From Podarcis melisellensis (Eukaryota): a stretch of DNA of 64,000 nucleotides. Position numbers and translations under genes: made by a program. Below the pieces are notes generated by a model. That model was not told the origin of the DNA and made no database searches. It saw only the letters and a list, made by a program, of their open reading frames with translations. The DNA is taken from assembly GCA_964234715.1 (NCBI GenBank), contig OZ174279.1. One strand, 5' to 3'. Of the stretch, positions 1 through 64,000 are shown one piece after another (within the stretch, counting starts at the first letter, position 1; the number at the start of each line of letters is the position of its first letter).

Positions 1-882
1 AGTCATTATGCAAACTCTTGCCTAAAGAACGATTCCAGGGAATGCATTTTTTTTCATAAAGCAGGACCTGCATGTACTGTCATGTTCCTACCTCACACCC
101 TTGTGGCAGCCAATAATGGGTGAAGCAGGAAACATGCAATAGGATGCCATCAAACATTAATTGTTCTCATTATTACATGTGATGATACAGAGAGGGACAG
201 GGAAAATAGACACAGGGGCAACCCTGTTTTTGCCATCACATCATTGTTTAAAGTCTTTTGGAAAGCTTGAATTTCACCATCCTGAATACCTGGGGAAATA
301 ATAAGGTGACTGGCTTTGGCTTATGGAATAAGTGAAAATAATGAATACTTGTAACCACAATGAATGTTGTAACCACAACATATGCATTTAGGGCCGTTTT
401 ATTTACCACCTCATTAATGAGTTTGAGCAACTAAGAATTTAGAGTGCTGAATAAGGATTTACATTTAATTGAAGTCCGCTTTTCTTTTCCTGACAAAATG
501 TATTTTTGCACCCTGGTTGGATGTAATTAGTTCAACAAGGCTTTAAAAGAAATTGGCTTTGTTAAAATGTTGTATTTGCCACGTCAGTTTCTATGTGGAA
601 ATCAAAGCATAGAAATCACTAGCTTTATGGAGCTAGGGAAGTAAACCAGAGAGGTTTATTTTATTTTACTGTCTTTTTTGCTGTCACTATTTCGAAATTC
701 AGAATAATAGTGAACCCCAAGGGGAAAACGTTTAATTTCAGATAAGATATTAAACATACTTAACAATTATTTATTTTACTGTTACAAAAATGGCAGCTAC
801 AGTAGTGGCTATAACAAATACGCCACTCTTTTTCATCTTCCCAGGTACCGTTACATTTGTTAATGGTAATCACATGAAAATA

Positions 883-1124
883 CAGTGGTACCTCAGGTTA
901 AGTACTTAATTTATTCTGGAGGTCCGTTCTTAACCTGAAACTGTTCTTAACCTGAAGCACCACTTTAGGTAATGGGGCCTCCTGCTACCACCGCACCACC
1001 GGAGCCTGATTTCTGTTCTTATCCTGAAGCAAAGTTCTTAACCTGAAGCACAATTTCTGGGTTAGCGGAGTGTGTAACCTGAAGTGCATGTAACCTGAAG
1101 CATATGTAACCCAAGGTACCACTG
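883..1124. mobile_element. Tc1/mariner-pogo (Tigger-like) MITE
   Basis: TIRs CAGTGGTACCT.../...AGGTACCACTG with TA on both flanks; internal TAACCTGAAG repeats. Confidence 0.85.
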
Positions 1125-1237
1125 TATTAAGCTTTTTTTATACTGGTTCAGAACACTTATCCATCTAGACCAGAGTTGTCTTTGTCAACTATTAATGCCA
1201 AGCAGAGGTATTCCCAAGGCCAGCTACCTGAACATAA

Positions 1238-1411
1238 AACATAGAAAGCTGCTGTATACCAAATCAGTCCATCGCTCCATCTAGCTCATTGTCTACACTG
1301 ACTGGCAGTGGCTCTCAAGGGTTTCCAATGTGATGACTCCAGCCATACCTGGAGATGCCAGGCCTTGAACCTGGGACCCTCTGCATGCACACCATCGAGC
1401 TACAGCCCTTC
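1238..1411 (-). mobile_element. tRNA-derived squamate SINE (Squam3-like)
   Basis: Reverse-complement similarity to 5868-6062; tRNA A/B-box-like head. Confidence 0.7.
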
Positions 1412-4400
1412 CTTACCTGGATGCCAAATGGGCATGATTTTTTGTTGTTGTACAGCAGCTCCATAGGGCTGCTTTGAAGTCAGGAAAGTGTTGCTCTCAT
1501 TAGGTCTTTCTCTAAATCCCCAGCACCTGCTAATAGCTTCATAAGGGACAAAGGGCAGGCATGGATGCTGTTTCTCCTCTCACATGAAAGAGATAATGGC
1601 AGCTATGTGTAAGAAAGAGAAAAAGAGATTTATGGGGTGGGGGTGGGAGGTGGGGAATGGATGAATACTCTCTCCCAGAGCAACAATTTGCAGATCTTCA
1701 AAGAAACCCAGTGGGGCTGCTAATTAGCAAAATAAAGACCCATAGGAGAGCATAATTATGTATCTCGCCTATCATGACTCATTTGGGTCTCAGCATCCTT
1801 CCTAATGGGAGATGCTGTGGATGGGGCCGAGGGATCTTCTCCGTACTTGTAAAGCATGTCTTCCACCACAGAGGTATGAGCTCTCTCCTTTGACGGTGTG
1901 CATTAAACATTCAGAAAGACAAACTGGAGTGAATTGTGATGGATCACATTAGTGACTGTGTTGAGGATAGGCAACATCCTATTAAAAGCTCACTGTAGTT
2001 TCCTCTACTGCATACTACCAGTTCACCAAATGTTTCTTCTGAGAAATCTGCATTTTCTCCCTACCCTCTGAAAGTGCTTCATGTAAAAATATGTCAAGCA
2101 ACAGAAGCAGTAGAGCTCTGGCTGTCCATCAGTGTTTTCTTTCCTTCCCAGAGTGCTTCAGAGACTAGCTTCTTTCCCAGAGGCACTCTGGGAAGAAAAG
2201 AGAATAGCTTTCGGAAGTGTTTTCATTTCTTTTAAAGAAACAAAACAAGGAAGGTAGGAAGTTCTTCCCCATTCTAAATGCCCCCCATAGTTTGCATAAT
2301 TTTGTGCTGCCCTCACTGCCCACTTTTGTTTTGGAAGCCTGCCCCCCAAGAGGGGTCCCCTCAAAAAAATCAAGACCAGTTTTACTGTAATTGGTAACAA
2401 GGTCTATCTTAATTCCACCCCTAGGCCTGCTTACAGTCATATAGTTGGATGGGTTATAGTGAATATATAAAGAGAGCCCACCTATGCTTCAACTCAGTCC
2501 AGCTGGGGACCTTCCCTCAATTTGATTGGATAAAGGTCTTTGCTCCCAAAGCCTGCAAGCTTCTTCAGTCTATGCCATGCTAAACTAGCATGAACTGTAG
2601 GAGCGTAGCCAAGGGCAGCTGAGGGGGAGTTGCCCTCCCACAGCAAGTAAATAAATAAAAATACTTAACTGACCAATCACATCACAGATAGCTTGGTTCT
2701 GCCCTTCCAAGATAAAGTCTGCCCCCCATCAAAAATCCTGGCTATGCTCATGAGGGATGGCACATTTTCCTGGAACCTTAAAATCAGACATGGGTGGCTT
2801 TTGCACAGTTTAGTTGCAGCTGTGCTTAATGTTCAAGATTTGGACTAAAAAATTTAAGGCAGCAGGCAAAAGCAGACCCCCAAAACAGAGGGGCGTTGTC
2901 TTCTATGGTAACAAAATGATAAACAAACCTACAAACTGTGTTTTGGCTCAGCTCTGAATTTAACAAAGGGGAAATATGGCTAATGGGGTACACATATACT
3001 TGTATCCTCACATAGATAGTATTTGGTAATTCAAAAGAAAAGAAAACAGAATAGGACATAATGCTCTGTTTTGAAGCAATGACTCATTGTTAAAATGATA
3101 ATGGCTGGAAGTAGCAGAGTACAATACAAGTAAACAATTTGCAGTGTCAACAGAAATGCAGTCAGTTGAAAAATTAACCTGAATACATTTCCGTAGAAAT
3201 AAAGTAGGATTCCCCCTGCCCTAATCACAGCTAAATTCTTCTGAGAGAACCAGGCAGAACGGGGCAAAATATCTTCTGAAACATTGCCAAATACATGCAT
3301 CAAATTTATTGCAGGAATTTTTTGAACAGGCAACTTTATTGAGATGCATAGTGGCAGCTACTCCACTGAGGATATGAAAACTGGAATTACATTATGCATC
3401 TGCATTCTATGTGGGAAAGAGCTCTGCCTCAGTGCTTGGCATTGCAGAAGGGTCCAGGTTCAATCCTCAACATCTCTAGATAGGACTTGGAGAGGGCCTG
3501 GTTTAAAATCCTGGAGAGCTGTTGTCAGTCAGAGCAAATGCTGAGCTGGATGGACCAATACTCAATGGCTATGAACACATTAGCAGCTGAAGATACAGTG
3601 AGATGATTTTCCCTGGTTCATTTCAAGTTGCCTTTGCATGCTGTACACACCAGAGAAAGGCAGGAATGTCTTCATCTGGTGCACATTACAGGTTTGGTTT
3701 CCCTGTCACTGCAGTGCCCTGAACTCATGAAGCTGTCACCTACATATGCACTGTTACCTGCACATGGGCTATGGCTTTCTAAGAAGTACACACCTCAGCT
3801 GAACTGTGAGGTGAATGTAGCATTTACCTCGTAGCAGCAGAAAAGTAAAATAAGATGTGTGAACTAGTTCTGTATATGGATGAAATTTAAAAAAACAAAA
3901 CAAAGTGGAAGTACAGTTTTTATTCTGCAGTAGCTATGGGATTCACATAACTCAGTAGGACTCTCAGCAACAAAGAAGTAAAATGTAATGGCTTATATGA
4001 TTTGCAATGAAGCCTGGGTGCTGTTACTTTGCTTGCAGCTCCCAACATATTTTAAAGGTCATGATCTGGAACCATGTGCACGCAGGACTTATTTCTCATT
4101 GTCCTTCAGTTTGTCAGGAGATCTTGCATGCATCGGCCTGTGTAGTTCAGCCTATTGGGCCTAGTAGCTGTTAGTCTGGGAGTCTCTCTGAGCTTGTGAT
4201 GCAGCTGTTATAAATTGAGAGAAGAAGGGCTGGAGAAAGGAGGATGAGGAAGGAGTCTGCAGGTCCTATCTAAGGATATTAGTAGAACCAGAGAAAGAAA
4301 ACACTCAAGGGCAGAGAAGAAGTCTAGCTACTGGAGACAGCGTTTGGAGTTCCTTGTTGGCTAAAACAAACAGAAGCCAAGGTCTGATACTGTACAGGAA

Positions 4401-4788
4401 TGCTTTAGACAGAAACTAAGGTGGCAGTGGTTCTCCTCTTTTTCTCCTTTTCTTATCCATATGTATGTACTGCACCCCTGAGGCCGCAAACATCCAAACA
4501 ATAATACCAGATATTGTGAGCAGTCATCCTGTTTCCTTTGTAAGTTGACAGAAGTCAGTGCTGAAGGTCTGCACTGCAGGCCCTACTGACTGCAGTGTAA
4601 CATGAACCAATTTAACCCATCTGAGTTATGCTTAACAGACAATGTTGGTGAAAACTGGAGAAGCCTGGAGTTTGAGAGGTGCCAGTTTTTGATGAGGAAG
4701 CAGGAGTAAATGGATAACTTTTTGGTTGATCAAATGGTGTGCACTAGTGTGTTGCTCAGTTGGAATTTACATTGTTGCAAGGGCATTA

Positions 4789-5032
4789 CAGTCATACCTC
4801 AGGCTGAAGTGGCTTCGGGATAAATATTTTCAGGTTGCGCACTGCGGCGACCTGGAAGTAACGGAGTACGTTACTTCTGGGTCGCCGCTAGCGCATGCAT
4901 AGACAGTCAAAATGATGTCACATGCATGCGCGGAAGTGGCAAATCGCGACCCGTGCAGACGCGGGTTGTGTTCGCTTCTGGATTCGAACTGAGCTCTGGA
5001 ACGGATCCTGTTTGCATCCAGAGGTACCACTG
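4789..5032. mobile_element. Related Tigger-like MITE with CpG-rich interior
   Basis: TA-CAGTCATACCTC ... GAGGTACCACTG-TA. Confidence 0.75.
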
Positions 5033-5681
5033 TATTAGTTACCATATAGTAGATAAGAACTACTGACTCCTATGGAGAAATCACCAGTGATACAAGGTGT
5101 AAGCAAGGAGCAAGTCATGTTTTGGGTTCATTTAGTACTTTTGTGTGTGTGTATGTATGTATGGTGTCTGATGGAGAATTTATACTGTTGGAAAACCTGC
5201 TTCCCTCCCTCTCATTTGCCTTTGCACATATGGAGCACTTTGCTTTTCATAAAACAATAGAAAAGCTCCACTCCCTGCTACCACATCAATCTGAATCTTA
5301 GAGCAATAACCACAATTGCAGTATTTCTTCCATCTCCAGCAGTTATTCTGCAATTGTGACTTCAGACACTGATGTTAAAATGTTGACCTTTTCTTGACAC
5401 AGCAAGCCTCTGATGTCTAATATTAGCATAGTTATGTTCTTAATAAAAAATGGTACATGATGCTGTGGTAAAGGTTAGTACCCCTTTGGCTTATCAATGA
5501 GCAGCTGCTCACTGACTGTTGCTCCTTTGACAAGGTATACTCTTTTTTTAATAAAAAAAAAAAGCTGAGGTTTGCTCATAACAGAGTTAAAACTATAGAT
5601 GCATCAATTGTTTTGGCCTTTCCTAAATCCACTCACTGATTGACTTTCATATATTCAATGCGTTTAAATTACATACCAATC

Positions 5682-5720
5682 TAGAATAGAATAGAATAGA
5701 ATAGAATAATAGAATAGAAT
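5682..5720. repeat. (TAGAA)n microsatellite
   Basis: Direct reading. Confidence 0.9.
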
Positions 5721-5867
5721 ATTACTATTTTTCTTGAAGGTGCTGGGGGGTGGGCAAAGGATCACAATCTCCACTTTAAGTAGAGGGGGAAAGGCCTGTA
5801 ACAAATAGGACTGCAAGCTTTAATTGCCTCAATTTATAATCAGCTAGGGCTGGAATCTGAAGGGTGG

Positions 5868-6062
5868 GGAAGGGCTGTTGCTCAGTGGTAGAGAATCTGC
5901 TTCGCATGCAGAAGTTTCCAGGTTCAACCCTCAACATCTCTAAGTGGGCCTGGAAATGTTCCCTGTCTGAAACTGTGGGCAGCTGCTGACAGTCAGTTTA
6001 GACAATATTGAGCTAGATGGACCATTGATCCGACTTGTTATAAGGCAGGTTTCTATGTTTCC
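5868..6062 (+). mobile_element. tRNA-derived squamate SINE (Squam3-like); further decayed copies near 3410-3562 (+), 33104-33286 (-), 35483-35600 (+), 37575-37710 (+)
   Basis: GCTCAGTGGTAGAG (A box) ... GGTTCAACCC (B box), shared body GAGCTAGATGGACCA; multiple copies in the window. Confidence 0.75.
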
Positions 6063-6911
6063 AATGCAGCTTACCTGTGAGTAAGCCACATTAAATTCAA
6101 TGGAACTTACTCCTGAGCGGGCATGGCTAGTATACAGCTTTAGTTTAACTGGTGACTAATTTTATTTGTTATATAATTAGGATGTGAAAAGGAATATAAT
6201 CATAGCTTTCTTGATTAGCCATGAATGAGCTGAAAGTTACAGTTTTGCCTGACAAACCTGAATAAGTGATTAGGAAGTTAAGAAAAATGCAGTATGTTTC
6301 TTGGTGGCTGCAGCTTTTGGTATATAATAACACCAGAATTTTACAGCAGAATAATAGACTTCAAAATTTAAATTCATACATGCTGAATTCAGACTTAACT
6401 GCAAACCATGGTGTTTTGATCCAATAATGCACTGCATTGAGCCATTGTGGTTTGTAACAAACCACTGTTGGTCATCAAAGCAGGATTTTATATCAGGACA
6501 TGGTTTGAATAAACCACAGTAAGCTGTATTTTAACAATTTAGGAAATTGCAATTTGTTACAAACTGGAAATGGAAACTTAAGATTTCCTCTCCTTAGGCA
6601 TAAAAGAGTGGGGGAAGGAGAGCAGATGAGCTTAAGGGTCACGAAAGAGCTTTGTTGTTATGCCTGAATTTGGGCACGGTGACCAGAGAGGGGTGTTTTT
6701 TGTGGGGGTTTTTTTACTCAAATTAGCTAAAACCAAGGTATTCCTCAGTTAACATTTGCTCTCTTTGGGAACCTGTTGCATGATTAATGGTTGTGCTTCC
6801 TGCTTTAAGCGTTTGCTGACTTTCACTATACTCTGTGTTAGTATTTGTAAATAAAAATATATTACTGTATGTCTCTAGTACATTTAGTACTTGAGACACA
6901 CCTAGTATACT

Positions 6912-7049
6912 CAGGGCTTTTTTTTTGAGATGGAACTCGCCAGAACTCAGTTCCGGCACCTCTCAGGTGGGTGCCATTGCCATTGTAAGAGAACAAGGGA
7001 GACGTTCACGATGAGTTCCAGCACCTCTTTTTCTAGAAAAATAGCACTG
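6912..7049. mobile_element. hAT-type MITE
   Basis: TIR-like CAGGGCTTTTTTT/AAAAATAGCACTG; 8-bp TSD AGTATACT/AGTACACT. Confidence 0.7.
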
Positions 7050-7129
7050 AGTACACTTGGGGAAATTTAACTTTGTTACTCTGCCCCTACATTTCTTATG
7101 CAGATATAACAATATGAAAATGACCGTGA

Positions 7130-7197
7130 TGTCTGCTGGAAGCCACCCAGAGTATCTGGGGAAACCCAGCCAGATAGGTGGGGTATAAATATTGTTA

Positions 7198-7248
<51 letters not shown>
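7130..7248 (+). mobile_element. LINE (L2-like) 3' end with (TTA)n tail
   Basis: GGAAGCCACCCAGAG...GGGGTATAAAT then a long TTA array; same family on minus strand at 63802-64000 and 52440-52580. Confidence 0.6.
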
Positions 7249-7249
<1 letters not shown>

Positions 7250-10200
7250 GCAGTAGCTTTTGCATGTTGGATCTTTGGTTGTCAGAATTGCTTTGGATAA
7301 CATTACAAGTGGAACCTTCCATGCGCATTCACAGCTTATTTAGTCTTTTTACTTAGCTTTCTGTCTAACTTTTTCATACAGTTGTATAGTGAACTGTTAA
7401 ATAATCCATCCCAGAGGTGCTTCAGTTCAGAGTAGAGTTAATTAGCTATTATTTAGAAATGCATTTCCAAAGTGCTAAATCTTGTAAGTCCTCTTAATCA
7501 CTGCTTGATGAATGCATTAATGACCCTCTGCTCAACCATATTCTGGCACGTCTCTCACCTCTGATATACAAGCAGCATCCTCTTTTGCCCTTGAACTTGA
7601 GCATGTGCATAAGTGCAGCCATAGAGACATATAGGCATAGGCAGGTGCTCTTCCCTCATCCAGCTGATTCTGTTCTCAAAATATGCTTTGGTGTGAAAAG
7701 CACAGTTTATTCTGGTTCATTTGCTTAGTTAGCTGGTGCTATTTTAATTTAGCCCTGAACTGCCTTAGTTGCAAGGGAACAGCCATCCATTGTTTAGTTG
7801 TGGCCAATTTTAAATCCATCTAAAGATGCTCAATCACAGAAGCCACACAGATGCATGGTTGAATAATTTTGTCTCACATGTTCCAATTTGGCTTCCTCCA
7901 TGTCTTAATTAGCATGCTGGGTAATCCTTCTCTGGTTCTGCCTTTTGATACCATTTAAATAATAATAATGGATGCAACTTCCCTCAGATAATTAGTTTGC
8001 TCTGCTGTTGTGTATATTTATGAGTACTTCACTCAGTATTATCCAAACAGGGATGCCAGGCACCAGACAGGTGGACTGATCACCCTGGTATATTTGAAGG
8101 GAATGCCAGGTTTGGCTCTCAAAAGGAAATCTCCATTATTTCAATTGGTGTTGGCTCTGGACAAGGAGAAGCAACCCCCAGTGCAGTTCCTAGGGTACTG
8201 GCTCTTCACTTGTAAAAGTATTCTATGCATTGCTTAAAGACAGAATTAAGTTTAAAGAGAAGTATTGCTCCAATAGGCATGTAGCCCTGTATCTTAAAGG
8301 TATGTGAACACAGCAGTAATAAGGTACACCTTCTGAATCACACCATTGCTTTTTGCATATGTTTATGTGAACGTACATCAGGCCTTGTTTGGTATTAGGT
8401 TTGAATATTAAGAACTGGGTAGGTATTGTAGTTTTGCAAGCATCTAGTAAATTTTGTTGGTAGCATTAGTATATAGTTTGCATACTTGTAATGAATTGAT
8501 CACTTGTGGCATCTTAATTTTGATTGCAGCTGAGATACAAAAGGGAAACAATTGTGTGTTGGGCCTTATGCCCATTGCAGCAGTTCTCAGTGAAAAAATG
8601 GGGCAACCAAATACCTGGGAGTAAATAAAACAATAGCAACAAAAAACAAAGCCACCCTTACCTGCTTTACTTAATCCTGCCACTGGGTGTCACTGCTTTT
8701 CTTTAAAAATTTAGTTTACCAAATGTTTTCAATCTGTGTCAAAAGTACCACTCTGCTTCTGGAGCCTCATTTGCAGTCTGAGAAAGCAGGGCAATATTTT
8801 TGGCTATGTTTTCAAGAGATGAGGGAGATAAGAAATGCTAAAAAATTTCAGCCCCTGGAAAGGGCTTACCTTAATGAGTGGTGGTGGCAGAAACGTTTTG
8901 TGTGTGCGTGTGTGCACTCTCTTTCTGTTAACTTACAGTGGTAAGCATTGGTAGAACTCAAATCCGTGGTCCTGCAGGCTGCTCCCCCTCCCCAATTCCA
9001 CAGGAAGATATTTGCATCACACTGTGGCATAATTTAACTTTACAGTGGAGGTTGCCATATTTCTCTCATACAGTGGTGGATGGTGTCCACTGGGTTTGGT
9101 AAGCCTGCTAGGGAGCCATGGGGATGTGGCCAATAGTCACATGGGTGTGGCCAATTGTGATTTTCTCCCTATCCTCCCTGTTTGCAAAGATGCTGTGGGT
9201 CCATAAGTACTGCAGTTATACAAATACTCAGCACATAACTAAACTGAAAAATGCCTTACAGGGGCCCCTGTTGTTCTTTGTTGGAAGGAAAGTTGTGTGG
9301 CCTCCACTTGTTCTGACATCCTTCTCCTTTGCAATGGACCAATGGACACTTCCTCCAACATTGCAGCTGTATACATTAGGGTTGCCATATTTCAAAAAGT
9401 AAAAACCAGGACACCAAAATTGTTGAGCTTCTTTTAGAAAAAGCCGGAAGTTGTTGAGCTTACACTCCTAAGTGTTTTTACAAAAACACTCCTAGGCCTG
9501 GCTGCCTAGGTATGCCCTTCAAGAAAACAGTTTGGAGCATGATCAGAACATATACTTCCAGTTTAATTGACTCCCCCCACCCCAATTTTTTTTAGAACCA
9601 AAGTTAAGCAGAGAATGTGTATGTGTGTATATATGCATGTGTGCCTAACACAGAGGTTCCTGTAACGTGATGCAGTTTCAGTCTCATTAGTATGAGAAAT
9701 GCTTTTGAGAATTGAATATCAATCTCAAGAACTGAAGTAATTTATTTAGCAACAGCCCACTTGTAGCATCCACTTCAGTTTATCCCTAGAAAGGTGAAGG
9801 CTTGGATTATAGAGAACGGGGTATCCCACCAGTGCTCTGCAGCAGGTATGCTGGCACTTTATACTGATATGAGCTAATGCACCATCATACTTCAGTGACC
9901 ACCAGCTTTTGTATATGAGCAGCTTTAAATGTTTTAGAAGCTTGGAATCCAAAACATGGGGTAGGGTGGGGTGGCTGGAAGACAAGTCAAAAGTGCATCC
10001 TATTGATTTAAGTGAGTGAGATTTGCAGTTGCTCCAGAACATGTGTCATCTTCACATGCAGAAGCATTGGAGTGCCTTCCCTGTGCTATAATCCCACACT
10101 GTTCCTGTGACAGGAACATTGCCTTCTCTCTCTACTGGACAACATGTGTGTCAGTAGTATCCCCATCCTGCCTGATGAAGCTGTGTAGACTCACATGTTG

Positions 10201-11364
10201 GGAAAGCCGCTCTCACCCCACTGTAGGCACATGTGAATTGGCTAAGTGAGAGTCTGGGAAGGAGCCCAGGAGACCCTTGATCGAGACACAACAGGTGATA
10301 ATGGAGAGCTGGAGATTACTCTAAACCTAGTGAATTAAAATCACATCACCAGGGCTAAGGCTAACTCTGTAAATACTCAATTGCCAACCTTTCCATGTTC
10401 TCAGAAAATATGCTGGCTGATGAAGTGAGACTCTCCTCATTCTAAACTAGAGTAGCATACTCATTATCAATAGCAGGATAGTTCTGAAGTACCTTATCTG
10501 TAGGGGACTGAATAAAGCTAATCCCACAGGACCAGGGATGTAAGCATCACCAGGACATTGATTAATGGGCTGGTAGGCATAAACGGGTTATGGAGAAGAG
10601 ATGACCTGGATTCCTCAGAGAGTTTAGGGTTACCAAAAGCACATTTTTTTCTGGTATTCAGAATTTGGAAACAAAAAAACAAAACAGTTCATGTCCTGAT
10701 ATTGTTAGTCCCAAAATCAACTTTCATAGTGGAATGGCATCCTTTGTACAGAAAATTAAAATAGATATTTTAGATGGTCCTGAACTAATGGTTTTTCATG
10801 AATAATTGGATTTCTGCATAAGGCCTGCTTTGTAGGAAAATGGAGTGAAGCATGGCCCAGCAGTAAAATCCTACGCCTGGCCCCTCAAAAAGAATGAAGC
10901 TATGAATTCACTTTTTCATTATTTTACTCTGCCATATGCAAAGACAGCATCTTCCCATTATGCTAAGAAAAGGTTTGTCTGAATTTTACCAACAGGATCT
11001 TTAAAAATTAAATGAAACATGAAATAAACATTTGTGCTGTTGTTGCTGTTGACTCCTGAGGCACAACATATTAAAGCTACTCTTAGCATATTAATTAATT
11101 AATTTTATTGAATATATATACTGCCTTATGGCCTTATGCCCGGAGATCTCAGGGCAGTTCACAAAACAAAATCAAAATATAAAACCACAATATATATAAT
11201 CAAAATAAAAACAACAACCCAATAACACCCCCCCCAAAAGAACTGCATTTTAAAAGGGCATAGGATGTTCCCATTAATTCCTTTTCTGTCCCTAACCAAC
11301 TGTTACAGCTATGCTTTAACTCAAAATTTACATTATTATTTTGCCACCCAGAATACTCTTTACT

Positions 11365-12189
11365 CCAGAATCAGCATTCAAAATGACCTTAACAGATTGG
11401 AGAACTGGGCACCAGCTAACAAAATGAATTTCAATAGGGACAAATGTAAGGTTCTGCACTTAGGCAGGAAGAACCAGATGCACAAATATTGGATGGGGGC
11501 ACCTGGTTTACTAGCAGTACATGTGAAAAGGATCTAGGGGTCTTGGTGGACCACAAGCTTAACATAAGTCAACAGTGTGATGCAGCAGTAAAAAAAGCTA
11601 ATACTATTCTAGGCTGCATCAACACAAGTATAGTGTCCAAATCAAGGGAAGTAAATAGCACCACTCTATTCTGCATTAGTCAGACCACACTTGGAGTATT
11701 TTGTCCAATTCTAGGCACCACAATTTAAGAAGGATGTTGACAAGCTGGAATGTGTGTAGACGAGGGCAACCAAGATGACCAAGGGTCTGGAAACTAAGTC
11801 TTATGAGGAGTGCTTGAAGGAGCTGGGTATGTTTAGCCTGGAAAAGAGGAGACTGAGAGGAGATGTGACCACCATCTTCAAATATCTAAAGGACTGTCAC
11901 ATGGAGGAGGGAGCATGCTTATTTTCTCTGGAGGGTAGGACTTGAACCAAGCTGCAAGAAAGGAGATTCTGACTAAACATTCGGAAAAACTTTCTGACAG
12001 AAAGAGCTGTTCAGCAGTGAAACAGACTCTCATGAGAGGTGGTGGACTCTCTTTCCTTGAAGGCTTTTAAGCAGAGGTTGGATGGCCATCTGTCATGGAT
12101 GCTTTAATTGAGTTTCCTGCATTGCAGGGGGTTGGACTAGATGATCCTTGGGGTCCCTTCCAACTCTAAGAGTCTATGATCCTATGATT
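11365..12189 (+). mobile_element. 5'-truncated CR1 LINE (decayed ORF2 C-terminus and 3' UTR)
   Basis: IQNDLNRLENWA..KMNFNRDKCKVLHLGRKNQ and EKDLGVLVDHKLN peptides broken by frameshifts; ends GGTCCCTTCCAAC plus degenerate (ATTCTATG)n repeats. Confidence 0.9.
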
Positions 12190-15100
12190 TTCCGAAGTGC
12201 AGAGTGGATGGTTGAGGCAGAGAAGTATTTCTGTCTTTACCAACAGTCACACATCTTGCATTAGGGTTTCTAAACTGTGGAGTTGGCTTTTTAAAGGCAG
12301 TACATGTATGTGCTTGGGGAAGAATTAGGTGCCTGAGATTCCACAACAGAATTTTTGGTTCAGGTGGTAGGAGGCCTATTGACCTCCTACTTCCCTGTCA
12401 GTGGTGACTGTGTGGGCTGTGCCCCTTAATTCCATATTGATTGACAGTGTTATGTAGGCTTTCCTTTTTCCTTTGAATTCTGTAACCCATAGACCTGAAA
12501 ACAGATGTGTGCTCTGCAACCTCCTTTCTCCTAGGATTTGCTTTCCTCTGTCCAGTAAAGCTTAACTGCCTTAGGAACATAAGGAGAGCTCTGGATCAGA
12601 TCAAAGCCTATCTAGTCAAGCATCCTTTTCTCACTCTGCCAGGCAGATGCCTATGGAAGAATTCTTCTGGTATTTGATCTCAACAATTGATTCCCTTGTT
12701 GATGTTTGTGGTGGAAGTATCACTACAAAACAGTTCTTTTCTCTTTTTCTTGTAATCTGGCAAAGAAATCTTGTGAAGCACCCCCTCCCACCAAATGTGG
12801 TAAAAACACATGACACAATGTCAAGAAAAGGGCATGTTTCTCCCAACATCTTTTCATGTGCAAATTTTGCCACCTAAGAGCGTTTTCATTTGGCCATGAT
12901 CACATAAAAGTAAAAACTTTCATAGTGACATTATACCTCAAAAAAGATGGCATGGCATCTGTTCAGGGGAGAGCCAGAATATTTCATTGTTCTTTGTTAA
13001 GAGATTTGGGTAGAGTTTTGTGATGCAAAGGAGTAAATGGCTTCTGTAAACCCAGTAGCAGTGTACAAGGAGGTTATGACTACAGACACAGCTTTTTTCA
13101 TCTCTGCGTGACAAGCTGCCACCTGCTTCTGCATAGCATTAAAGGCAGAGGAATAAACTCTCTTTTTTGCATTTTGGGAAGACGCTGTGTGGAAACCACT
13201 GGCCAACTGTTTGTTTGTTGCACAAAATAATGAATAAAGCATGGTTTGATTCTCTTGAGACAGAGAATGTTCAACCATTTACAATCAATTTCCATCTCCT
13301 GGAACTAATGTTATTTAACTGAGTTTTGACCCCCCCCCCCACTTTTTTTAAAAAAGATTGTAGACTAGAGTGGTTGGAACGGGCCTGCATAAGCTGCACC
13401 ATCAGCCAGACACTTCTTTCTTAGACTATAGTAATAATTACATATTCACCTCTGGTTTATCACTGAAGTTATGCACAAATAAATATTGCCTGCTAGATAT
13501 CCTTCAGCTGAAAATGCAGTTTCTTAAGGCCTGGGCAATATTTTTCATGTGTTAATTCTACATAATAAATATGAAACATTATTGATATCAATAGTTCAAC
13601 TGTTGGGCATTTGAAAAGACACCACTATTCTTAATGGTTTCCTTTTCTACATTCCCGACCCCTACTTACTGGGTTATAAAATGCTAAAGCACATTATTCT
13701 GACCAGAGCATTTTTGTGTAGGGGTACTTGAGCTTTCTTCAATGTAGTGTTAGCTTCAGGTATGGTCAGAGACAAAGAAACATGCCTAATGTAAAGTCGC
13801 TCTACCAATATTTACAATCCATTTGTTACCATATTTGAGTCAGACACATTTTAAAAAATAAAATATTCTCATATTGCCACGTCAAAACTGTCCCTGGTTA
13901 ACACTATGAAATATATGTTCATTGCAAATTTCATACTAAGAATTAAAGACTAGGAAAACATTTTCTGTGTGATAATTTTGGGTGGCAATTTTTCTCATTT
14001 TGTATATGCACGAATGGCATTTCCCACCATTCCAGAGAGAGTGCCTTGACATTTTGCATATTGCAGTTATAGAAAGTCAATATTTTCAGTACAGATATTA
14101 TCTGATACAATGTTGGTGCTCTCTTGGCACTAGATATATTCACTTTTATGGTAATATTATATCTCAAGAAGAATATTGACTCAGAAAATCACATCTCCTG
14201 AGTAAAGTGTGTCATATTTAATCAAGCTGAAATCACTGACTCCTGGCTTTCAACAAATGTATGATATTAGTTCACATGAGTAAAATTATGAAGCAGCCTT
14301 TCACTTTCTTTCTGCTTATATTCCTGTAAAACAAAAACAACTTTATACCCTGAAAATCACCTTAAGTGCATTGGTGGTGATTAGGTTCTGCAGTTCTTAC
14401 CTCTGGAAATAGTTCACAGTGATTTTCTTTCACTATCTCCCCATCCCCCAAAAAGCAAAAATACCCCAGAACATGGATGCTCTTTTTCTAGATTGCTGCA
14501 GTGCAACCGCTTTGTAGATACATTCTCTCCCAAGTGGCCAGAGATGGGCAGTGTACAAAGCCAAATCAAGTTATGCAACAGAAGTGGTGAAATTATTTGC
14601 CACCTTTTATAAACATGCTCCAGTTTGTTTCTGAAGATGGAGGGGAAAGATCTGTTTTTCATAAAGGAGTAATATGTGGTTGCTAATTATAAAATATTTA
14701 GAGGAATTTTTCATTTGGTTATATTTTGCCATGGCATTTGAGGTGGGTCTTATGGATTACAAGTATCCACCATGACAACCTCCAATCTATTCTGAACATT
14801 GCATCCGTATTAAAATAAACAAACAAGTGTGTCCCTAAAATGCCATTCAGCAAGGTTATACAAAAGAATCAATTGATTCCCAACTCCAACCCCCATTGAT
14901 CCATGGACTTTTCCTAAAAGAGAATATTTCTGGTGTGCTTTTCCTTAGACTGGGCAAGTATCCAGTTTTCACTGCAAGCTTTTTCTAGTTGCTGTGCTGT
15001 ATTTAAAATGTAGCTCTGCCAGCTTTCTAAATACCCAAAGTGGCAAATTGCATACTGAAACACCACCAAGCACAACGTAGCATTTTTTCAAGATAGAAAA

Positions 15101-16133
15101 ATGACAGATTTAATGCCTCCATTGTCAATCACGTTAAGGCCTCTAACACTGTTGCAGAATGAATTTCCAATGAGCACCCAAGCAAATGTGTGCAGGAAGT
15201 GGTTTTGCCTTTGTAACTGTACATTTCAGCTCCTCTAATTGCATCAATAAGGAATTTGGTCTCCTCATTTAATGAATGCCTTTTGACTACTTTCTGAAAG
15301 GCAACTGACTGTGAGAAGGGAGAAACACTAGCATCTTTTATATGAAACCACATAAACAGGTTTCAATTAGTAGTTATCAACTCTACAAACTATTGTGTTA
15401 GAGCACAGTGCAGTGAATCCCATTCTGTTCTACTACCCATCTTTTATTCCTCATGAAAGCTGTTATTCCTCCTCTGAACTTCAAATGATTCCCCTGCCCC
15501 TGCCCCTGCCCCCACCCTCAGTAGTTCAGGATGTTGCTTTAAACCCACTTGCTTCTGATAATGCCTTGCATTCAACAGAAATCAAGCATTCGGCTGCAGT
15601 TGTTCCTGCACCATCTATAAGCCAAAGCATGTCCTAAAATGTGTATGAGCCTACAACACTTGGCTGCCATGCATCCTTGAATCATGAAGTGATTTTCAGC
15701 ATTTATTAAAATGCTTGCACTGTTCTTTTTTTAGCATTATTTGTCCACATAAAATCAGCACATATGCAAACAACTCTGCATTTAAAAAACAACGCAGCAA
15801 CACTGCAGATGTGATTTATGAGCTATGAAATAAGCTTTCCATTGAAATAATAATGATGATGGAATAAAAACCAACAAAGCACCTGTACCAACAGGTACTG
15901 TGTCGAACCTGAACTCAAACTTCTGATTTGCATTCTCTTCACTTTCAGTGGATTTATGGAGGAAAGTTTAAAATGATAAAAGGAAAGGAAAAGGCCAGCA
16001 TATGATGAGCATGTGTCAAGATGTGATATAGAAGTGGTTGTGGCAGAAAAGAGAAATGTAACCTTCATATTAATCACTGAGGTTCAACAAACCCACCTTT
16101 TTAAAAAGCTTATTTTATTTGAATCACAATGGT

Positions 16134-17729
<1,596 letters not shown>

Positions 17730-17998
17730 TCAATCATGCTCAGAATTGCTACTTACATGCATAAGAAACCCCCAGCAGCATAAGTACTTTGTAGCTTACC
17801 CCCACTTTATTTTAATAAAGGAAAATGTAATAAAGAAAAAAAAATCATGCACATAAGCTAGCCACAGTCAAATACAATCTCTTGGAAATTTAACTCTGGT
17901 CACATCTTGCAGGGAGGCAAACCTATAGAGCAATTAAAACAGAATCAGTGCAGGCACTGCTGTAGGCTAACTATAAATAAATAAAATGGAAAACCTAC

Positions 17999-18002
17999 CC
18001 AT
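17999..18002 (-). CDS. LRRTM3: LRRTM3 coding exon 1 (ATG G), followed by GTAGG splice donor
   Basis: Minus strand reads AAGG ATG G|GTAGGT. Splicing to 17671 restores M-G-F-N-V, the LRRTM3 N-terminus; a 4-nt first coding exon is the known LRRTM gene layout. Confidence 0.9.
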
Positions 18003-18600
18003 CCTTTGTGTTTTCAAAGGTCGTCGTTAGGTCTTTTGCTTTTGCTTAGGGTGCCACAAGCATGACAGCCCCTGTCAGCTGCTCTGTGGTGAGTCAGGGC
18101 TTGCTGACACCCAGGAAGAAAAATTGGACCCCTTGGGAGATGGACCGATTTTGGAACATTATTCTTTGCCAGCCATGCAGAACATCCCAAGAATAAATAA
18201 ATCCCAACACAGCATTTGCAGCAGAATGTCAAGTTCTTCCTAGGTAATAGGATCTTCATGGATGGTGCGTTTTTGCATCTTTACATTTAGAAACGAGCTG
18301 CTTTAAAATCTCCCCGTGCAAAGCATGATAGATTCCTCCAAGTGATGCTCAGCTGTCTGAATTCACCCGTCTGTATTCCATTGGGCAGCAGTTCTCATAG
18401 TTAGCACTCCCGATCCAGCTAAGGAAACTGCGTTGGAGCACAGAAGCCAGGATGACCCTGTTCAATGAACAAGCACTGTTCACTTCTGCGTACTGTCATT
18501 CTGAAAGCTCCTCCGACTGTTGCTTTGGTTTCAGTGAGTGCAGTCTTATGTAAAGCTGCCCCCAGTGGTGAAGAATATTATGGGCATGTGCAGAAATATC
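18003..18600 (-). promoter_or_regulatory. LRRTM3 5' UTR / proximal promoter region (upstream boundary approximate)
   Basis: Repeat-free sequence directly upstream of the start codon with several upstream AUGs; G-rich tract next to TTTAAAA near 18600-18627. TSS cannot be determined from sequence. Confidence 0.55.
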
Positions 18601-20897
18601 TTCCTCCTCCCTCCCCCCCCTTTTAAATCTTGCAAATGAGTAAGCCCTGTGCTGGGAAATGAGTGATTGTTCTGGGTGACTAAATAGGAGCAGACTGGTC
18701 AGCCTCAGTATACACTAGTGAAATGGTTGGAAATTTCCCTGGGCTTTTAGCTTTTCATTGTCATCTTTCTCTTTTGGGTAATTTAACTAAGCCTTTTAAG
18801 CCCAGCATTTGCTGCTGGGACTTCCACCTAACATAAAGCTTGGATGTAACATTTCTTTTCATTTAGGCAAGAAAACAGCACACACACAAGCCCATACTCA
18901 CAGAAACCTGCTTATATACACAATGGGTGTAATTGAACACCACAGGCATTACATTGTCATGTAAAACACACTAATCCTCGCTATTACCACTGGTATACAG
19001 ATGGTAAGTACTATGAGTAATCAGGCATGAAAACTTAACAGGTCTAATACCAGTGCAGTTAACTCTTTTGGGTGGGTGTATGAGGAGGCATGTCTGTATA
19101 CTGACTGGCATACTACAATGCATATTCCCTGATCCACCACATCTATGGAAGGTACATAACCCCCATTTGAGACTCTGAGATCTATCTCTGAAACCCCACA
19201 CTGTCTGAAGTTGGCAAGTGGACCCGAGGTATAGTTGGCTCAATGGCAGGGTGGCTTAGACGCATCCCTTTCAGTGGGCGCTTTATGATGCTGCCTTTTA
19301 AGGTGGGCTTGATTGTCATGTCAACTTTTTAATGTTGTTTCCAATTAATTTTTCCTTTTCCATGTTTGTTATGCTTTTAAAAATGTACTTTTTTGTTACA
19401 TTGTTGTTTGCTGCCTCTGTCGTTTTCATGGAAAGGTGGGTATAAATTGTTATAAATAAATAAGGATAGTTAATAATAATATATACGCTCTGCAGATAGT
19501 GAAGTAATGATGTGCACATTCTTCATAGCCTTCCCATCTCCCTAGATTTCTCCAGCTTAGAAGTAGGAGACACTGAAGTGTGGGTTTGCAAGAGTTGAGA
19601 TCCTCTTTGAACACCCTGCCCTCTAATTTGAGTGAGAAAGAGGGGTCCCCTGCAACCCCCAAATGTCTGTCCTGTGTCCATAGATCAAGTGGGACACCTC
19701 AGAGGAAATTGCCAACTGTACAGCAAAATGGAAGCACATTGATTCTATGCAGTTTAAGACTCCTCTGCATTTGCATCTGTGTTGCCTTCTTTGCTCTTTC
19801 CCACATAGGAAACATGCGAGTTTCCATTCAGTGCTGCAGCCATCAAGTGACGGACATCCATGTATTGAATGTTCTTGCTTGTAGACAGTCAGTGATGTTC
19901 TTTATTCGGCAGTCTACCATTTATCTTGATGTTTCCCACATGGTACAGAGAAGCTAAAGGGGAAAAGGATGGTGACAGATTCTGAATACGAATTATTTTA
20001 CCAGTATTGTAATTCCTGTTTCCTGTTTGAGAAGCCATGCACAGTTTTTCAATTACCCTGTATTCTGCCTTCCTTCCAGGGCCTAACTACACATGACATG
20101 AATGGTGTGATTAGCAGTCATGTCAAGGCTTTTCAAAAATTAAATATCAGGGGTGGGTGGCAGTGTTGTGCTCAGGAACATAGTGTTCAGTAAGGGAAGG
20201 CTAGGTCTTCAATATATTCCGGCTTATTCGGCATATTTAAGATACAGCATTTCAACAAGTATATAGGATTTCTATGGAAGGTGAAAATGGATCTTTGATA
20301 CTCCCCAACTTTGCGCTCTCTCTCTCTCTCTCTCAATATACAGCACAATGATTGGGTCACTTTGCTCCACAACTTGCTCTTGTTGCTTCAAATCCTTAAG
20401 AATTTGAAGCTTAAAACATTCATTGAAAGCAAAAGAACCAAAAGCCTTGAAAGCACAGCACTCAAAACAGACTTGACCTGGAAGTCGGCCCAGGCAATTT
20501 TGGTTCGGAAGTTTTGAGTACACATACAAGTACCTTTGCGTACTTCTATTACATAAACCAATTCTCTATATATACCTAGCCAGCCTTCTGCTCCTTTTTT
20601 TGCTGCCTTGCGCTCTAAATATATGATTAAGAAAATATTGCACCTTGTCCACAGAAGCGTAAAGGCAGGGACCTTTCTCTTTTGCATATAAAGCTCTCTA
20701 TAAAGTTCTGTGTGCATTGATGTCGTGGTGGAGCATGCTCTCATAGCACCTGGGGTCGTAGTGGACAGTGTGACTGCACTCAGAATACTGTGTAAAGTTT
20801 TGATCACCTCACCTCAAAGAAGTTGTTGTGTTTTAATGATGTAACCCACCCAGGGTCTTTATGGTGAAGGCCGGATTAACAACAACAACAACAACAG

Positions 20898-21270
20898 TCT
20901 TGTAAAGCTGGAAAAGATTTGGAAAGGATCAATGAAAATTATCAAGAGGATGGAACAACTCCACTATGAGGAAAAGCTACATTTTATTTTTTACTCTAGA
21001 GAAAAGCTGAGTAAGAGAGAACATGATAGAGGTTTATAAAATTATGCAATGAGTGAAGGAAGGATAATCTTTTTGCTCCCTCTTTCATCATACTCATGGA
21101 CATCCAATAAACTGAATGCTGGAAGATTCAGGACAGATAAAAGAAAGTTCATTCTCACGTGACACATTGCATTTGCTCCCTGAGGATATAGTGATGCCCC
21201 CCAACTTGGATGACTTTAAATCAGGCTTGTACAAATTCATGAAGAATAAGGTGATCAGTGACTGCTAAAC
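20898..21270 (+). mobile_element. Old CR1-like LINE 3' fragment
   Basis: Degenerate similarity to CR1 ORF2 end (TATGAGGAAAAGCT, ATGATAGAGGTTTATAAAATTATG, ATTCAGGACAGA). Confidence 0.6.
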
Positions 21271-21450
21271 ATGTTGGCTATATTCTCCCTCCACTTTTGG
21301 GGGTAGTATGCATTTAAATACAATTTGCTGGGAATGGCTGGTGGGGAGGGTGCTGTTGTGCACAGGTTAGGTTTGTGATAACTCCACTATCAGTAATCAC
21401 TTGTGTTTCACAAATTTTGTATCTTGAGGGAAGTCATAATGATTTTAACT

Positions 21451-21454
<4 letters not shown>

Positions 21455-21482
<28 letters not shown>
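21455..21482. repeat. (CA)n microsatellite
   Basis: Direct reading; another (CA)n at ~31278-31305. Confidence 0.9.
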
Positions 21483-21486
<4 letters not shown>

Positions 21487-24400
21487 ATTATACACATAAC
21501 TAGGAAGTCACACAGATAAACTGGAAAAGTAGATGTACATATTTTATGATCACAAACTTAGTGCAATTTGCACTTCATCTTTGGGTTTTGAGGTGAATGT
21601 GAAGTTTTCTTAAGCAGAGCATCTGAGGAAGGCTAATGAAATTTTCAGTGGGAATGCCATTTTATGTTGGCTAATCTCTTTCAAGTAGATGATAAACCCC
21701 ACCAAGTTTTTGTTTTTTTAAATTACACCTGTACTGGATAGGCAACTCATTCAGATAAGAAGTTTGGCAAGTGCCTTTCGTATTTTCATTCCTGCCCTTC
21801 CATAGTTCTTTGACCTAGATGGTCCAATATTTTATTTCATCTGTCTTTTAACAAGGCCCTCTGATTTCTACATGTTTGTATTTTTGCTTGGGGAATTCTT
21901 ACCTTGTATTTTCATCCCAACCTTTAGAAATTTGTTTTCACTGCTACTGCAAGGCAATGTTGTGTTTTTCATACAGTTAAGGGACATCTGAATTCCCAGG
22001 TCAAGCCCTGGCTTATGTCACAATTCATGGAGTAGCTTGTGCTAAGAACTCACATAAGGATTCACCTCAAGAACCCTTAACAAGAATCTGGGATGTCAGT
22101 GACAGAATTCAGAATGCAACCCCCCCACCCAAGCAATGCACGCATAAATACATGTATATGTGCATACAGAATGCTAAACAAATCAACTTCAAGCCCAAGG
22201 ATTATGAAGCTGGCTTGTTTAAATAACCAGAATTTGTTTTAAATCACAATCTCTGGTTTGTATTATGTTCACTTGAACCCCTTCCTGTTTGTGCACATAC
22301 AGTGAAACTGCCTTGGTTCCCACTATCAGGGCTTATCCACACTTCCTCTTGTCCCACTGCTCTTTAGTGCTTTCTAGGCAAAGGACAAGTGGAAATGTGG
22401 ATGAACGCTCACACACAGAATTTGAACTTGAAAACATCTAGAGGCTTTATTCAAGAAATCGGTACATGATCAAGGCATAATTACAGGGCACATAAATGGA
22501 GTTCTCACATGACCATGCAAAAGCTAAGCTCTCCCAACACCTGGTGTGTCCCTCCTGCTCTTCTTTTTTTGCAGCAGGTGAAGGCTGTCACTCACATGAA
22601 TCACACCCACGTTATATAAACAAGCGTCTGCCTGTAAGTGCTCTCTCAGAATGGCTCAGTCTGTGTGTGCTGGCACATTTGACACCATGTCTTTGGAAAC
22701 AGAAACTTGTCTAGCTCCGCTGTTCCAATCTTGGTCTCGGGCTCAGCCAGCCCTTCTGATTGATCAGCTCCTTGGCAGGGTCTATACTGGCTTCAGCTCT
22801 TCCTCTGCCTTGGGAGTATTTGTCAGGGGTGGCAGCAATGACTTCTCAGGGCTGTGAAGATTTGGGTCTGGGCTTGAGTAGCTCCATGAAAGACACTTTG
22901 CCATTCTAGGCAGCTAGCAAACACTATGTGTGTGTTTGAAGAGTATGCGTGTGAGGTTGAGCAATCAAAAGATACCAAATTTAGTACAAACTTTTCTTGT
23001 CTTGTTTAGCATATTTAGAATTTTCCATTAGCTGCTGCTAAGAAAAGCCTGTTATTTTAATCTGTAAGCTAATGGAAGGATTCTGCATCAAAAATGTGTA
23101 CGATCAGCATTTCATGCTGTGGTTAATGGAAAAAACATGGAACTGATCATGGGAACCATTGAAGCTTTTTAGGAATGTGTATATAAGAGATAGCTTTGAA
23201 TGCAGTATTTTAAAGCTATTGCTTTTTAAATAATAATAATAATACTACAGTACAGACGTTTAAATGTTGTTCTGCCATGGTCTCTGGTAGAACCAGCATC
23301 AGATTTTCATGTTGCTTGTAACACAGACCTGTTAAAGCTAAAATGCACCCCCAGAAGTATGACTGGCATGATTGCAATTAGATGTGTATGCATTTGGTTG
23401 CAATTGTCACAAATACTTATTGGCTGCAGCCCATACATAACAAGTAACACCTCTACCTTAATGGATTTACTTTGGGTATGATTAACATTGGATACAAAAT
23501 GTTTATATTTTTGTATCCCATTCCTTGTTTTTTCTTCTACCATCTTGGTGATTAACATTAAAATACTCTGCATGTCAGCTTGGAAGTATGTCTCACAGTG
23601 TTAAATTGGGCTTACTCCCAAGTAAGTGTGTAAATAGGATTTTAGTGTAAATTATCCGGCATATCAGTACAACTGATTTTGTATTTCAAAATAGCTATGT
23701 TTGGTTTTCCCTGTCACAGAGCATGTATACATCTTTTTGCTGATTTCTACAATGTGTAGTCCAGTAAATAAAAACTCTGAAACAGCATTCAATAAAATAC
23801 TTACGAGATCTGGGACAAAATTAGAAGGCTATAACACTTTTCACGTACTCCTCCAGACTGCAATAAGTAGCTGTCTGCCCAACTGTGAGATGTGTTAAAT
23901 TGTAGACTCCCTCCTGCACAGAATCTTATCTGACCTTTCTCAGTGACAGTGCTCAGGAGATCTTATCCACCACTTCTCAACTGCATGTCTAGCATTGTGG
24001 AGTGTCGCAACACAGATGGGGATGTTGAAGAAAATCAAACTTAAGTGATGTTCTCTCCAAACTCACCTATTGATGTTGGGCAAAACTGGGAATAGAAAAC
24101 ACATTTTTAGAGTTCCGTGCACTAAGTAAAGGTGCTTCCCATGAGAAGACTGGCATTCCTGTTCTCTGTGTTTTTGTTCCTGTATGGCAAATTTACAGTT
24201 TCAGTTTCATGATTTTTATTTCCTATGGCAGAACATTCATCATGTTAAAAAATAAAGCAGAACTAAAATTTTAAAAGATGCTTACTTTTGTAGCTCAATC
24301 AATCATATATGCAAATGTCTAAGAAGTATTAGATCTCTTTGTGGTTTAGCCCAAAATTGGTAGCAGACTGTTGGAAGCTATGTCTGTTAATTCCCTAGAG

Positions 24401-24952
24401 GTACCATAAGGTTAGGGATTTTTAAAAATTCATCTATTATCATCACTGCCTATTTCCCCCCTATGAAAGCATCTTCAGTCTCATAGCTGCATTATTTACA
24501 GAGTTCAGAAGAATGATTCATTAGACAGTTATTCATATTTAAATTGATTACTCTTTCTTGATCTAGGTATTGGTTTTTCTTTTGCAATGATGTAGAAAAT
24601 TTCAAGAGAAAGGACACATCTACTAACTCTGATTTTCTTCAACTGAATTTGATATAGTACATTTACAGCTGATGGGATCTGAACACCCATCTGCCAGTTT
24701 TGACTTTTCTGAATTTAATTAAAAATATATTTCACTGGGACATTGTTTGCTGCCTCTGGTGATATGCTATGCATATGGAAGCCTGCATGGCCCTCATCAT
24801 TCTCTCTCTGTCTCTTTCACTCAGACTCTCTCTCTCACACCACACTCCAGACAACATATACATATACAGAGCACAAGAGTGAGTGAGAAAGCAGTATAGT
24901 GGTACTTCCCTGTGGTGTGATCCTATGCATAAGAACTAAGAAAACTCTTTAT

Positions 24953-25772
24953 TATGGTTACCAGATGCCCCCGTTTCCTGGGGACAGTCCCTGGATTTAC
25001 AAATCTGTCCCCAGACAAAATCCATCCCCGGAATGTCCCCGGATTTCATTTAATGTCCCCAGATTTATATTTTTAGTGTTGTAGATTTTTTAGTAGGGAA
25101 TGAATGTTGTGTGATTGGTTCAATGGCACAAGACACATCATATGGGGACTTCTGGCAAGGCAAAATTGCGGGCGCCACGGCAGCAAGCAGCTCCTGAAGT
25201 CAGCCAGAATCAGCTGCACTACCAGGCTGACTCTGGGCTGCTGAGACTGCTGCTGCCACCACTGCCGAGAAGGAACCGGGGACGCCCGGCACATCAATTG
25301 GGAGAACCGCTGACCACCCTCCTGCGACCCAAATTGAGCTGGGATCGAGAGCACCCGGTCACCCGGCTGACTGCCCAGCAGCGCTCCAGGGCCGAGAAAA
25401 CCCCAGAGCCAATTCAGGGAAAAGGAGGAGAGGAGAAAGAAAAGGAAGAGAGAGAAACAGGAATGAGAAAAAAGAGGTGAGCCCCGACCTTGCTACACCA
25501 CTGCCGCCGCTGAGGAGGAGAGGTAGGAGAGCAACGGGAGGGCAAGGGCATGTGGCTGATCCCAGGCCCAACCTGAGCCTACTCCACAGCAGCTAGTGCT
25601 CCAAGAGAGCAGGCCGAGGCCCAGAGGAAGGCCATGTGACAGATGAGACCACAGAAGAGAAGATATTACTTCTTAATTTTTTCAAAGAAACCTTACTTTT
25701 AATAACTTTTTTCCTCTTTTTTTTTTAAAAAAAAGTGTCCCCAGATTCTTTGAAAAACATCTGGTAACCTTA
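24953..25772. mobile_element. Non-autonomous hAT element with GC-rich interior
   Basis: TIRs TATGGTTACCAGATG/CATCTGGTAACCTTA; 8-bp TSD CTCTTTAT/CTTTTTAT; subterminal TGTCCCC repeats. Confidence 0.8.
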
Positions 25773-28700
25773 CTTTTTATCCCAGGTCAATCTGTTTTCC
25801 CCATCTACCTCGGTACAGTATTGTCTACTTTGACTGCCAGCAGTTATTCAGAGTGTGAGGGAGAAGTGGCTGCCTAAAAACCAGCTGCAGGGAATTGTAA
25901 GCGAGAAGAGTGTTGTTGCATTCATATCTTGTTCGCAGGCATCTGGTTGGCCATTGTGGGAACAGGATGCTGGACTAGATGGGCCTTTGGTCTGATTCTG
26001 CATGGCATTACTTACTTTTTTTTTTAACCAAAACCTGCTTCTTGATCCTTTAAACTGTAAGGATTGAATTTGGGGCCTTTTGCCCACAAAACATTGTTTT
26101 CTGTTACTGAATTATGACCCTTCGTCATGCAGTTGTTGTGGTGTGTAAGAGAGACAGAGAATATTGGAACCACGTGAGTGGGACAAATTTCTTTTCCAGT
26201 AGCCATCTCACTAAAAAGTAGGGCAACAATTCCTGGGCTCAATCCACATAGTTGAGCTTACTCATGAGGTTTGAATACTCATGCATACTGCATCAGTGTG
26301 ATATTGTGCTACAAGGAAACAGGTTTCTTGCTGCGTGTGAATGGAACTATTTGCAGAGTTCACCTGCACATTGCTTATGTAAGCACCTGCGCATCTGACT
26401 ACCACGTTGTGGAAACTGTATTTCTCGTCCTCTTCCACTCACAGTTCTTTGGATCACAGCCATCATTCTGCTATTAAATGCAGGCAGGCATTCAGGTGTA
26501 AGCAATTAGAGTACAGTCTACCTGTAATTTGACTTGTCCTTTCAAAATATTTTAAAGCTCTCTGTAACTTTCTCTTTGAACCTGTATATTGCCAGTAAAA
26601 TATACTGAATACCTATCACTCTGTAAAATTAAAGTGCTTACTCATATGAGATGTTCAGATCTGAGCTCTGAGGTCATATGCTGAGTTCCGCAGATGGGAA
26701 AAACTGGTCTCATACAGTATTCAGTAACATCTCAAGGAAACGACATTATGACTGTTTAGTGGATTTGCAAGTGAAAGAGGGAAAAAACCCATGAATATAG
26801 TAAAGAGACATATAATTATATCCATTCATTCTGGGGCTAGAATCAAGATAGTCTATTCACAATGATTACAGTTGTGTATTTAGCCACTACCACCCCTTTC
26901 TTGAGCTCCACTTTGATTTTGCAGGATGGGTGGTGGGTGGGATGACAAAGAAGGACAAATTCCTTGCTAAAAATATTTATTCATACCTCCTGGAAGTGAA
27001 TTTTCCTGTATTGTGTATTTGTGCATAAAATCAATCAAATCTTTTTCAGTCAGCCCAACTACTGTAAGTTGCTAGATAGCCTAATTGTAATAGGCAATAT
27101 TCTTGGAGAAATACCAGAACTTAATTGTACAGGCAGCCTTGGTTAGTTAATTAGCTTGTCAACCAGTTCTTTTTAGTCTTGGCTGCTACTGATTTATACC
27201 CAGTAAGAATATAAAAGGATTTTCTGGTGTAAAATGAGAATGCAGGTTCCTATAATGCATTCTCATGGTGCTATCTTTTTTCTTTCTTTTCTTTCATCTT
27301 CCCCCCCTCCTGATCCTTTTCCCTACCAACAAAACGAAAAAGCAAACTTTGAAGAATCTATTAAGATATCTAAACTACTAGTTAGTTTGCTTCCTTTTGA
27401 GGTCACACCTGCCAAGAGTACAGTTTGTTACTCTTTGTGGTCTTCAGAATCTGCATTTGTGCAGAACAAAGAGCAGGAATAGAGAGCCTATGGTACAACT
27501 CCGAATGTTGCTGGACTGCAACTCCCATTATCCCTGAACCATTTGCCATGCTGCTTGGGGCTGATAGTTTATCACCCCGGTCTAGACCTTGGAAGAGCTT
27601 GAAGCCCTTGCCCTCAATTGCGGAGAACTGTGTCACTGCATACCTCAAAGATGGGGCCTCTTTAATTGTAGCCTGTACATAGCATTCCTTGGTGTTGATG
27701 GCTTTCATAAGCAGCCCATGTCTCGATGCTCAGCATTTCTCCATATAGGCAGCCTTAGTGTCTGATAAAAGCTCATGCTTTCTGTCTTGATGGCCTTGGT
27801 ATCTAGCCCAAGCTGCGGTAGGTGTTTTTTTCTGCACTGACAGCATTGTGTGGAGGAAGGGGTTCGATAAGGATCTGAGTGATGGACCATCCTTGAAATC
27901 TTTCCCTCCTCATAGGTCCTTCTCATATATTATCCTCTGCATTTTCATGATGTTTTGTGGATATCCTCTTGGAAGTTACTGGGGGAATATTATCTACACT
28001 ATAAACTTACTTTAGTTTTTGTAACCAGCTCCAGTGCCATGGTTTTCCACAAAGAATGCAAGGAATTAAACTTTGATGAGAGTGCTAAGAATTATTTTAG
28101 AACTACACTTCCCAGGCTTCCCTCGAAAGAAAGGAATAACTGTTCTGTGGTGTAGATAGGGCCTAATATATCACTTTTTTCCTCTCCTTTGTGCAAAAGC
28201 TGTCCTTCCATGACTAAGTGTACTTTTCTTTGTATTCAGTCTATATCGTAATGTAGTCCAATCACCTTTAAAGCTTTTCAAAAGTACCCATCAATTTGGT
28301 GTGTGTGTGATCTTTGCTGCAGTAGTTGTGCTTTATCTCTCGCAGTTTCCTAAAGTGAATTGTGTCAAAATAACCTTGCACAGATAGATACCTATAACAA
28401 CTGTAGGAATATCTTTGTGGTTTTGTGTATATGTGTGATTCTTGTGGCTCCCACTTAAATGTATAAGTTTCAGAAATAGATGTTGATTTGTCCAGAGCAT
28501 TCTATCAAATGCTTTGAATCACAATGTAGCACCCCATCAGTGCAGCCCAGTGTTTGCTTTGAATGGATTCCGTTCCCATTTTTGCTTAAGTCCTCCTGAA
28601 AAGGTCTGTCTCTTTCAGGAATATGAAATAATTTAATGCCTTTTGAAAACATGCTCTGATTTGGGGAAAGCAGTGTTTACCCCTCCTTCCCTGAAAGGTG

Positions 28701-29940
28701 CTACAAACAATGGAGGAATACTTGAAACACTTCAAAAGTAATGTATGCTTCATGTCTCAGTGACTTTTTCCTTTCCCATTTCCATGTTAGTGGCTAGACT
28801 AGCTACTGATCAATGTAAATATTTTATCTCAAGGTGATGTCCAACTTAAGTTGGCTTTATTTATTTAGTCATCTTCCTTTCTTTTTTAACCACTAAGGCA
28901 AACTACAAGGTAGGTTTGGCTGAGAGATAAGGACTTGTAGAAGACTACTTTGTGCAATGGCTGGGGAGAGGTTTTTTGTTTTTACTTCAATTTCACTTGT
29001 AGGAGGGTGGTAGCTTGTGTAAATATATCATCAGGATGTGTGAAAGACTCAGAGGTCCCTAGAAAAGCCTGGGTCTCTTTCAGTCTTGTTAGCCCCGTTT
29101 TGGAGACCAGATTCCAAAGTGGGCAACAACAACAAAAGGGAATAATATAGCAACTCAGTCTCTAATATATCACCTGCTGATTGTAGGCTGTGTCCCGACA
29201 GGGACATTATATTGCAAACAGGTCGTTCCGATCCAATTTTTCTGTGTGCGTGATTGGCACATATGAGGGTCCACATGCTCCCATTTTTCCCATTCCCTAA
29301 ATTGCTATTCCGCTACTTGCAGTCAACCCCACTGGGTAGAACTAGGCAGAAAATATCCTGGATATTTTTTTTTGTCCCTCTCATCAGTCACTCCTTTACA
29401 CACTCAGACTCAGTTAGTTTACAGGATTGAATTGTAGTTGGCTTGTTCTTTTTTCCCCAAATTATAAATTAATTTTTGTTCACAGTTGCAGGAGATCTGT
29501 AATAATAAAAACAAATTGGGGCTGCTTAGTGCTCTGTGTGTGGTGGGTACACATGCTGAACTTTCTGTAAATTAAGATAATTTCTCTCTCCCAGCCTTCT
29601 CCACTTGACATCTAATTTCAGTTTAAAGGACATTAGGATCTGATTGTGTTGCTGAGATGGAGGGGAATCAGTCAGTCCTAAACCTCTTCTTGCTGCTTTC
29701 TCAAAGCTCTCCAAGCCTCTCTTGCAGCATCAGAGAGGTTTGGGGTGAAAAACAGAAGGCAGCAAGGGAGTTTCCTGATGTTGACAGGCACTTGACTCTT
29801 CCCACTTTTTTCTTTTAAAATATATATCTCTGAGAGCGCCATGTCCCAAGGCATCCTTCTGCTGCAGGAGACCCTTGAAGAAGTCTGAAATAACAGCTAG
29901 AAGAGGACTCTCAGCAGCACAATACTGAGGTGATTTAAGC

Positions 29941-31038
29941 TAGGGATGGGGAAGAAACTGGATTCAGTTTGCATTTAAAGGTGAATCTACCTACTTCACA
30001 CTTTCTGAAATAATATGTTAATCAAAACACAGCCATCCTTTGAAAGTCGCACTTCCGCAAATTTTGCTGTGGAATTTCTGTAGCCAAATTGTTGTTGTTT
30101 AGTCGTTTAGTCATGTCCGACTCTTCGTGACCCCATGGACCAGAGCACGCCAGGCACTTCTGTCTTCCACTGCCTCCCGCAGTTTGGTCAAATAATGTGC
30201 AGCCAAATAATGTGTACCAAAATGCATATGCTAGGGTTTGCATAAACATGCATATATTAATGAAAATAACATACAAAAATGTATGTTACAGAGATGTCTG
30301 GACTTTCCTGGACATGTCATCTTTTTCAGGCTTAAAATTTATATCCAGGCAGAATTTTAAAATGTGACAAAATATCCAGTTTTTGTTTGTTTTGTGGCGC
30401 ACAAGTGCTCATCTACTCAGTACTCTCTCCTCCTCCTCTGGACCCTCTCCCTTCCCTTCCCTTCCCTTCCCTTCCCCTTCCCCTCCCCTCCCCTCCCCCC
30501 CTCCTCCCCCTCCTTCTCCTTCTCCCTGGATCCCTCTTTCATTCTCTCCCCTTTCTCCACTTCTCCAACTCCCTCGTCCCTCCAAGGACTTGCCCCTCCA
30601 CTGCCTGCCGCATCCCTTTTCTTTCTCCACCTTCACGTCCAGCATTCTACCCCCTACACTACGGTGACTCCCCAGCCTCTGCCTAATGACTTCCTGTGAG
30701 TGAGATCCTCATCCAGGGTCTGTCCATCTCTTTAAACCTCTCTCTGCTCATGTGATCTTCTGTTTGTTTTAGGGCCATAGTTCAGTCGCAGGGCATCTGC
30801 TCTGAATGCAGAAGACCCCAGATCCATCGTTAAAAGTAGAAGTCAGCAAATGCATCCTCTTTTTAGCTCTTCAAAATAGGGCAACCCTAGCTAGGCAAAA
30901 ATGCATATAAGAATGCATATTTTAGGAGAAATTTGCACTAAAATGCTGGTGATTTTCATGAAATGTGGAGAACCAAATTTAAGATTAGAAAAATGAGGAG
31001 CTCAGAGAAACCAAAATTGACAAATTCATCCATCCCTA
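29941..31038. mobile_element. Nested repeat cluster: TAGGGATG-ended element interrupted by a BovB tail, a second element with a polypyrimidine tract, and a SINE head
   Basis: Ends TAGGGATGG / CCATCCCTA; BovB at 30089-30191; CT-rich tract 30425-30530; tRNA-like head ~30772-30825. Confidence 0.5.
30089..30191 (-). mobile_element. BovB (RTE) LINE 3' tip with (CAA)n tail
   Basis: Close match to the 3' part of the copy at 34888-35086. Confidence 0.8.
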
Positions 31039-32770
31039 CTTTAAGCTGAATTTGAAGGTCATCTGAAAATGCGGAGAGATAGGAAAGATTGGCACACCCG
31101 CCCACACCCATCCATACAGAGCACTAATCCACCCAAAGTGTTTATTTTTATTATTGCTTGTCTCACACAAATTTGTTCATACAAATTATGTGAATTTCCC
31201 CCCACTGAAATGAATGACACCTAAACATGCATAACTCTGTGTGTGATTGTAGCCTTAGTGTTTGCTTAACACAAATATCACACACACACACACACACACA
31301 CACACGCTCTCTCTATCTCTCACACTCATCCAATTCTTTTGACAAGCCATGGTGTTTCCTATTTCACCTTCCGATTATTTTATCTTCTTTCCTTCTTTTC
31401 TCTGTAATCTTTGCCACCTACAGGTTATCTGTCACCTCCCTGTATATCCCTTAGCCATTACAATAATGTAACCTGTAGGGCCAAAAAAAGAAACCTCTTA
31501 GCACTTTCTATACTGGAAGCATACCTTAGTGTATGCCCTAAGTAACAGTGGGCATGATACATTTACCAATAATAAATAAATAACTGCATTCCTGCTATAA
31601 AGTCTATTGAAGCGATTTATGGATAGTAGAAGCAAAGCAGGGCAGAGTTCTGAAGTAAATTTTATGTTTGTGGCTGAGTTCTTTTGAAGTGGAAAATAAT
31701 GAGAAGAATTTAGCAGGAAAATGGCAGTTTTAAGAAGCCTTTCTAATGTAATGCAAAACTTTGTATTTGCTCAGGGCTTCATAATAGCTTCTAGTTTTGT
31801 AATAAACATGTGCAGCATGCTTTAAATAAAACTTAATAAAATCCTATAATAAAAATGTATACAATATGACACCAACTTTTTACATGCACAAAAATATTCA
31901 CATTAAGTGGACAGCATATATACTGGCAAATCTTTGCCCATCTTCCTTAAATTACACTATAATCATATTATTGCAATAAAATAATGTGAGTTGAGATTTT
32001 ATTTTTGGAAGAGGGTAATTTACCAGTCTGCAGCTTTATTGTTCTGCTTTGTGTGTGCACGCCTTCAAATACAAGATGAAAGTGAGAAAGAGGAGATAAG
32101 TGATGAGAATCATAATGTATTTTATTGGTAATTCTGCAGTTTTAAGAGAACAGAATTTTGTTTATGGGAGAGACCAAATGTTGTTACTTCATAAAGAAGC
32201 AGAAGAGAGAAGGAAAGCTCAGCAAGCTAGACTGACTCTTGGCCTTTTAAACCAGCCCTGAGGTGATATGTAGCCTGCTCCACTGTCATCTCGCTTCAAA
32301 GCTTGTGGTTAAAATGGTTTTTTTTCTGTTTATCATATACAATTTTATATTCATCTGCTGATGATCACAAGGCAGGGCAGAAAATACTGTCAGTGCAAAA
32401 GGCCCTAATAATGATTAGTGACTGATTTAGCTCCCCCTGAATTTCACCTAGAGGGAAATTGAATGCCTAACTTGGACCATGCTGAGGCATAATACCTGGA
32501 GGCGTTTTTGAGGGATTTTTAAAAGGCCACTTCACAGAGGTTTGTGCAGATTCTTAGGGGAGGGAGCTTCACTCCTTTAAGCTGTTTCATGTTCTGCCTA
32601 AAGCAAAATTTGAGATTAATCTGGAGAACCCTTTAAGAAGGTAAAACATCTGTAAGAATTTGGCGAGTAGTTAAGAGTATCACTGTCAAATATTCTTGGA
32701 GGAGTGGGGGAGGTGGCCCTTGGAATATCTTCACATCACCATTTGGTCTGTGGTAGCCAAGGGCTACTTA

Positions 32771-33084
32771 GGGATATGGGTGGTGCTGTGGGTTAAACCA
32801 CAGAGCCTAGGACTTGCCGATCAGAATGTTGGCGGTTCGAATCCCCTTAACGGGGTGAGCTCCAGTTGCTCAGTCCCTGCTCCTGCCAACCTAGCAGTTC
32901 AAAAGCATGTCAAAGTGCAAGTAGATAAATAGGTACCGCTCCAGCGGGAAGGTAAACAGCATTTCTATGCACTACTCTGATTCGCCAGAAGCGCTTAGTC
33001 ATGCTGGCCGCATGACCTGGAAGCTGTACGCCGGCTGCCCTTGGCTAGGTAAAGGGACCCCTTAATGGTCAGGGTCCCTTTACC
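32771..33084 (+). mobile_element. Sauria SINE with rearranged 3' end
   Basis: GGGTGGTGCTGTGGGTTAAACCACAGAGCCTAGG...GGTTCGAATCC...GTCCCTTTACC; flanking repeat TAGCCAAGGGC at 32754 and 33085. Confidence 0.88.
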
Positions 33085-34502
33085 TAGCCAAGGGCAGCAT
33101 AAGATGCTTCCTTACACTGAGTCAAACCAATTGGCCCATCTGTTGTCTACACTGTGTTGTCTACACTGACTGGCACTGGCTCTTCAGGGTTACAGACATG
33201 GAATCTTTTCCAGCTCTACCTGGAGATGCCAAGGATTGAACCATGGACCATCTACATGCAAAGCAAGTGTTCTGTCACTGAGCTACAAAAAGGGCATGAA
33301 AGTGAGTGCAACCATAATTGCCTGGTATGTCTTTTTTTCTGGACAAAAGCACCCTTGGGAAACTACCAGGGACAGAGCACCCTGGTGGGGCCCATTGCTG
33401 TCCTGATGTGTGCCCTGTACAGCTGGATCTTGCAACTGCCACTTTCATTTCCCACAGTGACGCACAGCAATGCCCCACCAGCCAAGCCTTGCAGTGTGGC
33501 CTCTCTCTGTAGGCAGGGTTTAGCTTTTAGCAGCAGGAACAGCAACACCAAATTTATTATATGGTCAAAGATCTGGTAAATAATTGCTATAATTTAAATA
33601 GAAGTACTGTATATTAAACTATTGTGAGGAAGGCACTGGAAGATTAGTGTGCTTGCTCAGTCTGCTGACCAGGTGCTAATAGACAAGTGCAAGGCTCCTG
33701 CTTCTGTTCTTATGATTTCTTATCTGTAAACCAGACTTGGGCCAGGTATCTGTCAAACGGAGGGAACTTTCAAACAGAGGACTGTCCTCTGTAAAGGAGG
33801 CAGCCATGAGTTTAAATGCTTACATGTGTCACCCAGTCATGTGAAAAAGCCACACTTATCACCACTGGTCCACAGCTCTGATTTACATTTTTGGATCAGC
33901 TGTGATTTATATTTTTAGCTCCCCATTTTGCATGTTGCACAAATACTCTTCCCCTGAGGGCATGCTGTTATTTCCAGAACACTGAGATGATTAATAGTGG
34001 AGCTATTTGAGCTCCTCAGGTGGTTTTCATTATTTTCCAGAGATAACCTGTTGTAAGTAAATTTATTCACAAGTCATTGGGCATGCATGGCAACTAGCCC
34101 TGCAAGAATTATTGTATTTGTACTGTGTTTTCAGCTCTAAAGAGCCTGATTTGGGGGGGGGGGTCCCAAGGTAGCTCACATCAATAATTTGTCTTCCAGG
34201 TGAGCAACAATATCTAGAATTTAAACCATTACAGAAATCTCTCACTTGTGGGGTTTGGTGGTAGTGTCTTGATCAAGCCCCACACTTATAAAGGAAGTTG
34301 TGGATTTCTTTATATTTGACATAGAAACTACAGATCTCCAGAATGAATTAAGTTCTTAACCCAAGGTACCACTGTATAAAACCCAATACTTAACAACAAT
34401 TCAATTTCAGCATAACAGCCCAAGTGGGGTTCTTTTTCAAATGGTGATGTTAAAGGCAAAAGGCAGATGGTAGAGATGTAAAGTTACTGGGATTTGTTTG
34501 TT

Positions 34503-34622
34503 TGCTAGGGAAGCAAAGGCTCCATGTCTCGTACCCATCTTATAGATAATGCTGCAAACAGCCATCTCCTCACTGAATAATGATGGAGGCACTTGCCCCA
34601 TAGCGCTTTTCTGTCTCTCACA
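34503..34622 (+). repeat. ~120-bp dispersed duplicate of 35777-35896
   Basis: AAGCAAAGGCTCCATG...CATCTCCTCACTGAATAATGATGGAGGCACTT...CTGTCTCTCACA present twice with few substitutions. Confidence 0.92.
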
Positions 34623-34887
34623 GTAACTTTACATCTCTACCATCTGCCTCCCCAATACTGAACTTTACATTAGGCTGCTGTGAATGTGCAACACAATTAT
34701 TTTGCCATGTACTTACCTCTCAGTATTACATAATTATACATTGTAATTATGTCATTATATGTACTTACTTTAACAACATAATACAGCCTATTTCTAAAAT
34801 GTACATTATTAAGAACATTGTTTTTTACCCAACAAAAAAATTGTTGCTGGAAGGAACATTGTGGCTGCAATGAGCACATTATATTTC

Positions 34888-35086
34888 TTGTTGTTGTTTA
34901 GTTGTTTTGTCATTTTGTCATGTCCGACTCTTTGTGACCCCATGGACCAGAGCATGCCAGGCACTCCTGTCTTCCACTGCCTCCCGCAGTTTGGTCAAAC
35001 TCTTGCTGGTAGCTTCGAGAACACTGTCCAACCATCTCATCCTCTGTTGTCCCCTTCTCCTTGTGCCCTCCATCTTTCCCAACATC
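34888..35086 (-). mobile_element. BovB (RTE) LINE 3' fragment
   Basis: Encodes LMLGKMEGTRRRGQQRMRWLD...WHALVHGVTKSRT, the BovB ORF C-terminus; (CAA)n tail. Confidence 0.9.
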
Positions 35087-38000
35087 AGAAAAGGGCACAA
35101 GGGAATACCTGCTACTTGAAGCAATTGTTTTAGATGTTTCAAAGACTAAATTAGATGACTGCTCCGATGCTTAGACTATAACTCTGAAACAGTTTTCCAT
35201 TGTCAAGTGTAATATTTATTAGTAATCACATATTTAGAAATATAATTTTGCAAAAATGCTTTACAGTACTTAAATCTTGTTTTTAGTCACAACAACCATT
35301 TTACAGATGCACAGTAACTTGGCCAAGTCCACTCAATGAGTTCATGGCCAAGAAGGACTTGTTTATCTTCTTAGTTTTCCTTGGGCATCTGGTTGGTTAT
35401 TGAGAGAACAGGATGCTGGACTAAATGGGCCTTTCCTGTGATCTAGTAGGGTTCTTCTTATAGTCACATGTCTGGCATGTTAAAGATCCCAGGAATGCTG
35501 TTGTCAGAAATTTTGGATAATTGTTGCTAGTTGATGTCAACCACATTGAGCTAGAAAGGCCAATTGATTGACACTGTAGAAGGCAGTTTCCTATGTTCCT
35601 GTCCTCCTAGGGTTAGTTTTATTTTGGTACTTGTTCTGCACACTAATAAAATATTTCATCTCAGAATGTGCCATCCTTCTCCTTTCCACTAAGATATCTG
35701 TTACTTCTACTCTTTTGTTTCATATTTTTATTGTCTTCCCCCACCATCGCATCAACAATGTAGGAATACATACGTATGCTAGGTAAGCAAAGGCTCCATG
35801 CCTTGTATCCATCTTATAGCTAATGCTGCATACAGCCATCTCCTCACTGAATAATGATGGAGGCACTTACCCCATAGCGCTTTTCTGTCTCTCACACTGT
35901 GGCACCCACTACCACCCCACCTAGGCATGCAAGGTTCAATGTGGCAGTGATTCATGGTCCTGGCAGATGCTTTGTTAACTTAAGATGTGTAGGAAATGTT
36001 CTCATTTGCTAAAATTCATAATGGGATGTGAATTATATTTTTAACTAATCCCCTCTTGGTAGGCTCTCTACCCAAAGCATTTAGATTATTAGCAGTGTTA
36101 CATTAGGTTTAGGTGAGCTGCAAGAGAAGGTGCCCCAAGCGGTGTTCCAAGAAGCACTGGAGGAAATCCCTAGATAAAGAGTGATTTTCTCAACATGCAT
36201 TAGGAACATAACCAGCTGCCTCAATTTTAATTTTCAACATTAGACTTTGCATATGGTTTATTTCATCTCATGAGAAACCAGCTACTAAACAGGTCCTGTT
36301 GGACGTACATGGACCCATAATATTAACATTAATAATCTGCTCACTTGCACATCTAATTCGCAGTGCTTCTTGAAGTGCCCAAAGCCAGTCTTAATTTGCT
36401 ATTCATATCAGGAAGAGAACAATCGAGGAAAAGGGGCAATTGTTTTGTTTTTATTTAGCAAAGAGCACATAATTCTGTAGGACATTGACTAAGCTTAATG
36501 GCCCATCATCTGTCCAGGAAGGAGATTATTATAGGTGTAGCAAGCACCTTGACCATCTAGAGAGGCCTTAGCAAATGGAAAGAACCTGACAGAGACTGTT
36601 AATTAAGTCTTTCCATTTTTTAAAAAATACTTTCTGCTTGCATAGGAAATAGAGATGCAGTAGCCTCGCCCTCCTAACTGAGGTTTGCTATTTGGGACAA
36701 AATATCCATAGCAGAATAAACAAGAGTCTATTTTCTTCACTGCGTGTCCTTCATCATTGTTCCGTGGGACGTCTAGAACCTCAGGAAAAATGGGGAAATA
36801 AGTTACATTGAATAATGAGTTGGTTTGTTACCACTGATGTTTATTTACTCAGCAATAGAATATATGTGCATGCCTGATTAGGAAAGAAGGTTGTTATAAA
36901 GTGGATTCACATTGATGCTTCTCAAGGGCAAATTCCAAAAGAAATCTCCTAATCCTTCTCTCTCTTAAGGTATTCAGCATTCCAGTTATGATGAAGTAGG
37001 TTATCTTTGTTATGGAGTGAGTCATAGTTCCTCAACTTCAGCAGTGTCAACACAGTCTTAGTAGTAGAGCCAACCTAATGCATATTTAAGAACACACATT
37101 AGTTGGTAGAAGGTGATTCATTCCAGTAGATTCAGTGTGTATTCTAATAAAACACCAAATGACAGCGAAAAGCAGAAATATTGAGAGAGACATGCAAATA
37201 AATTTATTCACTTAATATAGAATTCCTTTGTAATAGAGTGGTACATCTTTGGGTCACCTTTTAGTGATCCAATTGCCTAGCTAAACTGGGTTCACAGAAA
37301 CAACCCTTAAACATTATGGCAATTCAAAGTAGAGTTTTGTCTGGACCTGAGCCTTTATCAGTTTCTGAATCTCAGTCAGGTATACCATGTCCCAGCTTTG
37401 TCCAAAGGATGAAACTGTAGGGAGACAAGCCTTTTTATAACAATAGATCAGAGTGGGTCAGGTGGTGCTCTTGATTCCTATAAAAGCTTCCTGGTTAAGA
37501 TTGCTCACTTATTTGAGCAGTTAAGAGGATTCTATTCATGTTTTCTGTGTTGGCAACAACACATGCTTTGCATCTAGTGGATTCCAGGTTCAGTCACTAG
37601 AATATGCAGTTTGAAAGACTGAATTGACAGGAAAGACACCTCTGCCTGAGACTATGGAGCACTGCTGCTAGTCAGTGTATATAATACTGGGCTAAACCTA
37701 GTATAAGCATCCTCTTTTCTTTCCCTACATATTTGTCTGTTCCTGCCTACAGCTGGGCAGGAACTGAGTCTGACAAGTGGCTACTGAATTATTGCCTGAA
37801 ACAAAAGCAAATGTGGGAGTTTCTCCCCACATCACAGAAATTTTTAGCAAAATACTTTTGCTAAGATTGACAGTAGGTTTGTCCAGATGACCTGTGCTTT
37901 GGCTTAATTCATCTTGATTTCTTTGCACAAAGGTTGCATGGTGATTAGACTATATCTAGCCTTTATTGAGCATTTGTTCCAAATAGTTTACAGGCTGGTT

Positions 38001-39272
38001 GTATGGCAATGAGCATTTATCCTATTTGGCTTTTGGGATCTTCACATTAATCATGCATTCATCCCACACTTTTCAGAGCATTTCCCTGTCACTTTCCTAA
38101 CTATAAAAAGTTCGTGTTATTTTTAAAGTGGATTTTCTGTGCTAGGGTGACAGAGTGCTTTATTCCACTTCAATTGTTCAAAGCTAAATTTCTGATATGC
38201 AATTGAATCCCTCTCACAATATAACGACAATTTGGAGGCACCCAGTAATAGTTGGAGGCACCCCACACATCTGTAGTATAACTAAAAGAAAGATGAACAG
38301 AAATGATATTGCAACAAGATGCCCAGGATGTATTTTATAGGATATTAAAAGTTCAAAGGACAGCATAAGTCTGAAAAATATCATTTTATCACATGGAAGC
38401 ACTACAGTATTGCCCCAGGACAAATCAATGGTTCTTGGAGTCAGATCAGGAATAATATATGTGCTTTCTTGCCAAGGGTCAAGGGGCTCATTGTTGAAGT
38501 TCCAGTTTTGAAGGCATATTTGGACAAGTTCAGAGGACGTAATTAAATTGATTTTCTGTCCCTGAGCTACATGTCCCCATCAAATTAATCTGATGCTAAT
38601 GAAGTTTATGGACCATCTTCTCCAAGATGTCTACAAAATAGCGGGAAATAAATTAGCCAAATTGGAATGATAATAGTTTGATGGAAGTGCCTTTTACTCT
38701 GCTGGAACCAATTCTGTATTAGTTCAGATCAATGAGACAAGGGCAACTGCCAGATCATCAACTGCCACAATACACTTAATAAACTATAACGTCTTCATAC
38801 TATGAAAAGTGTCTGACGCCTCCTTTTTATGCACACAGTACAACCATCAGAAATCGATTTCTGAGAATCTGCATCTTTGTGATAACATATACATTGCAGA
38901 GTAAGGTCATCAATCCACAGTATAAAGGTTTACTCAAGGTCCAAAGAATGCCAGCTGTCACTGTTTTTAAAAAGTCGCAAGACATCATGGTTGACTAGCA
39001 ATTTTGTTGTGTTCTGATCTGATGCTTGCTCTCGCAAGGCTAGAAAGCTGGAGGCAGGTCAGAAGTTGCAGGACTATGGATAGCGTAGAGTGAGCAATTT
39101 GCTCTGAAAAAAGTTGAGGGCTGCTTAACCTTTTAAAGCCCTGGCCTCTAGCTTCAATGCCTTTTGGAGAACTTTGAAGCCTTAAAAGGCTAACCCTTTG
39201 GCTTGAAAATGGATATTTCCCCTCCATTTTGTACCCCCCCCTTTCTGGTATAATCTCTGTGGTGCTGGACCA

Positions 39273-39566
39273 AGGACATGGTACCATTTTAACAATCCCA
39301 CACAACTATTTCAAAAAGGTCCTATTACATATTTGGTAGCCAACCAATTTTCTGTAATTTGATGTGTGGTGTGAAGATTGCACCAGTATTTCCAAAGTTA
39401 TGACCCTAAATAGGACATGGTACCATTTTAACAATCCCACACAACTATTTCAAAACTATTTCAAAAGTGGTCATATTACATATTTGGTCGCCAACCAATT
39501 TTCTGTAACTTGATGTGTGGTGTGAAGATTGCACCAGTATTTCCAAAGTTATGACCCTAAATAGGA
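39273..39566. repeat. Tandem duplication, ~140-150-bp unit x2
   Basis: 39273-39411 repeated at 39412-39562; AGGA at all junctions. Confidence 0.92.
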
Positions 39567-41245
39567 GACAGGCCCATATCCTTGAAAACAGATATAAAAC
39601 ACAAAGTACATACTTTTACATAGTATGTAGAAACAAATGGATACCTCCCCCCCCCCCCCCGCAAAAGGTTTGTGTACTGTACATGCAGTCATATTGCATA
39701 TTGAAGTATGTGAAGGAACAAGGTTTACAGAATATAAAGAAATGGTTAATAAACAAAAACTTAAAACTAGGACTTTTTTTTTTAAGTAGAAGATCCTATT
39801 TCTGGTGTTTGGGGGGGGGCAGAGCAGTTAGTTTAGACAACTGACAGCTTAAAATGATATCCAATCAGTTGAGCCATTTTTTTTTCCTAGGCTACAGTCT
39901 GGGTGGCAAAAAATAATGTAAGATAGCAGATTTTGGAAATGATTGACAAATGGTATTCATTTTGATTTCAGACATCCATTCCTTCTCATTCTTGTTAACT
40001 GCAGTTCTTCAGGGCCCCTTTTTATACAAATATATTTCCATGTAAGAAGGTGCAAAATTAGCTTATTTCCTGATTTCTCTGAAGGCAAGGTGTTTCTTTT
40101 GTTGAGCTAGCAGTTACTTACACATCTGTGAGCTTAGATGAATAAAATGGAGGGGGCATGGAGAGATGACTGAAGCTTGAGTCAACCAAAAGTTCTTTCA
40201 TGGTGGCATAAATTCTTTTTTTAAAAATCCTGCTGTAGCAGTGGCAGAAATAAATACATATTTTTCTTTCTCTACTATGCATCTCCAAAGTGCTGTCCAG
40301 TAGTGATGTTTCATTTGGTGAACAGTCAGGTGAATACAGGGTGTTTCTGTCTGGAGGTTGAGTCATCAATATCATCCTGCAATTTCTCTGTTTTGTAGAG
40401 AAACCCAGTCACATTCAACTTGATTGGGGTGCTGGAATGGAAATTTTTGCCTGGTAGTATTGGTGGAGAGGTAAGGAGTAATAATTTATGAACTGAACCC
40501 CAGTCCATTGTGGCTATTCAAATTAATTCAGGAAAAGCTGAGTTGGTTTATGCATCTCTTAAAGAAGAACAGAATGATGGGTGGCCTTGAGATTACATAT
40601 GTTCAGGCTGTGCTAAAAAAGAAGCAAATTTTGATCCAGAATTCTTCAGCCATATAATGTTCTATTTACAACCTTCAATATGCGGTGAAAATGAGATTAA
40701 AAGTAAGTAAATATGAAATACTTAAGCAAGTACGTACTTAGACCACCGGTCCATCTCAGGTAGGGTATACCCTTTTGCATCCTAATTCTGCTGGTACTCT
40801 TATTATTTTATTTTAAGAAAACAAAAACAGCTACAATAATAAAACAATAATAAAAGACAATAAAAGTTGCTCATAAGAATTGTTCATTGTTTGTAGTTAA
40901 CAAATAGCAGAAAATATGGACAGCTACTACTGTACTGGCTCAATAAGATCCAGCATTTACCAAGTATTTTCATGGCTGCTTTGTCAACTGTTTCTAGCAT
41001 GTTGCTTTGGAAGGGCCAGTGAGCATAACAGTACCCAAGGTCACATGAAGGGTGCAGTTGCTTCACTAAGGCTGCTATCCTAACCCCAGTTACCTGGAAC
41101 TAAGCCCCACTGAATTAAATAGCATTTACTTCTGAGTACACATGATTAGGATTGTGCTGTAAAGTTGTGATCCTGTGCACACTTATTTCAGACAGTTCCT
41201 TCCAGTGCATTTCCAAGAGACTCTCAATTGCTTAGTGTATAATCA

Positions 41246-41850
41246 CACGGGTGGCGCTGTGGTCTAAACCACAGAGCCTAGGGCTTGCTCATCAGAAGGT
41301 CGCTGTTCGAATCCCTGCTACGGGATGAGCTCCCATCGCTCGGTCCCTGCTCCTGCCAACCTAGCAGTTTGAAAGCATGTCAAAGTGCAAGTAGTTACCG
41401 TATATTTCGCTCCGCTCTATAAGACGCACCAGACCACAAGACACACCTAGTTTTTGGTGGAGGAAAACAAGTAAAAAAGTATTCTGAATCTCAGAAGCCA
41501 GAACAGCAAGAGGGATTGCTGTGCAGTGAAAGCAGCAATCCCTCTTGCTGTTCTGGCTTCTGGGATAGCTGCGCAGCCTGCATTCGCTCCATAAGACGCA
41601 CACACATTTCCCCTTACTTTTTAGGAGGGAAAAAGTGAGTCTTATAGAGCAAAAAATACGGTAAATAGGTACTGCTCTGGCGGGAGGGAAGGTAAACGGC
41701 ATTTCCGTGTACTGCTCTGGTTCGCCAGAAGTGGCTTAGTCATGCTGGCCACATGACCTGGAAGCTCCCTCGGCCAGTAAAGTGAGATGAGCGCCACAAC
41801 CCCAGAGTTGTCCACGACTGGACCTAATGGTCAGGGGTCCCTTTACCCTT
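41246..41850 (+). mobile_element. Sauria SINE interrupted by a MITE
   Basis: TSD TATAATCA (41238-41245, 41851-41858); SINE halves on either side of 41398-41661. Confidence 0.9.
41398..41661. mobile_element. pogo/mariner-type MITE inserted in the Sauria SINE
   Basis: TA-CCGTATATTTCGCTC...CTATAAGAC / GTCTTATAGAGCAAAAAATACGG-TA; internal perfect 30-bp inverted repeat. Confidence 0.85.
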
Positions 41851-44159
41851 TATAATCAAAGGAGGGAGAAGGGGGGAAAAAAGGAAAATTGAAATGGTCC
41901 GACATTCATCTTGAGCCACCCATACTAGAAAGGTTTTCAATTTCTTGTTTAAAATAATGTATTTTACTTTTCTTTCTTTTTTTAACCCTGGGTACAGAGG
42001 TGCCAGCTAGTGATGATTGTGATTGGTTGTACTGTCCAGATATGATTGGAGGCAGAGGAGAGAATGAGCAATAGTTTAGGGAAGGTTTGAGGTTCAGAAA
42101 GATGATTGGGTGTGCAATGCATTCCCTTCCCCCCTCTCAATGAAGTTTGTATAGGATTGCAGCATAAATCATATAATTAGGATGGATGAAAGGGAGCATA
42201 GATTTGTATATTATTGATATCAGAGGGTGAAAGGTGTTGATTGCAGAGGAACTGGAGGTAGTACAAGCCTCCTTATATTAGAGGTTTCCAGATGTTGCTC
42301 CTAGGGAAAGACATGTTAGTAGTAACTGTTGGGATTGTATGCCAGAAAGAAAATGAGTAGTGAAAGGAGAACAGCAGCTGCTGTTAGCTGATAGCATTTT
42401 TTTAAAATGTTGTGCCATTTTATATTTTTCAGTAAGTGGAGAAATGATAGGAAATGTCTATAGAAATACGTCATTGTGAAATATACTATATTAAAAAGAT
42501 GTGTGTGCTCTCCCTTCTGATTTTCTTCCGTCTTTTCATCCATCCTGCATAAATATGGACGCTCTCCTCTGGTGTATTTCATTGAGTTGTTTTATAGAAG
42601 TGGCTTGTGGAATACTCTTGACTTCAGCTTTGAATAATATGCAGAATGGTTCAGGAAAACATTTCATTTTTACTAATTGGAATGAATTCAGTCAGGGGTT
42701 CAGGGAGGGAAATGTACCATGGATCTTTTTCTCTTGAGGCGATATCACCATAAATGGCTGCATCTAGAAGCAATTCACAAATTATGAATTGTGAGAGCAG
42801 ATTAATGCTACACTGTGCTGTCGATTATTGACAAGTAAATAGTTCCTTGCCTGGAAACCCCCTGATGCCAAATAGGGCCATCCGAATGCTTCCAAAAGGG
42901 AGCTGTTAAACTGGAAACACCTTGATTCAGAATCAGTGCAATTGTGTGTGAAAATTGAAATGATGCAATCGTTTCCATGTATCATATGAGCATGGAAACA
43001 AACTACAGATAACGAGCATGGCACTGAGCAGCTTAAAATTATTCAAGGAGTTGCTGTTGGCATGTTAAAATAGGAAATATTGCCTTGCAGAATTAAAGTA
43101 CGGCTGTGTTGAAGTGTGAGCATGATACTTAAAAAGAGATTTGTTTGTTTATTAAAAATACAATGAAGTTATATAACTTGAAGTTCAACCATTGATTGAT
43201 AATACTATGTTAGGAAAATGCAAAGAGAAATTTATAGTTATTGTAAATTTAAGAGAAAGGATATTTCAAGTTAATTTACTAGTTTAAAAAAATACCCTTT
43301 TGTGAAATTATTTTATTTTTGTAGAAGCCTTGGACTAGACATAAATCCCCAGTGGCTGGTTATAAAAGTTGAAAATAAAACTGATGATGGGTTTTACCTG
43401 CATGCAGAATGTAATAGCTTGCACTGGGGTTATTTAATGTGTAAATACATTCTGTTCAATGCCATTTGGATTGCCTGTAATTTGGGGCTAATATAGTTTT
43501 ACATATATACTAATGAACTGCATTGCCATCTTGCTGTGAGAGGTCTTCTGTCTGTTAAGGATTTAAAACTGTCTGGGTTTTTAAAAAATCTATTTTGCAG
43601 TGCATCCTGGCTTCCCTGGAAGAATATTACACCTGAGAGATATTGGGATAATTTGTTTTGGTTAATAAATTATTTGGATAGTTATGGAATTTTGACTATA
43701 CTTGATTGTCTTTGCTTGTCGCCCCTGAAACATGTTTATTTATGTATAAACTGTTCTTCCTTTTCAGAAGTTTGGAGCTATTTAAGTAGTTAAAATAAAC
43801 TACAGTTTAAAGTAACATATGGTTTAATGTAATGTGTGAACTACGCCACTGAAAACTGAGCATTTGACTAACCTCATTCTGGACATTGGTATTAAAATCT
43901 TTGTGACATACAGCTTGGGACAGTGGATTGTCACATCTTCCTTATTTTAGCAAGCCCTTTATAACATAATTATTAAGTTCAATAATATTTTGTGGGCAAT
44001 ATTCCATGTTCTTAATTTCAGATTTGGATGCGTCTTGCAACACCAGATTTTATGTTTGTATTTGTAAATTTGAAAATTTGCCACTTTTTTATTTTTAAAA
44101 TGCCACCATTTTCCATTTTTCAATCTTTGGTTTTCTAGTAATTTCACATATTTAGAGGA

Positions 44160-44160
<1 letters not shown>

Positions 44161-44208
<48 letters not shown>
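44161..44208. repeat. (AAT)n microsatellite
   Basis: Direct reading. Confidence 0.95.
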
Positions 44209-44210
<2 letters not shown>

Positions 44211-44273
44211 TGATGCAGGCTCTCCATTATGAAACACAGGTTGTGTTACTTTTGTTTTGCCACTGCTGCTATA

Positions 44274-44499
44274 CAGTGGTACCTCAGGTTACATACGCTT
44301 CAGGTTACAGACTCCGCTAACCGAGAAATAGTGCTTCAGGTTAAGAACTTTGCTTCAGGATGAGAACAGAAATTGTGCTCCTGCGGTGCGGCGGCAGCAG
44401 GAGGCCCCATTAGCTAAAGTGGTGCTTCAGGTTAAGAACAGTTTCAGGTTAAGTACGAACATCCGGAACAAATTAAGTACTTAACCTGATGTACCACTG
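44274..44499. mobile_element. Same MITE family as 883-1124, opposite orientation
   Basis: Same TIRs and TA flanks; interior is a diverged reverse complement of 883-1124. Confidence 0.85.
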
Positions 44500-44785
44500 T
44501 ATTCAACACAAGATTATTGTTGATCATTGAGGTTCATATTTAAATATCTGCTTAAAGCTTCAGTCCTAATTACATAAGTCGGACTTCCTTCTGAACTAAC
44601 GTGCATAGAATTTACGCTATCTATCTGTGGTCTGATATACTAGCCCTCCCCAACTTGGTGTCCCCCAAATGTTTTGGAAAACAGCTCCCATTATCTATGA
44701 CCACTGGGCATGCTGACCACTGTGTTTTAGGCAAATGCAACAGAATATTTGCAGGTCTATTATGTATTTATTTTGCTATGCCCAT

Positions 44786-45193
44786 TGTCAGGGAACTGCC
44801 ATCTAAAGCGCCGGGGGCGCAAAGGCTCACTGAGGTTGAGAGAGGAGTAGCAGCGGAAGAGGGAACCAGTAGAGGGCGAGCAAGAACTCCAAGGGAAAGT
44901 GAGTCGGAGGGATGGCTCAGAGACGCTTCCAGCGAAAACAGTGGGGAGGTCTCAGGACCTCCTATAGGGACACCCACACCTCGCCGGAAACTGTCACGCG
45001 GAGAGGCCAGACGACGTGTTTCCGTTAAAGAGCTTTTATGTTGGAAACGATTCCGAAAGCAGCCACTTTCGGATTCTACTAGTGATTGACGCAGCCATGC
45101 TGGAGGGGCTCCGTCACAGGCAGAGGTTTGAAAACCTGATCAAACTCTGAGGGACTTGCATTTTACGCACAAGCAGCTCATCGTCCCATCACA
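44786..45193 (+). repeat. Gypsy 5' LTR
   Basis: TGTCAGGGAACT...CCCATCACA, direct repeat of 49876-50283. Confidence 0.96.
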
Positions 45194-45195
45194 GC

Positions 45196-45206
45196 AATCC
45201 GAAAGT
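45196..45206 (+). promoter_or_regulatory. Self-priming primer binding site
   Basis: AATCCGAAAGT is the exact reverse complement of ACTTTCGGATT at 45065-45075 within the LTR; no TGG-type tRNA PBS after the LTR. Confidence 0.8.
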
Positions 45207-45239
45207 CACCGAAAGCCAGCTTGTGCAGGGAGAAGCATC

Positions 45240-46259
45240 ATGAGCAACCCAGCCGGAACCGGAGGAGCAGGAGCAGCTGGAGGGGGTCCAAGCCTGGAAG
45301 AAAGGTACAGGGCGTTGGAGATCCAGTTGGCGCTGCAAACGGCGAGGCTTGAGGAGAGGAGGGCTCAGGATGCAGAAAAGGGAAAGGAGAAAACCACCCC
45401 GCTCGCCAGAAAGGTGCCAGGATTGGTGCAGAAATTCGGGGGGGATCCCAGGAACTATCATGCCTTTAGAACAGAGATGCAATACGCTCTAAACTTGCAG
45501 TTTGATGACTTCCCCGACGAGGAATCGCGAGTGGCTTTTGTGATTGGCCATCTCGAATCCGGGGCGAAGGATTGGGTTAGACCCCTGATGGCAGCGAATA
45601 ATGAGATCCTAAAGGACACGAGGAAGTTTTTTCGTGCCATGGACCTGATGTTTTCCAGCGATATTGAGCAGGGGGTGGTGCGAAGGCAGTTAATGGCTTG
45701 CCAGCAAGGAAGCAGATCTGTCCGTGAGTACTGGACTGAGTTTACTATGCTGATTCATAAATTGGGGTGGGACCTATCGGCGGAGCCCATCCAAATGCTT
45801 TTCGAAGAGGGGCTTTCTTCAACCGTCAAAGATGAGCTTTCCCGGGGGCCCAGGGCGGAGTCTATGGATCAGTTAACCAAATCTGCGCTGTGCATAGGAG
45901 CGCGCCAGGAGGCGAGGGCTTTGGAAAAGCGGGAAGGGAAAGGAGACCGTTGGAGGGAGTTCCGCATTCCAGACATTCCAGAGCCACCTTTCCCGCCGGC
46001 AGAGCCGATGGAAGTTGGAACAGCGCGGGCGCGCGCAGTTTCAAATCCCAGTGACGGGCGGAAGAAGGAGGGAAGGAGCGCCAAGAGATGTTATCTCTGC
46101 CAACAGCCAGGGCACTTTGCCAGAGTCTGCCCACAAAGAAAGGAATGGCAAGGGATGGCAGGAGCTGTTGGGGGAAAGGAAGAGGAAGGCAAGGAGCAAG
46201 TAAAAGCCAACGCCTGGCTGCCACCGTCGGGGCACAGCAGCCAGGCCAAAGAGCAGTGA
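45240..46259 (+). CDS. Gypsy Gag (339 aa from first ATG after the PBS), capsid-like domain plus CCHC zinc knuckle
   Basis: ORF-track frame 45156-46259, first ATG at 45240; KFGGDPRNYHAF, QGSRSVREY, FEEGLS and CYLCQQPGHFARVC motifs. Confidence 0.9.
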   Translation: MSNPAGTGGAGAAGGGPSLEERYRALEIQLALQTARLEERRAQDAEKGKEKTTPLARKVPGLVQKFGGDPRNYHAFRTEMQYALNLQFDDFPDEESRVAFVIGHLESGAKDWVRPLMAANNEILKDTRKFFRAMDLMFSSDIEQGVVRRQLMACQQGSRSVREYWTEFTMLIHKLGWDLSAEPIQMLFEEGLSSTVKDELSRGPRAESMDQLTKSALCIGARQEARALEKREGKGDRWREFRIPDIPEPPFPPAEPMEVGTARARAVSNPSDGRKKEGRSAKRCYLCQQPGHFARVCPQRKEWQGMAGAVGGKEEEGKEQVKANAWLPPSGHSSQAKEQ

Positions 46260-49200
46260 AAGTGCCCATGCCGGAACCTCCCAGACCCGCTTTAGTGATA
46301 GAGGTGTTACTAGAACTGCCAAACGGACACCCACTAAAGATCAAGGCGCTTTTGGATTCAGGCAGCTCCTGTAATTTCATGAGTAAGGAGTTTGCAGCTG
46401 AGCACCAGATACAGACCATCCCTTTAAGTAACCCCTTGCAGGTGACTACGATTGACGGCAGAGAGCTGTTGGGGGGAGAAGTTAGCCAACAGACTGTCCC
46501 GATGATAATGAGGGTGGCAAGGCACACCGAACAGATAGCGTTTAATGTGGCCATCCTGGGAGGAGCGCCCATCATTTTGGGGATGAGCTGGCTGGCGCTA
46601 CACGATCCGCTAGTGGGCTGGCATCAGAGGGTGGTCTCCTTTGGGTCAGCGCATTGCCTAGAACACTGCAAGGAGGGGAAGGTTTCGGGAGGAGACAGAG
46701 TCACCCTAGCCGGGATGGAAGTAATGGACAAAGGGAAGGTGCCCCCGCAATACGCAGATCTGAGCAACGTATTCAGCGAAAGGGAAGCAGACAAACTGCC
46801 ACCGCATAGACCCTTTGACTGTCAAATCAACCTACTCCCTGGGGCCCAACTCCCAGTAGGCAAGCTGTACGCCATGTCAGACAGGGAGATGCAGGAGCTG
46901 AGGGAGTTCATTGACAAAAACCTGAAGCGAGGTTTCATCAGAGAGTCCCGAGCGGTGGGGGGCAGCCCAGTGTTTTTTGTGGACAAAAAGAACACAGACA
47001 AACCGAGACTGGTGTGTGACTTTAGGGCCCTCAATGCAGTGTCGGAGCCCCTGGCTTTCCCTATGCCCCGAATTGATGACATTTTGACCAGAGTAAGGAA
47101 GGGAAAGATTTTTACAAAGCTGGACCTGCGGGGGGCGTACAATCTGATACGCATAAGGAAGGGAGATGAATGGAAGACCACCATGTTTACCCCTTTGGGA
47201 GCCTTTGAATACCTCGTTATGCCCTTCGGTCTACAAGGGGGCTCCGCGTGTTTTCAAGCTTTTATAAACCACGTTCTGGGACCTTTGCTCTACAAGAATT
47301 GTGTGGCCTTTTTAGACGACGTGTTGGTGTATTCGGAAGATGAGGAACAGCATGTGAGGGACGTTCGAGAAGTGTTGGGCAGGCTGCAAGCCAACCAGCT
47401 GTGGGTGAAACTGGAGAAGTGCCAGTTTCATACCAAGGAGGTGGAATTCCTGGGGTACCGCTTGTCAGACAAGGGATTGGCCATGGATCCAGGCAAGGTC
47501 CAAGCGGTACTGGAATGGAAGACACCGAAGACCAAGAAGGACGTGCAAAGATTCTTGGGGTTTGGGAACTTTTATCGGAAGTTCATCAAGAACTTTGCCC
47601 ACTTGACGGCGCCCATCACCGACTGCCTCAGCAGCAAGAAGAAATTTGTTTGGACGGTAGAGGCGGATCGAGCCTTTGAAGAACTGAAAAGGGCTTTCGC
47701 CTCGGAAGAACAACTTCTGCATGTGGATTTACGAAAACCCATGAGAGTGGAAACCGATGCATCCGACCGGGCGGTAGGGGCGGTCCTTCTTCAACCGGGG
47801 AGGAGTGCGTCGGAGTGGAGACCGTGTGCCTTCTTCTCGCGGAAGCTGAATAAATCCGAGAGGAATTACACGGTGTATGACAGGGAACTACTTGCCATTC
47901 ACGAAGCATTCCGGAGGTGGAGACATTTATTAATTGGGGCACAACACAAGGTGCAAGTGTGCACCGACCGCAAGAATTTAGAGTATTGGAGAACAGCTCG
48001 AGTGCTCAACCAACGACAAGTGAGATGGGCACAGGAATTCTCCAAATTCAACTTTGAAATTTGTTATGTGCCAGGCCCAGAAAACGTCAGGGCGGACACG
48101 CTCTCACGCAAACCAGAGTATTGGGAAGGGGAGGGGGTGATCGAAGAGAGACATGTCATCCCTGAGGACCGCTGGGTGTGTGGGGCGGCGCTGGTGGGGC
48201 AACGAGAACTGGTAGAGGAAACGGAAAATGATGAATATGCCCAGGATAAGCTCAGAGGTCTCAGGGGGGAGGGCGAGAGCCCCGGAGGTTTTGAGGAAAG
48301 AAATGGGGCATTGTATTACAAAGGGGCACTGTATATACCCGAAGGTGAATTGAGGGGGAGAGTACTCAAGCAGTTGCATGATAGCCCCACGGCGGGACAT
48401 TTTGGACAACACAAGACCATGTGGTTGGTTACCAGGGAATTTTGGTGGCCCAAGGTGAGGGAAGATGTAAGGGAGTATGTAAGAGGGTGTGACCAATGTC
48501 AGCGAGCCAAAGGGGAAAGAAGGGCGCCGGCAGGGTTATTAGAACCATTACCCACACCAGAACGGCCTTGGGAAGCGATATCAATAGATTTTATGACGGA
48601 TCTGCCAAAGTCCAAGGGGAAAACAGCCATCATGGTAGTAGTAGACCTGTTAACTAAGATGTGCCACTTTGTAGCATGCTCACATGCAGTCACAGCGGAA
48701 GAAACAGCGAAGTTGTTTGTAGAACACATCTTTAGGTTGCACGGGGCTCCCTTGAGGGTGATCTCAGATCGCGGCAAACAATTTACTTCCAGGTTCTGGA
48801 GGAAGCTCATGAGCTTGCTGCACGTGGAAGTCAATTTTTCAACTGCCCGGCACCCTGAAACCAACGGGCAGGCGGAAAGAGCAAATGGCATTCTTCAACA
48901 ATATCTGAGGTGTTATGTCAATGACAGAGAGAACGATTGGGTCGAAAAGTTGGCGTTGGCAGAATTTGCCTACAATAATGCGGAGAATGTGTCCACAGGG
49001 ATGAGTCCCTTTTTGGCTAATTACGGGTGTCACCCCAGGGCATTTCCAGGGGAAGGAGGGGAGAGATGGAGCGTCCCAGCGGCTGAACATTTTGTAGAAG
49101 AGATGGAAGCGATCCATCATCAGCTCCAGCTCAACTTAGAAAGGGCTAAGGCACAATATAAGAAGCAGGCAGACAAGAACAGAAGGGAAGGTGAAACCAT

Positions 49201-50179
49201 AAGGGTGGGGGATCAAGTGTGGTTGTCAACCCAAGGGTTGCCGTTCAAAGGGGGTTGTAAGAAATTGAGGCCCAGAAGATTGGGACCCTTTGAGGTCATT
49301 CAGCAGGTCAACCCGGTAGCTTTCAAACTCCGATTACCCAACCACATGAAATTGCACCCAGTGTTCCACAGGTCGTTACTGTCACCATACAGGGGGGGAC
49401 GTGAAGGGGAGTACGTCAGGGGACCAGCCTTGGAAGAGAGGGAACGCCGCAACCATGTAGCGGAAATCCTCGATTCCAGGTGGAAGGGAAATCAGGTGGA
49501 GTATTTGGTGGCGTGGGAAGGGGAACCGGAGTCAGAAAACACCTGGGTGAATGCAGAGGAAGTCAATGACGAGGTTTTAACAGAAACGTTCCACCAAAGG
49601 TTCCCGAGGAAACCTCAGCCGATAGCAAGGTTTAGGAGGGAGTATTTCGGCACCACCGATGAGGAAGAGGAAATGGAAGGGTTCGCGGAGTCGGAGTTGG
49701 AAGAGGGAGTGGACTCCGATGACGAAGATTACCGAGAGAGTAGGAACAGCAACAAGTGGAGGGAAGTGTTCGCGACGTCGGAAGACGAAGGAGGTTCTTT
49801 CAGGGGTTTTACCTCCTCACCGCCAGTAGGGGAGGAGACGGGAGGGGGTGAAGGGGGCCCTGGAGGGGAGGTGGATGTCAGGGAACTGCCATCTAAAGCG
49901 CCGGGGGCGCAAAGGCTCACTGAGGTTGAGAGAGGAGTAGCAGCGGAAGAGGGAACCAGTAGAGGGCGAGCAAGAACTCCAAGGGAAAGTGAGTCGGAGG
50001 GATGGCTCAGAGACGCTTCCAGCGAAAACAGTGGGGAGGTCTCAGGACCTCCTATAGGGACACCCACACCTCGCCGGAAACTGTCACGCCGAGAGGCCAG
50101 ACGACGTGTTTCCGTTAAAGAGCTTTTATGTTGGAAACGATTCCGAAAGCAGCCACTTTCGGATTCTACTAGTGATTGA
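46088..50179 (+). CDS. Gypsy Pol (expected to be expressed by -1 frameshift from gag): protease, RT, RNase H, integrase, chromodomain, acidic tail, LTR-encoded extension
   Basis: ALLDSGS (PR); KLDLRGAY, MPFGL, FLDD (RT); ETDASD, YDRELLA (RH); HDSPTAGH..CDQC and IDF/SDRG/QAER with D(35)E spacing (IN); LGPF; EYLVAWEG..NTW (chromo). No internal stops. Confidence 0.95.
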   Translation: MLSLPTARALCQSLPTKKGMARDGRSCWGKGRGRQGASKSQRLAATVGAQQPGQRAVKVPMPEPPRPALVIEVLLELPNGHPLKIKALLDSGSSCNFMSKEFAAEHQIQTIPLSNPLQVTTIDGRELLGGEVSQQTVPMIMRVARHTEQIAFNVAILGGAPIILGMSWLALHDPLVGWHQRVVSFGSAHCLEHCKEGKVSGGDRVTLAGMEVMDKGKVPPQYADLSNVFSEREADKLPPHRPFDCQINLLPGAQLPVGKLYAMSDREMQELREFIDKNLKRGFIRESRAVGGSPVFFVDKKNTDKPRLVCDFRALNAVSEPLAFPMPRIDDILTRVRKGKIFTKLDLRGAYNLIRIRKGDEWKTTMFTPLGAFEYLVMPFGLQGGSACFQAFINHVLGPLLYKNCVAFLDDVLVYSEDEEQHVRDVREVLGRLQANQLWVKLEKCQFHTKEVEFLGYRLSDKGLAMDPGKVQAVLEWKTPKTKKDVQRFLGFGNFYRKFIKNFAHLTAPITDCLSSKKKFVWTVEADRAFEELKRAFASEEQLLHVDLRKPMRVETDASDRAVGAVLLQPGRSASEWRPCAFFSRKLNKSERNYTVYDRELLAIHEAFRRWRHLLIGAQHKVQVCTDRKNLEYWRTARVLNQRQVRWAQEFSKFNFEICYVPGPENVRADTLSRKPEYWEGEGVIEERHVIPEDRWVCGAALVGQRELVEETENDEYAQDKLRGLRGEGESPGGFEERNGALYYKGALYIPEGELRGRVLKQLHDSPTAGHFGQHKTMWLVTREFWWPKVREDVREYVRGCDQCQRAKGERRAPAGLLEPLPTPERPWEAISIDFMTDLPKSKGKTAIMVVVDLLTKMCHFVACSHAVTAEETAKLFVEHIFRLHGAPLRVISDRGKQFTSRFWRKLMSLLHVEVNFSTARHPETNGQAERANGILQQYLRCYVNDRENDWVEKLALAEFAYNNAENVSTGMSPFLANYGCHPRAFPGEGGERWSVPAAEHFVEEMEAIHHQLQLNLERAKAQYKKQADKNRREGETIRVGDQVWLSTQGLPFKGGCKKLRPRRLGPFEVIQQVNPVAFKLRLPNHMKLHPVFHRSLLSPYRGGREGEYVRGPALEERERRNHVAEILDSRWKGNQVEYLVAWEGEPESENTWVNAEEVNDEVLTETFHQRFPRKPQPIARFRREYFGTTDEEEEMEGFAESELEEGVDSDDEDYRESRNSNKWREVFATSEDEGGSFRGFTSSPPVGEETGGGEGGPGGEVDVRELPSKAPGAQRLTEVERGVAAEEGTSRGRARTPRESESEGWLRDASSENSGEVSGPPIGTPTPRRKLSRREARRRVSVKELLCWKRFRKQPLSDSTSD
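46212..46267 (+). promoter_or_regulatory. Predicted H-type RNA pseudoknot stimulating gag-pol -1 frameshift
   Basis: Stem 1 GCCTGGCTGC (46212-46221)/GCAGCCAGGC (46237-46246); stem 2 GGGCAC (46230-46235)/GTGCCC (46262-46267); located at the gag/pol overlap. Confidence 0.75.
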
Positions 50180-50283
50180 CGCAGCCATGCTGGAGGGGCT
50201 CCGTCACAGGCAGAGGTTTGAAAACCTGATCAAACTCTGAGGGACTTGCATTTTACGCACAAGCAGCTCATCGTCCCATCACA
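49876..50283 (+). repeat. Gypsy 3' LTR (first 304 nt encode the Pol C-terminus)
   Basis: Direct repeat of the 5' LTR, preceded by purine-rich GGAGGGGAGGTGGA; pol stop at 50177-50179. Confidence 0.96.
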
Positions 50284-52383
50284 CCCATCTTACTTGCATT
50301 TCCAGTCAGTGTCAAAGTTACAGAAAACACATATCGTTACACTGGTGTTCTGAGAAGGAACACTGTAAAGTACAAAAAAAAAAAGATTTTCAATACTTGT
50401 GGCAGAGAAAAATGTGACCAACAAACCAATTTTAGAGTTTAGCTACACTTGGTAAATTTGGAAGCCTTGTAAATCTAGAGTAAGTGGGGATAGCATTGGG
50501 CTCACTAATTTGCAAACAAGACTAGAGTGGCTCCAGGGATTTCTTTGAATGGGACTAAAATAAGTGGCTTTCCTAGTCATTAAGTTTACAAGCCTTTGCA
50601 AATCAATAGACCAGTTTGTTACGAAACAAATGACTGTCTTTAAAAAGCAAAAAGCGGGGATTTCACCACAGTGATCCAGGCAGTAACTAAGGTAACTAGG
50701 AAGTATTAAATCAGCATATTTAATTTCAGACTTTAAGGTTAGAGACATTGGGCTCTGGTAATAAGCCAAATCAGAGGAAAAATAATAGAATCACAGTGGA
50801 TAGACTCTAGAAATATTTCTTCTCCAGTTCCATGCCATATTTGTTTCCTCGCACTTAAGCCTGTCTTATCTATACCCACAAGGAGAGAATAGCACTTAAC
50901 AGGTTACCCCATGCAAACTATGTTGGCTAGATTATGGAAAGGAATAAATATTAGTAATAGGAAATGGGTAAGTGTGTAACTGTTGATCAGCTGGACTTTT
51001 GATACAGTTTAACTGGTGGAAATTCCATATAAAGCTAGTTGGACAAATGTGGGAATGTTTTATGAGTTATCCAGGAACCCAAAATGATCACGCAAGGGAT
51101 TTAAAAATCAATTACCTTCCACAACTCTAGCATTCAAATAAGCCATTTTTCATCAAGTCAAACCTTAATATATACTAGAAAAGTCATTAGTACACCATTG
51201 TTCATTCTTCAAGATCACTTCTATCATATGCCCAGATGTATTTGGAGCATATGCTCCAATATTGATTGCAAATTCAATTTAAGGCAAATCTCTTCCGTCA
51301 AGGTTTCAGTTGACAATATCGTTCTCAGTATTTTCTGTCCCTGCTTTTATGCTGTTGCTGATGTTAGTAATATATTGTTTTTCAAATTATTTTGGGCTTT
51401 TGGGTTGCAGTGTAAACCAATGAAAGCATCAGAAAAGCAGCATATAAGCATTTTATTAAAGTACCACTCAGTATACAGTTACCTCTGAGAAACACCTTGG
51501 ACAGTCTGAACACACTTCCAGGTTTCCTTAGCTTATCGACTATAATGAGAGGCAAAAAGTCCCCTTGGTATTGTAACTGTGGCATGTTGAATATCTCTTT
51601 AATGAGCCTGTAATGGAACATTTCATTTCCCCCTCTGATACTTGCCTGGTGTGATTTAGTCCCACTGGGCATGGCTCAACTTCATTTTATTTTTGGGTCA
51701 GGCATGTTGGGACCGAGTAGAAGGCTTTGCTTAGCTGCCATATAGATTTCTATGTATTATTCTGAAAAAAAAGAAAGTTGCCTTTGAACCTGCCTGTCTC
51801 TGCTGAGTGTTCACATGAGAGTAGAATCTTTCACAACATGGACTCCTGAGTGAATAGTGCACCCCTGGTACCAGGGTGAGCAGATGCAGATCAAGACAGG
51901 GCTCCTTCATCTTTAATAAGTTGTCTTCCCATGTTATGCTGAACACAGGTACAAACTGTCTCCATCCATGTTTGTGTGAAAGAGTGCACACTTGTGGATT
52001 AATCTAGCTCAGCTACAGTGTACACAGGTACAAAACTCTACACTCATTGAACATTAGATATGTACAACTCAACTATTGTGTACATATACACTGCATGCTT
52101 GTTGAATGTAATGTGTGAATGCCCCTGGAGTTGTATAGAAGAGGGAATTTCAGAAGGTGCAGCTTGCATAATGAGCTATACTTGATGGAATTCTATCTTT
52201 TCAAACCAACTGCTAAAGGTGTAGCAACCCTGTCCTCTTTTTCATCTGGTCACCTTACCTGGATCTTGGAGGCAAATAATAAATATATGGTATCAGAAGG
52301 CCTGTCTTCTATTTTGGTCTCCAGCACACCAAACAGAACTGATGCCTAAGATAAAGCCAATTTGGATCAAATTTATAGGCTAC

Positions 52384-52729
52384 AGGCATACCCGCCGACA
52401 TTTCTCCAATGAAAATAGGGACATCCGATTCCATAATGATAATTTTACTGTTTTTACACCACCCATCTTACTGGGTTGCCCCAGCCACTTTGGGCAGCTT
52501 CCAACATATATAAAAACATAATAAACTATTAAACATTTTAAAAAATCCCCATGCAGGATTGCCTTCAGATGGCTCGGGGGGTTAGATAACACCATACCCT
52601 CCAACATTTCTCCCATGAAAATAGGGGCATCCTAAGGAAAATTGGGACATTCTGGGATCAAATCAGAAACTGGGACGGCTTTTTTAAATCAGGGATGTCT
52701 CTGGAAAATAGGGATACTTGGAGGGTCTG
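52384..52729. mobile_element. Composite repeat: duplicated MITE-like left end enclosing an L2-like 3' fragment
   Basis: CATACCC..ACATTTCTCC.ATGAAAATAGGG occurs at ~52387 and ~52593; right end TTGGAGGGTCTG. Confidence 0.55.
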
Positions 52730-53002
52730 CGAAGGTGATAGCTTGGTAACCTCCACCATTCTCTAGCAACAGTCCAGTGATGTAATAATGATTCATAATG
52801 GCTAAAGACATTGTTGTCTACTACTGTCCCCAGCCAGTCGATGTGCCATTGTTTTCATATCCTGAAAACAAAGGAAGATGTGGTCTCTTACCTCAATATA
52901 AGTTGGGGAGAAGTGCTATGGAGATCTTTAAATGCTCACAGGATAGGCAAGCACCATACAGAGACTCTAAATTATGGCGACCATGTTGCTGATGGTGAGA
53001 GA

Positions 53003-53463
53003 TGTGCGAATATATCGATCTGGCCCTTGATCGATAGAGCCGCGACTTCAGACAGCTATACGATCCCAATCAATCACTTACAGCGGTCCGGCACGCTTCC
53101 TCCCAAGCTGCGCAATAACTCCTGCTGTCTCTTCTCAGTCACGGCTTTTAGCAGAGTAGAACACAGCGTGTAAAGCAGTCTCACTCCTTGTAAGCACACA
53201 TAGACAGGTGTGTCTATTTACAGCTCTTTATTACAACATTTCAGCATCAAAGTCCGTCACTGCTGGCAGCCATTGCTGCAAACATGTCTCCCTCTCAGAT
53301 ACACAGAGGGAACATCCTTCTCCCCTCAGAGTCACAGGGGGACTGAACAACAGGGAATAGTCCCGCCCAGCTTCTAAAGCTTCTGTCTCCGCCCAGCTGT
53401 AAGCTGACGTCAGCAGGTGACACACACCAGGGAATTTAACCAGATAAATTCTGAACTATAACA
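53003..53463 (-). repeat. Copia 3' LTR
   Basis: Copy of 56511-56971 preceded by the PPT; minus-strand AATAAA at 53227-53232. Confidence 0.95.
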
Positions 53464-56189
53464 CCCCCCCTTGTGTCCCTGCGTGATACCTGTGCAACAT
53501 CTTCAGTAACACCTTGTGAGATCAATCCCTTCCCCAATGCCTTGCGCCTTCCCTTGGCAAACCTGTTTGGCATTTGTGGAACCACCTCACAACTCTCAGA
53601 ATCACACTGTGCGAAACTTACCCACGCACCTGTGGCCTGGTACCTCTCTGGTGGGATACCTTTAGTTGTGCGACTGGACCTCCTAGGCACAAACTCAGGT
53701 GTTCCCTCTGACTCACTTTGATCAGCAAGTGTGTCCTCTGCATCACGGGATTCTCCTTCTGACTTAAAGCGTCTTCGAATCCTCTCCATCACACTCACAG
53801 GAGAACTAGGCTCACTCTTGGGCAGTCTCTTAACAGCTTGTGGAGATGCCCTATCCTGCTCCTGACCCTGGTCAGTGACCTGGTCGTCATCAGCAGCCTC
53901 AGCCTCTTCTTCCTCTGCCTCATCAGAACTGTCTTCTGGATCAGAGAGACATTCTGAGAGAACATCACGCCTGACAGGAGTCTTTGACTTTACCTCCTCC
54001 TCTAAGAACTCAGCGTGTTTACTGATCAGCACCTTACTCTGATCACCTGACGGGTAAGCAAATCGCCATGCACGGGCTTCTGGCTCATACCCACAGAATA
54101 TCATTTTCTGGACTTTGGCTCCATCTGGCCCTTGCAAAGCCTTAGGCACAGAGACAAGCGCAGGAGTCCCAAACGTCCGCAGAAAGTGAACCTGGGGTTT
54201 TCGGCCATTTAACAAAGAGAACGGTGTGTCACCTACCAGTGAGTTGTAGACACGATTCCAGGTGAATGACACAGCCCTCGTAGCCTCCAGCCAAAACTTA
54301 GGAGGTAGCCTGGCTTCTTTCAGCATCACCTGTGCAGCCTTAACCAGAGCTCCACTTCTCAGCTCTGCCACCCCCCCTTGCTGGGGTGAAATAACTGTGT
54401 GACGTATCCCTTTCTGTTGAAAGAACTTCTGCAAAGCAGAACCAGTGTACTTAGCATTTCTGTCACTGATGATCGCTTGAACCCTGGTGGAAAACCTTAG
54501 TTCCACCCCCTCAATCCAGCTCTTGATCAGCTGTGCTGCATCCTCCCTGGATTTGAGACCGTGAGCCCAGGAATTCTGCGAGAAATCATCCAGAAAAGTT
54601 AGCAGAAACCTGGCCCCCCCTAGACTTGGTTCCTTAACAGGACCGGACAAATCTATGTGAACAAGCTCAAAAGGTTTGGTGGCTACACGTTCCACCTTTG
54701 GGTAACTGCACCCTCTCACCTTTGCTTGCTTGCAAGTGGCACAATTAATGGCACTTTGACAATTTCTAATCTTACAACCTGTAACAACCTCAGGTAGCGC
54801 CTGCAAATCCTCTAAAGGATTGTGAATCGTTCTCTGATGCCATACGCATGCACACGTAACATTATGAGCGGGAATTGTAGCACGCTGGTTGGGAACTGTA
54901 GCACGCAACGCTTGTGCTTTCTCAACCTTCCCCTCACCTCCAAGAGACGTTTTAAGAATGAAAAGATCATTCTGTCCCTTCCGCACTTTGGCCAGTAACC
55001 TCCCTCCTCTGGAGATTGTGCAGACATCATTTTCAAAACAAACTTTGAACCCCTTACTTAACAAATAAGGCACAGATAACAAACAGTGATGAATCTCTGG
55101 AACAATACAAAAATCCACCGCCTCCTGCAAAACAGAAAGATAGGCATTAGCGAACTTAGTAACTCTAGTTTTCTGTCCATTCGCGAACTTAATAGTCTGT
55201 CCCTTCGGAACTGCCGTGCAATTCCACATCTCGACTGCAGGGGTCTCTGGAACCATGTTGCGGTTAGCTGCAGAGTCTATTACAAAGGCCATCTCGGGAT
55301 TTTCCACTCGGCCGTCTTCGAACACTGCCATACTCGCAGAAACCTGATAAGACTCTTCTCCCTGCTGTTTACCACGACCACCTGGCTCAGCTCCACGCCT
55401 GCCTGTCTTCCCAGGCCTGTTGCCATGGAAACCCGCCTGGTTCCCATGGGAAAAGTCTTTGCAAACATCCTGCCTCGGCTCTCTGCTCCGGTGGGGGCAA
55501 CTGCCACGCCGACGTTGAACTCCAGTGGAAAAACACTGCCCGGGGCTCCTGCCAGCTGGCCTGGCCTTCCTCCTTCTGGAACGGCGCCTCCCACCAGCCT
55601 GGCCCCCCCTGAAGCTGCTCTCCGCTTCAGCACAAAGCGAAAGCTCTTTAAACTTGCCTTTGGAACTCTTCGCCCCCCCGATCTGCTCACTAGCGCTCCT
55701 AGAGGCCAATCCATCGGGAACAGGGCCTGCCAGTCCAGCCTCTCCAGGACTCAGTCCATCACACAGACGTGTAGAAGCACTACAACAGCTCCCCAACACT
55801 GTCCCAGCCCCCATTGGGCTTTCTGGGCATCCTTCAGCCTCTCCAGGGCTTCCTCCAGGGCTCTGGCCTTTCGCTGACGCCTCACACAAGCCCTTCAGCA
55901 AATTCCAGGCAGCCCACGCTGTCGTTATGCCCTCCAAATGAGGTCTCAGCGATGCATGAACGCATGCTTTGAGCATATTCAGCTCTTGTTGCAGTCTCTG
56001 GCTATCTTCAGCCAACACAGCCCCACAGCCTGCTTCAGCTGCTGGCCAGCCAAGGGGTATTTCTTTTGGCTCCCACTGGTTTGCTTCCCAGAGCCCTTCA
56101 ACCAAGAACAACCCCCTTATTTTTCTGGACCACGTTGCCCAACTCTTTAGAGTTAGAGGCTCCACCGGTATATCCTGGCTTTCAGCCAT
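53436..56189 (-). CDS. Copia Gag-PR-IN polyprotein, 917 aa, no RT/RNase H
   Basis: WATWSRKIRGLFLVEGLWE (gag N-term), FVIDSAA (PR-like), WHQRTIH..CATC (HHCC), PFELVHIDLSGP, FLDDFS, PQQGGVAE, FCGYEP, PRRSSRTTKG; no YVDD motif. Confidence 0.88.
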   Translation of the reverse strand: MAESQDIPVEPLTLKSWATWSRKIRGLFLVEGLWEANQWEPKEIPLGWPAAEAGCGAVLAEDSQRLQQELNMLKACVHASLRPHLEGITTAWAAWNLLKGLCEASAKGQSPGGSPGEAEGCPESPMGAGTVLGSCCSASTRLCDGLSPGEAGLAGPVPDGLASRSASEQIGGAKSSKGKFKELSLCAEAESSFRGGQAGGRRRSRRRKARPAGRSPGQCFSTGVQRRRGSCPHRSREPRQDVCKDFSHGNQAGFHGNRPGKTGRRGAEPGGRGKQQGEESYQVSASMAVFEDGRVENPEMAFVIDSAANRNMVPETPAVEMWNCTAVPKGQTIKFANGQKTRVTKFANAYLSVLQEAVDFCIVPEIHHCLLSVPYLLSKGFKVCFENDVCTISRGGRLLAKVRKGQNDLFILKTSLGGEGKVEKAQALRATVPNQRATIPAHNVTCACVWHQRTIHNPLEDLQALPEVVTGCKIRNCQSAINCATCKQAKVRGCSYPKVERVATKPFELVHIDLSGPVKEPSLGGARFLLTFLDDFSQNSWAHGLKSREDAAQLIKSWIEGVELRFSTRVQAIISDRNAKYTGSALQKFFQQKGIRHTVISPQQGGVAELRSGALVKAAQVMLKEARLPPKFWLEATRAVSFTWNRVYNSLVGDTPFSLLNGRKPQVHFLRTFGTPALVSVPKALQGPDGAKVQKMIFCGYEPEARAWRFAYPSGDQSKVLISKHAEFLEEEVKSKTPVRRDVLSECLSDPEDSSDEAEEEEAEAADDDQVTDQGQEQDRASPQAVKRLPKSEPSSPVSVMERIRRRFKSEGESRDAEDTLADQSESEGTPEFVPRRSSRTTKGIPPERYQATGAWVSFAQCDSESCEVVPQMPNRFAKGRRKALGKGLISQGVTEDVAQVSRRDTRGGVIVQNLSG

Positions 56190-56510
56190 CTTCTCCCGTT
56201 CTCCCGTTCTCCCAAGGGGCCCCTCAAGCTGTACTTACTCCGTACTCAGTGCTCAGTACCAGCTCCTGCGGCTCTCCCTTGCTTGGAGTAACGATTCCAG
56301 CTGCTTTTAGCTCCAGCTGCTTCTCAGCTTCCAGCCAGCTCTCTGTATCAGAAGCTCTCATTGCCTCTCGGAAGCAGGCAATTAATCATTCTTGCTCTCC
56401 GGCACCCAGTCAGCTCCCGTTCCGCTCCTCAGCCGCAGACCGCTGACTTCAAAGACATTCCTGGAGCTCACACCGACTGCTTTACGAGCGTTGGCTGACC
56501 TCCCATAACC

Positions 56511-56971
56511 TGTGCGAATATATCGATCTGGCCCTTGATCGATAGAGCCGCGACTTCAGACAGCTATACGATCCCAATCAATCACTTACAGCGGTCCGGC
56601 ACGCTTCCTCCCAAGCTGCGCAATAACTCCTGCTGTCTCTTCTCAGTCACGGCTTTTAGCAGAGTAGAACACAGCGTGTAAAGCAGTCTCACTCCTTGTA
56701 AGCACACATAGACAGGTGTGTCTATTTACAGCTCTTTATTACAACATTTCAGCATCAAAGTCCGTCACTGCTGGCAGCCATTGCTGCAAACATGTCTCCC
56801 TCTCAGATACACAGAGGGAACATCCTTCTCCCCTCAGAGTCACAGGGGGACTGAACAACAGGGAATAGTCCCGCCCAGCTTCTAAAGCTTCTGTCTCCGC
56901 CCAGCTGTAAGCTGACGTCAGCAGGTGACACACACCAGGGAATTTAACCAGATAAATTCTGAACTATAACA
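56511..56971 (-). repeat. Copia 5' LTR
   Basis: TGTTATAG...TTCGCACA on minus strand, immediately followed by the PBS. Confidence 0.95.
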
Positions 56972-57587
56972 AGAGAGCGTTTAAACTTGGAGCAACAAGG
57001 AGGGAACTATGGAGGAAAACAGAAACTGAAAGCTCAGCAAGAATGATTTCTTGATAGTTTTGTGCAATTTCAACCTTGTTTTGGAAGCTTTTGGAACAAC
57101 ATCCTCTCATTTAGCATTCCTTTTGTCTTCCATGGTTTGGCAGTAACTCTAACAAATGTAGTGCTTTTTTTTAGTCACAGTATCTAACAATTAGTTAGCC
57201 GGTGGCAACATACACTTCCCATAGGATGTTGCTTCTCATTCCCAACTAGAGTAAGATGATGACTAAAGATGACAGATCTATTAATTATCCATGCATGTTT
57301 GGTTGTTTTCTTCAGCCTTAAGGATTCCACTTAATGCAGATCACATTGAAACTGCCGGAAGGATTGTGGTGTCCATGTATGACAGGAGTGAAGCTCTCCC
57401 TTCCAAAGGACACCTACGTAGTTTGTGTGCACCTCTTACAGGCAATCTGAAATAATTTGTAGAAGCAGGGATGTGTGAAAGTGCCTTAGTCCATTCTGAC
57501 ATCCATTCACACTTGTAATGTGGTATTTTCCATTCTGTTGCAATTGGTTTATTTTGCATAAGTCTTTCTTCCATTTTGTCATCTACC

Positions 57588-57830
57588 AGTGTGGTGTAGT
57601 GGTTAAGAGCGGTAGTCTTGTAATCTGGGGAACCGGGTTCGCGTCTCCGCTCCTCCACATGCAGCTGCTGGGTGACCTTGGGCCAGTCACATTTCTTTGA
57701 AGTCTCTCAGCCCCACTCACCTCACAGAGTGTTTGTTGTGGGGGAGGAAGGGAAAGGAGAATGTGAGCTGCTTTGAGACTCCTTAAAGGGAGTGAAAGGC
57801 GGGATACCAAATCCAAACTCTTCTTCTTCT
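57588..57830 (+). mobile_element. tRNA-derived SINE with (TTC)n tail
   Basis: GGTGTAGTGGTTAAGAGC (A box), CCGGGTTCGCGTCTCC (B box), GTGACCTTGGGCCAGTCAC core, TTC tail. Confidence 0.8.
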
Positions 57831-60800
57831 GCTGCTTATGGGGACTTCCGACAGCTTTGCTCACAAGGGTCATAGGAACGTGCAAGCACACTCACCAGCA
57901 CCAGCCCCTCCCAGTTAAGTAGACTGCTATTTGTGGGTTTAAATAAACACTCTCCTGTTCCTGTTTTCATCCTGATACACATCCAGCCTTGTGTTAAAGG
58001 CACTAGTAGTAAACAGTGGGGAAACTGGCATGGAGCTGAAGTAAGATAGATGCATCCTTCCTATTGTATAGTAAGTCAGATTTCAGTGACCTGAAGCAAG
58101 ATTGTCCTTTTCTGAGAAAATTGGAAAAGCAGAAAATGGTTTAGGGAGCAGAGGAAGGTTATCTGATTAGAACACTTCTGAATGACAGCAGCTTTTGAGT
58201 GGAATATAAAATAATTATCTCATTTGTGGTCAGTTGAGATTGCATGTTGTTTATTCTCTCTAGGAGACTGGGTGACCTTTATTTTATGTATGTATTTCAT
58301 TGTTGTAGTTTTTTACTTGATATTATTTACTTGTTTGTATTTTTTTTAAATGAAGTCCAGATCAACCCATCTTTTCATATTATTTATCACCAGTGTCACA
58401 AACACACTGCTCTGATGATATGTCTTTGCTCCTCCTTCCATCTAGTGTAGGATCTTTTTAGTTTTTCCTTACTTTGTCTTCACCTTCTAGTATCCAGAAG
58501 TTTCACAGCCCTCCCAGAAAAGTGTATTCTAAACTGTCCATATTGAGGGAGATCTTTTGGATTGGGATAATTTCAAAGATGTTATTCTAGAGGCACAGAT
58601 AGTGAAGAACTGTACTACCTCAGGACTCCTTGCTTATATAAGCTCCCATTGTTTATCAAAAACATTCTCTTAGATACATGGAAAAGTATGTTGTTTTAAC
58701 AGGAAATCTCTTCCATTCATTCTACAATGGGATAGTTCCATGAGAAGTCTGTGGCTTTTGATGGCTTTTCTTATTTAGATTTATCCCACCTAGAGCAGGG
58801 GTAGGTATTAAAGGCCAAATTTGACATGGTGGTATGTGTATGTTTTCTCTAAGTCTAGGACCTGATCACAGAACACAGGAGGCACTATCTTTCTGTGTGT
58901 CACACATGTGGAAGCATATCATTTAGACTTCACAAGTATTTTAAAGCATTATAAATGCACATATAAAACAATATAAATCTCTATATAACCACACTAACCA
59001 GTACTTGAAAGTTGTGTGTGTGTGAGTGTGTGTGTGTAAAATATATACATTACTTGTCATATATACAAATACATTACAAGTGCTGGTTACTGCAGTTGCA
59101 TGCAAAGTACTATGGATATATTTTCTTAAATGTATTAATGTTACCATAATCATTTATTTAATGAATAAAAGATTTAGAGAGAAAACAAGGTAGGAAAGCA
59201 AGACAGTTGAGGTCGAAACCCAGAAGCAAGGGTCAGTTTTATCTTACTAGATCTTGTTAGACAATTGTCCCTTTATTCCTAGCATAGCCCAGATAGTTGT
59301 CTGTGTAAGTAATCTGGCTTTTTCTCTTGAACCTGTTCTGCTCTCAGCTTTTTAATGCCTTGTTTTTAACTTAGCGGCAGACTAAGTTACATTTATTTTG
59401 ACTCTTGCCAGAGCCCTGTGCAGTGGCCTGAGAGTTATGCAGCAAGAGACCTCCATCCATGTTGTTAGGTGGATTAACATCTGAAAGAAACAGCCTCTTC
59501 CTTTAAGGGCAGGCTCACAGGCCATGCTATTGTATATAATACTTCAAAGTTTCATTCCTGGGACTGCTCTTGAAAATTACCCATAATTGTCAGCTGATGC
59601 AAAGCACTATTCCCGCCCCCCGCCCCCTAAGTCTTTGGGGAGGATGAACCAAAGGCAATAAGTTATTTGGCTGTTGAGCACTGGTTATCAGTTAGCTTCT
59701 GGGTGCAATGCAAGGTGCTGGTTTTAGACTATGAAGCTCTTTTCGGCAACATAAAACATTTTATTTAAACTGGTATGGGTGGACAGGGATAGGGTAGAGT
59801 TGCTAGCTTACTGTTATTACCTGTCCTGAGCTCATGGGGTAAAGCAGGCCATAATTACAGTTAATAACTAACAAAATCCTTCATGTGGACTTTCTGAGGA
59901 GTTGTACCAACAAAATATATTTAAGAGTTGATTCAATTTTACATGTATTTGATACGCCCTTTTTTCCAATTTTACCTCATCTAGTATCGGAATAGAAATA
60001 ATTCCATTTGCCTCAGGCCCTCATTGATAGCTCACATTTTATACTATGGTCACAGAACATTACAATTCTGTTAAAAGGCTTCATTGTTATACAACCATTT
60101 AAGAGTTAAGTTTGTTCAACTCTATTAGGGTCCCAATATTAATTAGCCATATCTTCTCAGCGGCACTATGTTCGCTTTCTTGTTTTAAGAAAGTGGTCAG
60201 TTTTGCTGTAGTTATTAAATTCCCCCAAAGCATATTAATGTCTAAGTTAACAACTCTCAAGGGGTGAATTCATTTGTGCATTCCAACATTTTTCCTAATA
60301 TACTACAGAAATGTATGCAATATGACTTGATTTTAAAACACCAACCATTTCACATTGCCATTGTTAATTTGAATATGTCAGATAAATCCTTTTAGATCTG
60401 GCAGGGACAAGGAACTAAAAAACACATCTTATTATATAGAGAGCTTATAGAAACACAGTATATGAGCCATATTTGTAAATATATGGCCATTGTTTATCAG
60501 GGATCTCAGTGTCTATAAAGTTTTCTATTTTTAGGGCTGTGTTGCCATGCAGATCTGCATGGCTCTGTTCTATGAGTTCCATAATGTTTTAGGGCTCAGG
60601 CTGCAATCATATCTGTACTGGGACTTTCTTCCATTTTAGGACTGTACAGTTCTCCATCTCTGTTAATTTATGTTTTGAACAATTGACTTGTCTTTTCTAA
60701 TCTAGAAGTTGATAATGGCTACATGTAACAAGAGTGCTGCACCTAGTGATGCTGTGTTCCAGAGTGACAATGAGCTTGAGCCCTTCCTTCCTCTTTCTTT

Positions 60801-61021
60801 TAAGCACATGAGACAAGCCCAGTTGGATCCTACCAAAGGCCCATCTAGTCTATTATCCTGTTCTCTCTATGACCAACCAAATGCCCATGAGGAGCCTGCA
60901 AGGAGAACCTCAGTACAGTTGTACTCTCCCCCACTTGTGATTCCTAACAACTGGTATTGAAGGGCATTCTCCCTTCAACAGTGGAAGTAGCTAGTAGCCA
61001 TTAATAGCCTTATCCTCTATG

Positions 61022-61144
61022 GCAGGCATAGCTAAACTTTGCCCTCCAGATGTTTTGGGACTACAGCTCCCATCATCCCTAGCTATCAGGACCAGTGGTC
61101 AGGGATGATGGGAATTGTAGTCCCAAAACATTTGGAGGGCCAAG
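61022..61144. mobile_element. Palindromic MITE inside an older LINE fragment (~60806-61250); decayed relatives near 27494-27560 and 44645-44720
   Basis: GCCCTCCAGATGTTTTGGGACTACAGCTCCCATCATCCCT / AGGGATGATGGGAATTGTAGTCCCAAAACATTTGGAGGGC inverted arms. Confidence 0.75.
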
Positions 61145-63413
61145 CGACTATGGGTTTGTCTAAACCTCTTTTATAGCCATCTACATTTGTGGCTATCTCT
61201 ACATCTTGTGATAGCAAGTTCATAGATTTAACTCTGTGCTATGTGAACATGTTTTTTGGCTCGTAGTTTAAGCATTATGAGATAGGGTGAAAACCCTCTC
61301 TGTATTCACTTCCTCCGCACAATGCTTAGTTTTATTTTCCCTTTCTCTTGTGTACTTGGCTGCAAGGATTCTTCCTGATTGCTTAAACCATAGTTTCTGG
61401 TGATATTTGAATTGGGAAATGGTAGCTTTCAGGACTCCCTACAAAGAGTGCAGATAAGGATCAGATTATCACAGGAAGCTGTGGTTTTAAAATCCACTAA
61501 CTTTTCTTTGCAGCTAGATGGGGAAGGAGAGCAGGGAAGGGGAGGGGAGAGAGAATAAGGAAGTGGTCCAGCTTGCCACTTGTTCATGTGGCAGCAAACT
61601 GTGGTTTGTTGCAATGATGACCTTGATTCATCTGAACCAGGCCAATGAGTGCTTTAGTTCTAAGGTGCCTTTGTTTTACACTCCAAAGTGTTCCATTTCA
61701 ACCAACTTAATTCAAGAGGACTGAACATTTCCTAAGAATAGGACATGAACTTACTAGGCACCCATAGTTATTAGTTGCTGTTAAACGTTTTAAACTTTGG
61801 CTTGCACCAACATGCTTGTTTTTTGTATATGTACTGGAATAAGAATAACTGTAGAGATCAGAAACCTGTACTGTGACATCGACATATTTAGGTTGACATT
61901 TTTTTAATGAGAATATAAAGTGTCAAAGATGTTGCTTAGGGCTATTTCAGCTACTAGTTAGTGAGCTGGATTAAGCAGTGGGTGCCCCATGAGAACAAGA
62001 ACTTCCGCAGGTATGTTGCTATAGCATGCACTGGAAGAATAGAGAAAATAAAATTATATCCTGAATATACAGTTTTTTCAGATATAATCAAGAACCAATT
62101 TACACTTACTATTTTAGGCACACACCAAAGTTTTAAAAGTGTGCAGCTAAAATACGTAAAGTGTGAATGTGACAAACACATGTTTGCAAATATATATTTC
62201 ACACATATACTTCTCAGGGTCATGTGATCGGCTGCAGCTCTCTCTTGATTTTATGTTCAGTAGCAAACCCTGGTTTGCCCCTGTGTAATTTGTGAAATGG
62301 TCCCCAAAGGACAGTTATTTGGAGATCAGCAAAGCTTTTTAGATCCTGCTTCTACAAAATGAATTGAGGTTGAACATTTCACTTAGGGGTTGTGTACTTT
62401 TTTCAAGATACTGTAAGTGTACATTTGGAGTGCCCATAGGCCTGTGACACTTGGTGAATACTTCAGGATATAACAGATATCTTTTACTTAATGCACTTTT
62501 TCAAGTGATTATCTGGAGGTGAAATTTATTTAACCCTGTTTTATTTTTCTTACCCTGCAGCCCCTCACTGCCTTTTTTAAACACTCCCAAATTAAATTAA
62601 AGGATAGTGTTGAAAATATGTACAAACAGTAAACATATATGTTTGCGTAAGTTAATTAAGTGAAACTGTCTCCAGAGTCTTTGCCCTTTGTTTTTGTTTT
62701 TTATTACACCCCTTTCTCTATGGTAGGTTTTCATTTATTGTTGATATTCATTAACACATACTGCAATTTTTCCCCACTGGGAACTTTTACTGTTCTATAC
62801 TCAGTAAAATTCTACACTATAAATGAAAGTACTATGTAGAAAGTATGCCTACTGGACTCCTCTTTAACACCATTTAAAACTTGCAATAGTCTAATCCTTG
62901 CATTGTTTTTTTACTGGGAGCAAAAGGACAATGGAGGCACGGTCCACTGTATACTTCTGTCCTATAGAAGCTAAAACTGTATCATGTCAGGACCTGCCAG
63001 CACCCAGAGCCAGATTTAGATGAGATTTCATCATCATCGGAAGAGCTCATGGGTTCTAGCAAGAACTAGGGCTAGGCGAATTCCTGAGATCATATACTAG
63101 GGTGATATTCCACCCAGGGAAACTGCAGAATTGGAAGAAATAATGTGCCTCAGCTGGACACACTCCCATCTCTGTGGCATTTAATGTACTGTGTCATCTA
63201 TAAAGTGTCATATACAACATTACAGATTAGAAGAGTAACACAAATGTGTTATCTTCACTTTTTGAACTGTATGCATTTCACATTAATAATGCAACTCTCC
63301 TCTTTCACTATGGATATCCTGAAAACTCTACCAGAAGATGCACATACCATGGAAATGGCATATTATATATGTCATGGTTGTCACCATGCTGGAAATGCCT
63401 ATAATTCAAGGTT

Positions 63414-63668
63414 AAGGTAACAGTGAAGGGACCCCTGACCATTAAGTCCAGTCACGGACGACTCTGGGGTTGCGGCACTCATCTCGCTTTACTGGCTGAG
63501 GGAGCCGGCATTTGTCTGCAGACAGCTTCCAGGTCATGTGGCCAGCATAACTAGGCCATTTCTGGCAAACCAGAGCAGCACATGGAAATGCCATTTACCT
63601 TCCCGCTGTCGTGGTACCTATTTATCTACTTGCACTTTGATGTGCTTTTGAACTGCTAGGTTGGCAGG
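63414..63668 (-). mobile_element. 5'-truncated Sauria SINE
   Basis: Reverse complement of the SINE body seen at 41350-41850. Confidence 0.85.
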
Positions 63669-63801
63669 TTACAGTGGATATATACACAGTGTGTTCTCCC
63701 ACTTGATTGTGACAAAATGGTTGACTGAATGAATTTCTAGTAAACAAAATGAAATAAGTCAATGTAGCAGGGGCTGAGTTTTGAAACATTATTCTGTCAT
63801 A

Positions 63802-64000
63802 CAACAACAACAACAACAACAACAATAATTTATTATTTATACCCCGCCCATCTGGCTGGGCCTCCCCAGCCACTCTGGGCGGCTTCCATAAAAACCAAAA
63901 ATACAGTAAAATCACACGTTAAAAACTTCCCTGAACAGGGCTGCCTTAAGATGTCTTCTGAATGTCAGGTAGTTGTTTATTGCTTTGACATCTGCTGGAA
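63802..64000 (-). mobile_element. L2-like LINE 3' end running off the window
   Basis: (CAA)n/(AAT) tail then TTTATACCCCGCCCATCTGGCTGGG..CTCTGGGCGGCTTCC, reverse of the 7130-7248 family. Confidence 0.65.

Follow-up and report, generated by a model that had tools for sequence, protein, structure and literature searches.

Tandem acidic xGF motifs in the integrase tail of a lizard chromovirus resemble host peptides that dock on LEDGF/HRP2-type domains

The window, by which we mean the whole 64,000-nucleotide stretch of DNA analysed, contains no N and carries one complete Ty3/gypsy chromovirus on its plus strand, the only copy that blastn found there. The element and its flanks comprise the following features.

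44781..44785 (left) and 50284-50288 (right): 5-bp target-site duplication CCCAT, read directly
44786..45193, plus strand: 5' LTR, 408 nt, TG...CA (offset comparison and blastn, ends read)
45156..46259, plus strand: gag ORF with Retrotrans_gag / Ty3 capsid and CCHC knuckle (ORF and domain search)
46088..50179, plus strand: pol ORF, 1363 amino acids, intact and stop-free (ORF, translation and domain search)
49457..49600, plus strand: chromodomain, Pol aa 1124-1171 (Pfam match; HP1 alignment, 1KNA/6ASZ)
49631..49684, plus strand: motif 1, made up of the anchor FRREYF, the 8-residue linker GTTDEEEE and MEGF
49685..49756, plus strand: acidic inter-motif spacer of 24 residues, differing between relatives in both sequence and length
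49757..49810, plus strand: motif 2, made up of the anchor WREVF, the 9-residue linker ATSEDEGGS and FRGF
49829..49875, plus strand: purine-rich polypurine tract, also translated within Pol, directly 5' of the 3' LTR
49876..50283, plus strand: 3' LTR, 408 nt, TG...CA (offset comparison and blastn, ends read)

Pol contains, in order, protease, reverse transcriptase, RNase H, integrase (H2C2 zinc, core and SH3 domains), a chromodomain and a tail. This is the domain order of a chromovirus, found here together with LTRs and a target-site duplication, and phylogeny nests the element within the chromoviruses. The two LTRs are identical at 407 of 408 positions, with a single mismatch (blastn), and the element is a young, intact chromovirus of a Podarcis-like lizard. 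Its closest database proteins are all Podarcis muralis annotations, and a search of public assemblies for the exact Pol sequence recorded no match. Contig word depths reach 10^5 across 49400-50284, where 1406 contigs were aligned in one comparison; at least one other organism contains the element family or its LTR in very high numbers. The pol ORF lies in the -1 frame relative to gag and overlaps it by 172 nt. A slippery heptamer within the overlap (G GGA AAG in the gag frame, 46172-46178) is a candidate -1 frameshift site, and the PEG10-type GGGAAAC site is absent from the overlap. At its 3' end the pol ORF runs across the polypurine tract and then through 304 nt of the 3' LTR (U3), which supply the last 101 residues of Pol and its stop codon.

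Approximately 27 kb from the element, on the minus strand, lies an ORF of 527 amino acids of the LRRTM family (16134-17717), which matches LRRTM2 structures with an E value of 2.5e-119. LRRTM genes nest in catenin introns, so a catenin-intron site is plausible, and plausible only. The original prediction had taken a position in a presumed giant intron as fitting integration into genes; the intron itself is thus credible, but a single insertion proves nothing about targeting.

The same prediction had singled out two strings just past the chromodomain, each with a helix-like segment, an acidic linker containing serine or threonine and an (F/M)xGF ending. Translation of the pol ORF bears this out: motif 1, FRREYFGTTDEEEEMEGF, spans Pol aa 1182-1199 (49631-49684, plus strand) and begins 11 residues past the Pfam chromodomain (aa 1124-1171), and motif 2, WREVFATSEDEGGSFRGF, follows after 24 residues at aa 1224-1241 (49757-49810, plus strand), both lying 5' of the polypurine tract. 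In either motif, two serines or threonines with an acidic residue at +3 sit right behind the anchor phenylalanine (T1189 and T1190 in motif 1, T1230 and S1231 in motif 2), forming CK2-type S/T-x-x-D/E sites, and this pair is conserved in the alignment of relatives. The two endings differ in one respect that the prediction had folded into a single formula: motif 2 ends in FRGF, whereas the ending of motif 1 is MEGF rather than FxGF in this copy. The corresponding residues are LEGF in the sibling copies P0001 and P0003 and F[VE]GF in P0004, P0156 and P0008.

The proposed class of these motifs comprises the peptides that bind TFIIS N-terminal-type domains (TND-interacting motifs, TIMs) and the integrase-binding domain (IBD-binding motifs, IBMs). 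MLL1 combines an F-x-x-V-F anchor with a following FLGF; a search of papers for printed MLL1 motif strings found none. A TIM is defined by a short, obligate helix that bears an F/V/L/I anchor, by an acidic linker, 8-16 residues long and rich in D/E/G/S/T, which is phosphorylated by CK2, and by FxGF, which is optional across TNDs and is carried and needed by every known LEDGF/HRP2 partner (PMC9987994). In DPF3a, the peptide LFGSTSESDTSTFHGF binds HRP2, and replacing either phenylalanine abolishes binding, whereas phosphorylation raises affinity (PMC7337902). The mode in which FxGF binds a LEDGF domain is also found in Drosophila (PMC6877644). The parts of the element's motifs stand in the same order as those of the DPF3a peptide. 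Both linkers (8 and 9 residues, with CK2-type sites) fall within the published definition, which confirms the predicted layout. Motif 2 displays every sequence-level TIM/IBM feature, and it alone in this copy has an FxGF core with both phenylalanines, invariant wherever motif 2 is carried. Like the cellular motifs, the two lie in a region predicted to be disordered, with pLDDT below 50 for Pol aa 1188-1328.

We derived a search pattern from the published TIM/IBM definition, with an F/L/I/V anchor, a linker of 8-16 residues of which at least 75% are D/E/S/T/G and at least three are D/E, and then [FLM]xGF. Across the whole 1363-residue Pol it matched twice, at motifs 1 and 2 alone. When the acidic, Phe-rich tail of 91 residues was shuffled 200,000 times with its composition preserved, at least one strict FxGF motif arose in 0.7% of shuffles and at least two loose motifs in 0.006% (6 per 100,000). 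Among 153 database proteins, [FLMIVWY]xGF behind an acidic linker was confined to the tails of six relatives, with no occurrence elsewhere in these proteins.

To define the distribution of the motifs, a query made of SH3, chromodomain and tail was scanned with HMMER against 1.84 billion representatives, which gave 9968 matches. Among the best 150 of these, 113 had readable tails, and few contained an acidic-linker FxGF; about 105 other chromovirus tails are without the motif. FxGF-tail members in the scan include P0004 (a Logan contig), P0005 (an ENA contig) and P0008 (a P. muralis fragment). P0019, P0154 and P0155 make up a second P. muralis family with the tail YFDDWLF-TPTLSAST-FQGF, and P0156 was found outside the HMMER scan, by a separate tail-restricted homology search. 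Three tail-restricted searches returned P. muralis entries and the queries only. In a tree of the SH3-chromodomain region, the ten FxGF-tail proteins and one fragment that is not FxGF-tailed (P0018) form one clade on a long stem with an SH-aLRT of 100, in a database sample drawn, apart from two contigs, almost entirely from the annotation of one species. The tails of two other squamate chromoviruses, P0027 and P0056, are acidic and have no FxGF.

In alignments of the window copy with P0001-P0005 and P0156, the anchor W/F and F, together with the G and F of xGF, are invariant, and every clade member with motif 2 has the same W, F, F, G and F in it. Between the motifs the spacer is unalignable, with an 8-residue deletion in P0003 and insertions in P0004 and P0005. 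Conservation of the motifs against variable flanks, which the original prediction had made its first check, is therefore found, and it spans saturated synonymous divergence: pS between the window and the relatives with DNA (L001 and L002) is 0.57-0.88. As synonymous sites are saturated, retention of the motifs is not due to recency, and for the same reason dN/dS is uninterpretable. Variation was also sampled in contigs from four other organisms, using the best-supported differences across 49438-50173. Of these differences, 26 are synonymous and 13 are replacements; the motifs themselves contain four synonymous differences and one replacement, which falls on the variable residue after the anchor phenylalanine. 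Between the two FxGF motifs, the more distant relatives have a third small motif, an acidic tryptophan motif (SDWE / PDWSEEE; P0004 aa ~305-315, P0156 aa ~462-470 and P0005 aa ~455-465), which is absent from the window copy.

These data bear on a further alternative, that the motifs are neutral and arose without function when part of an acidic, low-complexity tail was duplicated internally in this lineage. In its favour, the paralogy of the two motifs is clear, the composition of the tail is biased, P0005 keeps a single motif and the second motif of P0155 is degenerate. Neutrality does not account for key residues that stay invariant across saturated synonymous divergence while their neighbours are unalignable, for within-motif differences that are mostly synonymous, or for a shuffle probability of 6e-5, and we consider it very improbable.

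We also looked for a link to known IBMs by homology. A phmmer comparison of the tail with PDB chains gave chance matches only (MHC and glycerophosphate oxidase), a profile of 11 motif instances matched nothing in the PDB at E values up to 10, and an ESM Atlas feature search with the tail gave no usable match. The DPF3a peptide scored no better against the motif profile than its own shuffles; given the composition correction and the short length of the peptide, this score is uninformative and lends no support. What ties the motifs to known IBMs is therefore their pattern and context, and not homology. Pattern without homology is expected of convergent mimicry and equally of coincidence.

Coincidence of this kind would follow if the acidic and aromatic segments worked inside the element, in pairing with the basic U3-encoded C-terminus or the chromodomain groove, in integrase multimerisation, in nuclear import or in nucleic-acid mimicry. 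In an AF2 model built from a 7-row alignment, which is weak overall (mean pLDDT 49), the chromodomain is moderately confident and the tail falls below 50 over model residues 62-202 (Pol aa 1188-1328). The model draws aa 1182-1186, at the start of motif 1, as a strand adjoining the chromodomain and not as a helix, and a second strand at aa 1346-1354, the conserved LLCWKRFRK; these two segments have the best pLDDT of the tail (58-66), in what is a weak prediction. P0004 conserves the U3-encoded Pol C-terminus (LLCWKRF...PLSDSTSD), as does P0005 in a form shortened to LLCWKR. At 50020-50173, 11 of 12 differences in other organisms' contigs are synonymous, and on this comparison the basic C-terminus is under purifying selection. 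The two strands, the conserved C-terminus and the profile test, with its lack of a sequence-level link to known IBMs, all favour such an internal role. On the other hand, the model is of low confidence, and an internal role leaves unexplained why the anchor, the length and charge of the linker, the CK2-type sites and FxGF should be the conserved features, and should be so twice. We regard it as unlikely. The same low-confidence model places a short helix at aa 1221-1228, exactly on the anchor of motif 2.

We favour the reading that the motifs are functional docking motifs of the TND/IBD type with LEDGF/HRP2-type domains as their putative partner, and put its probability at roughly 45%. The layout, its low probability under shuffling, the disordered tail, the position at the integrase C-terminus, the conservation, the restriction to one clade and the degenerate chromodomain cage described below all speak for host mimicry as originally proposed; the giant-intron context, one insertion, adds nothing to it. 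The choice of partner has evidence against it as well: the first phenylalanine of motif 1 is M here and L in the siblings, and either phenylalanine is essential in DPF3a (PMC7337902). The motifs might instead be real host-docking motifs for another partner, such as the TND of IWS1, TFIIS, Elongin A, MED26 or PPP1R10, or an unrelated reader of acidic/aromatic peptides, in which case targeting would proceed through the elongation machinery or another pathway and not through H3K36me readers. The helix and acidic linker are shared across the TIM class and selectivity between TNDs is subtle (PMC9987994), motif 1 of this copy has no canonical FxGF, and the acidic squamate tails mentioned above do without FxGF altogether. 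However, FxGF is specific for recognition by LEDGF/HRP2, all of whose known partners have it (PMC9987994), and here no part of the motifs is conserved more strictly. We consider a different partner unlikely.

The chromodomain itself provides a further clue. The HP1 aromatic cage consists of Y24, W45 and Y48, and in the alignment to 1KNA the corresponding residues of the element are N, W and E, so that one of the three aromatics is left. The third cage aromatic is missing in every FxGF-tail protein, and the first is also missing in most; the clade has either xWE or NRT at these positions, whereas in about 135 relatives W and a Y or F remain. Among the other chromovirus matches compared, the third aromatic is missing only in P0018 and two short fragments. 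Loss of the cage and gain of the motifs fall on one clade and therefore represent a single evolutionary event and not a replicated correlation. A degenerate cage is in keeping with an altered mode of chromatin reading by the element, and methyl-lysine reading appears to have been lost from the chromodomain of this clade.

If LEDGF/HRP2-type domains are the partner, each motif would dock, in the manner of a cellular client, on the TFIIS-N-terminal-type domain (IBD) of the H3K36me2/3 readers LEDGF/p75 or HRP2. The W/F-x-x-x-F anchor would enter the first hydrophobic pocket, the acidic linker would lie against a basic patch, and FxGF would fill the second pocket; CK2-type phosphorylation of the two serines or threonines behind the anchor would probably strengthen the contact. 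Docking of this kind could tie the integration complex to the bodies of transcribed genes, and the motif tether may have replaced the methyl-lysine reading that the chromodomain seems to have lost. In its fullest form, this account holds that a lizard chromovirus clade swapped methyl-lysine reading for tandem, phospho-tunable mimics of LEDGF/HRP2 clients, which would be the first non-lentiviral tethering through the LEDGF family, would use the client interface and would be a convergent route to gene bodies. We offer that fuller account tentatively, as a possibility that goes beyond docking as such.

Known tethers between integrases and chromatin readers are those of lentiviruses (LEDGF, through a folded interface), gammaretroviruses (BET, through a tail peptide) and yeast Ty elements. 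The C-terminal tail peptide of MLV integrase reportedly binds the ET domain of BET proteins, a domain that also binds cellular peptides. The element resembles MLV in the tail location of its motifs and differs from it in partner domain (TND rather than ET), motif chemistry and target chromatin (gene bodies rather than promoters/enhancers). With lentiviral integrases the element would share both the proposed partner, LEDGF/p75, and the outcome, direction by an H3K36me reader to transcribed gene bodies (PMC9987994). HIV-1 integrase, however, meets the IBD through the folded dimer interface of its catalytic core, whereas the element, of a Metaviridae-like family, would use a disordered linear motif and the interface of cellular clients. 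The cellular motifs (MLL1/KMT2A, JPO2, PogZ, IWS1, ASK, MED1 and DPF3a, and Drosophila JIL-1-JASPer) have the same order of parts and the same dimensions as those of the element, and they too lie in disordered regions, sometimes in tandem (PMC9987994; PMC7337902; PMC6877644). Here, by contrast, the motifs are carried by a retrotransposon integrase instead of a host factor of transcription or chromatin, binding is putative, and the first phenylalanine of motif 1 is replaced by M. Given that homology is undetectable, the motifs, if functional, would be a case of convergent mimicry. Chromoviruses of the MAGGY and Tf1 type share the architecture of the element, with a chromodomain at the integrase C-terminus; compared with chromoviruses that read methyl-lysine, it lacks two of the three cage residues and has an additional motif-bearing tail after the chromodomain.

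We found no description of a LEDGF-type docking motif on a retrotransposon integrase in the open-access literature, in agreement with the novelty that the original prediction had suggested. De novo insertions of Drosophila LTR elements favour H3K36me3 gene bodies, and a LEDGF-like tether for these elements was proposed in the same study as a speculation, stated without supporting data (PMC10018349). If the docking model is true, the LEDGF-like tethers suspected for LTR retrotransposons become directly testable (PMC10018349). The element would also provide a natural switch from chromodomain to linear motif within one lineage, and a convergent case in which a motif of ~18 residues shows how easily integration targeting is rewired. 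It would likewise extend the ligand repertoire of TNDs to mobile elements and supply a compact natural peptide with which to study what steers the integration machinery to transcribed chromatin.

The C-terminal tail of integrase is the site of known retroelement tethers, including MLV IN-BET, Ty1 and Ty5. In our comparison, a different, basic and AT-hook-like tail (GRPRRR...(R)GGGSVT...SPEY) is common to many of the proteins P0013-P0148, and the relatives outside the clade that carry it are apparently fish. The presence of a distinct conserved basic tail in other chromoviruses suggests that tails generally house targeting modules.

Follow-up and report, generated by a model that had tools for sequence, protein, structure and literature searches.

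The 64-kb window, meaning the whole stretch of DNA that was analysed, contains a 3,969-bp Ty1/Copia element on the minus strand (56971..53003), as read directly from the sequence (Table 1). The two LTRs are 461 bp each, have TG..CA ends and match at 461/461 positions. The element is flanked by a 5-bp target site duplication, AGAGA on the plus strand, and 5 bp is the usual length of the duplication in Ty1/Copia. Within the LTR, a CRE-like palindrome lies at position 52, two GC boxes are found at 70 and 96, and an AATAAA motif is present at position 232, which in the 3′ LTR copy falls at window positions 53232-53227. A TATA box was not found on motif inspection of the 461-bp LTR. The first 9 nt of the untranslated leader would complement the anticodon loop of the initiator tRNA-Met and are a candidate PBS; no tRNA genes are present within the 64-kb window. 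The LTRs, the leader with its candidate PBS and the polypurine tract (PPT) are all retained by the element.

Table 1. Features of the element and its flanks in order of window position (aa, residues of the open reading frame).
Feature	Position	Strand	Basis
Target site duplication copy by the 3′ LTR, AGAGA	52998..53002	.	direct sequence reading
3′ LTR, 461 bp, TG..CA	53003..53463	-	461/461 match to 5′ LTR
Single open reading frame of 917 codons: Gag N-terminus, low-complexity stretch, protease-like domain, integrase, tail	53436..56189	-	
Terminal 9 codons and stop, within the first part (U3) of the 3′ LTR	53436..53463	-	
About 17 codons from deletion junction to LTR, PPT (53480-53464) included	53464..53516	-	
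Integrase-RT linker (disordered, acidic, Ser-rich) and first residues of the RT region, aa 737-891	53517..53981	-	
Integrase, aa 445-736: HHCC zinc domain, DDE core, SH3-like domain	53982..54857	-	Pfam rve and SH3_retrovirus
Protease-like beta-barrel with DSAA, aa 298-416	54942..55298	-	weak Pol_BBD match, alignment, predicted beta fold
Gly/Ser/Arg-rich low-complexity stretch, aa 111-297	55299..55859	-	composition; pLDDT about 30
Gag N-terminal helical domain, aa 1-110	55860..56189	-	tblastn to relatives; pLDDT 83-96
Untranslated leader, with PBS candidate at 56510-56502	56190..56510	-	
5′ LTR, 461 bp	56511..56971	-	LTR pair comparison
Target site duplication copy by the 5′ LTR	56972..56976	.	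direct sequence reading

One contiguous open reading frame occupies 90% of the internal region. It has no internal stops in its 917 codons, compared with 25-71 stops in each of the remaining five frames. Its order of domains, a Gag N-terminus followed by a Pol_BBD-like barrel, rve, SH3_retrovirus and a linker with the first RT residues, is colinear with that of the relatives P0022, P0030 and P0031, and the integrase lies upstream of RT as in Copia. The translated sequence gives only three Pfam matches: rve (504-603), SH3_retrovirus (662-733) and a weak match to Pol_BBD (303-381, E = 0.19). RVT_2 and RNase H are absent from the reading frame, both by Pfam, with RVT_2 searched at E up to 1, and by alignment to relatives, which ends at the start of RT. 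Because these two domains are missing, the element is a Copia derivative and not a complete member of Ty1/Copia.

The Gag portion is recognizable only at the amino terminus, which matches residues 1-101 of P0030 by tblastn (E = 2e-6; E = 1e-4 for P0031). This homology is confined to aa 1-108 and includes W20, W95 and L98, which are invariant in the alignment of relatives; a Pfam gag match is not found in the reading frame. For aa 109-219, tblastn with five relatives detected no Gag homology in any frame, which rules out a compensated frameshift as the explanation of the unrecognizable middle of Gag. In relatives, the place of the low-complexity stretch is occupied by the CCHC knuckle and the remainder of Gag. 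A remnant of the CX2CX4HX4C knuckle persists at aa 219-231 (55497-55535), with C219 and C231 kept, C222 replaced and the His lost. The protease motif at aa 305-308 is DSAA where relatives have DSGA (catalytic triplet DSA, 305-307). The Gly of the triplet is found in 91% of 93 relatives, and the deviations in this region are W302F, G307A, H311N and G347A.

The integrase residues H451, H456, C483, C486, D513, D576 and E609 all sit in invariant columns. Their surroundings differ from those of other Copia integrases: the DxGxE, PQQNG and ERxNR neighbourhood is altered (G578N, E580K, N605G, R610L, N612S, R613G), residues 575-581 read SDRNAKY, and the gap between D576 and E609 is exactly 32 residues, compared with the 35 of the D,D(35)E norm. 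Every aligned relative has 3 more residues in the loop ahead of the catalytic Glu. In total, 20/67 positions conserved among Copia relatives are changed in this reading frame (30%), whereas 73 relatives have 3.4 changed positions on average and 17 at most. The erosion of the enzymes is measurable. An initial annotation of this DNA had reported identical LTRs, a perfect target site duplication, 2.75 kb without a stop, missing RT and RNase H, a reduced Gag knuckle, DSAA instead of DSGA, a D(32)E integrase with SDRNAKY and enzymes of degenerate appearance, and the readings given above bear out each of these points.

The predicted structure retains three well-defined parts. In the AlphaFold2 model pLDDT exceeds 90 for aa 10-110, 300-415 and 445-735, the integrase being mostly above 90, although such high values in part reflect the alignment of relatives and not this sequence alone. 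The protease-like region (aa 298-416) is modelled as a confident beta fold. Values are below 50 in the linker between integrase and RT, and about 30 in the low-complexity stretch. In Foldseek searches the model matches the PFV and RSV integrases (E 1e-12 to 1e-9).

Near the carboxyl end of the reading frame, residues 823-891 are 49% identical to residues 835-902 of P0022, a full-length Podarcis Copia polyprotein, in which this stretch covers the linker between integrase and RT plus the beginning of RT. Homology to full-length relatives stops near aa 891, which places the deletion junction at about 53516/53517. Beyond it come 17 codons of pre-PPT sequence and PPT, then 9 codons and a stop within the 3′ LTR. 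The proposal in the initial annotation that the frame ends in an RNase H C-terminal stub is therefore ruled out, as the tail aligns to the linker and the first RT residues and the remainder is PPT and LTR. The likeness of SRRDTRGGVIV to the RNase H motif 'RRSTxGyvf' is taken as chance because this stretch falls on the PPT and the start of the LTR. The internal deletion that removed RT and RNase H is about 1.4-1.5 kb, a size inferred from the 483 residues that relatives have beyond the junction. As the linker was fused to pre-PPT sequence, the reading frame was left without a stop codon of its own; it runs on into the 3′ LTR and terminates 27 nt from the start of that LTR. This LTR-encoded end is accidental and not conserved: the sibling copy in Podarcis muralis reads the same LTR start in a different frame and ends 17 codons in. 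The deletion might have arisen from a spliced subgenomic RNA; GT- and AG-like sites are present near the junction. Such an origin would leave the present state of the element unaltered.

The same junction is found in other copies. The P. muralis protein XP_077785850.1, with an amino-acid identity of 88-92%, has the RT-less junction in common with this element, along with the PPT and the start of the LTR. Its gene model starts at M622, and the upstream part of that copy may be disrupted or missing. In DNA run X6, from a second species, a contig spans the junction with at least 94 nt on each side of 53527 and has a depth of 304, compared with about 9.5 for single-copy flank. A contig of run X15, whose RNA label is a guess, also spans the junction (contig 10, 53349-53807, depth 474). 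In organism A single variant sites are covered by 20-33 distinct contigs. All contigs were placed at 80% identity or more, and some of them may derive from an unseen autonomous relative. Sibling contigs are 2-5% divergent, and parts of the internal sequence are present under four species labels in seven studies. The initial annotation had asked whether the deletion recurs in other copies, and it does so in P. muralis and in the multi-copy contigs of X6 and X15. The element belongs to a multi-copy family, and several copies with the same coding deficiency, which are the mark of a non-autonomous or semi-autonomous LTR family, are found here. Because the junction is common to different species, the RT-less state is old. 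The insertion itself is very recent. For one contig of X4 and one of X6 that begin in the unique flank, the alignment breaks off at 53002 and 53001, respectively, and both contigs continue into other sequence; that flank contigs of another individual and of another species end exactly at the insertion point suggests an empty site.

Searches of other collections were largely negative. The exact sequence of the reading frame has no entry in the protein collection on exact look-up, a word search with the whole reading frame detected only relatives at 25-33% identity, and a fragment search with aa 259-555 detected no short sibling proteins. Scans of JGI metagenomes, with the protein and with a PPT/LTR pattern, and of viral contigs gave no match, nor, as expected, did a phage collection. 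The ESM Atlas contains only generic Copia gag-protease-integrase clusters, largely from plants and fungi. Literature searches found no description of a vertebrate Copia element that lacks RT and RNase H and has an integrase.

Differences among family members point to selection on the protein. The 36 best-supported of about 500 differences comprise 20 synonymous (11.1 expected), 16 non-synonymous and 0 stops (P about 0.002, omega about 0.36), a signal that the constraint of an unseen autonomous relative would mimic if one were among the contigs. Within aa 291-740 there are 13 synonymous and 7 non-synonymous changes (omega about 0.25); constraint is not seen in the tail of the reading frame, with 1 synonymous and 3 non-synonymous changes. 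The three listed indel events inside the reading frame all preserve the frame (3 nt twice and one -1/+1 pair). Outside it the indel lengths are 1, 2, 9, 3, 1, 8, 2 and 1 nt, of which 8, 2 and 1 nt are in the leader. The contrast in frame-preserving indels, 3/3 inside versus 2/8 outside, is marginal (P about 0.06). The in-frame indels of the P. muralis sibling were left out of this evidence because that gene model is open by construction. By computation, an open frame would survive neutral drift of at least 3% in under 5% of cases. Owing to the synonymous excess, these 36 sites and few indels indicate constraint on the amino acids themselves, chiefly over the protease-like and integrase regions, beyond mere translatability. 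The hypothesis that the family is selected to stay translatable consequently stands in part: the frame is constrained, but translatability alone does not suffice, as the amino acids are constrained too. Of the checks suggested with that hypothesis, dN/dS is in agreement on the 36 sites, and indel length agrees inside the frame with a marginal contrast outside it.

The interpretation favoured here, with a probability of about 0.5, is that a wall-lizard lineage of Ty1/Copia, multi-copy, semi-autonomous and mobilized in trans, inserted here very recently, that its reading frame is kept by selection and that its protein probably acts in cis without catalysis. With both domains lost, the anatomy implies that the element is unable to copy itself and must use the RT and RNase H of an autonomous Copia; given the DSAA motif, it probably relies on the protease of the helper as well. 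Selection on lineages that are still transposing would keep the reading frame. Three modules are folded: the N-terminal domain of Gag, the barrel of the protease-like region and the integrase together with its SH3-like domain. Their main role might be that of a cis factor with weak catalysis or none, which would attach to RNA or cDNA of the element itself and dock either one into the particles and integration complex of the helper; this role is proposed by analogy with the fusion protein of mouse IAP I-delta-1. More specifically, and only tentatively, an RT-less vertebrate Copia lineage may have persisted across several lacertids with purifying selection on a catalytically eroded protein that serves as a non-enzymatic cis 'hitch-hiking' factor. 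A distantly related helper would supply particles and integration machinery, and the factor would load RNA or cDNA of the element into them. Metagenome and viral-contig scans found no helper with matching LTR ends or PBS.

Other explanations differ in what they ask of the protein. The integrase might still be active and fitted to the element's own LTR ends, perhaps together with a packaging Gag piece, so that only RT/RNase H and protease are borrowed. The HHCC and all three DDE residues are kept, the confidently predicted integrase fold resembles solved integrases, and constraint is strongest over protease, integrase and SH3 (omega about 0.25). Furthermore, no autonomous Copia was found at more than 31-38% identity, and the integrase of a helper might therefore miss the element's LTR ends. 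This explanation is nonetheless unlikely, as ten near-invariant core positions near the active site are replaced (Y528F, K548R, R574I, G578N, E580K, N605G, R610L, N612S, R613G and E617K) and the pre-Glu loop is 3 residues short relative to all aligned relatives. It is also rather unlikely that there is no selection at all, in which case the frame would be open from the youth of the copy and its master, the element would be mobilized by LTRs, PBS, PPT and packaging signal alone, and the protein would have no role. Many non-autonomous LTR elements (TRIM, LARD) require no reading frame, identical LTRs mean that this copy had no time for decay, the LTR-encoded end varies among copies, and the tail is unconstrained (1 synonymous to 3 non-synonymous). 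Against this stand the synonymous excess (P = 0.002) and the old age of the RT-less state implied by a junction common to different species. Moreover, the 917 codons contain no stop although change has reached 30% of the most conserved positions, and 3% neutral drift would close the frame 95% of the time.

The eroded catalytic surroundings inside preserved folds would also suit an interfering factor, a Gag/protease/integrase without catalytic activity that would poison autonomous Copia at the level of its particles or intasomes and be kept as copy-number control or for host benefit; truncated Ty1 Gag products restrict Ty1. This is improbable, since an element dependent on helper RT has nothing to gain by disabling the helper, and a multi-copy family with an insertion missing from other samples is the pattern of an expanding parasite. 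Internal deletions are common in reverse transcription, and the copy might in principle be a one-off, dead-on-arrival deletion product of a complete family. That explanation is refuted by the junction shared with P. muralis XP_077785850.1 and with multi-copy contigs of a second species, and hardly any weight is left to it.

Partly coding LTR elements that are mobilized in trans are already known from cereals and from mouse IAP. If the constraint holds genome-wide, the trans-mobilized lizard lineage would indicate that retrotransposon proteins can be retained for non-catalytic, cis-acting roles. It would also provide a natural and still active amniote system in which to ask which parts of Gag, protease and integrase a retrotransposon parasite needs. 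In addition, P. muralis gene models such as LOC144327940 are explained as transposon reading frames rather than host genes.

A close parallel is mouse IAP I-delta-1. As summarized in PMC6466679 (citing Saito et al. 2008), it is the most active subtype, is non-autonomous and needs helper proteins in trans, and its fusion protein promotes transposition in cis. The IAP reading frame is, like that of the lizard element, an in-frame fusion left by internal deletion. IAP I-delta-1 is however a betaretrovirus-like ERV and not a Copia, and its deletion takes parts of gag and pol and spares most pol enzymes, whereas the lizard element has wholly lost RT and RNase H and its remaining motifs are eroded. 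The cis role is demonstrated for IAP and is only inferred for the lizard element.

Among plant elements, the Gypsy families RLG_Sabrina_SA, RLG_WHAM and RLG_Quinta are high-copy and semi-autonomous; they are RT-less with an intact partial reading frame and are thought to be cross-mobilized by an autonomous partner while contributing protein (PMC9744471, PMC11302176). Integrase is missing from these families, which retain GAG either alone or together with protease or an unknown domain, whereas the lizard element keeps the integrase and has lost most of Gag. The partners of the plant families were recognized by shared LTR ends and PBS. Barley BARE2, as outlined in PMC9744471, is a Copia element that lacks one function and depends on the related autonomous family BARE1. 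It has no functional Gag and keeps pol; the lizard element is the reverse, with RT and RNase H lost.

The closest full-length relative found, at 31-38% identity, is the autonomous Podarcis Copia cluster P0007/P0022 (polyprotein of 1385-1386 aa), which occurs in the same host group and has the same domain order up to the start of RT. It carries an intact CCHC, DSGA, SDRGGEY and D(35)E as well as RT and RNase H, all of which the lizard element lacks, and it is too distant to be the recent parent. TRIM and LARD elements have a non-coding internal region, unlike the lizard element, in which the 917-codon frame fills most of that region. A GIN1-like domesticated integrase is single-copy, fixed and without LTRs or target site duplication, whereas the lizard element is multi-copy, has identical LTRs and a target site duplication, and its insertion point is apparently an empty site in other samples.

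The minus-strand Ty1/Copia element is complete, with LTRs at both ends, and its coordinates and those of the parts of its open reading frame are listed in the table. Every base is identical across the 461 bp of the LTR pair, and a perfect 5 bp target duplication, AGAGA on the plus strand, is present on both sides of the element, in line with the identical LTRs and perfect duplication of the initial annotation. A purine-rich tract (PPT) with seven terminal G residues adjoins the 3′ LTR. The 917-codon frame has no internal stops, against 25-71 in each of the remaining five frames, and is thus open as first described. An antisense open reading frame of 263 codons (plus strand, 55086-55877) faces the Gly/Ser/Arg-rich stretch of the main frame and is most likely a by-product of skewed, GC-rich composition.

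Features of the Podarcis melisellensis Copia element and residues kept or changed in its open reading frame
Feature	Position	Strand	Description
LTR element	56971..53003	-	complete, 3,969 bp; contains the 917-codon ORF
5′ LTR	56971-56511	-	461 bp; TG start, CA end
ORF	56189..53436	-	917 codons; coordinates as in the initial annotation
3′ LTR	53463-53003	-	461 bp; TG start, CA end
Copia protease barrel	aa 303-381		Pfam, weak match
Integrase core	aa 504-603		Pfam
SH3-like domain (follows Copia integrases)	aa 662-733		Pfam
Gag knuckle			kept C219, C231; changed C222T
Protease-like residues			kept D305, S306; changed W302F, G307A (DSAA), H311N, G347A
Integrase HHCC			kept H451, H456, C483, C486; changed none
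Integrase core residues			kept D513, D576, E609; changed Y528F, K548R, R574I, G578N, E580K, N605G, R610L, N612S, R613G, E617K
SH3-like residues			kept most conserved columns; changed Q686, K688P, K706R

The LTR displays one AATAAA motif and no TATA box. A CRE-type perfect palindrome is found at LTR position 52 (53405-53412 and 56913-56920 in the window), and two Sp1-type GC boxes are at LTR positions 70 and 96. This likely promoter region, with CRE and GC boxes and without a TATA box, may suggest that transcription is of the cAMP-responsive or housekeeping type.

With zero differences in 461 bp and an assumed rate of about 1-2 × 10^-9 substitutions per site per year, the insertion would be roughly 2-3 million years old at most. 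A 940-nt single-copy contig from sequencing run X4, which shares its species label with the best-matching run, matches as far as 53002, where the target duplication ends, and continues with 633 nt of non-LTR sequence. The alignment of a contig from a second organism (organism B) likewise ends at 53001 and is followed by other sequence. Judged from one flank, both look like the empty insertion site. The flank beside the 3′ LTR (52403-52813) is an extremely high-copy SINE-like repeat, with a summed contig depth of 10^5-10^6 versus about 9 for unique sequence. Within it lies a pair of 40-nt direct repeats at a distance of 206 nt, and joints and loose ends of many contigs fall at 52426, 52592 and 52729. 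A GC-rich block (about 44000-50200; 48-53% GC, GC and AT skew strongly positive) is located just upstream.

A Pfam search of the open reading frame found neither a Gag family nor a reverse transcriptase (RT). An AlphaFold2 model, with an alignment of 94 relatives as input, has three confident modules, at aa 10-110 (helical), 300-415 (beta barrel) and 445-735, and low confidence at 111-297 and 737-917; in structure comparison the model resembles solved foamy-virus and RSV integrases. By tblastn with five relatives, homology covers aa 1-108 and resumes at about aa 219, always in the element's own frame. The intervening ~110 residues show Gag homology in no frame in these comparisons, so the middle of Gag has been replaced or lost; a frameshift of this segment is ruled out by the lack of off-frame Gag homology.

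At the 3′ end, residues 823-891 align at 49% identity with a full-length, 1,385-aa Podarcis Copia polyprotein, over its residues 835-902, where the integrase-RT linker leads into the beginning of RT. Homology ends near aa 891, at nucleotide 53516/53517. Beyond this junction are 17 codons of pre-PPT and PPT sequence, then 27 nt of LTR up to the stop; the sequence after the linker thus lacks some 480 residues of RT and RNase H, in agreement with the absence of these enzymes noted at the outset. The RNase H C-terminal stub that had been proposed for this end is rejected, as the tail aligns with the linker and the brief resemblance maps to the PPT and LTR start.

Enzyme motifs had been called degenerate (DSAA, a reduced knuckle, D(32)E), and this is borne out by an alignment of the frame with 93 Copia relatives collected by exhaustive HMMER and word searches. 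Sixty-eight columns are conserved in at least 85% of the relatives; the open reading frame covers 67 and departs from the conserved residue in 20. The 73 relatives that cover these columns have a mean of 3.4 deviations and a maximum of 17. The loop preceding the catalytic Glu is three residues shorter than in every aligned relative, which leaves 32 residues between D576 and E609.

The RT-less element belongs to a multi-copy family. Among 1.84 billion representatives, the only close protein is Podarcis muralis XP_077785850.1, annotated as 'uncharacterized protein LOC144327940', which has 88-92% identity to residues 622-909 and shares the junction and PPT-encoded residues. The same LTR start follows but is read in a different frame, and the protein ends 17 codons in; the LTR-encoded end of the frame is therefore accidental. 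As the protein begins at M622, that copy may be damaged upstream. In the RefSeq model, a copy of this transposon family is represented by its integrase C-terminus and tail, with read-through into the LTR. The junction also recurs in multi-copy contigs of organism B, consistent with the suggestion of a family rather than a one-off deletion. A contig from DNA run X6 extends at least 94 nt on either side of 53527, and thus spans the junction and LTR boundary, at a depth of 304 versus ~9.5 for single-copy flank. Another, from run X15 (whose RNA origin is a guess), is 466 nt long, has a depth of 474 and spans 53349-53807. Internal 31-mers are present at 27-60% in public runs of four species labels from seven studies, and in organism A single variant sites are covered by 20-33 distinct contigs. 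In organism A, summed depth over the element is two to three orders of magnitude higher than that of unique flank; in organism B the excess is one to two orders. As such depths are not copy numbers, they are read only roughly, as a family of tens to hundreds of copies.

Contigs of run X1 join 53943 to 55357 (1,413 nt skipped) and 54696 to 55419 (722 nt skipped), which suggests family derivatives with further deletions. The second-closest relative, a 1065-aa open-frame Copia polyprotein from an ENA contig (36-37% identity), lacks most of RT and RNase H in the alignment. As it is open though internally deleted, such Copia derivatives exist elsewhere too.

Several lines of evidence, none large, suggest that the frame has been kept by selection. 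The dN/dS comparison proposed initially was made on the best-supported 36 differences in the open reading frame, from the best 40 of about 500, with contigs accepted down to 80% identity; part of the differences could derive from an RT-bearing relative not observed here. These 36 comprise 20 synonymous and 16 non-synonymous changes and no stops, where mutations of matching type and CpG context would be expected to give 11.1 synonymous changes (P = 0.002, omega about 0.36). They fall 7, 11 and 18 at codon positions 1, 2 and 3. In the same set, the signal is carried by aa 291-740 (13 synonymous to 7 non-synonymous, omega about 0.25); it is weaker at aa 1-290 (6 to 6) and absent from the tail (1 to 3). 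Differences from the P. muralis protein affect 4/115 residues of the folded part and 17/171 of the tail (P = 0.06). The indel spectrum, also proposed as a check, leans the same way: listed events within the frame are two 3-nt deletions and a -1/+1 pair separated by 3 nt, all three frame-keeping, versus two of eight in the LTR and leader (1, 2, 9, 3, 1, 8, 2 and 1 nt), but P is about 0.06 only.

A neutral-drift simulation also bears on selection: the frame stayed open in <5% of trials at 3% substitutions and <1% at 5%. Sibling contigs differ from the window copy by 2-5%, and since its split from functional Copia elements the lineage has replaced 30% of the most conserved positions. The second rival explanation is that the frame is open through youth alone. 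The main rival is a division of labour in which the integrase is still active; the HHCC residues and catalytic triad are kept. Around the active sites, protease and integrase alike have eroded, which favours a structural, cis-acting role of the protein. Selection on still-transposing lineages would have preserved the three folded modules.

With its LTRs, a PPT and a candidate primer-binding site, the element appears to have every cis part for a new insertion; RT and RNase H are absent and the insertion is very recent, so it must have been copied by the enzymes of another element. Podarcis does have autonomous Copia elements, 1,385-1,386 aa in length; the closest one compared has only 31-38% identity. 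Element contigs in X15 have depths of 370-700 versus 6,704 for the adjoining SINE-like repeat, and in X6, from the same organism, 250-1,400 versus 347,000. Depth drops along the LTR from U3 to U5 37-fold in X15 versus 2.5-fold in DNA. The X15 pattern fits RNA, suggestively only, as the run type is guessed and depth is a poor measure.

In mouse, the deleted, non-autonomous IAP I-delta-1 element is described as encoding an in-frame gag-pol fusion protein that promotes the element's own transposition in cis (PMC6466679, citing Saito et al. 2008). It offers a precedent for the cis role inferred here. Semi-autonomous Gypsy families of plants retain GAG or GAG-protease and lack RT and integrase (PMC9744471, PMC11302176), whereas the lizard element is a Copia that retains integrase. 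BARE2 lacks Gag and keeps pol (PMC9744471); the lizard element lacks RT/RNase H and most of Gag. No description of a reptile family of this kind was found in the literature searched. Partly coding non-autonomous LTR elements are already known; the present one is an amniote Copia in which integrase is retained, most of Gag is gone and RT/RNase H are entirely absent.
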